Source: Octopus vulgaris | Taxonomy: Eukaryota | Length of the DNA stretch: 64,000 bases | Direction: 5' to 3' | Assembly (NCBI GenBank): GCA_951406725.2 | Contig: OX597814.1 | Span: forward strand, 14,136,001-14,200,000 | Part shown: positions 1 through 64,000 of the stretch, piece after piece | Position numbering within the stretch: position 1 is the stretch's first letter | How the letters are laid out: every line of letters begins with the position of its first letter | Made by a program: the position numbers and the translations under genes | The notes under the pieces: generated by a model | Told to the model about the DNA's origin: nothing | What the model saw: only the letters and a program-made list of their open reading frames with translations | Database searches by the model: none

Positions 1-19
1 GGATTTATTCCCTAATATT

Positions 20-86
<67 letters not shown>

Positions 87-245
87 CCAAGATTTTTTAT
101 GTGAAGTCGTGTGTTGAAACAGATATTGTTACATTTCGGAATAGTCATTTTGCCAGTTTAGCCAATAAAAAACACATGCACTATATATTTGATGTTATTT
201 TGCTTCAGTGTTATTTATTTTTTACGTTAATCTTAATCATATTTC

Positions 246-290
246 GGCCAGAGTTCTTTCGTCTCACTCCTGTGAACGCATCAGTGGTCC
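246..290 (-). ncRNA. Minimal type I hammerhead-like motif (A9 variant)
   Basis: Minus strand reads ggacca CTGATGC gttcac agga gtgagac GAAA gaac TC tggcc. Confidence 0.6.
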
Positions 291-471
291 TTTGTTTTAT
301 TCTTTCTTATTTCCGTCTCTCCTTACTAACCGTCAGTCACACACACACACACGCTAAATAAACATAGACGCACATAGAGATATAAGCGTGCGCAAATGAA
401 GACATACAATAGAAATACAAAATGGCTGACAGTTAGTAAGGAGAGACAGCAATAAGAAAGAAGAAAACAAA

Positions 472-516
472 GGACCACTGATGTGGTCACAGGAGTGCGA
501 CGAAAGAACTCTGGCC
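472..516 (+). ncRNA. Minimal type I hammerhead-like motif (A9 variant)
   Basis: ggacca CTGATGT ggtcac agga gtgcgac GAAA gaac TC tggcc. Confidence 0.55.
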
Positions 517-636
517 GAAATAAGAATAAGATTAATGTAAAAAATAAATAACACCAAATGTATAGTGCGTGTGTTTTTATTGGCTAAACTAGCAAAATGA
601 CCATTCCGAAATATAACAATATATATATATATATAT

Positions 637-773
637 AAGATTAATCTGCCGAAATTGCGAAGATGATCCGGTTCTTGACTGAAGATTGAAGGCTTCGAAT
701 GTCCCGTCCGTGTTTTTTGTGTCGTCTTCTAAATGTTTCACATTCTTGTCCCAGTTTGTATTTTTTTACTTTA

Positions 774-775
<2 letters not shown>
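637..775 (+). mobile_element. 5'-truncated fragment related to the permuted-hammerhead repeat family
   Basis: gccGAAAttgc...ttcttgaCTGAAGA...cgaatgtcccgtccgtgtttt resembles 34421-34500 and 35232-35350. Confidence 0.5.
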
Positions 776-810
<35 letters not shown>

Positions 811-3403
811 ACGTTCTTTCTATAAAACAATAGTCATCTGCTATGCTCCGTACACTTAACACATAAATATAATATAATGGTATATCTTTTTTCAACGTCC
901 GACGAGATTCAACCTTGTAATAATTTGATTATTTTAATTAATTTCAAAAGTTTGAATCGAAACAGCTGTCAGAGATTATTTCTAATTTTGTAATTAATAA
1001 ATAATTATTAATTTATTTTCTATGTTTTCTTTTTTTTTATATGTATATATATCGTCAGTAGTTCATTTATGCACAAAAGAAGCACGCTAAAATATTAGAG
1101 CAGTAATATTTTTCTAGGAAGTTAGTTGTTATGGCCGGTTAAAAATTGACCGCTGGTGGTTTCGTATCTATAAAGCACTGAACCGTATAAGCAACTGCTC
1201 AGACTCAAATGACCGAAGGTAAATCACGTCTCTAAAACTCGAGGGAGAAAAACGTCACGAACAGTTAGTTTTATAACAGAAAATATATATCCGGAATAGC
1301 CGTGTAAATAGTTCCAGATGGGACGGAATCACCTCCCTTACATCGGTGCCAAACGTATCTCGAATGTTTATATAGGGAAGCTCATGATTCTTTAATAATT
1401 TAATATCTCATACACATCGCCTTGGAAAAATCTTTCAATAGCTAAACTATTCGAACACAATAATAAAACGTGACCTATGTAAAAGTTTCCAATGAAAATT
1501 TATACTCTGCACTATAACTATTAAATAAACATTCCAAACAAATATCTTCGTATGAACTGTTTGCTTAGAAGTCTCTGAAGTATTTTAAATCTTTAAGTTT
1601 CACAGAAGGACACACCTCCCTTACACTCGAAATTTTCTCACGACTGGACATATTCATGTATCATTTTACGGACATATACAGAGGCACGCACACGCAAAGA
1701 CAAACTCCACACACACACGCAAATGCACGCAAACACACACACACGAACACACGCGAACGCATGCTCACACACACATATGCGTGCAAATATATATGCGTGT
1801 ATTTATTTGAATATGCATATATACTTGGCTTTCCAATCGGACATTGATAAATTTATTTTTTATTCCTGTAAAAAAAATCATTAATAACTGTAAAAGCATT
1901 TGATATCAAATCTTTTCTAATTCCCTTAAATTTATTTTTATAATCTTTTGCTTTCTAAAATGAATCCACTATTTCATATTGATTATCTTTTTCTATTTTC
2001 TGTGTCTGATTTCTTGTTTCGGTTTCTCTTTACTTTTTCATTAGTTTGGTATCTTTCCCAACATTATTTTATAATTCACACGCGTGATTTCCCTAATTTT
2101 TCCGTCATAAAATATGCGAATTTTATGACAAGGGTATATGCACTATTAATTTTTGGAATTTTATGGAATATGTGTTTTAATCTCTTTTTTTTCACATATA
2201 AATGTTGAAACTCTCGTTAACACAAGTTCTGGTTGGAGGAATCCCCAAGCGGGAAAATGTCAACTCAAACATGATTGATAACCTTCAGCCTGCAAATTTA
2301 ATACAGCAGTTGTTCTGATGTTTCCTAAATAGAGCTGTTGCTCAGATTCGCCAACCGAATAAAATATGTGGAGACGTTTTATGTACCAGAGTGCAGAGGA
2401 AAATATGTTTGGAAGAAACGGGATGAACCAACTATGAAACTAATTACAATTCAAAGAATCTCCACGTGCAGCAAAAGAACAACGCAAAACAAGGACTGAA
2501 TTAGTACATCAAGCGCTGATCTAAGTAATCTTGCTGGACAATCATAAAATTAATTTCGTAATTACTTTTCGTCAATGACATAAACTGATTCAGTCATATA
2601 TTCAGAAATCGAGACTGTCGTTCTTCATGCAATCGGAAAACAATATATTTGTCGGCTCTTTGAAATCTTTGCCAAGAACAAATTAATTGATTATGAACAC
2701 ACTAAGTACCTCCTACCAAAATAAAGCATTGTATACTCATATATCATAAGCTGGTGTATAGACAAAACTGAAAAAAGAAATGGTAGTGAATAATGTATCG
2801 AAGTAAATATTAATCTTATAGACGAAATATTGTGTATAGACACAGGACAAATTATTCATCTTCTGTGAAGTGACATCGCGTTGGGCTGTAAATGATATCA
2901 TGAGAGTGACAGATGCAAATTTCTGCGTTTTTAGAACAATAGCGTCTTCCCGTGCTTGTGTCTAAGGAGCGCATAAAATATAAACGTACTAAGGTTTATT
3001 TCAATTGTCGCTCTTTAGTCTGCTCTTATTGCTATTTATTAAGAGATTGACGAAACAGTGTAAGCACCAGTAAACATATGTTTCGATTTTTAGGTGAAAG
3101 CACGGACGGTAACTCACATTAGTATATGAATTATCAAAGCGATGTTTTTGTCATTTATGCAACCTAACGATACAGAAAAATCTGTTCGACAGTCTGAGGA
3201 CACCATTGAAAGCCAAGCTTTCTCTTTTTCTCATGTTGACTATGACGAAAACGTTTTCTTTCAAACAGTAATAACTGCAGCCCAAATCATTCCAGGTGAA
3301 GTGCACACGAATGCGATGTGTATAAACGCACAGACACACGCACACACACATACATACAATTGCACACATACCAACACACACGTAAGCACTCACTTACACA
3401 CAG

Positions 3404-3460
<57 letters not shown>

Positions 3461-3479
3461 GTGTATTAGCCGGTGTTTT

Positions 3480-3522
3480 CAAAGCGATGAATAGCTTTTT
3501 GCCGAAACCATGGTTCGCTTTG
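3480..3522 (+). ncRNA. Degenerate minimal hammerhead remnant
   Basis: 7-bp stem I caaagcg/cgctttg, mutated core ATGAATA, short stem II, GAAA, palindromic CCATGG, TT. Confidence 0.5.
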
Positions 3523-3732
3523 TTCTCTTACTTTATTATCATCTTATAATCACCTCATAATAATGACTTTTATAACTCTTATCACTACCTCAGTCCATCT
3601 AAATGTATATATTTGTCATTACCTGTCATAAAACGCCTTTTTTTTATTTGCAATATGCATTTTCGTTTATTTTTCAAATTTTACCCATACATTTCCACGT
3701 GTATTTTATATTTTCTTTTTCTAGCATATTTC

Positions 3733-3735
<3 letters not shown>

Positions 3736-3821
<86 letters not shown>
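3736..3821. repeat. (TA)n microsatellite, representative of many (e.g. 22-79, 3410-3458, 16374-16437, 22202-22292, 28815-28863)
   Basis: Direct reading. Confidence 0.98.
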
Positions 3822-3822
<1 letters not shown>

Positions 3823-4642
3823 GGTATATTTGAAGTATTAATTTACGGTATATTTGAATATATATATATATATATATATGCGAGTGGATGTACATGTGAA
3901 TGTAGATATGTAATTAGTTACCATGCGGTTGTTGCTGCCGGACATAATTTGTTAGTATGTTTGAAATTATGCTAATTTAAAGATAGCCACGCACTATAAA
4001 TTGTCAAACAGGTTTTAATGAAGTGCATGCATTGTGATATGTTTCATCAGTTAAATATTCGGTTTCTTTTCTTTGCCGCCAGCAATGGAATCTTAAAATC
4101 TTAACTGAGCTACGTTTTCATCAAAATAGATGCGTATCATTTTCGGAAAGACATGTGTATAAATACACTTTTCTAAGGAAAGAAAGAATTATCAGATTTT
4201 TTTTATATTATTCATCGTAATAATAAATAAACATCTGTATATGAGGTATGATGCTTAAAATTTAGATGCGACGCAGATTTCTTCTTCGGTTCGGCAGATT
4301 TTAATTAAATTGCGCACGGAACATAAAATTCTACCCCTTATTTTATTATTTTTTTTAACATGAGAAGCAAAGTATTATTTAATTAGAAAATAATAATCAA
4401 TATAGAAAAGAGAGAGAAAACTTACCAAGTCAGAAAATGCATATTATAATTTTGGTTATATCCAATTTGACGCTTTAAAAATCTAATACTTTGGAAAATA
4501 ATGAAGAAAAAACGTCATGCTACCTATATATTAATTCATGGAAATCTTGTAAATCTATGTTTAATTGAAAATAAACACTGTATTGCATCTAGAAATCGGG
4601 TACTGGCTCACAACGAGATATCAGATTGCTTTAAAATTATAC

Positions 4643-4722
<80 letters not shown>
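4643..4722. repeat. (AAT)n microsatellite
   Basis: Direct reading. Confidence 0.98.
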
Positions 4723-4724
<2 letters not shown>

Positions 4725-4869
4725 TGATGCTTAACCACAATGTATAAAATGTTAACATCTGTCTTGACTAAATATAACTATAGTCTTTTTCATAGAAAGT
4801 GGCATATTCTCTAACGAACAAAAAATATGTAAACGTGGCTCTTATGGTTGTAAATGTCAGCTACTCATC

Positions 4870-6630
4870 AATAAGATGATCTTGCAAGATTGTCAAAAAC
4901 GACAAAAAACTTGTCGATAGCCTCGATAGATAAAAGCTTTTGATAGTCCACATCAAAGCAGGATTAAGAAATGTCTGGAAATGTATAAAACAACACCTAC
5001 TCTGCAAAACCTTTTGTCTGTAAGTATGAGATCATGGAGAACCACACTCACTTTGAAAAGTGACGATGGATCTGTTAATGCTGAAGATGCATGAATATCA
5101 TGAGGCATTTTCCAGGATGACTTTGTATAACCACTCCTCTTTTGTCTAGCCTTAATACCGCTCTCGAAATTGCTCTGTGTGATAAAAACATGAATCATCT
5201 CATGGATGATGAAAAGCTCTTTGCCAAATATGACCAAGAACTAGAGATCTTATTAGCGATTGTCAAACAATTCAGTGATGACATCAGGATGTAATTTGGC
5301 ATCGATAAATGTACAAAAGCTACCTGTATCAAGGGAAAAATGATAGAAACATCTAATGTTAAACTTGACGAGCAGAATGTCATAAAGGAGTTAGAGCCAG
5401 TGGAGAGCTACAAATACCTAGGCGTATATGAAGGGGACAGAATCAAACATTCAGTGATTGTGGAAAGGATCAGGAGAGAATGTTATCACAGATTAAGGGC
5501 AATACTCAAGACAGAGCTGAATGAAACAAAGAGGATCGAAGCGATCATTACTTTAGCCATACCAGTCGTGACTAACAGTTTCAATAACATTAACTGGTCA
5601 TTTACTAAAATATGTAATCTTGATAGAAAAATACGAACATTGTTGACAGTGCATAGAATGCATCAACCTAAGGCAGATATAGAAAGATTTTACCTGCCAA
5701 GAAAAGAGGGTGGCCGTGGACATTTACAGTGAAGAGTACCACAATTGACCTAGACATCTACCTGAAAAACTCTGATGACTGGATGATAAAACTTGATTCA
5801 AAGCATGAAAACAAGAAGGCATTATACACAGTAACAAAACAAGCAAGGTAATATCTAGGTGAATTCCAAATACAACAAATTCCAGAATTAGACGTACTAG
5901 AGACAAGCACAGAAAAAGCTAAGCATTGACAATTCCATAGGGATGTTGAAGATAAGACAGACAGAGAAAAAAGATGACTAAAAGTGATTTGAAAACCGGA
6001 AACGTAGGCTCTAAGCTCTGCTGCCCAAGAGAAATTAAGAACCAATTACATCAAATTCAGAATAGACAGCACAGAGAAAGTGATAAGTGTAGAATTTGTG
6101 GACAAAATGGAGAAACTGTAGGGCATATTACCAATCGATGTACGCCACTAGCCGAGAATTCATATAAAAGACAGTTTATTGACTTGACAGAGCAAAAAGG
6201 TATCGTCGAAAAAGAAAATTTAAAGATTCTATGGGATTTTATGTTTCAGTGCGACCATGGGATAGAGAATAGGAAATCAGGCATAGTATTATTTGAAAAA
6301 GAAAACAGACTATGCTGGAGAATTGACATAGTATGTCCAGCAGAGCAGACAAGCTATTCGATTCGGAAGTATGAAACGTTGATAGATATAACGGTTTAGC
6401 TTGGGAGGATAAGCATTCGTGGTCGCAGAAAAAGGTGGTAGTAGTACCAATAATTGTCGGAGCCCTGGGAACAATGAGTAAAAATCTTGTGAAGTACAAG
6501 GAACAAATAGGGGCTGCAATAAGGGTGTAGCACTTACAGGAAACAGCGCTGCTTGGAACATCTCTTGGAATATTGTAGATGGTGCTCAAAGATCAAGGGG
6601 TGTTACCTTAGTTCACTGATAGTGAACAGC
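4870..6630 (+). mobile_element. 5'-truncated, decayed R4/Dong-like non-LTR retrotransposon (RT, CCHC knuckle, RLE endonuclease)
   Basis: Translated fragments: HLMDDEKLFAK, FGIDKC, SYKYLGVYE, RFYLPRKEGGRG, SDKCRICGQNGETVGHITNRC, KILWDF...CWRIDIVCP. Stops and frameshifts present. Confidence 0.88.
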
Positions 6631-6978
6631 TGAAGAAGAAGAAGAAGAAGAAGAAGAAGAAGAAGAAGAAAAGAAGAAGAAGAAGAAGAAGAAGAAGAAG
6701 AAGAAGAAGAAGAAGAAGAAGAAGAAGAAGAAGAAGAAGAAGATAATGATGATGATCATGATGACTTGATTGCTGAACTGTGGGCAGCTGAAGCTTTCCG
6801 TCATAGTCAGGAAAGTAAACAAGAAAGCTATCATGAAATGATAATAATAATAATAATAATAACAACAACAAAAATGATAATGATAATAATATTGTTATTA
6901 TTATTGCTATTGTTGTTGTTGTTGTTCTTCTTCTTCTTCTTCTTCTTCTACTTCTACTTCTTCTTCTTCTTCTTCTTC

Positions 6979-7051
<73 letters not shown>
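6631..7051. repeat. Compound triplet repeats (GAA)n, (ATA)n, (TTG)n, (TTC)n, (TTA)n
   Basis: Direct reading. Confidence 0.95.
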
Positions 7052-7052
<1 letters not shown>

Positions 7053-7109
7053 TCTATTCTCGTAAGATCTTGCGAGAATCGATATTCTTAGCAAACCTAA
7101 ATTCCATGA

Positions 7110-8635
7110 AGTAACCCAAAGAAAGTATTGGCTGAATCAAAGAAGGATATAAGGAGAGTAATGTCAGAATTAAACAAAGGATAAAAGCAAATGCTGCCAA
7201 GTTCAAAAAGTACAATATTGAACAGTTTAGCCAAATACGTTTTTCGAAACAGATCAAAGTAGATTTTAAGAGGAACTATATGAATATGTGGCCCTGAACG
7301 TAACGTGTAACAAGGTAGAGGCAAAAGAGAAACCTAGGGTTCCACAAAGTGAAATACAATGGCGATACAGAAAAGTTAAAAAGAATACAGGCCAATAACA
7401 CAGAGATGGAGAAAAAGAGAAACAGAAATCACAGGAGAAAAGCTTCAAAATGTCTTGAAAACTATGTCAAATTGGAAATTCCCTGGACCACATTTAGTCC
7501 AAGGATTTTCACTGCGCTTCATGATAGAATAATCACTCAACTACATAATTGTATTGAGACAGGAGATACTCCTGGATGGAAGGCGAAAGGCAGGAAGGTT
7601 CTGATACTGAATGATCAAAATTAAGGAAATATAGCAAGCAAGCATCGACCAATAACTTGCCTTCTACTGGTGTCGAAGTTACAAACAGATGTTATATATA
7701 CATAAGTATCTTGAGGTGGTAGATTTGTTACCAGAAGAAATGAAAAGATGCAAAGAAAGCTCTAAAGGAACAAACGAATTATATATAGGTGCTATTAAGT
7801 TAGACATGGCCTGGTCCAATCTTTGGTCGAAACATATCTAAGTTTATCTAAGTTTATATATATATATATATATATATCAGCAAGTCCTCTGGGACATCAA
7901 ACTCAAGACGAATCGCCTAGCATAGGCATTGATTGTTTACCAAAATACATTTGACAGCGTGTGCCATTCTTGTATCCTAGAATAACTCGAGATATTTGGG
8001 TAGCTGGGAATGTTTCCCATTTCCTACAAAATTGTGTGCCAGGATGGAGAACTAGACTAACAGCAGTCCAAGCTAAGCTCGTTGACGTCAACTTAAATAG
8101 GAGAATATTCCAAGGTAATACGTACTCACCACTGCTATTGGTGATGTTCCCTATGCCTCTTACATTCAACCTGAGGGAGATTAAAGCCGTGAAACCATGC
8201 TACGAAATTAGCAGTGTGAGAAAATAAATTCACCTCCTGAAATTATTTTCCAAAAGTGATACAGCTTTTGATTCTTACAGATTGTTCGAGTTGTGAGTGA
8301 TATTACATGGCATGTTAGCACGGAGTTTGGAATTGATAAATGCGCGATTCTAGTGATGAAAGAATTTGTAATGAGAAATATGGAACCACTATCCGCATAA
8401 GTTCTTGTATTCTTTTGGGGCACAGAAAGAATATAAACGATGACACGATTGTGTCGCAAGGTACTACACAAGCATATTACGGCAAAAAGGGTTTAAAGTT
8501 GGAAGAAAATGCTATGAACATCAATAAGGAAGTGTTATAGAGAACGCTAAATAAATTTTATAGGATTTTAATGTACAGACTGATCGTAAAATGCAATCGA
8601 GTCGACCAGATATCCTGGCTCTTAACAATCAGGAA
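7110..8635 (+). mobile_element. Second, heavily decayed R4/Dong-like LINE fragment(s)
   Basis: LHDRIITQLHNCIETGDTPGW..GRKVLI, RPITCL, RRIFQGNTYSPLLLV, FGIDKCA. Confidence 0.75.
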
Positions 8636-8744
8636 ATTGTCCTCTCTCTCTCTCTTTCTTTCTCAGTCTAGAGGTGCATGCACAAATCAGCCATGTCATA
8701 CATGCCACACTCATCACAATTTCAAGTTATTTGTCGGAAACAAT

Positions 8745-9790
8745 ACTCTCTCAAGCTTCACTTTACCTTTAAGAAATCTTTTTAGGACTTAAGAAAACTT
8801 TTAGGGATTTCTTAAATCTATTCAATGCAGTTTTATACTGGCCACGTGCAGCTAGAAGTGCATCATCCCTATATAACCCTCCAGTAAGGAAGGGGAAATT
8901 ATCCCTAATCTTTGAAAGGAGGTGTATGCCCTCTAAATCGATTACCTTTGTTGAATCCGATGACCCCTTTGTAATATCGAAGAAATTGGTAGAATCAGCC
9001 CTCTGCCAATTACGTTTGTTGAAGTAGATGAGGGCCTCCCTTGCCGCTAAAATTACATCAATATCGGAATTAGGGTTATTCGCAAATTTCCGAGCAAAAA
9101 TCAAAGCCATTTCTTAGCAATATAGGGGATATGGAATTGTAATAATTCAAGATTTCAAATTGGATAAATTTTGCAACAGGCTTACAAGAAAAGGAGTTAA
9201 ACCATAAGATAACGTCTCCAGTAAAGTTCCTCATGCGAAGCTGAACATTATCCATCACGATTGGAATAGTCCGATCGATATGTTTACTAATCCTGCCCAA
9301 ATCAGACTTGGTAAGGCAGATTAATCTAATCAAAGGATTTGATAAAAAATCAGATTTATGGTCCTTGAAGAGACAATGGCTTTTTTGAGCATAAGGTTGG
9401 TTTCTATCAAGTAGGCTCAATCTAGAGATGATATCTGGATAAGTGTCATTAATCGTTTCCAAATTACTTTTGCTTGCATGCTTATATCCAGAATTAAGTT
9501 CTTTCAAGATCAAGTCATTATGAAGACTCGGTGGTATAGAATAAATATTCCTGGTCATATCCAGCAGGATGGGCGAATATGGAGATGATTTCATTGTAGA
9601 GATATTCTCAGACACGAGTTTCCGTAAAGGATTTGTGTATATGGAAAAGTTCAACCGTTTAATCATATTCATAATATCATTTTCAAAATTAGCAAGAGCT
9701 GGGTTGGGCGGTGGATTTCTGTAAGTTTTAAAGGTTATAATTGGTTTTCCCATCTGGAGATTCAATTCCATTCCTATTATTATTGTCCTT
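8745..9790 (-). mobile_element. Penelope-like element (Naiad-type) reverse transcriptase fragment
   Basis: ORFs 9076-9771 and 8769-9110: FKDHKSDF..NPLIRLI..KSDLGRISK, FIQFEILNYYNSI, FDITKGSSDS..DLEGIHLL, GGLYRDDAL. Confidence 0.85.
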
Positions 9791-10164
9791 GCCGTTATTT
9801 TTCAAATCATTATAAATAGATGTATACATATATATTTATACTTATGCACACACACACTCACAAACATACACACGCACACACGCACACACATATTCATACA
9901 TATATATGTATAGAGTGTTATAAATGGTGTAAAATATTGTATATTGAGAAAAAAGTAGGTCACTATAATTTTGGAAAAAGAAAATTGATGTATTCATTAT
10001 CAGCGCTTTCGTTTGTTTACGAAATTGGCGAGTAAAATTGTGAATGTGCAAACAGGTCGTTCATTTATATAAATCAGGTGTTTCTTTTATTTGTTCAGAA
10101 GAGTAAAACATTGTTTTTGTTTTGCTCTTTTGGTGAGGCGGAGGTTCCAGGACAATGGAAATAT

Positions 10165-10165
<1 letters not shown>

Positions 10166-10228
<63 letters not shown>

Positions 10229-10250
10229 GTAGACAAATAGATAGGTAGAT
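10166..10250. repeat. (GATA)n microsatellite (similar tetranucleotide tracts at 12199-12290 and 29053-29205)
   Basis: Direct reading. Confidence 0.95.
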
Positions 10251-10379
10251 AAGGGGAGGGATTTCTTTTCAATTTGGCACGTATTTACTATTTTTTTAGG
10301 TTCTTTCACATGAAATATCTTATTTCAAAGGTAACAACAAAATGTTTTAGATGTGTTTGAGAATTGATTTATTTAACCA

Positions 10380-11330
10380 AAGTATGATCTATGTTCATTT
10401 ATGGCGTTTACCTAACGTTTCCCTATGTCATCTATTCCATCTTTAAAAAAATTCATCTTTTGCTGTTATAAACTGTCCGAATGCTTCAATTACCGTTTCT
10501 GTATTTAAAAATGTTTTATTGCTCATGAAAAGCTCAAAATGCTTAAATGAGTGATGATGAGTAGTAGAGATATCAGGGTAATAGGGATGATGTTGCAAAC
10601 TTTCATAATTCGGTTTTGCAATGTTTGGAGCGTAGTTTGAGGAGAGTGAGGACATGCATTGTCGTGGAGCAACATTAGGCCATCTCTATTCACTGGTCTG
10701 GATTGCTTCTTTTCAAATTCCCATGTATACAATCAACTTTATGGCAAAACGATGTTGCTGTTACCGTTTTTCTTGTTACAAAAAGGAATAATGAATAATT
10801 CCCTTCAGAAACCATCATACATTGGCCACTAACATTTTAGGGTGCAATGGTGGGTTTGAGTAGTATTTAGGTGACCCTCCTGCATCCAATCACTGTCCTG
10901 TTCTCTTGCTGTTGTCGAAGAATATCTATCTCTCATCACAAGTAATGATTTGATGCAAAAACGATCTTTTCCAGTCACGAATAAGGAGCACACTTCGAGG
11001 CGTCTGTTTTTCTTTCTTTTCAAACCTTTCCTCTCGAAGGTTTTTAAAACCAAATCATCTCATCAACCATGCCGAATAACTGATTTTGGCCTACCCCTTA
11101 GTTTATGTTCAAAGCTATAATCTCCTGAACGAGAACTTAGGAACAATTTCTGAACAGTTCTGATGTCAACAAAACCATTACCAAAGGCCCGATTGATATT
11201 CCGTATAGTTTCTGCGGCAGAATAACCCATTTGTGCTCATACCGGAAAATTCCTCTATATAGTTTGGATGTTATCATTTTCATAATGTCTATGGGTACGA
11301 ATTTTGTATACCAATATTGTTGGGAAAGAA
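10380..11330 (-). mobile_element. Decayed mariner transposase
   Basis: LLHDNACPH, HHPYYPDISTTHHHSF (YSPDLAPSDYHLF-like), ITCDER, N-terminal RGIFRYEHK. Confidence 0.85.
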
Positions 11331-11720
11331 AAAGTGTCAGGATTAAATGCAAGATATACATAATTGAGTTTTTAAATGACTGAAATATATATGTGTGAGT
11401 GTGTGTATGTATGTGTGCGTATGCGTGTCTGTGAGTTCATATGTTTGGAAATATCTTCACGTTTACACTGCGTAATTTGATGTTTTGCCTCGAAAAATAA
11501 AGTCAGGTTTCTTTTAATTTCATGTTTTTGCATGACCAAATATTAGGACGATATTTACATATTAGAAAAATACGTAAAAGTACAATATCCCAATGTTATT
11601 GATATATACCTGAATATTTATAGAAATGAGTATCATGTTTCCAATATTGGAGCGACATTTAGAATAAAAAATGCAATTTCTCCGCTTTTCATTCAAACAA
11701 CATTCATATATATATATATA

Positions 11721-12117
11721 AAATTCAGCTTACGTTGAATGTCAACAAACAAAGTTTGCCTTAGAAGCCTTGAGATGTATTGAAAGATACAGATAAGGAA
11801 ACATTTTTTCTCAAACACTGACGCTACTAATATAGCATGAACAGGATAAACTATCTATACTTTGCAGAAAAATTTGTCAGCGGCCAGATGTGAGTCTCGA
11901 ATTCACATCCCTGGGATTAGGCGTCAAGTGCTTTACCATTATGCTAAATTGACCCAACGACAAATTCGTTTGCAAATTTAAGACGTATAAATGTAGCTTT
12001 ATAAGAAGCTATCGTACTTTAAATTTAGCTTACCTTGAAAGACAACAAACAAAGTTTGCTTTAGAAGCGTTGAAATGTATTGAAAGATAGAGATAAGGAA
12101 ATAATTTTATTCTCAAA
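11721..12117. repeat. ~95-bp direct repeats (11721-11815 and 12021-12117) bracketing a tRNA-like segment
   Basis: agcttac(g/c)ttgaa..caacaaacaaagtttgc..tagaagc..gtattgaaagata.agataaggaaa occurs twice, 300 bp apart. Confidence 0.85.
11882..11954 (-). pseudogene. tRNA-like sequence (pseudo-tRNA or SINE head)
   Basis: GGTCAATTTAGCATAATGGTAAAGC...GTGAATTCGAGACTCACATCTGGCC. A-box, B-box/T-arm and partial acceptor stem are present; the anticodon arm is imperfect. Confidence 0.55.
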
Positions 12118-12599
12118 AGCATAATCGCAGTGATGTGAGTTCGAGTCTCAAGCAATCAGGAAATAAACTGGCAACAAATGAAATAAACTGAATAATGACA
12201 TACATACATACATACATATATACATACATACATACATACATACATACATACATACATACATACATGCGTACATGCCTACATACATACGAACATATACCGT
12301 CCAGAACCCTAAGAACGTCTTTGGTCTGGTAGTTAAGTAAACGGATTCAAGTAGTTTGATTTAAAGAGATAAACATTAATGAAAAACGAGCACTAGAAAA
12401 ACATTTTAAACTAACATATTTAAGCCCCGAATTTGCAAGGCAGCAAGATTATTCGCTGAATGTCAAAGGAGGAAAATTATATTTAGTGTGTTAGATGTCA
12501 AGTTGTTCATAAATTTATATTATTAGGAGAATATTTAATACATTTTGTAAATATGTTGAATTGTGAGAGCCTACCGTTAACTGGAGTTTTAAGTCTTAT

Positions 12600-13600
12600 A
12601 GTACCTGACCAACTAAACAATGTTATGATTCAAATTAATGAATTGTTCACAGATCTCGTGAATTAATTATTCCTATGTTCCTATCTGCCATTACACATCT
12701 TTCATTTTCATATTGTTTCGCTGATATTTAAATTTTCTATTTTAATCTAAAATCGATAGCTTCAGATTTCAAATTCTTTAGGTGGTCAACTAGAGAATGT
12801 TCCCGTCTTGATTTTAGTGTTTGTATACAGAGACACGCTTATTTTGAAATAATTAAGGTGGACCATATATATTGCTTTGCTGCACTGTGGATGAGCATAT
12901 TACAGTGATATTTTACATACATTCAAAATCAGTTTCCATAAAGATGCTGTAATTCTGTTCTATCACCTTGTTAGAGTATCCCTCCTTATTAGTAAGACTC
13001 ATTGAAGTTCATATTGCATAAAATATGAATATAATGTTTAATATTGGTTTTGTTACGGGAGTTGGTAGGTGTAAGATTTTCTCTGTGTATGTTACTATCA
13101 CTGCTTTTAATATTCCTATAGGATAAAGCTGTTTCACTAGTCATATCTCGGTTATCGTTAAGGTCTTTAGTATGATTGTAGTACTTTGGTAGCAATATTA
13201 TCGCCTAAACTAGGATTAACTAAATATGATTACCTTTACTGAAAATTTGATGGCATTTATATCGTTGCAGAAAATACTTTGTAAATTCCTCAGATAGGAT
13301 CGGGGTATGTGAATTACAATTTGCGATGAGATGGGATTAAATCGACACTTACTTCTTTTCCTAGATTTTTTAACATTAATAGTAAGTGGATTCCTATATC
13401 TATATGCTATTATTTATACTTTTAGATTTAGCGTTGTTGCTTACGCTATGCCGTGGGTTAGAACCTAATTTGGCACCCAGTAAATTGATTGATTAAACAA
13501 AAGTAACTGTACGTGAAAGTCTTATGATTCTGATGGTGTTATTCTGCTATTCAATGCCATCAATGTTCTTACTGCTTATCTACATGATTTTAGTATGTTT
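12600..13600 (-). mobile_element. Highly degenerate Naiad-type PLE remnant (GIY-YIG end)
   Basis: Weak translated similarity (KQYIWST..., LVDHLKNLK...KILISAKQY) to the better copies at 16830-17150 and 41200-41600. Confidence 0.35.
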
Positions 13601-14569
13601 ATTGTTTACCAATTGGCGGTACATTTATCATTATGTGGTTTAACTTGAATATATCGTTAAAGGCATTACGCGATTAATGATAAACAATATCACTTTTCTA
13701 TGCTGTATGTATTACTTCTATGGATATTTTTACTAGCAGACTTGCCTTTATCGCATATTGGGATTCCGTACATACTAATGTGTGTGTGTGTGTGTGTGCG
13801 TGTGCGCGGACGTGTGTACTTGTGTGTGTATGTTTGTATACAAGTTAGATTTCCAGCATAACCGATTTCTTCTACAACTTCATTGCTGTACACTTCCTTA
13901 TCATTAAAGATCTCACTGCCTAGAAGTATTGAAACTTTAATTGACTATTTCTAAATCAACTGATGTATAGATCTGGTTTTGCTATAGTTGGAATAACTGT
14001 GGTTCTATAGTATGTTTACTAAGTTTGTCCGCTTCGAATATACAGAAAGATTACACTGCTTGTATAAACTATGTGGTCTTTTCCGAAATTTTACTGGGAG
14101 TGGGGTGAAGATGTATAGACAGTGCATCTACAAATAGAAGTCGTCCCTTTTCAATCCATTACTCGTGTCTTGAAATGTATTTATTCGCTCGTAAAACAAG
14201 AACACTTCGACAAGGCCGTTGTTTGCGCTAAGGTTGAGTACCCCATATTTATGTACAGATTTCTTTCTCTGAGAAATCCTCGTCAATGTTTTGTTCAAAA
14301 TATAAATATTTCAGAACAGCAAAAATTACAAGATGCCTTCAGAAATTATCCGACTTCTTTTTTCCCGCAAAAATTAATGCCACTTGAGCAAAATCCTTTC
14401 TATAATAATAATAATAATTGTGTACAGTGCTCAGGTGCACTACAAGATGGGGTTTGGCACAGCCCCCAGTTCCAGCGCATGCGGGAAAATATTTACGCCA
14501 GTAGGCCGGATGAATTTGTTACACCTAGTGTACAAGCATGTAGTGCGCGCTCGTCGTATTCTTGTTTTC

Positions 14570-15060
14570 ATATATTAAATCAAGTTTTGTCAGAAGCTTG
14601 ATGATATTCAAGCTCAAACCATCCAGTAGTTTTGGCAGGTCTCTGTGGCGATGATGCCATGCGCAATACTCAGATCCTGTAGGGGGACAATCGCTTCAAA
14701 CGGGGCTGCAACTCAATGGAGAGTGAGGTACGACCAGGTATGCTATCCTCATGCTGGAACGAGGAGCCGATTGAGAAGGCTAGACGAATAGTCATGGAAA
14801 ACCATCTTGTAACAATGAAGGAAATTGCTCACGAAGTGGGAATATGCACTTTGTTAGTGTATTGCATTTTAACGGAGGATATGTGCATACGGAAAGCGTC
14901 AAAGAACTACGTTCCAAAAGTACTGCCAGAGAAGCAGAAGCAACTCCACGCAGATATCAATTAGAACATGCTGAACTGTGCAAACTACGACCTAAACTTC
15001 ATGAGGGTCATCATTACTAGGGATTAGACACGGATCTTTGGGCTTACTCGAAGTGTTTGC
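14570..15060 (+). mobile_element. Mariner transposase N-terminal fragment
   Basis: RFKRGCNSMESEVRPG, VTMKEIAHEVGI, ILTEDMCIRKASKNYVPKVL (WVPxxL-like), VIITRD. Confidence 0.85.
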
Positions 15061-15344
15061 TCATCTAGCTTGAAAATGAAATTCCGAAGAGCGCACACTA
15101 CTCGTCTAACTCGGCTTACCGGCGCGAAAATCTTTACACACTTTCAAGAAGTCTGGCGTGTTACCCGCGAGTAATTAGTTTTGGAGTGAAATAGTAATTT
15201 CAGATACTTTTTGACTGGGGATCATATATTTATTCTCCAAGAGCAGCTATAATTATATTTATTCCCCAGAACAGTTAAATTATATTTATTCCTTCTTTGA
15301 TTATATTATTATCATGTTGCACGACATAATCGTCACTGAATTCA

Positions 15345-15620
15345 ATCTTAAATCGAGAGTTCGATTCCTCGATTCCTGGCGGCGTGTTGTAATCTTTGAG
15401 TAAAATACTTCATTTCATGTTGCTCAAGTCGACTCATCTGACAAATATTAGGCGTGTCTGTAATTCAAAGCGGCAGCCTTTCTTACCTTCTGCCTCACGC
15501 TGAATTGCCCTGTTCGCTTGTTTGTGAAATGCTCAGCCACTTGCTCATTAATTTCACGACCAAGTTGTTCTCTTCATTTAATCAACTGGAACACTCGTCG
15601 TCGTAACTGACGATATGCTA
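15345..15620 (+). mobile_element. Degenerate tRNA-derived SINE (related copy ~19420-19660)
   Basis: B-box-like gttcgattcc and shared core ttgagtaaaatacttcatttcatgttgctc / ttgaacaaaacactccatttaacgttgctc. Confidence 0.55.
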
Positions 15621-16334
15621 CTTAATTAAACAATTCAGAAGTATAGGCGACATAAATGAATAACTGTTATGTATATCGACATACATGAAAGCAAATTCAT
15701 GTTCTCCATACATGATTATAGTGCAGATTAAAGCAAACTTTAATGGCAATGCCACAATAAGACTTACTAGACGATCTAAATTGGACATATATAGAATAAT
15801 AACAACTATAACAACAACAAGAAAACTAGATAAAAAGAAAAATAATTAATGGTGATTACCGTTTAGCTAAATGCTAAGTTATAGATTCGGATTATAAACA
15901 ATTACTACAGCTGCACCTTATTGCATATGTGCATATATATATATATATAGGTGTGTGTGCGTGTGTGTGTGAGCGCGCACGTGTGTGTGTACGTAGATTT
16001 GTTTATATTCATAAACCATAATGATATCCGTGAGGCAGCTGATGATGGAATTCTGTTGGATTGTTGGTATCTGTGTTATTATTTTATAAGACATCCATTT
16101 GATATACATATATATAGTAATTTTTGCCATTATAACATAGCTGTTCTATAAAGAACAATGTTACTAGATTTAAACCCCAGGTGAACATATTTTCTTGCTA
16201 GTTAACGACACACGTTGCGTGTCGTTGACCAGCTGCTCTCTAAAGAAAATACTGTAATAGTGGTGAAAAACGTTACCGTGTAGTATTGTTACCACTTATA
16301 TCGCGTGTACAACTAGTTAGTTTACTCATACATA

Positions 16335-16441
<107 letters not shown>

Positions 16442-16699
16442 GTATGTGTAACGTAAGTTTAGAAAAGACCATTGACTCCATATCTAGCGTTAACTAGACA
16501 GTTTCTCTAAGCAGTAACATTTCTCTGCAAAGGTTGCTTGTTTTAAAACACAAGGTGGTAGTTCAAGAAATAAACTTCTCTCAAAATGTGGCATGGTGAT
16601 CTGTCTTCCTTCGCTTGATAGCTAGGTTTTCGAGTTTTTAAGTAAAAATTTCCGAAAATGTGGAAACTCCCACCGACTTCCGTCCCGGAGTTATCTAAT

Positions 16700-17742
16700 A
16701 ACCGTCCATGACCAAATAACATGTACACTAAATGGGTGCATACAATTGGCATTTTCAGACTATCCCTAGCATATTTTACAATCGATTTTAGCTCAGCAGC
16801 TTACGATTCTTACCTTTCACTAGTCCTGGAAACAACACTGACCTTTTGGCTATGCTGTTGAAGATGTGAGTTCATGAGCATTATAATTCTTTCTGCCAAA
16901 CACAATTTGCACAATCTGATTCCATTACGATAGGATCCACAAGTTTCCAATAATTTCCACCTGATCGTTCTTTAGGCGCTATATGTAAGCTGCAAGTGTT
17001 TTTTGTGTTGCGTCTTTCTGAGACCCCGAAAGAAGATCTGTGATTGTTCAGGCGAATTTTAAATCTCCTTCCATTTGAGGATACCTTGGCTTGGTACGCT
17101 GTAGCCTTCGTGTTACATCGGCCGTCCCCTGGGCATTCATTTGTATTTATAGAACCAGTCTGGATACCTGTTGATCAGAACACGTATATATACTATATAA
17201 AAGCAGTTGTAAACATACAACAGTAACTCTTTTAATTTTAGCTGCACAAAATATTGATAAACTTTTATTTTGACTACTATAAAATTCAATTTATTATATA
17301 TGCCTGAATAATATGTGTTAGTTTGCATGTTGATGTTGTTCGTGCAGAATACAATCTACATTAGCTTTGCGCTAACCACTACGCTACTGCATCGAAACCA
17401 TTGAATCAATTCACTCACATAACGAAGTTGCTAATTTAAGAAATTCCTAGCTAAACTTGCTGTACTTAAGCACAACGCATCACATTATAATAATCGCCTA
17501 GATAATAGGTAAAATTTCACTAAAGTTCTGTACTTTCAATATTAAGAGATAAGAAATTTCATATAGGTTACTTAATAACCCTCTATGACCGAATAACATG
17601 TACACTAAATGGGTGCATACAAGTGGTATTTTCCAACTATCCCTAGCATATGTTACAATCGAATTTAGCTCAGCAGCTTACGCTTCTTACCTTTCCCTAG
17701 TCCTGGGATCAAAACTGACCTTTTGGCTATGCTGCTGAAGAT
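16700..17742 (-). mobile_element. Naiad-type PLE 3' end (GIY-YIG) with direct pLTR-like repeat (16708-16865 and 17586-17741)
   Basis: CPGDGRC..AYQAKV..FKIRLNNHRSSF, WKLLETCGSYRNGIRLCKLCLAE; ~160-bp direct repeat. Confidence 0.8.
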
Positions 17743-20700
17743 AAGGCTATTGTAAGATAAATTCATTTTGTTCTCAACTGTTTTATTTAAAATCATTCAT
17801 CTCATAATAATACATATTTTAATTTACTTTAATTATTATTTTAAAACATGTATTTCTCATATAGCTTGAACTTTTGTTGTTACGTTATTTATTAGGAATT
17901 CTCTCTATGACCACAGGACATATATGTAACTGAATATAATTTGGCTGTCGTGTATATTATTGACAATACAAAGAAAATAAAATATTTAGATTAAAAGTAA
18001 TTTCAAATATGAAAGATCGTTAAATATTTAAATTTAGTAACAGTCTTTGGATCAATCAAGAGCATCTACGAATTTAATGGATAACAAAAATATACATGAA
18101 TGAAGATGCAAGCGTCCACTCCCTGTCATCTACGGGTGTAAGTAATGAAACATTATTACCGTAATACCTTGCATTGAAAATCTTTGATTAATATGAATAT
18201 TCGTTCTAACACAAAGATCAAGCATCACTATTACACAAGCATTTATTTCTTTTAAGGTAATTTATTCTAAAGCATTTTCAGATAGAAAGTGACTTTGAAG
18301 AAATATTTACTGCAAGAAATCGCTGGTTTGGTATACATACAAAAAGCGATGTAATTGGCATAGTGCAACAGTTAAAGGAGAAACAGAAACTGCTGATATG
18401 GAAGCAAAATCAGATTAGAAGAAATAGCAGAGGGATATGTTTCAATGCATACAGACATTTATAATGTAGACTTAATGAGCTTGCTTTGGAAGTGCTTACC
18501 AATTAGAATTGTAATTCCACAGGAAATATTCTCGATACCCAATTATATGATCACTAAAGATTTCTTGGATTAGAAGTGGATGGAGACTAGCTTATAATAG
18601 CAAGTGAGATTTGACACGTATATAAAGGAAATGACATTTACCTTCAGTGAAACAATCCACAACGAAAGCAAAAAACATACCGAATGTTTGTACATGTAAC
18701 AGCAAGCTACAAATATCGTGTGGTGAACTAAAAAATCATCTGCAGATAGGAAATGCTCATTTTAAAATGATTTAGCTAATCAAACCATTGGTTTAGGGAG
18801 AATGTATCATTTTCAAAATATTTAATATTCATTCATGTTTCAATATAGTCCCAGTTCATAATATTTGTTGAGTGCGGATTAGCCCTTAAATAATGGTAAA
18901 TATTTTTTGAACCATTTGATCTATTGGGATATTCCTGATTTAATATTCTAATAATCTAGTATTCATTTACATATAAGTAATCGAATGACTGTAAAATGAA
19001 AAGAATGTTGACTCAGTCAAAATACGTGCCTCCTATTTTGCTAACAGCAGAAATCAATATAGAAGATTCTTTAAATGGTTTTTAAGCAGGTAGAAAAGGT
19101 GGCCAATCTTTCCTGAAATCATATATGTGCATTTCGAAGTAAAAGTCTTTGTGATAAAGTTGTTCAAGTCACATCCAATAGGACAGAATGGTCACTTCTG
19201 CAATGTTCTCTTATCGTTCTCATCGAAAACAGTTACAATAGGAGTTATCAATACCAACATAGCTGGTAGGAAGATATTACAAACTTCTCATTCTGCGCTG
19301 CACAACCCCTGTAAGAAATTAAATATGGTCTTCAGTTTGGTGTATACCAGCATACTAATCAAATCACTATTAGAATATTTTCACAGGAGAAACAATAATT
19401 TTTCTCACTTCGCACAAGCCCGTAGAGGTGCGTGGCTTAATAATTAGGATGTTGGACTTCTGATGGTAAGATTGTGGTTTCGATTCCAGGAAGGGGCGAC
19501 GCGTTGTGTTCTTGAACAAAACACTCCATTTAACGTTGCTCCAGTCCACTCAGCTGGGAAAAAGTTAGTAATACTTTGACAGACTGATGTCCCGTCCAGG
19601 TGAGGAATATATATATATGCCATGGAAACAGGAAACTTGCCATATACGACTCAGGAATGAACTTTTGTTTTTTGGGGTTTTTTTTATATACAAGCACGCG
19701 CCACACATATACACACAAAAGTAGCGTCAGCAACATTCTCTTCAGTAGTTAAAAGGGGATTCAGTTACATAAGGGTTTCTTTATTTGAAACATTGGAATA
19801 TCTGGATTGCACGTTTTGTGGGTCATGCATCAAATTGATCATAGATAGCTGTGGTAATCAAAGACACAACGGACGAAAATGTATCAGTAAACTTATAAAC
19901 AATGTCAGATATGTAGAAATCAGGTACTTTTTCGTATTGTTAGACGTCAGCATTTTCAATTTCATAGAATGCTAATACAGACTTTCAAGTTATTTGGCAC
20001 TTTTTTATGTCATTATTTCTCATGTTGCTCGAAAGTGATGTGTTTCGTATTCTTCGAAATATAAACCTGTAGGGGCTTAAGAGACAATATTGTCAGTTAT
20101 ATGACAAATATGACATTAATATTAAGTTTTATTTTTTAAAAATCTCATTTCCTAAATCAAATTTTATCTTAAAAATTATAAACTGATGAAAAGAAAAATT
20201 TATGGAAGATGAGAAATAAAACAAAAGCACAAACAAAAACACTCAAAAGTTCTGAAAGCACAACATAGCTAAAAAAAAACTATCACAATACTACTACACG
20301 ACAAATACTACGAAATAGCGTAATGGTACAATACTCACTTCTGTGAAACATCGTCTGCCTTTCACTCGCTCCTTCCGTTCAAAAATTCGAAAAAAAATAT
20401 TTAATACGATATTATATGAACATTTGCAGTAATGATATTTTAGTCAGCTAAATCGAGTGCTGCGCATTCCAAACCAAACTGATTATCATACAGTGCAATA
20501 CTTGTTCATGTAGTTTTGATGATTCTAGATACTTAGTACAAAATATTGACTTCCAACATATACACTAGAGCATAGATTCTTTTAGATTTGTTTCATGGTG
20601 AGGCGGGGTAGGAGCATTCGAGTTATTCTAAAATTAGTTCGTGACACGGACTTCCTTAACAAACTACTAGAAAGCAAAGGCAGCTATTTTCCGTATATTT

Positions 20701-21499
20701 TTGATGATTTAAATTATCTTGCAAAAATTTCATTCGCTTCTAGCGTTTGCAAACGGGCACAACTCATTGTTTTTGTTTCGCGAAGTGCAGCAGGAGTAGT
20801 CGTATAAATCGACAACAGTACACAACTGAAACTTTCCTAAAGATCAGTGGAAGGCAAAACACATTTGGAGAGAAATTAAATTATTAAAAAATAATATTCG
20901 CGTCCAGTCACAGGGGTTTTAAAAAGAAAACAATCATACAAATTTCCTACATTACGGAAAAAAATCTCCCAAGAAATTACTGACATTCTTCAGTTGTTCG
21001 GTGATTTTTTTTTTCTTTTTTGTCTTTTGCTTTTTCATTCATTAACACGCTTGCTGAAAATAATCAGTAAGTAGTTCAAAGAAGCATCTTTAAAAGTAGA
21101 AAAGGTCATTAAGGCAAGAATATAGATTCGAAGTTTAAATTTTTTTCTCTTAAGTATCTCTGTTCCAGGAAAACTTGTTTTTTTTTTGCCTTCAAAATAC
21201 TATACATATATGCTTTAAATTTATTAGATATGAAATTTCTTAATATATTCAATATTGTCGAAGCAATTTTGTTAGTATTTCTGCTAGAAATGAAAATGTT
21301 AAATTGTCAATTCTTCAAAGAATACGAGCTCCTATGCAAAATTTCAGTGATATAACTGCAAAACTATGCATACATCTAGGAACGTACACCGGTGTACTTT
21401 AAAACATTATACAACGCGTGTTTACTAAATGATTGATTATGGGGTTAAGCAGTGAATATGCTAAAGCCTTCTTATTATGCATAGATTCATACATGTATG

Positions 21500-21790
21500 A
21501 GTTCTATCAAAAGAAGGAAGAAGAGGAAGTCGGACCTAAGCCTCGTATCTTAAAAGAAAATGCAGCAAGCATTTGCATATATCGAGAAATATTTTTCTAT
21601 GTTCGAGGATATGGATCCAAATGCTCAACGTTTTCCCAAGATTATGGGGGATTGTCACGAAGCTTTTGATCCTTATAATGTAATCCGTGAGGATTTTTAA
21701 GCGCATCGAACACATCAAGAACACCAAGAACAGCCTGAATCAGCTGTTGATGTTCACGATCCACAGCCATCTAAATCCGCGATATAAACC
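21500..21790 (+). mobile_element. Tigger/pogo-like transposase C-terminal remnant
   Basis: MQQAFAYIEKYFSMFEDMDPNAQRFPKI..EAFDPYNVI. Confidence 0.55.
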
Positions 21791-22201
21791 ACCAAGCTGT
21801 ATGTACGTATTGATAATTTTAAAATAATATAAGGATTGTTTTTATATTGCAAAATAATAATGATTACTGCATTTGCTTTTTAAAATTAAAAAAGGCTTAT
21901 ATTTTACCACATCTTATTGCAAACTGCATTCATAAATAAAGGCTTCGCGATGTATGGTAAACACAGCCAATTTGTTTTCGTAAATTTAGATTACGTTTTG
22001 TTTTACTGTACAGTATTATAAAATTAAAATCAATCATGTATTATTGAAAATGCATTCATAAATAAAGTACAGAACTGGGAATGGTTATTATTGGTTAAGA
22101 CTAGAGACATGTAAATTCGGCCTAGCCTAGTGTAGAGACAAGTTTATTCGACTTAAGTCGCGTCTCCTGGAACCAATTATCGACTTACGGTGAGGCATAC
22201 C

Positions 22202-22298
<97 letters not shown>

Positions 22299-22327
22299 CT
22301 CTCTCCTTTTTTCTCTCTTTCTCTATG

Positions 22328-22378
<51 letters not shown>

Positions 22379-23129
22379 TTATTTCTGTGTGTCTATGCAT
22401 TATCTGCTATGCTTTCGCGCTCACTTTCAGTACCTCTGTATTATAAGTGCATATGTTTATGAATGTGCTTGTATGCATGCATTAATAATATTCATAATAG
22501 CATCTGCGTTTGTTTGTTCCTTTGCCTTCAAGAATAAACTATTATTAGATTTTGAGTTTACATAATAGTAATCACAGGTTCTTTCCCGTGTGGCAGTTTG
22601 TTTTACTGCACAAGTTCGTCCACCTATTCTAAAATAGCATCTCCTGGTTCTGGAGTCCAGTGTTATGAAACAGTAGATAATGATCTCATTTTGAACTCTA
22701 TATCAATTTAATCTCCAACCAGTGCAAAGTTAATCGGGTATTGCTGATCTATAATTCAATAAAATAAATACAGTTACATGTAGCATGGATAGAGTTATAA
22801 GGTGTTCATGCTGTAGCAATCGAAGTTTGGAATATAATTCTGGAACGGAAACAATATTAAAAAATGAAGATGTGAACATTAGTATATGTAAGTTGTAGAT
22901 ATAAGATACGCTCATGAGAATCACTTACCGTGTATCTATACGTTGTGACAAAAGGAAGAATCTTAAATATTACTGAAGATGTTAGTAAGATACTGATGTT
23001 CACGTTTTCGGGTACATATCTGTTGTATTTAAATCTACATCCAGTTTTCAGCTGGTACAAGAAATCCCATAACGCTAAAGAGATCAGACACGATTAGAGA
23101 TGTGGGAAGAATAGGAAAGTTAGAACACC

Positions 23130-23760
23130 AGAGAAATTTCGCAGTTTTCAGGTTCAAAATTTGGAGTGGGTATAGAAGCTGTACGCAGAACTACCCATGA
23201 AAATCTAAACATGAGCTAAATATATACAAACTTTGTAACGAGGGTGCTGAGTAATAAACAAAAGTAAAGACGCGTTGGCGAGCGCAGGGAAATGGTTGAG
23301 CTCATTACGTCCAATCCAAGATTACTTGCGCCTCTGGTAACCTGTCAGGAAAGTTCTTCGTGAGTCAGGGACCAAGAGACAGTACCCAATAGAAGCATCC
23401 TGGCTCACCGAAGCCCAAGGAGGCCAGGTAAAATATGTTCACCGTGAAAATCTCAATGAATCCCTATGTTGACAGGAAATGAATCATCTATATCCACTAG
23501 GTTCCGTCTGGCACGATAGTCAACAATTTTACTTTGTGGTGGTTTTGTTGGCGTTTAGGAACAGATTTTGTCGTAAAACTCCTGTGCTTTTCCATTCGGG
23601 TTGATGATACCTGCACAACGACAATACACAATTCCATTCAGGTAAACACATTTCTTCACAGGGGCGAGCGTCCAGATCTTCCTTGGTCATACCTATTCTC
23701 CAGACCTTGCCCCCTATGAATTTCGGTTGTTCTTCAAGCTGGTGGATAACACTTGGGCGA
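23130..23760 (+). mobile_element. Decayed mariner transposase fragment
   Basis: HENLNMS..FVTRVLS, ETKRQ, KHPGSPKPKEAR, LHNDNT, YSPDLAPYEFRLFFKL. Confidence 0.8.
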
Positions 23761-24505
23761 TCGTTGCAGCAACATGTGCATTGAAATTAAAGGATCTTTC
23801 TTTGAGGGATATTATAGTTTCGTACTTCTTGAAAACTAACAAAATGTCTCTTCTGAATGCACTTTGTTTATTTCTATTGTTGTTCGAAAATTTAATCTGA
23901 ACACTGAGATACATAAACACTATAACCAGAATCTCTAATTGTGAATTAGTGTGTTCATTGATAGAGAGTCCTTCACAACTTAAAGGCAGCATTCCAGTTG
24001 AATGTAATGCTACTCTTATCATTTCATTGTATATGTCCAAATGCAGCTAAATTGCCTTGCCTGTGTAAGCAATTGAGAGGGCAGAAAATTTGGAGATTTA
24101 AGTCTTATATATTATGTCCACAATAACTGACTTTACCGCTGTAAACCTAACGGAGGCGATTTAATCTTGTCGCAATAGCTTATATTCAAAGTTCGAACAA
24201 CATACAATAGAATTTTGCCTAATAATATATTGTGTGCGATGTCTGGATTAGAATTGACCATGAACGTTTCAGCGCTTGTATTAAAGAAAACGTCTTGCCA
24301 TGTTTCTTTGTTGCTTACAACAATCCCCATATGTTTTGAATAGCTAAATTAATCTAAAACCAATTACTAGCTTTTAATGTTACTGGCGATGTGTAAATCA
24401 TTTTCTTCCCAATAGATTTATTCTTTGAAACCCAAAGTACTTCACTTTTGTGCGTATACAATGCGTAGCTGCACTGCTCTAGATTCCCTTCAAGAAACAA
24501 GCTCA

Positions 24506-24560
<55 letters not shown>

Positions 24561-26399
24561 GACACTCTCCCTCTTTCTTATACTCTCTATCTCTCTCTCA
24601 CTTTTTCTTTTTATTTCCCTCTCTCTTATACACATAAAAAGAAAGACAGTTTTGAAATATCTTATTTATATTTCGCTGACAAATTTAATTAAAACAATAT
24701 TTATATGATATTGGTCATCTTCATGATCTACACAAATTTTCTCGTTTCGATTCTTTAGGCATTACTCGAAGAGAAATATAACATTTTTTCACTATTGAAT
24801 TTCTATATGAACTCAGAGAGAAGGAACATAAAGGCAGTGGGGTTAAGGGTGCAATGATACTGTGAAACTTTCCCAGTATATATGATGTCACTAAACCCGA
24901 CCACTAATCACAATCCGAGCGGTATCATGGTTTTCAGATATATCTATGATTTCTGCCGTATTAGGCTAATGTTTCTTTTCTTTGATTTATAAGATTTCAT
25001 AATAACGTTTATCATATCCACTGTATAAAATAAGTTAAATGCAACTTATCTACTGCTTTTTACCATAATATCTTCTTTTTAATGTTAGTCTCTTCATATA
25101 CAATCTTTTACATTCATTTAAAGATTACCTCATCTCTACCTTGGCAAGTTAAGTTAAAACTTACTTCGTTGAATTGGTCAAATAAGGCTGAAAGATGTCG
25201 GAAATGTACTCAGTGTTAGCTGTGAATATTTATTATATTAACCAGTTAGATAATATATTTTACACTTCGCTTTAGTATTTTCTATTGTATTTTAGAAACA
25301 CAAAGCTTCAGATATGCTAACACTAACATAATTTTTGTTTTGCTTTCGACTGTCGTCTCTGAGTTAACAGTGCAAGTGATATATGTATTTAAGAAACATT
25401 AGCAGTAAGAAATTGAGGTCCTGTGATTCCACTACATCGTTATTAAATCTGACTGCAGAAATTGATTTATTGCTTTGTTATTGGTGTTGTTGTTTATCCT
25501 TCTTCAACATATGTCAGATTGCAATGTGCAGACCTATAATGAAAAGGCATTCTAGCCGGAGCCATACTGATGTTTTGGGGATACGTATAGGACTAGATTG
25601 TGAAGAGTATACATTCCAAATATAATACCGTTCAGATTGAAGCAAGATATGTTCATTAATGTTGTATATCTAACGCAACATTCATATTTTCATGTTAGAT
25701 CCGTATTCATTGCTATTATCTAGTAGTATTGGATTTTGATTTTCTGTTCTTGGGCAGCCCTAATGGACGAGAGTTGAATTAAATACGTTGCAACAAAGGC
25801 ATCTTGTCGAACTCGTGTAAGATTTCTTAAAATGTTATGGTGTGACGTGAAGTAGGCTTGGCGGTTACTTCCAGCTAATGTAGCAACCGACTCATTTGAT
25901 ACCTGTTTGGTTGGAAGTGATGCAATAAATAAAATAAAATACAGAGAGTTATTTCACGAAGCATTTGACACCACACTGTAACTACATTGCTCTCCAATAA
26001 GCAGAATAGTAAACTAGCAGCATTTCTAATTTATATTTCGTAGACATTAATGCATATAAATACTGCATCGTTGCTAAGTAGAGAACACCTAGAAGAATCA
26101 GTCATTTCGGTCTAAAATCACATCCAGCAATAATTCTTTAAAAGACAAAATAAATATTACATTATATAACATTGTCCTAGAGGGCAAATGGCGGGGAAAA
26201 TAATGAGCTGGTCATGACTTCAAAGCCTATGACCATAAACCCATATAGAAATAGTTGGCACGAATGTGAAAATATATAGCAGCTATAAATAGAATGCCAA
26301 TTAATGTTTCAACATAACGTTTTTCCCCTATGACCATCCAATATTAGTTACTAATGACTTAAAATGAGTTCTGTTCATTCTTTTTGAATATAAATGCGG

Positions 26400-26580
26400 A
26401 CGATATATTGGTAAAAATCGATAGTGCGCCGAAGCGAATATTTTGCGGTAATTTTCCGGGTACTTTAAATTCTGAGTTCAAAGATTGACTTCGATTTTCA
26501 TCCTTCCGAGGTCGATAAAATAGTGTCAGTAAAGTACTGTTGTCGATGCAATTGGCTATGCCATCCCCCCAAATTTGAAG
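26400..26580 (+). mobile_element. Degenerate SINE of the same family as 39428-39657 (further relics ~26630-26830, 27881-28080)
   Basis: ttctgagttcaaa...ttttcatccttccgaggtcgataaaat core. Confidence 0.55.
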
Positions 26581-27144
26581 ATTTTTATTTAATCGAAAAA
26601 CGAATATATGATCAGAAATTCAATTGGTTGAATGGAAAAATTGAGAGAGAGTCGCACAAAATATGTTGTATTTAGTTACAGATAATTACATTCTAAGTTC
26701 AACCCAATCCGCCGATCAGCTTTAATTTGTATTCACCAATTGTTGATAAAATGCGATGCTAGTCAAGTTCTTGGGACAATTTAATCAACTAACCTCCATG
26801 CTAAAAACTCTTTGCCTTGCCCTTCGGCTAGAAATGAATATTATTGATCAGAAAGGAAATGGGTAAAACGCGCCTCTTCTCCAGATCTCGGAAGAAAATA
26901 TCTAGTGACTCTTAATCGTGTGCATTTACAATTCCTTCTGGGTTAATTTTTGCTCTTCATACTTTCAGTTAGTATATAAAAAAAGTAACTAAAAACAAAT
27001 AGCTGGGTAATGAATTATAATGTTCACAACATAAATGTTATTTATGTTGTTGAACAGATAAGTAAATTCGATAGAGAATCGATAACGCAGAAGGCAAATA
27101 AGATAGGCATCAGCCAGTCACAATCCTTTTATATCTTATCTTTT

Positions 27145-27728
27145 CTACTGTAGCAACAAGGCCTGAAATGTCCGGGGAGGGGGTCAGTTGATTCGATCTA
27201 CCCCAGTACGCAACTGGTACTTAATTTATCGACCCCAAAAGGATGAGAGGCAAAGTCGACCTCGGAGGAATTTGAACTCAGAACATAAAGACAGATGAAA
27301 TACCTATTTCTTTATTACCCACTAGGGGCTAAACATAGAGGTGACAAACAAGGACAGACATAGGTATTAAATCGATTACATCGACCTCAGTGCGGAACTG
27401 GTACTTAATTTATCGACCCCGAAAGGATGTAAGGCAAAGTCGACCTCGGAGGAATTTGAACTCAGAACGTAAAGACAGACGAAATACCGCTAAGTATTTC
27501 TTCATTGCTCACAAGGGGCTAAACATAGAGGGGACAAACAAGGACAGACAAAGGGATTAAGTCGATTACATAGACTCCAGTTCGTAACTGGTATTTAATT
27601 TATCGACTCCGAAAAGATAATAGGTAAAGTCGACCACGGCAGAATTTGAACTCAGAAAGTAAAGACAGACGAAATAGCTCTAGCAATTTCGCCTGGCGTG
27701 CTAACATTTCTGCCAGTTCGCTGCCTTA
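27145..27728 (-). mobile_element. tRNA-derived SINE with triplicated core (~186-bp period)
   Basis: Three copies of ttaatttatcgaccccgaaaggatgaaaggcaaagtcgacctcgg.ggaatttgaactcagaac; one head at ~27680-27728. Confidence 0.85.
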
Positions 27729-28734
27729 CTTCCATATCTTTTCGTCATCTACGTTGACGCTCATTTTTCCGCGCTCAATAATCTAATACTAATTAAGTAT
27801 AGGCGTGCATTTAATCGAATATCTCATTCACATAAAATATATCACTTTATTTCAATGTTAAAAATTATTACATTATTATTGGCACCAGCAGAGTCGTTAG
27901 AGCGTGCGACAACATGCTTTGCACAATACATTTTAGCTTTTTATATGCTCCCACAGGCAATTATTCCTTCCTTTCTTTTCGGCTTGATAATTTAGTGTAC
28001 CAATTAAATACCGAGATCGCTTGCAAAAACAAAAGCCCTTCCACTGAAATTTACTGCTGGCCTTGTTCCTCAATCAGGAACAATTTTTTATCATTGTTGC
28101 AGTTGTTACTATTTCTTCTTCTTCTTTTTTTGCTGTTGTTGATATTGGTGGTGGTTTTATTGCTGTTCATGTAGTTCTTGCTGTTGTTGTGGCTAATGAC
28201 ATAATCGATAAAACTTCGATTTACTTAATTTCCCTTTAGGTTTTAAGATTTCTTTTTGTAACTTTCAAGATCAAATTTATTCGGAGACTAAAATCTAAGT
28301 ACCCGTAGGGTATAAAGGTTAATATAACCCATTAGCAACCTTTATTATCACAAAAGTAGAGAAAATATCTTAATCAATAGACTCATCAAATTAATTTTCG
28401 GCAATTAGCTTCGTCTCTATAGATTCTGAATACATGTCATTAAAGAAGGCCGAAGTAATTCATAAACTGTGAGAATCCATATAACGAAATATAATGGTGA
28501 AGAAACTTGTAAAACAAAACAGCTGTGTGAGTGTGTTCTTGTATTTCATTTACCCTCATCTCGTCGTTCACAACAAATCCCAATTGAATTAGGCATGATC
28601 TAAAATTTATAACGTTAATTCAGTTGCATATATCACTTAATATAATGTCGCGTACTTATTATTAATTAATTTACTTATATTTGTGTATGTATATGTATGC
28701 ATGTATGTCCTTGTTTGTATATGAGTGTACATCG

Positions 28735-28811
28735 TCTATCTGGATGTTTTGTTTTCCCCTTTTGTATCACCTGGCTGTCCGGATGTTTTGCGTCCTTGTC
28801 CCATTTTGTAT

Positions 28812-28813
<2 letters not shown>
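28735..28813 (+). mobile_element. 3' tail fragment of the repeat family at 34285/34900
   Basis: ttttgtatcacctg..ggatgttttgcgtccttgtcccattttgta matches 35316-35358. Confidence 0.55.
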
Positions 28814-28869
<56 letters not shown>

Positions 28870-29078
28870 CATATATATGCATACAGATGCATATATAAAT
28901 ATATAGACATGTGTGTGTGTATAATTATGAAGCGTGAAAGAGAAGCAAAGGAACAAGCAGACAAGACTGATAAAAATATCCCAGAATTTGTTTTGCATTT
29001 TTAAACACAACCACATACATATGCACACATGAAAAGCACAGGCATGTACGATATCTATCAATCTATCTATCTATCTGT

Positions 29079-29144
<66 letters not shown>

Positions 29145-30929
29145 GTCTATCTGTCTGTCTACCTCTCTCTCTCTATCTATCTATCTAGCTAGCTAGCTAG
29201 CTATCCAAATAACAGTCTCTCTACTTTTTTTCCTCTACCTGTCTATCTTCAGTACACCGAAAGGAGTATAAATTACTATAGTCGAGATTGCAAATATTTA
29301 AGCTGCTTGTTGATGAAATCTATTCTTAAGTCGGCCTCAACGGAAGAGTTTCACGGCAGGCAAAACACAGTTAATTTTATGCTCTTCTATGAAACTCCAC
29401 CTTACTGATCTCAACAAAGGACGCAATACCGTGATGTCCGGAGATCTTTGCAGACAAATTGCCCTCGTATTAGCATACAAGTAATATATAGATACTGACA
29501 GATCTAAGGGGAGTGCATAGTGCACATTTAAATCAAGAGGTAAAGGAGACAGGATAGGTTTCAAGAACTGATGATGTGTATGATCAATGCTTGTAAATGT
29601 CTTGTAACCAACATAAATTTTCATATATATTCTTAACATGTATATGAATGAGATCTATGATAGATACAACAAAAGGATGACAAGGCTTGTATTCTGTCTT
29701 ACTTGGCCAGTCGGAGTAATCATCCACACGTTGTCAAATATAAGGATGATTCTGATGATAAAGTTTACAAAGAATTTGGTTACAACTTTAATATATTGCT
29801 TTTGCTTGATCTCCCATATTTGTATCTGAAATAACCATCTGTAGTGCAGTGTCTCCCATCGCAACTAAAATAACTTACGTCTATCCATCATAGTCAGTAA
29901 TATCTCAGCGTACTCGTTTACTTACTTTACTTTACGACAGACGTGGATAATATACTAAATCCACCAGTATTTACACAATCTCTTGCTCTCATGTGTGGCT
30001 TTGCAGGCATTCCACGTTGTAAAGATAAGTTACTCGACGTGCCGGTGTACCGTTGACAACGTGAGCGTGCAACAGATAGAAGCGGTATATTGTGAATTGT
30101 ACTCATGAACGACTATATGTGTTCATCTCTCTCATTTTCTCTCTCACTCTCTTTCTCTCTCACTTTCTCTCTCCCTCTTTCTCTCTCTCTCTCTCTCTCA
30201 AAGAAATTCCATCTTTGTCTGGATTTCAAGTTATATTTACAATCTTAATATAGTATAAAATAATATAATATGAAATAATGAAATGATAGAATATTTAATG
30301 TCCAATCTGATTGAACTAGTACTTTCATGCATTAAACGATGCAATCTTCAGGTTCATGTAGCAGTGGTTACAAATATTATCTTTTACAAGTTACAACTGT
30401 AGTGAGTTGGCTAAATTCTGTGCCTTAAATACATGTATATAGTCTCCAGAACGCTAATTTTTGCAAACTGTATTCTGACCATTCAGTATGTGATTTTGCT
30501 AAATTACTTAAGTTCATTGGTGTTCGGTTTAGGCGTCACAGTTTGCTGAACGTGTCAAGACACCTGTATTTTGACCCGGGGCAAAGCAGTAATTGTTGTG
30601 CTATTTTTAGAAATGTTGTAAAGTACATTTGCCAGGGAACTTTACGTTTCACTTATCATCACCATTATCACCTCTTTTATTATTGTTGTCGTTGTTTCTG
30701 TTGTTGTTGTTGTTGGTGATGGTAGTGGTGTTGGTTGTGGTGGTGTTTGTAGGAGCAGCTGTGTTAATAGAACTTCAAACCCCCAAATAAGATTATTTTT
30801 ACTGACTTTCCTCTTGACCAAGCTAATATCTCCGGCTATCGTCATCATGAGAACCTATAATATTATTGTTGTCAGTGGTAATGGTCGTAGCAGTAGAAAC
30901 AGTACCTCTAAGTATTAGTATTATTGTCT

Positions 30930-33010
30930 ATTTAGCTTGTGTTGGAACTTATTAAGTTCTTTTTTCTGAGTTTTCTCTCAATTTCACTTGGACTGTGTAG
31001 TTTGTAGAATGGAAATATTATATATATTTTCCGACCACATGTTGCTAGATGGTTACTCAAAGGTAACTGACGGACATCTTGGTCTCTAAGTTGCTGTCGG
31101 TGCACACGTGAACGTTCTGATTGTGCATTTCCAGTGTGACCCATATACAGATCTTCACAAAAATTCGGGCATTTGATGCAGTATATTAAATTTCAGCTTT
31201 TGCAGCTCATATTTGCGTTTGCGAATATTTTTCCGGTTTTTGTGTTCATATATTGGCTGGTATGTATGAATTTCCATGTGACACCTCGGCTGACCTTGCA
31301 TTTGTTGCCATTGTTGATTTTTGTTTCTTTTACCACGAATCATAGCTCGATCTGTGATTATATCTTTTAATACTTTGAGTAATCATTGATTGGTTTGATT
31401 TGGCAATGTTGAAGATATTCTGGTGATATGGGTTGTGAGTCATTATAAATGGTATGACTTGTTTCTGTTTTCCCCTTCTTTGGGTTATCCTTAGATGTTG
31501 TGTGTGTATTTTTATAACCCGCTATATGCCATTTTCTATAGGTAGAGACGAATATTTTTGTTTGAGCAAAAGTTCTCTTAGTTCTATTAGGCTTTTTTTC
31601 CCTGATATTCGCATCTTCTACAATAGTACAAATTCATCTGGCTAGACAATATGGGATGTTGCATTTCGTATGTGGTGGATTGCACGACTTAAAATTCAGG
31701 TATTGATGTATGTCAGTGTGTTTGTAGTATATATATATGTGTGTGTGGTAGTGGTGATGTCCTTTTCAATTACCATTATATCTAGGAATGGTAATTTGGT
31801 ACTACTCATCTCCTTTACAAAATAGAGAGATGAGTGTAAGTTGTCCAGGGGGATACTGAACTCTTCCAAAGTATTTAGAGATTCTCTCCAGATTGTGAAA
31901 GAATCATCCAGGTGTCTCTTCCATGCTCTTTCGATATACTTCCTAAATTCAGTGCTAGGTTTCCTCTACTCCTTGATAGAGTTGTGCTAAATATCCCATT
32001 TCAGAGTTCGCGTAAACGGGAGCAAACTTCATTCCCTTCGCCATGCATTTCATTTGGATGTAATTCTTTCAATTGAAGAAGAATGTTTTGTTTTCCAGCT
32101 GACTGTGCTGATATAAATGGCACTGTGAATCTGCTGGAGATCACTTTCTATGTTTTTCTAACCAGTATTTAATCGCCTTTATTCCTAAATCGTGTGGAAT
32201 ATTGGTGTAACGGCTTACCACATAAAAACTAAGAAGAAGTGAATTTGTTTAAGTTGTTTTGGGAAGATGCGACAGGACGTCGATGTCATCCTGGATTAAA
32301 CTGGATGTGCAGATACATAGTGATTTTAAAACAATGTCAAAAAAATTGCTTGGATGGTCCTTGAGTTGTGATGTTTTGAAACGAGGTTGTTGATCTTGTT
32401 CATGATGTGTTGGTCTTTATTTGTAGGTATTTCACAATAGAAGGTTGTTTCCTTCCGTTGGTCCTCAACCAATTCCTTATAGCGTTCTGTATTCATAAGA
32501 ACAATTGCACCCCTTTATCTGCTTGTTTGATTATTATCGTTTGTTCATTTTGTATATATTTAAGTGCTGACATTTCTGATTTGTTAATATTTGACCTAAC
32601 ATTAGTATTGTATCAAAGGGGAACTTTTGACAGGACCTCAATGTATTGGTCAAGATCGTTATTTCTTCCTTTTGATGGGGTAAAATTTGATTTATTCTCT
32701 ACTAGGGATTCATCAATCTCATTAATTTTATTAGAGAAGTATTCTACAAGTCGTAACTTACGACATACATTTTGGATATGCTCCTATAGTTCTTCGTGGT
32801 TGACTGTTGGTGTAGGTGTAAATTCAGTCCTTTTAACAGATGTTGGATTTCCTCATTGTCAAGATCTCTTTTGGATAAATTAATTATTTTCGGATCGATA
32901 CGTTCAGTTGTTTTGGGCATGTTTCCTCTTGGATTTTTTCTTTCTCCGGTGTTTGTGTTCCTGACGCTAAAAACTAGATTTTTCTCTCTTTATGACTTAT
33001 ATTCCTGTTG
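30930..33010 (-). mobile_element. Decayed Penelope-like element (Neptune/Poseidon-type), RT plus C-terminal GIY-YIG
   Basis: IIIKQADKG, RYTNIPHDLGIKAIKYW, KFAPVYAN, WKRHLDDSF, LPFLDIMV, NLIYCIKCP, YMGHTGN..ERSRVHRQQLR. Confidence 0.88.
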
Positions 33011-33018
33011 ATGTATAA

Positions 33019-33086
<68 letters not shown>

Positions 33087-33087
33087 A

Positions 33088-33602
33088 TAAGCAAAAATGC
33101 TAGTTCTAAAATCATTCTAAGGGATCAATGCAGTAGTTGTACTAGCAAGTAATGTTCGTAACCATTCCACCATAGCCATCTGTTCGAACGGACTTTGCTG
33201 CAATTTTTTAACTCCAGGATGACATCTTCTTTGGTTGGTTAACGATGCAGTTGCATCCCAAATATTGCGAGGGGGGCGAACCGCCTACTACCTCCTAGCG
33301 AACCACTGCCATCTCTGGCAGACGATATATCCAGTACTGAAGAGAGGCGGAAATAACGCGATACCAGGCTTGTCTGCTAGTGCCGTCGCTAGAACGTGGT
33401 AGGGGTTAGCTCACATGCTTGCAATATCTCGCATGTAGCTGTGCATCGTTAACCAACTAGAAGCGATGTCCTCTTGGAGTTAAAACATCGCAGTAAAGAC
33501 TATTCGAAAGGACAGCAATGCAGAATTGGCTACGCACATCACTTGTTAGTACAACTACTGCTGGATCCCTTAGATAGATTGCAGAACTAACGCTTTTGCT
33601 TG
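33088..33602 (+). mobile_element. Rod-like foldback element (~215-nt arms) with a hammerhead in the apical loop; retrozyme-like
   Basis: 33088-33301 is reverse-complementary to 33386-33602, e.g. tctaagggatc/gatcccttaga, ttggttaacgatgca/tgcatcgttaaccaa, ctagcga/tcgctag. Confidence 0.8.
33321..33387 (+). ncRNA. Type I hammerhead ribozyme, copy 1 (GAAA mutated to GATA)
   Basis: gacg..ccagta CTGAAGA g aggcggaaataacg c GATA cca ggc ttg TC tgctag..cgtc. Confidence 0.7.
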
Positions 33603-33678
33603 TTGCAAAATTAGTGATTTTATGTAGCTTGAAGTTGCATATATTGCGATCAGAAGCGAGCTACTGTTATCCCAAGTA

Positions 33679-33745
33679 GACGAGGTGTCCAGTACTGAAG
33701 AGAAGCAGATATAGCCCGAAACCAAGCTGGTCTGCTGGTCCCGTC
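33679..33745 (+). ncRNA. Type I hammerhead ribozyme, copy 2 (intact catalytic core; predicted cut after 33732)
   Basis: gacg..ccagta CTGAAGA g..c GAAA cca agc tgg TC tgctgg..cgtc. Stem I ccagta/tgctgg and stem III cca/tgg pair fully; stem II is weak. Confidence 0.85.
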
Positions 33746-33837
33746 GCTAGAAGGTGGTAAGGGTTCGCTCCCCAAACTGGCTAAAGATGTACAACTGCAT
33801 CCCATATATATTTGTGCGGTGTGGGTGCGTTTGTACG

Positions 33838-34205
33838 CACAGGTGTAGCTGTTTGGTAAGAAGTTTGCTTCCCAGCCACATTGTTCTGGGTACAGTCCCA
33901 GTACATGGCACCTTGGGCACGTGTCTTCTACTGTAGGCTTAGGCCGACCAAAGTCTTGTGAGTGGATTTGGTAGATAGAAAGTGAAAGAAGCCCGTGGTA
34001 TATTTATGTATATATATGTATGTATTTGTGTGTCTGTCTTTGTCTCCCCACCATCACTTGACAACCGATGTTAGTGTATTTGTTCCCATGTAATCTAGCG
34101 GTTCGGCAAAGGTGATTAATAGAGTAAGGACTGTGCTTACAAACAATAACTCGACTAAAGGTGGTGCTCCAGCAAGGTCGCTGTCAAACAAGTGAAAGAA
34201 TAAAA
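33838..34205 (+). mobile_element. tRNA-derived SINE, second family
   Basis: ggtaagaagtttgcttccca.ccaca head; ggccgaccaaag.cttgtgagtggatttggtaga and agcggttcggcaaa core. Homologous to 52421 and 59365. Confidence 0.85.
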
Positions 34206-34284
34206 GAATGTGTGTGTGTGTGTGTGGATTGCGTATGTGTGAGTGTCTATTTGTGTATATTTTTAGGCATATATATATATATAT

Positions 34285-34590
34285 ACATAAGAGACCAAAG
34301 TATACGTACGCCGCTATATGCATGTAAAAAAGAATACAAAAATGGACAAGACAACACAAGGATGGGTCATTCGGAGTTTTCCTTGGGACTGGCCAGATTG
34401 GAGCAGTCTCAAGTATAACCAACCGAAACTTCTGATCTAATCTGGAACTCGACTGATGAAACACAACTCCGATGACCCGTTCTTGTTTTGTCTTGTCCAT
34501 TTTTGTATCATCTGTCTTGATGTTTTTTTTTATTCTTTGTATTCTTTTTATATACATATAGCGGCGTACGTATACTTTGTTCTCTTATGT
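34285..34590 (+). mobile_element. Foldback copy of a PLE-like repeat with a permuted hammerhead in the loop
   Basis: Arms 34285-34380 and 34466-34590 are reverse-complementary (acataagaga..gtatacgtacgccgctatatg / catatagcggcgtacgtatac..tctcttatgt). Confidence 0.75.
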
Positions 34591-34592
34591 GT

Positions 34593-34676
<84 letters not shown>

Positions 34677-34899
34677 TTTGCACGAATCTCTTATCCTTTC
34701 ATTTTTTCTTTCTTTCTATCAGCCCCTTCACACTAACTACGTTGTTTCCACTCTTCTTTCTTTCGCTCCCCTCACTCACATTTCCTCGCCTTCCCTTCAT
34801 TCTCACCTTCCCTCCTTTTTCATTTCACCCCCTCCCCTTTATTTTTTCCCTCCCTCCCTAAATCTTCTATCCCTCTGCTTCTACCTCTTTCCTCCCCTT

Positions 34900-35365
34900 T
34901 CACGTGACCGGTGTTCGACCAAGCCTGAACTTACTTTCTTGGTTCGACTACCACCCGTGCCACATCTATATTCCTTCCCATTGATATCATGACCTATGTC
35001 CCTGCCGTAAGGCTTCGCTTCTACACACGTCAGCTTAATTTAATTCGTCCTTCGTCGAAAGACACCTGTTGCTAATGTCCTGTTGTGTGCATTTATATTT
35101 GTGTACCGTTTCTCGGTTTTTTCATCTTCCTTGTATTCGCATACATTCGCGGCTTTCTTCCTAGGAATCTAGTGCCTTTAGCTTAGATTTTCCTTGGGGC
35201 TGGCCAGATTGGAGCAGACTCGAGTATAACCAGCTGAAACTGCAAATCTAATCTGGAACTCGACCGATGAAAGAAAACTCCGAATAACAGGTCCTCGTTT
35301 TTTCTTGTCCATTTTTTGTATCATCTGTCATGATGTTTTGCGTTCTTGTCTCATTTTTAGCATCC
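34900..35365 (+). mobile_element. Longer copy of the same repeat family, with a pyrimidine-rich leader
   Basis: 35188-35335 is homologous to 34377-34525. Confidence 0.7.
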
Positions 35366-35369
35366 TTTT

Positions 35370-35479
<110 letters not shown>

Positions 35480-38370
35480 TAGGTAAGGAAGGAAGGAAGG
35501 AAGAGAGAGAGAGAGAGACAGAAATAAAGAGAAAGAGAGAGAGGAAGTGACTGGAAGAAAGTAAAAAGAAAAGAGACAATGGGTTAAAATTGTAGAAGTA
35601 TTTCCAGACAACCAATACGCAATTTATAGATTTTGCAGAACAAAAAGAAAAATGAAAGATTTCAACTAGAAACGGCACACAAAATATTAACACTTTAGCT
35701 GCGAGGACATTTAGATTTGTGATTTGAATTTAACCAAAATTATGAGAGTAGATTTTTATAAAAAGTTCTAGGGGGAATTTGAACGTTATAACCATATCAA
35801 GTGAATTGCATTGAAGATAATGATAGCTTACTTCTTGAAGACATGTTACAGGGGGTAATCATGTATGTAATATTGTTTGAAGCTGTAGTTCATACAATTT
35901 GATATATTTTTACCTAATGATTAGCAATCTCTATTTTAATGCCCTAGAACATTAAGTAAATCAGAGAAAAATTAACTAGTATAGCCAACATCAAAATCAA
36001 GTAGGTTTTAATTATGCACAACCTATTCTGAATTTACAACATCAAATAATAACAGGCAATTTAACTCATTAGCTTGTCCTCTATTTGTGGCATCTCAGTG
36101 TTTTCTTTTCCCTATCTGCGTAGTTTTAACATCGTTTCATCGTTTCGTTTTCCTGCTTATATATTTTTACATTCTTTCACTTGTTTTTACTCTTCGTATG
36201 CGGGGCAGTTGAATCGAAATAATTCAATGGGCATGCATTTCATTAGCTACTCAAATGACGCATGTTCAAATCCAATAGATTTGTTTCTGAACTCAATAAA
36301 ATTTTTCACTCACATATTTTACGTTTCCCCAATACTATCTGAGATCATCCAGGAATAAAATATATCTTCCGTCATTTACTTAACAGCATTGAGAGGAAAA
36401 ATAGAGAGTCTGCGCATGCACTTTTTCTGCTAGAAACAGTATTTGTATTCAACTTCTATTACATCTTATAGTCTCAAAGAAATGAGGTCACAATGCACAT
36501 CTCAAAGTGATGGCCATCATTGAGAAGCCTTTGGTAATACGTATGCTTCTTTAAGACTGAACTGAAGCCAAACAAGAACAACATTTGGCATTAAGTAGTT
36601 ATTGCGAATCGGGAAGAAGTGTGTATTTTTTAGATTTTATTGTATATTTTTTATGTTGCATGCTTGATACATTATTGATAGCTTGTTTCATAATAACAGA
36701 TAGTGTACATTGAATCTTTGGAGTGTTCTTAAAGATACTTTTAACAGCCTACAAAGAATAGGTTTTCTTGATCAGGGATTACTTATATGGACGAAGAAAT
36801 TTACTTAGTTATTGTCACTATTTTATCCATAGATAATATTTCAAATATAGTCAAGTGACCTTGTAGGTTTTATTGACGATAACCTTTTTCAGAACGTGTA
36901 ACCTTCTATGTGCAGCCGAAGACGAATGATTTAATCTGTGACCTGTAGAACTGGTACAATTTAAATACTACTGTCGCTTAAGTAGATAATTACTTATCTG
37001 AAAAGGCAAGTTCTTGTACTTATGTCAGAAACCAATAATTATTTGGTACCATTTGATTTATGACTAATGGAAACATGATGGAATAGCATTATAAGAACAA
37101 CGCAATCCGATTCAATTGACATTTGATCAATTTCTGTCAGCTGTGGCAGATACTGAAACATTAGGTTTTATAAAGTTAACGCTGTTTTTAACCCTACCTA
37201 GTCAACTTTGATTGAGTAGACTTACACTCAAAGGCTTTTTTGCAAAGATCATTCAGTCGTTTGGAGGTATCTTGCACTACATTATTTATTCTATTTGTTC
37301 TCGTCTTCCTGAAGAATATACAGCGGAATTTACCGCTGTGGATGGAACAATATTTGCTCTTGCACAAGAATCATTAGATCTTTTCACAAACTGTTTTCCT
37401 GAAATGAGAAAATATTTAGTTAGTTAGAAGATCATGCATGAAATTTAAAACCTAACATCCTGAATAAACAAGTTATTATTTTTGAATATGATCATTTTCG
37501 AGATTTACCACGTATGCATTTTCCTTGCTGGAAAATATCAGAGACACTGTTAGTCATAATCAATGGAATCTATGTGTGATTGTCAAACAAGGCAAAGGAG
37601 CCAACACACAGAGTGACGATATCCACATAAATGTTTCAAGAACAAAATGACGGCGGATACGAAGCATTTGTGAATGAGTATTTCATCTAACAATCCAACG
37701 ACTGGTAGCGTTGAAGTTCCAATGCAGAAATGGAGGTAAAAAGAAAAACTAAAATATTAATAAGAAAGGGGTTAATACTTGAGATGAGTTTGTTTTCGAT
37801 ATCAGAATCATACATCTGTGCTCGTACGTCCCATGTTCTTATATGTTATATGATAAAACCAATGTATTTATCAGTGTGGAATGATCAGTTTCATATTTTT
37901 AATACCTTCATTAAGTTAATCGAGAAAGTTCTGCTGACAATCTTTATAGAAAATGCGTCAAAACTATTCGTTAAATATAGGAATGCGTAACAGTTGATGT
38001 GAGAGCGCTAATTTTCTTTGTCTTGTTTTTATAGCGCAGTGTTATGTGCTACAACTCTAATTTATATGCGCCACATTACTAATTTACATCTATGGGAGAA
38101 ATGATGTGTCAATGTGGCAAGTGAATTATCAGTCGTACAGGTAAATTAATAAGATATATACAATATTAGATATATACATATATACACAAGCTAAATTTCG
38201 AAACCGGTACCAGGTTGACCAGTATTTATTTGATCTGACCCAGTAGAAGTAAGACATTATTATTGTTCACTGATATTTTTTCCTATTTATAGCGATATAG
38301 GTACTCATATTTTACACTTGTGTGTGTCTGTGTGTCTGTGCGTGTGCATGTATGTATGTATGTATGTGTG

Positions 38371-38417
<47 letters not shown>

Positions 38418-38714
38418 AATAGCTCTGCGCAATGTGACACCACTAAGTGTGACAAAGGGTGCCGACGCAGCAACATAGTTAGAAATAAAACCTAAACTAC
38501 TCTTAATGCTGAAGGAAGGGCAGGAATATACAGTGAACGCATTACCGGTGAGAGAATCATTGCTGATGTATATAAAAATGTGTCCGAAATAATTTGCACT
38601 TCATATTCGAGACTCCTATAAACCTATCGGATTTAGTTCTAAGAGTACATTGCATCTTATAGCAGAAACAGATGTAAGCTAATGTATGTATGTATATATA
38701 TATATATATATATA

Positions 38715-39260
38715 TATAAAGACTTTTTTGCGTAATGTGATAAAAAAACCAAAGCTGTGTAGATATTAGAGCATTTATAGATAGAAGGTCTTCCATCTGT
38801 TTCCAGAATATTTATTAATTATTTCCCTTCATCGGAGACGGTGTGAGAAGATTGGTTAAGTAATAGTTAATTTAGATAGGGCACAAAATAGAGAGTGACA
38901 TGGAGAAAAGAAAATAAATGTGAGATATGTAGGGATATCGAATTTGTAGATCCATTTTTAGGAAGAATGGTATATATTTGAGATTCCAATGCCTTATGGG
39001 AAAAATCCAACAGAATATATATATATAAACGAGAGCTGTCATGGTGTCCAACCGGATGACATATCACTCAAAACTCACCTTAATAATAAAGAGCTTCTAA
39101 TGCGGCATGCCATAATATGGAGAAGAGTAACCTCAATGCATCTCTAAAAATTGAATATATAAAGAACCTCCTTGATAACACCAATTCCCTTATATATCGC
39201 ATGAGGTGGGGAGCATACTATACTATCGCAACTGCAAAGAAGGGAGGGATAAAAGGGAAA
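38715..39260 (-). mobile_element. PLE pLTR-like remnant with degenerate minimal hammerhead (38788-38839)
   Basis: Minus strand reads gtct CCGATGA agggaa...ttctg GAAA cagatg GA agac. Next to a (TA)n tract. Confidence 0.45.
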
Positions 39261-39427
39261 TGTATTTTGAGGATGTAGCTGCATCGATATATTCTATCGT
39301 TATACTTATTGTGTATATATACATATATATGCTATAAGTATAGCGATAGACGATATGGAGACTGCTACATCCTTATATATACAGGGTGTATTATATAAAT
39401 ATATATAGGTAAATATAAATATATTGT

Positions 39428-39657
39428 TTCTTTACTACCCACAAGGGGCTAAACACAGAGGGGACAAACAAGGACAGACAAACGGATTAAGTCGATTACA
39501 TCGACCCCAGTGGGTAACTGGTACTTATTTAATCGACCCCAAAAGGATGAAATGCAAAGTCGACCTCGGCAGAATTTGAACTCAGGACGTAACGGCAGAC
39601 GAAATACGGCTACGCATTTCGCCCGGCGTGCTAACGTTTCTGCCAGCTCGCCGCCTT
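39428..39657 (-). mobile_element. tRNA-derived SINE (well-preserved copy)
   Basis: Head ggcggcgagctggcagaaacgttagcacgccgggcg, B-box-like gagttcaaattc, core shared with the 27145 array. Confidence 0.88.
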
Positions 39658-40429
39658 TATAAATATAAATATATGCTGGTGGATCACTATCATTCGAAGA
39701 GGGTAATTCGATTGTTCGATCATGCTGACCTTCAATCAAGGTATAAGTACCTGAGCATCATGCACTCGAGTACCCATAAAATAATCCTCAAACAGAATCA
39801 GTTTGACTCAATGTGTGATGAAATTGTACCTTTGAACTCGAGGTACATTCCAATCGGTATACTCCTATGTTCCAGCTACTTATTCAGTCAAATCATCTGT
39901 CTTCACCAGAGGCTACATGCATTTGCATTTGTCTAAGATGGCTCGCAGTCAGACTAATCCTCAGATATTGTAGATATACAAAACGAACTTCTTAACCATT
40001 CGTCTAGTTTGCTCCTATATATAACATAAAACACCATAATAATAACTAGTGACATTGAATTCAATTCAGAGAGAATATTAAAATACCCTCATGAGAAGAA
40101 GTTTTATTCACTAAGTTTCTAATGCCTCAGTATATTAAACAAACTATTTAAACATAAATGTCATCTTAAAGTTTAGGTTCACTGTCTGAGAAGCTGGGAA
40201 CGTGGTGCTGCAAAAGAGAAAACAATGAATCTAATATTCCTGAGATAATACACCATGTGTTATATGTAGTCTTAGAAAGAATATGAATAGAAAATTTGCG
40301 AATTCAATAGACATTATAGTCAAAAACATACGCATATATCTATGCGTGTGTTTCTTTGTATGTGTATCTGTCTATTTGTGCAGTCTTCATATGAAATAAA
40401 ATTGATATTGTAGGGTTTTATTTCACGGG

Positions 40430-43400
40430 CGATAAGTTATAGAGACCAAAGCATGAGTCCTTAGGTGCAATTCTGCGTATACTCATGAGCGTAGGTGCAA
40501 TAGTGCGTATATCCATGAGGGTAAAAATTATGATATAATAGACATCCCCCCTCAGAAAAAACGCAGACTTATCAACGTCAATAACAGAATGGTAGCAGAG
40601 ATGGCTATTAAGTGGTAAAGTAAAGAAAAGAAAAGAAATAGAAAGAAAGGTAGATAGAGTGAGTTGGAGGTGGGGGTTAACGATTGGCTATAGGATAAAG
40701 TAAGGCGCATAAGATTTGTGTACGGAATAGCTGAGAAAATAAACGAGAGGTTGAGGAGGTACAGGAAGATAGGGCAAAAAAATAGATCAAAACTAGAAGA
40801 ATTTAGAGCGAGTGGTAGATGTCTGATAGTCTTAAAGTCTAAAGTTGTTGCAAGTGAAATTTAGTAGTAACTGCTCGTGTCCCTTCCGGCTAAGGTCAAT
40901 GGCTGTAGAGTGATTTTTAGCAATGGGGCTATGGATATGTAGGTAGTCGAGAAAAAGAAGCGTTGGTTGAATATTAAATTACTTATGAGTGGGAGTTCGA
41001 TTTAGGGGATTTATGTTAGGGGGTTTATTGGGTTAAGTTTTAAAAATAAATTAAGGATAAATTAAAGAATTAATATTTATCTTATAGCGTGATGAGGTAA
41101 GGTAGATAGAAGAGGTAAGACATAAGGTAGAAATAAGAGTTATAGGGATATGGAAGGGGTTTGTATGTGGATGCTATTCGCACGGGGTGAACTTGTATTT
41201 AGATTAATGAAAGAATTTAAAAGTACGGAAGAATTCATGCTTACACGTAGTGAAGGCCTCGTTGTATTTATTAAGCAATTGTGCAGAGTCGTGGGTTAGA
41301 ATTTTGAGAGCTTCTTTTAAGCAAAATCCACAACTGTAGTGATGGTCCTGATATGGGGTACTCGAGTCTATTATAACCCAGGAAATTTTATACTGTATTT
41401 TTCTGTTAATTAAATGGTGTCCGTTCTAGCTTGTGAAGTGAAATTGCTATTCTCCTTATATTTAAGCTAGTTTAAATGTGCATAATACCTTTATTTAAAA
41501 AATGGTGCTAGGTCCAGTGTTGTAGCTACAGGAGTTATTTATCATGTTGTCAACGGTGCATTGGTATACAACGTTGGTATACGACGTGGTAGTAGTGTTA
41601 GTATTAGCAGTGGTAGAGGGGTTTGCATTAGTGATATTATTATTATGGCTATTAGTAGTTGCGTTTGTGGCAGGAGTGTTAATAACAGTACTGCCTTCAG
41701 TAATGGTAATATTGCCGTTGGATTTAATATTAATATTATTGCTATTCCTGTTAGTCGTTGAAGTATATGTATTATTAGTTGTAGAGTTTATAGTATAATT
41801 AGTATTGTTAGTATCAGTGTGCCTTACGTCGGTTTCAGGTGTGCGCATATTACCCTCAGAGGTGGGGATTATATTATGTATGCTTAAGTTACGTAAAGTT
41901 GTCGAGCCAGGGGTGTTAGAGAGGTTATTGCGATCGGTGTTAGTGTCTTTATTGTGTAAGTCTATGGTAGGTTTATTAGATGAGGTGATAATAGATTATA
42001 TATTTGGTGTAGACGAATAAGATAATTTCAGAGTGGATCTGTGAAAGGTAGAATAGTACTTATGGTTAGGAGGGAAATTGGATTCTACCATTCTAAAGAA
42101 AGCTTTAGCAAGGCCCTTAACGTTTAACACGAATGGAGGTGTATACCAGACAATGGACCTCTCGCCCCTTTTATTAGGCAAGTTAGTGGAGGGGTAACTC
42201 CTTGTGAATGTTAGAGGAGAATTGGAAGGTCTAATGTTAGTATTAGCGTTCATAGGTCGAGTATTAGTATTGTGTGGGTGAGTGCTAGGTGGCCGAGAGT
42301 GACTGATCATAGCAGGGGGGTTGGATTTCCAATATTTGTGCGCGTTTGTCCAGAACTAAGTTTCGAAAGGTGTTCCTTAAGTCTAGTGCTGGGTATAAAT
42401 CTAATCTTTTCGGAGAAACCACTACCAGCTAGAGCTTGGTTATAGTAGTTGGCGTAGTTATTGAAGATTTCTTCATTGGCGGATAGATCGGATATTCTGA
42501 TGGATATGCCTTTCATTATGCCTTTGAAAGTAGATTTGTGGAGGATAGTTTCTGTGTTGATATATTTAAGGTAATGAGTGGGTTTATGATATGAGAAGTA
42601 TAATGAAGAATTTAAATCTAAAGTAACATTTAGAAAGTTTGCTGTCCTGTAAGAGTTTTCGAAAGAGATAAATAGGTTAAAGTTGGTGAAGAATTTATGA
42701 GCTTTCTAGATTTTCTTATGCAAATTTTGCTAGGCTGGTTGTAATTTTCAATGCATCGTCCCTGTGTAATCCCCTTTGATATGGGGGAATTATATGCGGA
42801 TCTGTTGAAGGAGGTACAATCCGACTAGATCCGGATGAGCCCATGGTTATATCGGAGAAGTTATTTCTTTTAGCGTTGAGGTTAGCGCGGGACCAAAACT
42901 TATTATCGAAGGATATGAAGGTCTGCCTGGCATATAGAATTACCTCAATTTCTAAGAGGAGGTTATGTTGGTTAGATTTTAAGCTAAGTTAAGGGCGTTT
43001 TTAAGGAGGATAGGTGATATAGAGTCGTAGTAATTATTGATGTCAAATTATTGGAAAGAGGATGTGTTTTTCTTTGTGAAGCAGGTAGAACCAGGTGATG
43101 ACCTCGCCCGTGCAGGACCATAAATTACATTTAGTTTCTCTCTAACAGAAGGTATGACACTGTCAAGTATATTTTTGCTAATTCGACCTAAAACCGATTT
43201 GGTGGGGAAGATTATACAAATAGAGTGTTTGGTTAAGAAGTCCGGATTATCGTCCTTAAGATTGAGGTGTGGTGTTCTTGTGTAGTAGGTCTCGGTGCGG
43301 TCGTATATTTACAAGTTTGCATTGGTTGTTATTGATGGTATCCAGCGCTGATTGTGGGGTCACACTATAGGATTTTTGTAGCTCCTTCCTAATAAATTCA

Positions 43401-43735
43401 AGATATTCCTCGATGGTAATAGAGTACAAGTTCCCGTTTTTTTTTTTCCTTTCTCGACTATCTGCATATCCATAACCAAATTGCTAAAAAGAACTCTCCG
43501 GCCACTGACCTTAGCCAGAATTGACACAAGCAGTTACTACTAAATTTCCTCCCAAACAACTTTAGACTTGAAGTCTACCAGACATCTGCTGCTCTCTCTA
43601 CATTCCTTTCATTTCGCTTTATTTTCTACCCTATCTTCCTCTACCTCCTCACACTCTCTCTTATCTTCTCAGCTACCCCATACACAATTCTTAGACACCA
43701 TACATCTTACTTTATCCTATAGCTAATCGTTAAAC
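40430..43735 (-). mobile_element. Naiad-type PLE (RT + GIY-YIG, decayed) with inverted pLTR-like copy at its 5' end
   Basis: KSVLGRISK, FDINNYYDSISP, KGISIRISDLSANEEIF, IVWYTPPF, LKLSYS, VVYQCTV, CGFCLKE..LLNKYNE..CKH. 43480-43732 is the reverse complement of 40675-40925. Confidence 0.85.
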
Positions 43736-43743
43736 TATTTTTG

Positions 43744-43781
<38 letters not shown>

Positions 43782-44199
43782 TTCAACTACACGGTAGTAG
43801 TTGAATAATATTCTTAAGGCCGTAATTTATCATTCGCAGAAACCTTCAGAGCTTTGTCGCTAATTTAGTTCAACAAAATTGAAAACGTAACATCTTTAGC
43901 TACATTTTGGCATGAAAAAATTGAGATTTGTTCCAGTAGAAAAAAGTTTAGATCAAAATTTGTAGTAGCGTCATAGGAGAGTAAGTAATGACTCAAATCA
44001 AATTTAGATTTAAATAACTCTTTTGTTTTAAAAGAAAAATATATTTATCTTAACTTAAATGATAGAAGAAAGCATGAGGAATTTCATAGTTTAGTCCCAT
44101 GCTACGCAACTTTGTATTAAAAATCTTTTCAAGTAAAATATCATGGAAAAATATAGCTAAGGCAAAAAATTGGATTTAGATGTCATGCAAACAACTTGC

Positions 44200-47100
44200 A
44201 CATACAAGTGCTACCAATTGAGAACGCCGCATACTGGAAGCCAACAAGTGCATCGATCATCAGGTTAGAATAAGCGATGTTTCGAGGACTACCTCTCGAC
44301 GGCATCAATGCGCACCGCCCCCCCCCCCCCTCACTGATATGAGGCCCCACTTGCTAGATCAAATGTTTATCAATTATAGCTCAGTATTTCTCTAACCATC
44401 CTGTTGTTTGGATATTGGACATTGTGGTATTTCCCTTACGATGAGTTCGGCCTAACGATAACAACAGTTGTCTCACACTGTGTCCAACAAATCCTCTACA
44501 TCCGACTTCGATTGGAAAATGCTCCACTTTCCAGCCTGCGTCTTCACATTCCTCGAGGACGTTTATATAACGGTCAGTCTTTCTAGCCCGAGCAGCGTTC
44601 ATGTTATCTTCATGAGGAACCGTTAACTCGACTAGATTTACGACTTTCTTTCCTTCGCACCACGTTAAAATGTCCGGGTTTTGTTTCGTAACTGGGATTG
44701 GAAAGAGTCCCTGAAACCCTGGTAAATCTGCAGTCACCTCCTAATAGTCGTTTCACTTTTCATTACTCACAGGAAGTTTCTTGTTCTTCTTCTTGAATCA
44801 GAACCGCTGACCTGAGCGCACGAAGGTAATGAAATCTCTAGTTGGTGCTTTCAAGGAGTTTTTCTCACTGTTGTTGAGATGAATTTGTTTCTTTATGGCA
44901 TTGAAGATAATCTTAAGGACCAGGTTGTGTCTACCTGTACACCTGTTCAATGCTAATGAACCGTTGCAAAGATATGTTTTAGTGTTCCGAACTTCCCGCA
45001 TTTGCATATATCATTCTCTGGGACGTTCCATCTTACTAGATTTGTAGGTGAAGGCAAATTATCATAGGATGAACGAATCAGAAAACTTAGCCGAGAGAGA
45101 TGTGGTCCACCTCCATATCTCATCCCAACATATTTGCCTCTCAAAAACGTAGTCCTCCCATCTCGTCATTTATCCTCATTGAATACATTGTAACAAATGA
45201 TGATATTACTAACAACAGATCTGCGTTCGTTCTGCATCATACTTGCAAATGGTCTGAACTGATCTACACCAAACCAAGCCCTTTCCAATGATTTTCCGTT
45301 GCACCCACCATATCTCAGTGTGTAAGAGAAGACAAGATTCCATCAGTCTCTCCTTCTGCTTTCCACTTCCTGGCTGTTTTCCCCTCTGGTGGATTACGCC
45401 TGATTTCCATGTCCTTCGATTTCCTCGGCATCGTTACCGTCCGTACCTTCCTCAGTTTACAAATTTCAACTATTGACGCCAGTGGAAACTGCAACGAGCC
45501 TCTTTTACGATAAAGACCTGAACTGTTCAACATCCGAGGTCGGCCTAGCCACTTTCTAATGAACGCTTTACATTTTTTTTTAATGATCTGAACTTGTGAC
45601 AAGGCTACCTCGTATATTAAAAGCGGCCACGAAAGTCGCGGACACAAGCCGAACTGCAAGCACGAAATTATTTACCTGGTAACTTCGATTTATCAATCGC
45701 TGATAATCCAACCACAGCTTGTTTCATAATTTTCATTCCGCGACTTCTGTCTGACAATATTCCAGTATGTACTCGCCCCCAAGTTCTTGGCGGGTTCTTC
45801 TTTGACTTTTGGAATGCTTTCTTCAGCTATTCGAATTTTAAATTCTTTCTGCACTCCCTTAACAAATAACAGACTACGCGACTTTTTTTTGCTCTAAACC
45901 GCATCATTGAGCACCTCATAGGTTCGTCTAGTCTCAAGCGGGCATTCTGCATAATTTGCTTATCTGTAGCTAGATGTGTCACGTCATCCATGAAGGCTTT
46001 CTTGGGCGATTGTACAAGGGCAATTTGTTCCGAAAATTCCACGGCTTTCAAAATCATCTCCATGACTAAGATAAACCCCGTGACAGATATGGAACAGCCA
46101 GCAGCAATGCCAGTCTCCAATCGGTGCCAATCTGTTGTAAAATCTCCAGCTATAAACTTCATTTCGAAACTGTCATTGTACATCCTCATTATTTTTGTCA
46201 TTTTGTCTGGAATATGGAAGCGGTCCAGTAATTAGTGTGGCACTGAGCCATATGCATTAGCTAGGTCAAGCTATACTACATTTAGATTTTTCTTGTTCTG
46301 CTTTGCATCCTGGATCACTTTCCAAATCGAAAAACAGTGTTCAACGCATCCAGGGATTCCGGCCTGTTGAACTGATTCATCAACATATCCATTGCTCTGT
46401 AAATATGTCACTGTTCTCCTTTAAAGAATTCACATAAAGATATTACCTTCCACATTCAATAAGGATATCGGCATAAACTGTTTTATAGTCTCTGCATTAG
46501 CTTCCTTCGGCAGGTATATACCTTCTGTTTTACACTGAGCCTCTTAGCGCCACAACTCTCGGAGTAGGACAAAGAGCTTCTTTTGCAGACGATTGCAATA
46601 TTTGTAAACTTTATACGAGACGCCATCACCTCCAGGGGCACTCTTTGCTCTAGCTTTTCTTACGAAATCATTCACCTCTTTTTCCTTTCTGTCCCCAATT
46701 TGGAATTCAATATTAGGTTCTGAGAGATGATTTAGCCCATGTAGAGTGGCAGTGGCTGGTTACGGTGCGGATCGCTGTAGATGTCTTTGATATGAGCGTC
46801 CAATTCATTTTTGTGCACGATAAAGTGCCACTCTTCGGTTCAGTAAACAGCTTCTTAATAAATCGGTACGGGTCCTTCAGAAACTGTATCCGAGTCCTTT
46901 TAGTCTCCTTTCGACGCTCATATCGGCGGATATGTTGTTGCACATAACGGCATTACCTTTTCAAATCGTCATACAGCAGCGCGAGGCCAGGTTTTTCAAT
47001 TTCTGCAGCACATTTCCATCGCTTTCTCAGGCTGGTCTTTTCCTTCCTCAACTATTTCATTATCCTGATCTTCCTGCTTGGTCCACACTTGCCCTTCGCT

Positions 47101-47830
47101 AATCGGATAATCTCTTTCACTCCAAATAATTCCTTTCCTGTATCGTAGATTGCGCTTGTGAACTTTCCCAGTTTCTCAACTATAGAGCCTGTTGTGTTAT
47201 AAAGAACTGGACATACCTTGTTTTCAAACTCTTTATATTTTCCTTTCTCATTAGCAGCAGACCACAAAACTCTCTGTTTCCTTCCAGTATTATCTGATGC
47301 ACCAGTTTCGTAACTTGTAGTTTCCTGTCGAGAAGAGATCTTTGCTGTAGCATTTATCGATCCGCTGTGGTTTGAGTCCGGGGATGATTTTTTTTCATGT
47401 GTTTTACGATCAGATGATCCACTCTGCTCAGTCCTCTTCTTACAAGTCTTTCCTTCATGTATCTGCAAGCCTCTCATGGCTGCAAACGTTCTACATCACA
47501 GCTTGCATACAAAGTTGCTTGCACTTCGTTCGCTGTTCGAATGAATAGCCGTACTCGTGTCCAAGGTCATATCCGTGTAAAGTGGGTTTGATTGATTCTC
47601 GACTCCCACCTCTCAGTCAATCGTGGGACTGTCATTCTCATTGGTACTTGTTATAACATGTTACAAAAGCGAGGATCGTAAGTCCATAGCCTCGGACAGC
47701 CTTTCCTAGTGTCGATAGTCTTTCAATTGTCCGCTCGTCTTTTCGAGCAGTACTCTTGTCTTTCCAAAATGCCTAGAGGACTTGAAGAGTGCATCACCAA
47801 TTGGTTACAAACAACAAGGCCCCAAAACCA
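44200..47830 (-). mobile_element. Near full-length decayed Hero-like (R2/NeSL group, RLE) non-LTR retrotransposon
   Basis: RGLQIHEGKTC, KSAPGGDG, LDLANAYGSVPH, GIAAGCSIS, AFMDDV, LSFLIRSSYDNLPSP..CKCG..TLKHI, NPDILTW..LVELTVPHE, PIEVGCRGF. Confidence 0.9.
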
Positions 47831-47894
47831 ACGGTTTTATTTAAACTTAAATGATAGAACTCAATTCGGTGAATTTCATAGTATCAATCTCATT

Positions 47895-48355
47895 CAATGA
47901 AGTTCTAAAAGAAAAAAATATTATGAGTATTTGTTTCTCACGTTCGAGGGTGATAATATTGTTCTATACATTTTTATGAATAGTGTTCTATAAGGGGATT
48001 TTTAATATATGTCACCGGCCTCATTGAGGTAAGGAAAAATTTATCAACGACACCGCGATGAATTTCATAAGTGTGGTCCCATTTAATTAAATATTTTCTA
48101 TTGTCTTTGTATGTCAATTGTTTTTGTATATCAATTAACAATTAACAATTTCATGCAATGAAATTCTAAGAGAAAAAATTTATGAATGTTTTTTTCACAA
48201 ATTTGAGGGTGATGATATAGGTCTACAGTTTTACTAATATAGCTCTATAAGGGAACTTTTAATATATGTCACCGGCATCGTTGAGGTAAGGAAAAACAAT
48301 CAACGACTACGCGAGGAATTTTATAGTTTTGGCCACATTGAATTAAATATTTTTT
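47895..48355. repeat. Tandem duplication, ~260-bp period
   Basis: caatgaa.ttctaa..gagggtgat..ctataagggg..ttaatatatgtcaccggc.tc.ttgaggtaaggaaaaa at ~47895 and ~48156. Confidence 0.85.
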
Positions 48356-48929
48356 CATATTTTTATATCAATTAAAAAAATCAAATTCCCGCACTCATAA
48401 ATCTTTCATTTCTTAATTTTATCGATAATTAATTTACTTCCATATTTTAATTAATCGCTTGTTAATTGCTCTTTTTTTCACTTCTCATTTGTCGCTCTTC
48501 ATACTAGGCTGCTTATAATCATATAGGTCATAGTACTATTTCTTCTGCAATTTATAAAAAGTTTATATTTTTTATCTTGAAAATATTCTTTATATTGAAA
48601 TTAGTTTCTTAATTAATTTTCTTTTATTAAGAATATATTTTTTGCGCACGTTTTTTGTAATCACTAACTCAAAATCTAGGATACTGAAGGTAAGACTGGT
48701 AACTGATGGCTTTGGGTTCTTTTTGTTTGTAACAGATAACTAAGCCATGTTGCAACCTTCAAGATGGTAAAATTATCTTTCGTTAATTTCGTAGACATGG
48801 GTATAATCAATAGCTGTTGCTCATAGAAAGTTTATCAAATTCAATTATTTTCAATAAGGTGAAATCTTAAATTATTACTTGACACATTATTAGTTAGCAT
48901 AATATCATAGCCTGGAAAAAATGAGTTAC

Positions 48930-50052
48930 ATGGAAAAATGCGAGCAAGATTTTTCACCTGGAAAAATATAGGATAAGTTATTACACTTGGAAAAGTTCAG
49001 GGCAAGTTGTTACATCTGGTAGAGTACAGCACAAGAAAATTTTTACTCAAAATATTGCAGCTAAAGATAAAATTTGAATATTAAAAATTATATTATTTTA
49101 ATTTACAAAGTAACATTATAATTAAAAAGCGGTACCATCATTTTGATGTAAGATGTTTGAGGTAAAATGTTCTTTTCTACTATAGGCACAACGCCCGAAA
49201 TTTGGGGGGGGGGAGGGGCCAGTCGATTCGATCGGCCCCAATACGCAACTGGCACTTAATTTATCGACCCTCGAAGGATGAAAGGCAAAGTCGACATCGG
49301 CGGAATTTGAACTCAGACGTAAAGACAGACGAAACACTACTAGCCATTTCGCTCGGCGTGCTAACGTTTCTGCCACCTCGCCGCCTTATTTTGGTAAAAT
49401 ATTGACACACTAGAATACTTTAAAAATGAGAGCCAGAAGTACCAATATAGCTAAATTTTCATGCAATGCAGAATAGGATACGTGGTAAGCAAATTACTTA
49501 TGTAAAGAAAATAGGTATTGAGTCAAGACTAAAAATGTGAAGACTTGGCTAAAGCTTAGACAATAACTTGAGCAAATTTTACAGTAAATTTGTTATTATA
49601 GGTAGATTTTACTGTAATATATAATTAATTTTTACATTATTCTAATTATTGTACTAACTAATTACGAACTACTATTATTCTTATAACCTATTTTCGAATT
49701 TCGAATTATTATTTAATAATGAAGAAAAATGAAATTTTTTAAATTAAAAAAAAAGTATTTCAGTTGGGTTATATTTTTTTTTATTTTTAATAAAAATAAC
49801 AAATAATAACAAATAGAAGTAATAACTTGTAATAAAACTTTTAGTTTTAATAAAAGCTAATATTTTCTAAATCTAAACACTTTATTGGAAATTTTATCCT
49901 TAGCAGCAATATTTTTAGCAAATATTTTCTTGTGCTGTACACTTCCAGATATAATAAATTGTTCTGAACTTTTCTAAATATAATAACTTGTACTGTACTT
50001 TTCCAGGTTTATAATCTTAAGAATATTATTTGTCTTTCTCGCATTTTTTCAT
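48930..50052. mobile_element. Old foldback/MITE-like element with ~150-bp inverted arms
   Basis: gtacagcacaagaaaat..aatattgc.gctaa.gataaaattt (49024-49075) is inverted at 49889-49940. The arms contain ~30-bp subrepeats. Confidence 0.65.
49175..49388 (-). mobile_element. tRNA-derived SINE nested in the foldback element
   Basis: Same head and core as 39428-39657. Confidence 0.85.
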
Positions 50053-50127
50053 AATGCGACCGCGTGTGTACCGTCGGCGATTTTTTTTTCTTCCGTCTTC
50101 CCTTCTTTGGATCTTTCCTTTTCCTAT

Positions 50128-50162
50128 GTTTCTGAGGAAGAGCTCTGCTCGAAACGTTAAAC
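50128..50162 (+). ncRNA. Minimal type I hammerhead in a PLE pLTR-like fragment (~50055-50240)
   Basis: gttt CTGAGGA a gagc tct gctc GAAA cg TT aaac. Confidence 0.65.
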
Positions 50163-50577
50163 CCTCCTTCTTTCCTTAGCGTCCAATAATACTATACTTC
50201 TTCCAGGCCCTCGCGTTGTTGTGTTTTCTCTTTGTGTTTTCATGTTTGGATTAACTATATTTATATATAACTATATATATATATATATATATATATACAT
50301 ACATATTATATTTATAATTAACGTAGACGATGTCACTTGAAAAATATTAAAACAGTTTGATCATATTGAAGATGATGTCGACGCTAGTGATGACGTTGAC
50401 AATGGGGTTGATGATGTGCAGTATAAACGATGAGTGATACAGTGTAAAGAGTTGATGTGCTAACGATATCGTGATTGGTCTGACGGGACTGATTTATATT
50501 TCCGAACATAATGACATTTTGACGATTTTTTAATGAATTCGTGAAGGAGGTAATTTGGTATGCATATATGTTTCTAC

Positions 50578-50580
<3 letters not shown>

Positions 50581-50668
<88 letters not shown>

Positions 50669-50855
50669 TCATATATAAATTTATACATATATACATACAT
50701 ATATATATATATATACATACATACATAAAGTATAAATACAAACATGCATACATACATAAATATAAACATGCTTGCATACATACATACATACATACATACA
50801 TACATTCATGCATGCATACATAAATACATATATACACGTACATACACACGCACAC
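50581..50855. repeat. Compound (CA)n/(TA)n/(TACA)n microsatellite
   Basis: Direct reading. Confidence 0.95.
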
Positions 50856-52420
50856 AGAAGGAAAATGAGAGTCATTTACATTGCTATTAATTTAATTCAT
50901 GATTATCACAACACGTCAGCACTGGGAAATATTTTTAAGAGTCATTGAGTGCCTTTGATAATACGTGTCATCATGATATCTTTCTAATTACTTCATTGTT
51001 ATTGTTTCTCGTTCTGTTTATGATCGGATAAAAACTGAAAGTTATCATTAATATTTTCTTTTTATTTACTGATAGTTTAGGACCAGTCAGTCGATATATG
51101 TACTGCAGACAATTCCAAACATTTCATTTATAGGCAGCTTGCTGTTTGGACATTGAATAGACTAATAATGTAACGACAGATGTACATTAATTACATACTA
51201 TCAAATAATATCGTTTAATTAAGATATATAACTGCCTGTCTAAAAACATCCTCTGTTTTCCGTCATTCTCGAAATCTCTGATTCTACTTGTTCCTTCATT
51301 CGTCCTTCTTTTCTTTCTTTTTTGTTTTTATTTTTGCATTTGTATTTGTATATATTTATACAAAACATATTTGAATAGTGACAAACGCAATCAGTAATTT
51401 CTCCTTGATTTAAAATCATGAACAGAAAGATTTTCTCTGGCAGTTGGAAACCTCTCATTGTAAGTAAGCGCAGTGTAATACATATAGTAGAGTGATTTGT
51501 ATATCACAGATAAATACGTAGCGTCAAGAGAGTTTTTATTTCTTTAATTAACTTTTGAACGGATGAGAAGCATATGAAGTAATGCGCCAAATTTGCAAGA
51601 CACGCATGTCTCCGCACAAAAATACTTTCACATACATTCAAACATATACGTGTGTGTGTTCGTTTGTATGCAGATATGTGCATTTGAACGCCGTTTGTGC
51701 GTTGATTAGGCAGCCATGCATGCAACCATGCACAACACGTGCATAAAGGTTTAATTGCGTAAGAAAAACAGCTTGCTCCCTCATCCATAATTTGTATACG
51801 AGCCGTGCCAATGGACTTGTGTAACTTTTAGAAATATATGGTTCTCATACATTTGTATTCTTTTATGTTTAAGAATACCATGTTCGTCCGAAACTGTGAA
51901 TCGATAAATTTAATGGGCTCAGAGGTCAATAGGTTTTAAGCATATTCGGAAACCTAAAATCCTTCCATTTCCATCAAAATTCATGACGATCCCAATATTT
52001 CATTTCCATCAGTTGACTCTTTGAATCAAATCAATACGGGATAATATCTTTGATAAGGGATGCTTCAATTTACCATCATTATTATAGTTAAGAAGTAATC
52101 GACATAGCCTCGTTTATATATTGATTATATTAAAAAAAAAAAAAAAAAAAACAGTTATTCGACATTAAGCAAATTATTATTTTTGCTAAGGAAAATTACA
52201 TAGAAGAATTTTTTCATTCATTTCACTATGGAAACCATTTTGTGAGAGCGTATTTTTAATTTACACTGATGTATATCGGCAATATATATAAACATCAATC
52301 AACAACCGAAAAGTCCGCTAACATTCTTGTGTTACTCACACCATCTAAAATACAGTGATTAGAATCTTGAAAACCTCTAACCAACAGTGCTATTTTACTT
52401 ACATTGCTATCCATAAACAT

Positions 52421-52810
52421 GGGCGTAGGAGTGGCTGTGTGGTAAGAAGCTTGCTTCCCAACCACATTGTTCCGGGTACAATCCCACTGCATGTGACCTT
52501 GGACAAGTATCTTTTCCTATAATCTCGGGCCGACCGAAGCCTTGTTAATGGATTTCGTAGACTGAAACTGAAAGAAGCATGACGTGTTTGTGCGTGTGTG
52601 GGGGTGTGTGTGTGTTTGTCCGTTACCACCACTTGATAACCGGTGTTAGTGTGTTTACGCCCGCACAACATAGCGGTTCGGCAAAAGAGACCTGATAGAA
52701 TAAGTAACAGTCTCTAAACAAAAAGTTAAGACTTATATTCGATAATTTCGACTAAAAGCATCTTCAAGACAGCGCCCCAGCTTGGCTGCAGTCAAATGGC
52801 TTAAAAAGAT
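52421..52810 (+). mobile_element. tRNA-derived SINE, second family
   Basis: ggcgtaggagtggctgtgtggtaagaagcttgcttcccaaccaca head; core shared with 33838. Confidence 0.85.
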
Positions 52811-53765
52811 AACAAATAGATGAATAAATGAAGCTCCGGATATTCAGTCATCACATTCACCTCGTTTTACAGTTCTCCTGTAATAAATTAAGTTCCATAG
52901 ACAATAGCTCAAATAAGTAGCATCTTAGATCTGCTAACAGTCACGAAACATACTATGTATACTTTCAAAAATAGCATTGGTTATCTGTGGTATATATATG
53001 GTTAAACACTAAATATCGTTGCGTTTATGTGCAAAATGATTGGATAACTATATGCTCATGTTATTTCAGCAACATTCTTTGATATCTACGTATCAAATTA
53101 TTGTTTGAACATAGAATATTGCTTTATTTTTGTTTTGTTCAGGTACACAATTCTACAAATTTACTTTAGATCAGTCTAGATGGAAATAGCATCCGTTTCC
53201 ATCTGTGAGAGGAATTAAATTATATTTTATACTCGTGTATGAATCTTATTGAAAGATATACGCGAAATTAAAACGACCCAGTGTGTGGTGTGGTAGGGAT
53301 GAACGAAGCCGAACAACAGACAGATACAGAAGGAAAGAGAGAAAGATAGAAATCTAAATGTTGATGGTAGCTAGATATTGGTTACTATATCTTACCTGGT
53401 AATTTATTCCTAATGTTTGTGAACATGTATACAGGTGCGTAGGTATATATGAATGTATATATTAAGGTATGGACGTCTATTCATATTTGTGCATATATAC
53501 GTATGTATGAATGGATAGAAGATGGATGAGTGTTTATATGTCTCTGTGTATGCCTGTGCGTTTGGGGATGGGGATTTCTGTGTTTGTCTGTGTGTCTATG
53601 TGCGAGTGTATAGGAAGGTTTGCGACTGGGACTGTATGTATGTATGTTGATATAAGAAGATAAAGTTGGTTTGATGAAAGCATCATTTCTTTGAACTGCG
53701 AGAATAAATTGCAAACGAAAGTAAACACATAAACAACAGGTACCGTACGCACATAAACTTCCATG

Positions 53766-53874
53766 CGTATATTTATATATATATATATATTATATATTTT
53801 ATATTATATATGTATATGTGTGTGTATGTGTATACACAGACACACACACGCATATATATACATATATGTATACA

Positions 53875-53906
<32 letters not shown>

Positions 53907-53975
53907 CGCATATATACCTATGTATATATAAATACATATATATGTATATATGTATGTGTATCTATATACATATGT

Positions 53976-54030
<55 letters not shown>

Positions 54031-54250
54031 TGTATGTATGTATATATGTGTGTGTCTATATATATATGTATATATATATACATACACACTTTTATATATA
54101 CATACATATACCTTCATACACACACACGCATATATATATATATATACACGCGCACACATATGAAAACACGTGTGTACGTGTGTGTGCGTGCGTGCGTCTG
54201 TATGTGGGTTGTCTGTGGCTGTGCATATAGGTGAGTGTATGTGCGTGTGT
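53766..54250. repeat. Long degenerate alternating purine-pyrimidine microsatellite
   Basis: Direct reading. Confidence 0.95.
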
Positions 54251-54569
54251 CTCCATGTATGATGCAAATGTATAAACATACATGCAATTAAATATATGGA
54301 AACATAAAACCCATTGCCTAATTCTACACATAACCTAAATTAAAATACGAATGCACAGTTGCTTCAGCTTTTCTTCTTACTATCTTATTTTATGGAAGCA
54401 TAGCATAAACTATCAAAATCTCGCATCGCATAAACAACCTACTCACTCATACTTTACTTCACTTTATTTTTAATATAGAGAAGTATATATGCGTACAAGA
54501 TGCATGTATATGATGAAATAATTCACTATTTATTTGGCATGATTGCTTCTAGTAATGTATTGATTTCAA

Positions 54570-54778
54570 ATTTTGTCACAAGGCCAGTAAATCCGTCGGA
54601 GAAGAGAAATCGATAACATCGACCCCAGTACTCAACAGGTATTTATTTTATCGACCCCAAAAAGGATGAAAGTCAAAGTCGACTTCGGCGAAATGTGAAC
54701 TCGGAACGCAAAGGTGGATTAAATGACATGAATCATTTTTGTCCGGTATGCTAACGTTTCTGCCAACGTGCCGCCTTA
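54570..54778 (-). mobile_element. tRNA-derived SINE
   Basis: Same family as 39428 and 49175. Confidence 0.8.
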
Positions 54779-56915
54779 CGCTACTTCTCAAAAATATATA
54801 TATGCCAAAAATATATATAATGCGTGAACATTGAATGTGCTTTTAGCCAGTGCAGTATGATGCATGTAGAATATGTGCATATATGTGTGAATATGCACTT
54901 ATAAGAAAGACTATCTTAAGCCTTTTCGATCGCGTTTACTTGAAAACCTTCTTCTACTAAATCCCAAGACCCATAAAATACAAGACCAATAAAAGGCGAT
55001 TTTCAGTGCCGGAAGATATATCCATCCTACAATTGATAACAAATGGGCGATAAACTTGGTATTTAATAATACTATGACGGTGTAGGATTGCCCATTGAAT
55101 GGTTTCGCTGCTCTGCACGCATTTTAATATTACATGTGTGATGGTTGTTCTGTGCCATTAGAATTTAATTTGAATTGGCAGTGAAAGCATCTTATTGAGA
55201 TACGACGATTCAGAGGTCACGAACTATTTGTAAGCACTCTACAGAGTCTATGCCGTAATTTCTACGGAATAGACTAGACTGTTCATTCGTGCTTCTGGCT
55301 ACCATTTACTCCAGTATGTTTTCATTCTTCACAACGAATATTTCAGGGTGTCGACAATCCTAGAAAGTGCCGGCAATTATTCCTGATTTTCGATGGACTT
55401 TGAGTAGCTCAGTAAATGAATTAAGTCCATTCCTCAAGAAGCTAGAGAGACCACGTTCTCGAAGGTTTGGCCAAAAAGAAACAGGAGTAAGACACTAAGG
55501 TCAGGCTGTAATACATAACACATAGGAACGATATACAAATTGGTAATAGTTGACCAACATTTCTGAGGGTATTTCCTCTCATCGTATTTCTAAATTAGAC
55601 AGGTTATTCTTTTGTAACCTCGTTCCAGTTCCGACTTCCAAGTGGTGCAAGCTGAATCACACCTTAAGCAATTTAACTGGTCTATTGACTCAGTATACTA
55701 GTTGATAGGCATTGACCTCACTCTCCGATGCTGATCTGCGAGACCAACGAGAGTGCTTACTGAATGGAATAAATGTTAGAAAAGAAAGTACTAATTAAGA
55801 ACTGGGAGGGTAAATGAAAGAAAATAAGGAGTGTATTGGTCTCTCAAAAATAAATAATACAAAGGAACGGGGAGGAAGTACATTTTTGAATGGTTAAAGA
55901 TTCTGTAGTTAAAGCTTCAGTAGTTGAAAAAGGAAATAAGCATGCTAAAAATAATGAGAAAAGTGAAAAATTACTGAAAATAAAAGCATCAACTGATAGA
56001 ATGAATGGAGAAATATATAACAAGACGTTAATAAATACACAGAAATATAAAAGCTCATAGTGAATAAACTGAAATATATAACAAAGTAGATACAAAACAT
56101 TATTTGATAATGAGAGTGGTTATCAATAGAAGCTTGAATCTGGTTCACGCACATAATTCAGATACAAATAATGACTACTGGGTTATTGTTGAAGCCTGTA
56201 AATGGATGTATATATTATAGTACATACAATGCATGAACAGTGTGGTTAAAGTACAAAATGAAAAACGGCATGGAGATATATGCAGCGACTAGTTAGAAAC
56301 AACAGACTTTAATCAATGAAATTAATTTGTAAATACACATATAAGCAGCTGAATTAATGGAATTGATTACGGTAAATTACGGTAACATGTCAGTGAGAGA
56401 TGAAACGTCTAGTTGTGATGAGCCACAGAATTAAACAGGTTTTGACGGATGGGAATAAAGATTATTATTAGAATTTTCGAATCCACTATAATTAAAATAA
56501 AGATTATTTGGCAAACGAGATGTAACTTAATATATGTAGAACAAACTGGGTGGATTGGAATATATTTGAAAATTACTATAAATTTGGTTGATAATAGATA
56601 CTAACATAAATCTATAATGGGCATCTAGCCATGCTACATGAAACTTGGAAATATTATACGGGAGTAAATTAGTAAAATTGTTCACTATAGTATATACTAG
56701 AGAAGGAAATTTCTCACAAATGGACTCAAATTACTTTTATCATCGAAGAGCTAATTGGAACAGGTCTATTAGGTTGAAATTATATAAGAAAATGAAAAAA
56801 AAAAAAAGAAGTAAAAATTATAATGCTATATATTCCCGCTATTCCCCTTCCTTTTGGTATACGTATTCCATAGTGTTCTGCCATTCGCTTTTCCCTTTTT
56901 TAATGAATCCGTTAG

Positions 56916-57756
56916 GGATCTTTTCGGTTTGAACGGCAGTTTTTAACATAATTTCTAGGTAACTAAAAAAATTTAAACTTCGTATACTGGTAGAATGTGT
57001 TTATGAAACATCATTTTCTCTTGGCTTTCTTGAGAAAATTCTGTAGTTTGTAACATATTTAATCTTTAATTTCTTGCATTTCGTCAATTTTAACCAATCA
57101 TAGACCTTCTATTGAGGTGAAAGCATTCTGTGCTGTATGAATATGTCCCTCGTTTAAGAAACAGATTGGGTTTATTTACATTTGTGAAGAAAAAAGATAC
57201 CCTTCCCCCATCCTTAACCCTAACTAACTATAAATCTAAAATAGATTGAAATGCAATAGATCGATACTAGGGTCATAATTATGGGTGACAATTTCATATA
57301 ACACCGCTAGAAAAAACTCCCATTTTTCCAGCGGTGTCATATGAAATTGTCACCCATAATTATGACCCTAGAATCGATCTATTGCATTTCAATCTATTTT
57401 ACATTTAGGGTTAGTTAGGGTTAGTTAGGGTTAAGGTTAGGCTTAGGGTTAGCGTTAGGGCTGGGGGAAGGGTATATTTTTTCTTCACAAATGTAAATAA
57501 ACCCAATCTGTTTCTTAAACGAGGGACTTATTCATACGGCACAGAATGCTTTTTAACTCAATAGACGCCAGTGATTGGTTAAAATTGCCGAAATGCAAGA
57601 AATTAAAGACGAAATATGTTACAAACTACAGAATTTTCTCAAGAACGCCAAGAGAAAATAATGTTTTATAAACACATTCTACCAGTATACAAAGTTTAAA
57701 ATGTTTTAGTTACCTAGAAATTATGTTAAAAACTGCCGTTCAAACCGAAAATATCC
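56916..57756. mobile_element. 841-bp palindromic foldback element with 9-bp TSD (Mutator-like) and internal TTAGGG-like repeats
   Basis: Ends ggatcttttcggtttgaacggcagtttt / aaaactgccgttcaaaccgaaaatatcc; arms pair up to the centre at ~57320; flanks atccgttag (56907-15) and atccgtgag (57757-65). Confidence 0.85.
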
Positions 57757-58841
57757 ATCCGTGAGACCTCATTTAACAATTATACGTTCCACCCATTGTA
57801 TAACTTCTTTTCTACGATTTTTCACTGTATACTTTTTTTTTTCTATCATATTTTCTTCTCAAAGAGTTGGTCCACTACTAAGTTTTTTTTTCTTCAGAAT
57901 CATGAGCGAGCATTATTTTGAAATGAAATGAATGCTCTTCTTGTAAGAGTTCGTTCTATTAATTCTAGCTATACGCATAAGATAATTTTTGATTGTCCCT
58001 CGCCTAATGCAGACGACGTTTACCCAAAGATTTGCGCTTGAAAAACTAACTTGCAATGATGTTTCAAAGGCAAAAAACTGCAACATCCAACTTTGCTTCT
58101 AGCTGTTATTCTTAATGTATTTTTCTCTAGTTTCTTTAGAATGTACTAGTTTTCTTTGTATTTGATTTTATTTTTGTATATATTTCCACAGTTCCGTTGT
58201 GCAAATAACATTTCTTCGGCAACGGGAATAATGCTCAAAATAATGTAATCATAGTACAAATGAGAAAACAAAATGAAAGGTCAGGATTTAATGCACAAGC
58301 AATCTTTTGACATATTGAATAATTACTTCCGCTTGAGTTAAATCTTGTCTAGATTACCATAGTAATATATTGCAGTTTTGTACATGCGGGAAGCTATCAA
58401 AATATGAATATCGATAGATATAAATATTAGACATATGCAAGCGTTTGTGTATATGTATCAGAGCTGGTATTTGCTTGTATGTGAGTTCATATGAATTTGG
58501 ATTTGTATTCATTAGATATATGGAAAATAATACATTTCATAAACCGACATTTATAGATATTTTCTAACATTTGCAACCGCATAGTTTCCGTGAACCAATT
58601 AAATCATAAACTTTGGGTCTGTGACTCAAACCTTGCGATCTTAATTGGTGCGTTTATACTCGAGTCTGTGGCAAAAGGGACCAACTAAAATGCTCCTGTG
58701 AGCGTCGCACAGAGTACCATGCGGTTTTCATGGTGATTTTCTGTATTTTATTTCAAATGCCGCCGTGGTCAACCCATCTGTTCATTCTTTCGGGCTGGAT
58801 AAATAAAGTATCAGTACGGATGTCTCTTCACCTCATATATA

Positions 58842-58904
<63 letters not shown>

Positions 58905-59364
58905 ATGTATGTAAGTATCTCTCTATGTATCTTTCTCTCTCCTCTTTTTCGTTTATAATTCAAATGTCTAGCCTTGTGATATTGAATCACATTGATTTGG
59001 CAGGATATTTGAGTTAAAGATACACGAATTTGTAGAAAAGTCAGCTGTTTACATGACCAATTCACATGACCAAGCGGATGATGATTTATCATCGTAAACG
59101 GTGGTAATTTCGTGAGATTACTGCCATTGGTTGATTCAGTAGATTGAACGCAAAATCAAATGACTGAGAGACAAACTTCATCACCATGTAGTGAAATTTC
59201 CACCTACATAGAAGTAAGTATGAATGTTTAGAATACTGTTTAAGCTCATAGAAAAAGTAGTCGAATTTCCCTCAGATAGCGTTGTCTCTTGTATTCACAT
59301 GACAGAAGATTATCCTACTAAGTTATCGACGAGTTTAAAGACAAAATACACAAGGTTACTCTCT

Positions 59365-59570
59365 CTTTACTCTTTTACTCTTTTACTTGTTTCAGTCATT
59401 TGACGACGGCCATGCTGGAGCATCGCCTTTAATCGAGTAACTCCACCCCAGGACTTATTCTTTTGTAAGCCCAGTACTTATTCCATCGGTCTCTTTTGCC
59501 GAACCGCTAAGTAACGGGAACATAAACACACCAACATCGGTTGTCAAGCAATGCTAGAGGGAAAAACACA

Positions 59571-59657
<87 letters not shown>

Positions 59658-59819
59658 GACGGGTTTCTTTCTGTTTCCGTCTACCAAATCTACTCACAAG
59701 GCTTTGGTCGGCCCGAGGCTATGGTAGAAGACACTTGCCCAAGGTGCCACGTAGTGGGACTGAACCTGGAACCATGTGGTTGGTAAACAAGCTACTTACC
59801 ACACAGCCACTCTTGCGCC
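59365..59819 (-). mobile_element. tRNA-derived SINE, second family, with internal (CA)/(TA) tract
   Basis: Reverse complement of the 52421 family. Confidence 0.88.
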
Positions 59820-60759
59820 TCGTTTCGTTTTTTTTTTTTGTTTTTTTTGTCTACTATATTTGCCGTTTTTTGCTCACGTTGTATTCTTGTGCTGAAACCA
59901 AGCATATGAATGTTAAAGACATCTTGAGAACTATATTCAAATTTATTGACACCCACGCTGTGCTGGTAATTTTTGCTTGTTAAGCTAAGAGAGAAGTGTG
60001 TACAATGTTAAATGTTATAACACGATAATTGTATTTATTTTCAGTTGTAAAAGTACATTCACACGAAGAGATGAAAACTATCCTGTATTCTGGAGATTCG
60101 AATCGAAGAGAGAACGTGTGATGCATTGCTTACCGTTTTCTTTGAGTATCAGTCAAATATCGATAAACTGTTGATTCAAGAAATTACTATATTTTTGAGA
60201 AACTTTTTGCGTATATATTGTCACGTTGCATCTGTAATTTAATGGCATCTGATTTCCACATACACAACAATACAAACATCTTTTTAAACAGATAAACAGA
60301 CATGCAGACACACTTTGCTTCGTAGCGATCGTGTATACACACGTTAGTACAAACAATTACATCCCTGTCCACACATCCCTTTCAGAATCTATTTCACTGA
60401 GTGACATTTTATTGCTTTTAGTTTTCTTAGTCCGACACCGTTTCTTCCAGTACAATTATCATAAAAGAGACAATATAATTGCGGATGTTGCTAGCTCTTT
60501 TCTTTTCTTTCCCTTTACTCTCCCTTACACTATGCCACTCTATCTTTCTCTCTCAATCATTCTCTCTCACCTGCTCCCTTTCTGTCTATCTACCTTTCTA
60601 TCTAACTATCTAGTTCTTATTCATCTTAATCCTCCCTCACACTGGTCTGTCATATTAATTCCAGCAATGAAGCAGTAACTGACGTAAATACATATCAATC
60701 AAGCCTGCTCCTACATTACTATTAACTACTTTATCTTAGAGAAACTCATTAAACCGTAA

Positions 60760-63700
60760 TCCAGTGCAACCTGTTGCATGATCAGGTCATCGATGACTAA
60801 ACTGGCAACCCCACCGTGCGTTGCTTGGTGAGGAAAGTTATTGTTGGACACCCCCGCCTGACAAAATCTAAGACCCGTCAAAGGGCGGATGCACTAATGT
60901 CGTATTCAACGGCCATTCAGCACTGTGTGTTAGGGTAGGATGGTACTCTTTAGCTTTGGTTAGCAACTTTCCTAGAGATGGTATCTCGATACAAATACCT
61001 TAGGAGTACTCCTTCGTACTCTTATCTAGTATACTGGCTTCAGTTGAGGCTGATTTATCAGCCTTGTTTTCTGGCTAGGGCTTTGAACGCTGTTTTAGCC
61101 TCTGATGAGGTCCATTACCTAGTTCACTTGGTCTTCATGTTTCTTTGTTCTTGTTGTTGATCTAGGTGAGGGTATCGAATTGCGTAGTTTTCTGGTTGCT
61201 ACTTCCGACTGGTAGTTAGGAGCCCGAACTCTCTGGCAGCGCACGGAGAAGCTGCCCTACCAACAGTTGTATAATATCGATGTATCTCTAGTGTCCTGTC
61301 GCTCATGGATGGATGTCCCTGCAGCTGCATCGGATGGGCTTTCTGATGCGACTCTTACTTCCTCTGCTAGAATATTATAGTGAATCTGATTACTTGCTTA
61401 CTAAAGTTGGGAGTCATCCCTGCCTGGTCATTTTTTCTTTTGTTTTAATCAAATTAATCATAGCGGTCTCCAGTAAACAAAATCGCAAACCAGATTCAGC
61501 TAAATCACCTGCTCGTTTTACTATTGCATTGTCCAATATACGTGGTCTCCATTTTAATCTTACGTATGTTGAGTCTTTTCTTGCGCTGAACTCTCCTGAC
61601 ATCCTTGCATTGATCGAGACAATCTCAGTCCAGTCATTTCAGATGATTTTTTGTTCCCGGCTATCTCCCTCTATACTGGACGGACTCTTGCAATCATATG
61701 CATGGCTTGGACCTCTTTGCTCGTGTCAATCTTCCCATCTTTCGTGAGGAAGACCTTGAGGATCATCGCAGTCTTGCATGTGTTTTCAACTTTCTCTTCT
61801 GCTCTCAACTAGCAACCTGTTCTTTCTCTATCGTTCTCCATTTTCCTCCCTCCTCGATCTCCTTTTAGCATCAAATCCTGATATCTGTAAGGTTTGTCAT
61901 GATTCTCCACTCGGAGGATCTGATCGCATTGTTGTTTCAGTTGACGCTTCATTGAATTGTTATGCTGGCAAGGAATCCTCAATTCATAGTACTCTAATCA
62001 GCTATGATCGTGGTGACAGGGAAAATTTTGGCGACTTTCTTCGTGACGTTCCTTGAAGCGATATTCTTGCTAAACCTGCTGAGGCTTTTGCTGGGGAAGT
62101 TACTACTTGGATTTCCGCTGGTATTAACACCTCCATACCATCTTGCAAATACCATTTCAAACTGCATTCCTCAATCTGGTTTTCTCCCGCTTGTACTGCT
62201 GCTATCGCCCATTGTAATCATTTTTTCCAATAGTTTCAGCGAGATAATTCCGCAGCGAATAAACAGCATTTCAGCAATCACTGTATGGCTGTCATTCGTG
62301 ATGTTAAATCAGACAACGAGCAACACATGCATGATCGAATATCATCCCAGAAAGTAGGCTCTCGTGACTTCTGGAGAATTATTAAATGTGTTAGAGGTAA
62401 CAATAAGCCTTGTATTATTCCTTTATTCAACGGACCTGAGGTCTTGACAATTTTAAATAATAAAGCAGAGCTCTTTGCTCAACTGTTTTCTCGATGATTC
62501 TGTTCATCCACTTACTGATGTTTTTCTCAAAACTGATAAACTGTTACACAGTTGTCATATTAATTCTCTTACGGTTGCGGCCATTGTGGTACAGTTGGGT
62601 CCGTGTAAAGCAACTGCACCTGATGGTATTCCAGTCATCGTTCTTCAGAAGTGCTCTCCTGAGTTGTCATCTGTCTTACCAAGTCACTTCCGAAAGTGTA
62701 TCTCAGAATCTTGTTTTCCTTCTTTATGGAAATCCCCAGTTAATTTTCCTCTCTTTAAGAAATGTGATGATCGATCTAATCCTCGTAATTACTGACCAAT
62801 CAGTTTACTACCAATCGTCACTAATGTTTTTGAGTCCTTGATTAATGACTCTCTTGTAAAATATTTTGACTCAAGTCGTTTATTCTCCGTCTCTCAATAT
62901 GGTTTCCGTGACGGACGATCTACTGCTGATTGTCTCACTGTTATAGCCAAGCGTTATATCATGGCTTCAATGTATCTGGTGGAGATAGGTAAGCTACTCT
63001 TGATATCTCCAAGGTATACGATAGGGTTTGGTATACTGGATTTCTGTGGAAGATCCAATCCTTTGATGTGTCAGGTTTTATGCTGAACATGATCTCCTTT
63101 TTCCTTTATGGCTGTAGGATCAAGGTTGGTCTTGATGGTCAATCTTCATCAAGTTATTTTATTAATGCTGGGGTTCCTCAAGGATCTGTCCTGGGCCCAA
63201 CTCTCTTTCTTCTTTTTATCAATGATCTACCTGATCATATCATCTGTTAGCTTGTAATCTATGCTAATGACTCTACTTTGTACTCTTGTTAGGACAAATC
63301 TGATGACTTGTCTGATAAGGTTGAGGTCGCTGCTGACCTTCAGAATGATCTTCGATATATTGTTGAGAGGGGTTGGACATGGCTTGCAACGTTCAATCCA
63401 TCGAAAACTAAACTTCTTTCCATTAATCGCTTCAGTTATAATTCATTGTCATCGGTTTCGATGGTGGGTATTCTCTTACCTGAGAGTCATTTTTGACGTC
63501 TCCTAGGAATGACTTTCTGTAATAATCTTTTTTGGAGGACTGACATTGAATCGATTGCAATGAATGTAGACTCACTCCTTCGTTCAAGAAGTTATTTCAC
63601 TCAAGAGACTATTCTTTATCTTTATAACTTTACTTTCATATTTCACCCCTGTATTGAGTACTATTGTCACTATGGGCAGGTGCTCCTGCGGGTTGTTTAA

Positions 63701-64000
63701 CGCTGTTGGACCTATTTGTAATGCTCATCTCTCATCTAAATTGGATTAACTCACTCATCATCGTACTGAGGCTAGCTTGTCTTTTTTCTCTGGTTCCTCC
63801 TTTAAGAACTTATTAGTGATCAACTGGACTTGCATCCAGTTCTCATCAATAAACTGTGCAACCTCCTAAGTTACGTAAATCACTTTACAGTACCAATTTC
63901 TTACCTCGCACCTCTGAAGTTTGGAATTCACTTTCACTATCTTGTTTTCCTCTTCAATATGACCTTCACTCTTTTAATTTTAATGTACATCATCACCTAT
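60760..64000 (+). mobile_element. Decayed CR1/L2/Jockey-group LINE: putative 5' UTR, APE endonuclease and RT
   Basis: SNIRGL..PDILALIET, KATAPDGIP, QYGFRDGRSTAD, INAGVPQGSVLGPTLFLLFINDL, YANDS, FNPSKTK, FLPRTSEVWNSL. Confidence 0.88.

What the first reader, a model, noticed from the sequence alone, without database searches (positions are those of the whole stretch)
33088..33803. Rod-like, viroid/retrozyme-like element with a full type I hammerhead at the tip, present as a partial tandem
Seen: a ~515-nt imperfect hairpin whose apical loop holds a small hairpin (ctgcca/tggcag) and a type I hammerhead. Its stem I is extended through an internal loop (gacg/cgtc) and its loop II contains AAAUA. 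A second, internally deleted copy follows, with an intact CUGAAGA/GAAA/GUC core; the two cleavage positions are 358 nt apart (33374 and 33732). Known: metazoan non-LTR retrozymes are tandem repeats with type I hammerheads that yield circular RNAs and are thought to be mobilised by PLEs. Inference: this is a retrozyme-like family whose monomer would be an unusually long, almost unbranched rod. It lies ~80 bp from a PLE.
Basis: partly seen in the sequence, partly recalled or inferred. Interest (0 to 1): 0.85.

Follow-up and report, generated by a model that had tools for sequence, protein, structure and literature searches.

The report
Hammerhead retrozyme bearing Penelope insertion scars
This is a decayed copy of a 359-base repeat with a hammerhead-ribozyme motif, whose long hairpin is two copies joined head to head rather than a viroid-like rod; the family's two fixed ends behave like those of Penelope-like retrotransposons in the same genome, which likely copied it, and a separate LINE family sits at one fixed spot just before the hammerhead.

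Summary
The hairpin (z -17) and two type I hammerhead motifs 358 nt apart are real, but the rod is not the unit. The family monomer is 359 nt with a branched predicted fold. The left arm (33089-33301) is a separate minus-strand copy joined head to head to a 1.33-unit plus-strand copy; the arms decayed independently. The tip hammerhead is broken (GATA for GAAA); the second keeps its core. Of 117 loci, 41 are head-to-head, none tail-to-tail. Outer 3' ends pile up at two CTT|GTT sites 58 nt apart, usually before microsatellites, and 18 of 20 classifiable head-to-head loci use one site at each end. The neighbouring Penelope-like (PLE) family shows the same rule in 16 of 16 pairs. Stem I changes completely but stays paired across four subfamilies. 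Best reading: an extinct non-LTR retrozyme copied by a PLE enzyme that starts internally on both DNA strands; the partner family is not identified, and cleavage and circles are untested. In passing: an L1/Tx1-type LINE inserts about 65 nt before the cleavage site (26 of 30 LINE ends; 13-20 nt duplications), which I did not find in print.

The parts
33017..33088 (.). (TA)n(TG)n microsatellite; likely target tract shared by the retrozyme and the PLE
   Evidence: 34 of 58 outer 3' ends in 44 loci are followed by a dinucleotide repeat
33089..33301 (-). Left arm: separate inverted copy, monomer 56->272, ending at the long 3' site; 84% to family majority
33297..33301 (.). Head-to-head junction with 5-nt overlap
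33297..33773 (+). Partial tandem, monomer 326->85 (1.33 units of 359 nt), 87% to family majority
33331..33380 (+). Hammerhead copy 1, broken (GATA at 33360-33363); site C33374
33540..33548 (+). Short 3'-end site of the family (CTT|GTT, monomer 214; window 33544), read through here
33597..33605 (+). Long 3'-end site (CTT|GTT, monomer 272; window 33601), read through here
33689..33738 (+). Hammerhead copy 2, core intact (CTGAAGA 33695, GAAA 33718, site C33732); stem II and loop II carry changes
33768..33809 (-). Inverted piece of monomer 94-135; the normal right end of the insertion is lost
30200..33014 (-). Neighbouring 5'-truncated, decayed PLE (RT + GIY-YIG family, 82-88% to young copies in the ORF); separate insertion
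30311..30357 (-). Minimal hammerhead-like motif in the PLE 3' region (CTGAAGA ... GAAA, palindromic stem III), read by eye

Best explanation
The locus is a decayed head-to-head insertion of a 359-nt hammerhead repeat (non-LTR retrozyme), likely made by a Penelope-like RT/GIY-YIG enzyme. Shown: monomer length, partial tandems, head-to-head geometry, two fixed 3' ends at CTT|GTT before microsatellites, one long plus one short end per inverted locus, the same rule in a resident PLE family, neutral DNA decay. Inferred: the ancestral RNA self-cleaved and probably circularised; the PLE protein nicked both strands of an (AT)n tract and started reverse transcription inside the RNA, at monomer 272 on one strand and 214 on the other; it ran past the cleavage junction on a circle or uncleaved multimer; the two cDNAs were joined at short microhomologies. 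The 515-nt rod with a hammerhead at the tip is the by-product when the junction falls in the self-complementary stem just upstream of the ribozyme.
For: Monomer 359 nt, circular fold branched, -148 against -101 +/- 5.5 for 100 shuffles. 117 unique loci of 146 fetched: 41 head-to-head, 0 tail-to-tail, 76 one-directional; of 158 outer ends 26 lie exactly at 272, 16 exactly at 214, 72 in the long bin, 46 in the short bin, 40 elsewhere. CTTGTT occurs only at these two sites in the main monomer and both are kept, 58 nt apart, in subfamily C, which is 68% identical. 18 of 20 head-to-head loci with both ends in a bin are long+short, p about 6e-4 by shuffling; young PLE pairs 16 of 16, p 1.1e-4. Arms: of 211 columns 20 changes are left-only, 22 right-only, 3 shared; G-U 14 versus A-C 13. 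CpG sites decay at 0.195 versus 0.087, A>G equals T>C. 26 of 30 motif-picked copies run past the cleavage site, 1 stops within 5 nt of it. Stem I is CCAGUA/UGCUGG (A), UCGCGA/UCGCGA (C), UCUGUG/CACAGA (D), UCCAGA/UCUGGA (E) with the CUGANGA core kept. A purified PLE nicks and extends both strands of AT-rich DNA and starts at two internal sites (PMC11167929); PLEs often carry an inverted 5' copy and a tail at one end only (PMC8557442).
Against: No PLE with DNA similarity to the monomer was found: the neighbouring family shares none and its two ends are 46 nt apart, not 58. The one direct retrozyme-PLE fusion (L207) has a long end on both sides and may be a later deletion. 21 of 41 head-to-head loci were left out of the pair test because an end fell outside both bins, among them this locus, whose right end is rearranged. 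Ends are BLAST alignment ends, and loci are best hits or exact-motif hits, not a random sample. Within the main subfamily there is no covariation beyond shuffles, and the A-versus-C count of 11 compensatory pairs lies within the shuffled range (mean 6, max 13). The active hammerhead fold of the majority sequence is about 3 kcal/mol above its minimum-energy fold. The window's own cleavage-to-cleavage monomer folds no better than shuffles (z +0.4). No long arrays were seen (maximum 2.24 units).
Confidence: 0.85

Rival explanations
1. The unit is a 515-nt rod-shaped, viroid-like RNA with the hammerhead at its tip.
For: The hairpin is very stable; other loci also match most of the 518-nt query (L002 2-517, L008 60-493, C8:24325345 60-488).
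Against: Those loci have different junctions and ends (308/58, 60/340, 39/346 against 56/326 here). 76 of 117 loci have no inverted arm. Both arms are copies of the same strand of the monomer and decayed independently with no G-U excess. No CUGANGA core on the minus strand.
Confidence: 0.03
2. The repeat is mobilised by the L1/Tx1-type LINE found beside it; the inversions come from twin priming.
For: A LINE family is tightly linked to the repeat; L1-type enzymes make 5' inversions (recalled).
Against: The LINE lies inside the repeat with 13-20 nt duplications, so it uses the repeat as target. The repeat has no poly(A) end and no shared 3' tail with the LINE; both outer ends of inverted loci are 3' ends at the two fixed sites, which twin priming does not predict (recalled), and the ends lie in microsatellites like the PLE's.
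Confidence: 0.06
3. A MITE or foldback DNA element with long inverted arms that captured a ribozyme, or inverted pairs formed later by DNA rearrangement.
For: Arms about 78% complementary over 120+ nt; this locus does carry a later small inversion (33768-33809).
Against: No fixed length or fixed junction, most copies one-directional with variable 5' ends, only head-to-head and never tail-to-tail (0 of 117), and unequal ends.
Confidence: 0.04
4. The monomer is simply the pseudo-LTR of an autonomous PLE whose ORF has been truncated away in the copies sampled.
For: Retrozymes are reported to be related to PLE pLTRs (10.64898/2026.07.22.740005); behaviour of ends is identical.
Against: 27 of 44 loci exceed one unit as pure monomer repeats; PLE protein hits occur in only 5 retrozyme loci (L001, L025, L123, L126, L174) and abut the repeat in one; the sequence joined at position 339 proved to be a LINE, not a PLE.
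Confidence: 0.1

Closest known systems
Metazoan non-LTR retrozymes (PMC7229834; mussel repeats of about 350-390 bp)
   Same: Type I hammerhead in a 150-450 bp non-coding repeat, GC under 50% (0.476), no LTR, strongly self-paired predicted circle, hundreds to thousands of copies.
   Different: Only partial tandems up to 2.24 units seen; all sampled copies 83-94% to the majority, so apparently extinct; defined double 3' ends and head-to-head insertions are not mentioned in the passages I read; expression and circles untested.
EN+ Penelope-like elements (PMC8557442, PMC11167929), here a resident family with a CxxC linker (Neptune-like; clade label recalled, not tree-tested)
   Same: Partial tandems, 5' truncation, inverted 5' copy, tail at one end, two internal start sites, microsatellite targets, hammerhead upstream of the start sites.
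   Different: No ORF; full stem III and loop II AAAUA rather than a minimal hammerhead; tail 58 nt against 46 nt (resident PLE) and 30-40 nt (literature).
Retrozymes as non-autonomous PLE derivatives (bioRxiv 10.64898/2026.07.22.740005)
   Same: Same conclusion about the mobilising partner.
   Different: That work argues from co-occurrence and pLTR homology in vertebrates; here the evidence is insertion anatomy in a likely cephalopod, with no pLTR homologue found.
Viroids and rod-like viroid-like circles
   Same: Hammerhead, small size, predicted circular RNA.
   Different: Genomic DNA copies made by reverse transcription, ribozyme core in one polarity only, branched monomer; the rod is a DNA junction product.
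Target-specific Tx1 LINEs (Tx1L, Keno, Kibi, Koshi, Tx1-Mar; PMC4494074)
   Same: For the LINE seen in passing: APE-RT-zf-RVT relatives of about 1150 aa, one fixed target site in a repeat, TSDs of 13-20 nt.
   Different: Target is a hammerhead retrozyme; the passages read list DNA transposons, LTR elements, U2, U5, 5S, satellites and microsatellites.

Membership tests
non-LTR retrozyme | Type I hammerhead core and three stems | tested here: met
   Family majority and 25 of 58 copies have an intact core; stem I stays paired across subfamilies A, C, D, E. Copy 1 in the window fails (GATA).
non-LTR retrozyme | Head-to-tail repeat of about 150-450 bp | tested here: met
   359 nt (A), 351 nt (C); 27 of 44 loci exceed one unit, 4 of 44 hold two intact cores; no long array seen.
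non-LTR retrozyme | Non-coding, no LTRs, GC under 50% | tested here: met
   Longest ATG frame 30-43 aa in A, 93 aa on the minus strand of C; GC 0.476; no LTR-type flanks in 117 loci. PBS/PPT were not searched.
non-LTR retrozyme | Self-cleavage of the transcript | not testable with these tools
   Needs in vitro transcription.
non-LTR retrozyme | Monomeric linear and circular RNA in tissue | tested here: inconclusive
   Only contigs of runs guessed to be RNA; diverse copies, no strand or end information. Indirect: 26 of 30 copies cross the cleavage junction.
PLE-mobilised element | Two internal 3' ends (tail at one end), inverted 5' copy, microsatellite target | tested here: met
PLE-mobilised element | Sequence shared with the pLTR of an autonomous PLE | tested here: inconclusive
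   None with the one PLE family examined; other PLE families of the genome were not examined.
autonomous PLE | RT and GIY-YIG ORF | tested here: not met
   No ORF in the monomer; met only by the neighbouring element.
rod-like viroid / viroid-like RNA | Monomer itself is an unbranched rod | tested here: not met
   Branched circular fold; rod is a head-to-head junction.
rod-like viroid / viroid-like RNA | Ribozymes in both polarities or no DNA stage | tested here: not met
   No CUGANGA on the minus strand; 990-1590 first-look genomic candidates.
MITE | Fixed TIRs, fixed length, fixed TSD | tested here: not met
   76 of 117 loci one-directional; variable 5' ends and junctions.
Tx1 clade (LINE seen in passing) | RT falls in the Tx1 clade | not tested
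   RVT_1 hit; relatives carry PF03372 + PF00078 + PF13966; no tree against named elements, label rests on recalled motifs.
Tx1 clade (LINE seen in passing) | Target-specific insertion with TSD | tested here: met
   26 of 30 LINE 3' ends followed by the target motif; TSDs at 5 of 22 extended loci.

The most novel reading that the evidence does not exclude
A three-party system in an octopod genome: a hammerhead retrozyme is copied by a dimeric PLE enzyme that uses two CUU|GUU start sites, one for each DNA strand, on a circular RNA; and an L1/Tx1-type LINE has specialised on the retrozyme's stem as its target across at least four subfamilies, inserting in sense about 65 nt before the cleavage site so that the host ribozyme trims the LINE transcript's 3' end and leaves target sequence on it.
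Probability: 0.3. Interest if true: 0.78.

Novelty: new member of a known kind. Interest (0 to 1): 0.57.

Why it matters
How animal retrozymes enter DNA has been argued from co-occurrence and homology. This family carries the PLE insertion signature in countable form and names the two nucleotides where reverse transcription should start, so the PLE-retrozyme link can be tested directly with an intact 775-aa PLE protein of the same genome. The one-long, one-short rule (16 of 16 PLE pairs, 18 of 20 retrozyme pairs) also constrains how PLE inverted structures form. It warns that genomic 'viroid-like rods' with a hammerhead at the tip can be insertion artefacts. The LINE that homes beside the hammerhead would be a new target class for site-specific retrotransposons.

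Tried and rejected
Rfam, whole window at gathering and 33000-33900 at E<=10: no ribozyme family. Pfam on six broken PLE frames of the window: nothing useful; an intact copy gave RVT_1 and GIY-YIG. Neighbouring PLE as parent: no DNA similarity. Sequence joined at monomer 339 as parent PLE: it is a LINE. Covariation inside subfamily A: none beyond shuffles; whole-monomer A-versus-C compensatory count not above shuffles. ADAR-type editing trace: none, A>G 0.0353 against T>C 0.0348. Young copies: none among those scored; best pairwise 84-87% to L031, one exact 50-nt hammerhead match in the genome, 37 and 62 exact hits to two short motifs. Linear cleaved monomer as template: 1 of 30 5' ends at the cleavage site. 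Expression: no RNA holder listed; contigs of four runs guessed to be RNA hold diverged pieces, uninformative on strand, ends or circles. A model-based search of the whole genome was not available, so very distant relatives and PLE-linked copies of this hammerhead remain unsearched; on the window the model found only the two known copies. Earlier findings of this scan: three look-ups, nothing. Supplements of the papers were not read; those of the 2026 preprint or PMC7229834 could list octopus retrozymes.

Full report
Observation. The region 33089-33603 folds as one long imperfect hairpin (-249 kcal/mol; 100 shuffles -137 +/- 6.6), and a 116-nt direct repeat with 358-nt spacing carries two hammerhead motifs. 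The second has CUGAAGA, GAAA and GUC intact with cleavage predicted after C33732. The first, at the tip of the hairpin, reads GATA for GAAA and has mismatched stems. Rfam gives no ribozyme hit. The genome is 2.8 Gb in 227 contigs; the best named relative of a LINE found here is from Argonauta hians, so an octopod host is likely (inference).

The unit. A search with the 518-nt hairpin gave 990 first-look candidates, most matching only query 210-518. A majority sequence from 29 loci closes into a 359-nt monomer; folded as a circle it gives a long stem below the hammerhead and a cluster of about seven hairpins (-148; 100 shuffles -101 +/- 5.5). Mapped on this monomer, the window holds a minus-strand copy (56->272) at 33089-33301, a 5-nt overlap, a plus-strand run of 1.33 units (326->85) at 33297-33773, and an inverted piece (94-135) at 33768-33809. 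The left arm is therefore a second copy of the same strand of the monomer, not a complementary half. Against the majority, of 211 columns 20 changes are private to the left arm, 22 to the right, 3 shared and 4 differ both ways; mismatched pairs are G-U/U-G in 14 and A-C/C-A in 13 cases, so nothing preserved RNA pairing. The window's cleavage-to-cleavage monomer folds no better than shuffles. Copies average 88% to the majority (83-94%, 44 loci), decay fastest at CpG and show no A>G excess: an extinct family under neutral decay.

Is it a hammerhead? Inside subfamily A there is no covariation beyond shuffles, as expected of dead copies of one source. Between subfamilies there is: stem I is CCAGUA/UGCUGG in A, UCGCGA/UCGCGA in C (351 nt, 68% identical), UCUGUG/CACAGA in D and UCCAGA/UCUGGA in E (read by eye), each with CUGANGA kept and N7 free. 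A whole-monomer count of 11 compensatory pairs between A and C is not outside the shuffled range. Cleavage itself is untested.

Insertion anatomy. Four searches gave 146 loci, 117 unique: 41 head-to-head, 76 one-directional, none tail-to-tail by outer segments. Of 158 outer 3' ends, 26 fall exactly at monomer 272 and 16 exactly at 214; 72 fall in 256-282, 46 in 200-220, 40 elsewhere. CTTGTT occurs only at these two places, and subfamily C keeps both, again 58 nt apart. 34 of 58 ends in the first 44 loci are followed by a dinucleotide repeat. In the 20 head-to-head loci with both ends in a bin, 18 have one long and one short end (p about 6e-4); 21 loci were left out because an end lay outside the bins. 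5' ends ignore the ribozyme site: 26 of 30 motif-picked copies run past it, 1 stops within 5 nt, 3 are shorter, which fits a circular or uncleaved multimeric template. Other loci with a hammerhead inside a hairpin (L002, L008, L146) have different junctions and ends.

The PLE comparison. The neighbour at 30200-33014 is a decayed copy of a family with young identical 4271-bp tandem units and a 775-aa RT + GIY-YIG frame. It shares no DNA with the monomer, and a microsatellite separates its truncated 5' end from a normal retrozyme 3' end. But it behaves alike: a minimal hammerhead-like motif about 140-185 nt upstream of two 3' ends 46 nt apart, (AT)n targets, head-to-head pairs with overlaps of 2-9 nt. 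I picked 16 opposite-strand neighbour pairs; all 16 have one long and one short end (p 1.1e-4). In PMC11167929 (parts 1-2 of 4 read) a purified PLE nicks and extends both strands of AT-rich DNA, starts at two internal sites that define the tail, does not need ribozyme cleavage and is predicted to be a dimer. PMC8557442 (passages) describes an inverted 5' copy, a tail often at one end only and (TA)n bias. The rod follows from this: two cDNAs from opposite nicks joined at their 5'-side ends. One locus (L207) fuses the repeat directly to this PLE family, but with two long ends and possibly by deletion. The true partner family is not identified.

A LINE that targets the repeat. At least ten loci join monomer 339 to a shared upstream sequence, which encodes a LINE RT whose relatives have APE, RT and zf-RVT domains; the Tx1 label is from recalled motifs. 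In five of 22 extended loci the retrozyme resumes upstream and ends at 351-357, a 13-20 nt duplication, with private changes in both copies at L230 and L232. Searched by its own 3' end, the LINE is followed by the target motif in 26 of 30 loci, in subfamilies A, C, D and E. Most loci show no upstream half within 7-8 kb, so some may be composites moved later. The window copy has no such LINE.

Comparison with print. Non-LTR retrozymes are known, including 350-390 bp mussel repeats (PMC7229834, passages), PLEs are the proposed movers (PMC7761336, passages), and a 2026 preprint supports this by co-occurrence and pLTR homology (10.64898/2026.07.22.740005, parts 1-3 of 5), without the words tail, initiation or mollusc. 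An Octopus vulgaris repeat paper has no mention of hammerhead, ribozyme or retrozyme in its main text (PMC13282606, word search). Tx1 targets listed in PMC4494074 (passages) do not include retrozymes. Searches: (listings only, except as named); supplements and subscription papers were not seen.

Verdict. Observation partly confirmed; the rod-monomer idea refuted; the element is a new member of the non-LTR retrozymes (confidence 0.85 for PLE-made head-to-head insertion). Interest 0.57, carried by the countable PLE signature and the retrozyme-targeting LINE rather than by the hairpin.

Noticed in passing
L228, L230, L231, L232, L236 and L238-L267 (e.g. G000:C5:29512964-29514850): An L1/Tx1-type LINE inserts in sense at monomer 338/339, about 65 nt before the cleavage site. 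LINE 3' ends searched alone: 26 of 30 followed by the target motif, 23 of 30 also by a CUGANGA-like core, 12 of 30 BLAST-adjacent to subfamilies A/C. TSDs of 13-20 nt at 5 of 22 extended loci, two with private changes in both copies; most other loci show no upstream half within 7-8 kb. 559 candidates. Not found in print.
   Followed up: partly
L243, L254-L257, L259-L263, L265 (D); L266, L267 (E); L250: Further divergent retrozyme subfamilies found through the LINE: different but paired stem I, palindromic stem III, D 61% to A over 150 nt, apparently the same two end regions.
   Followed up: partly
L130, L138, L152-L176: Subfamily C, 351 nt, 68% to A, 1242 first-look candidates, older (74-90% to its majority on main segments), same two ends.
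   Followed up: yes
L207:233-2660 (G000:C2 about 61130030-61132460): Head-to-head retrozyme fused with a 2-nt overlap and no microsatellite to a 5'-truncated copy of the neighbouring PLE family; template switch or later deletion; both outer ends long.
   Followed up: partly
window 30200-33014 and L052-L057, L090-L121: Very large PLE family (11530 first-look candidates) with identical 4271-bp tandem units and intact 775-aa frames, so recently active; 16 of 16 inverted pairs have one long and one short end.
   Followed up: yes
window 34252-34623 and 34680-35365: Another repeat family (2795 candidates) with a hammerhead-like CTGANGA ... GAAT ... GTC motif, variable at N7, ending before (AT)n; 34252-34623 has inverted arms; no hit to the PLE protein in 20 loci.
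   Followed up: partly
window 33840-34200: SINE-like repeat directly after the rearranged right end; recognised from memory as a common octopus repeat, not tested.
   Followed up: no
L031:1602-1660 in runs X1, X2, X5, X10: Contig depth is highest over monomer about 100-160 and 180-240, with loose ends that look like further subfamilies.
   Followed up: no
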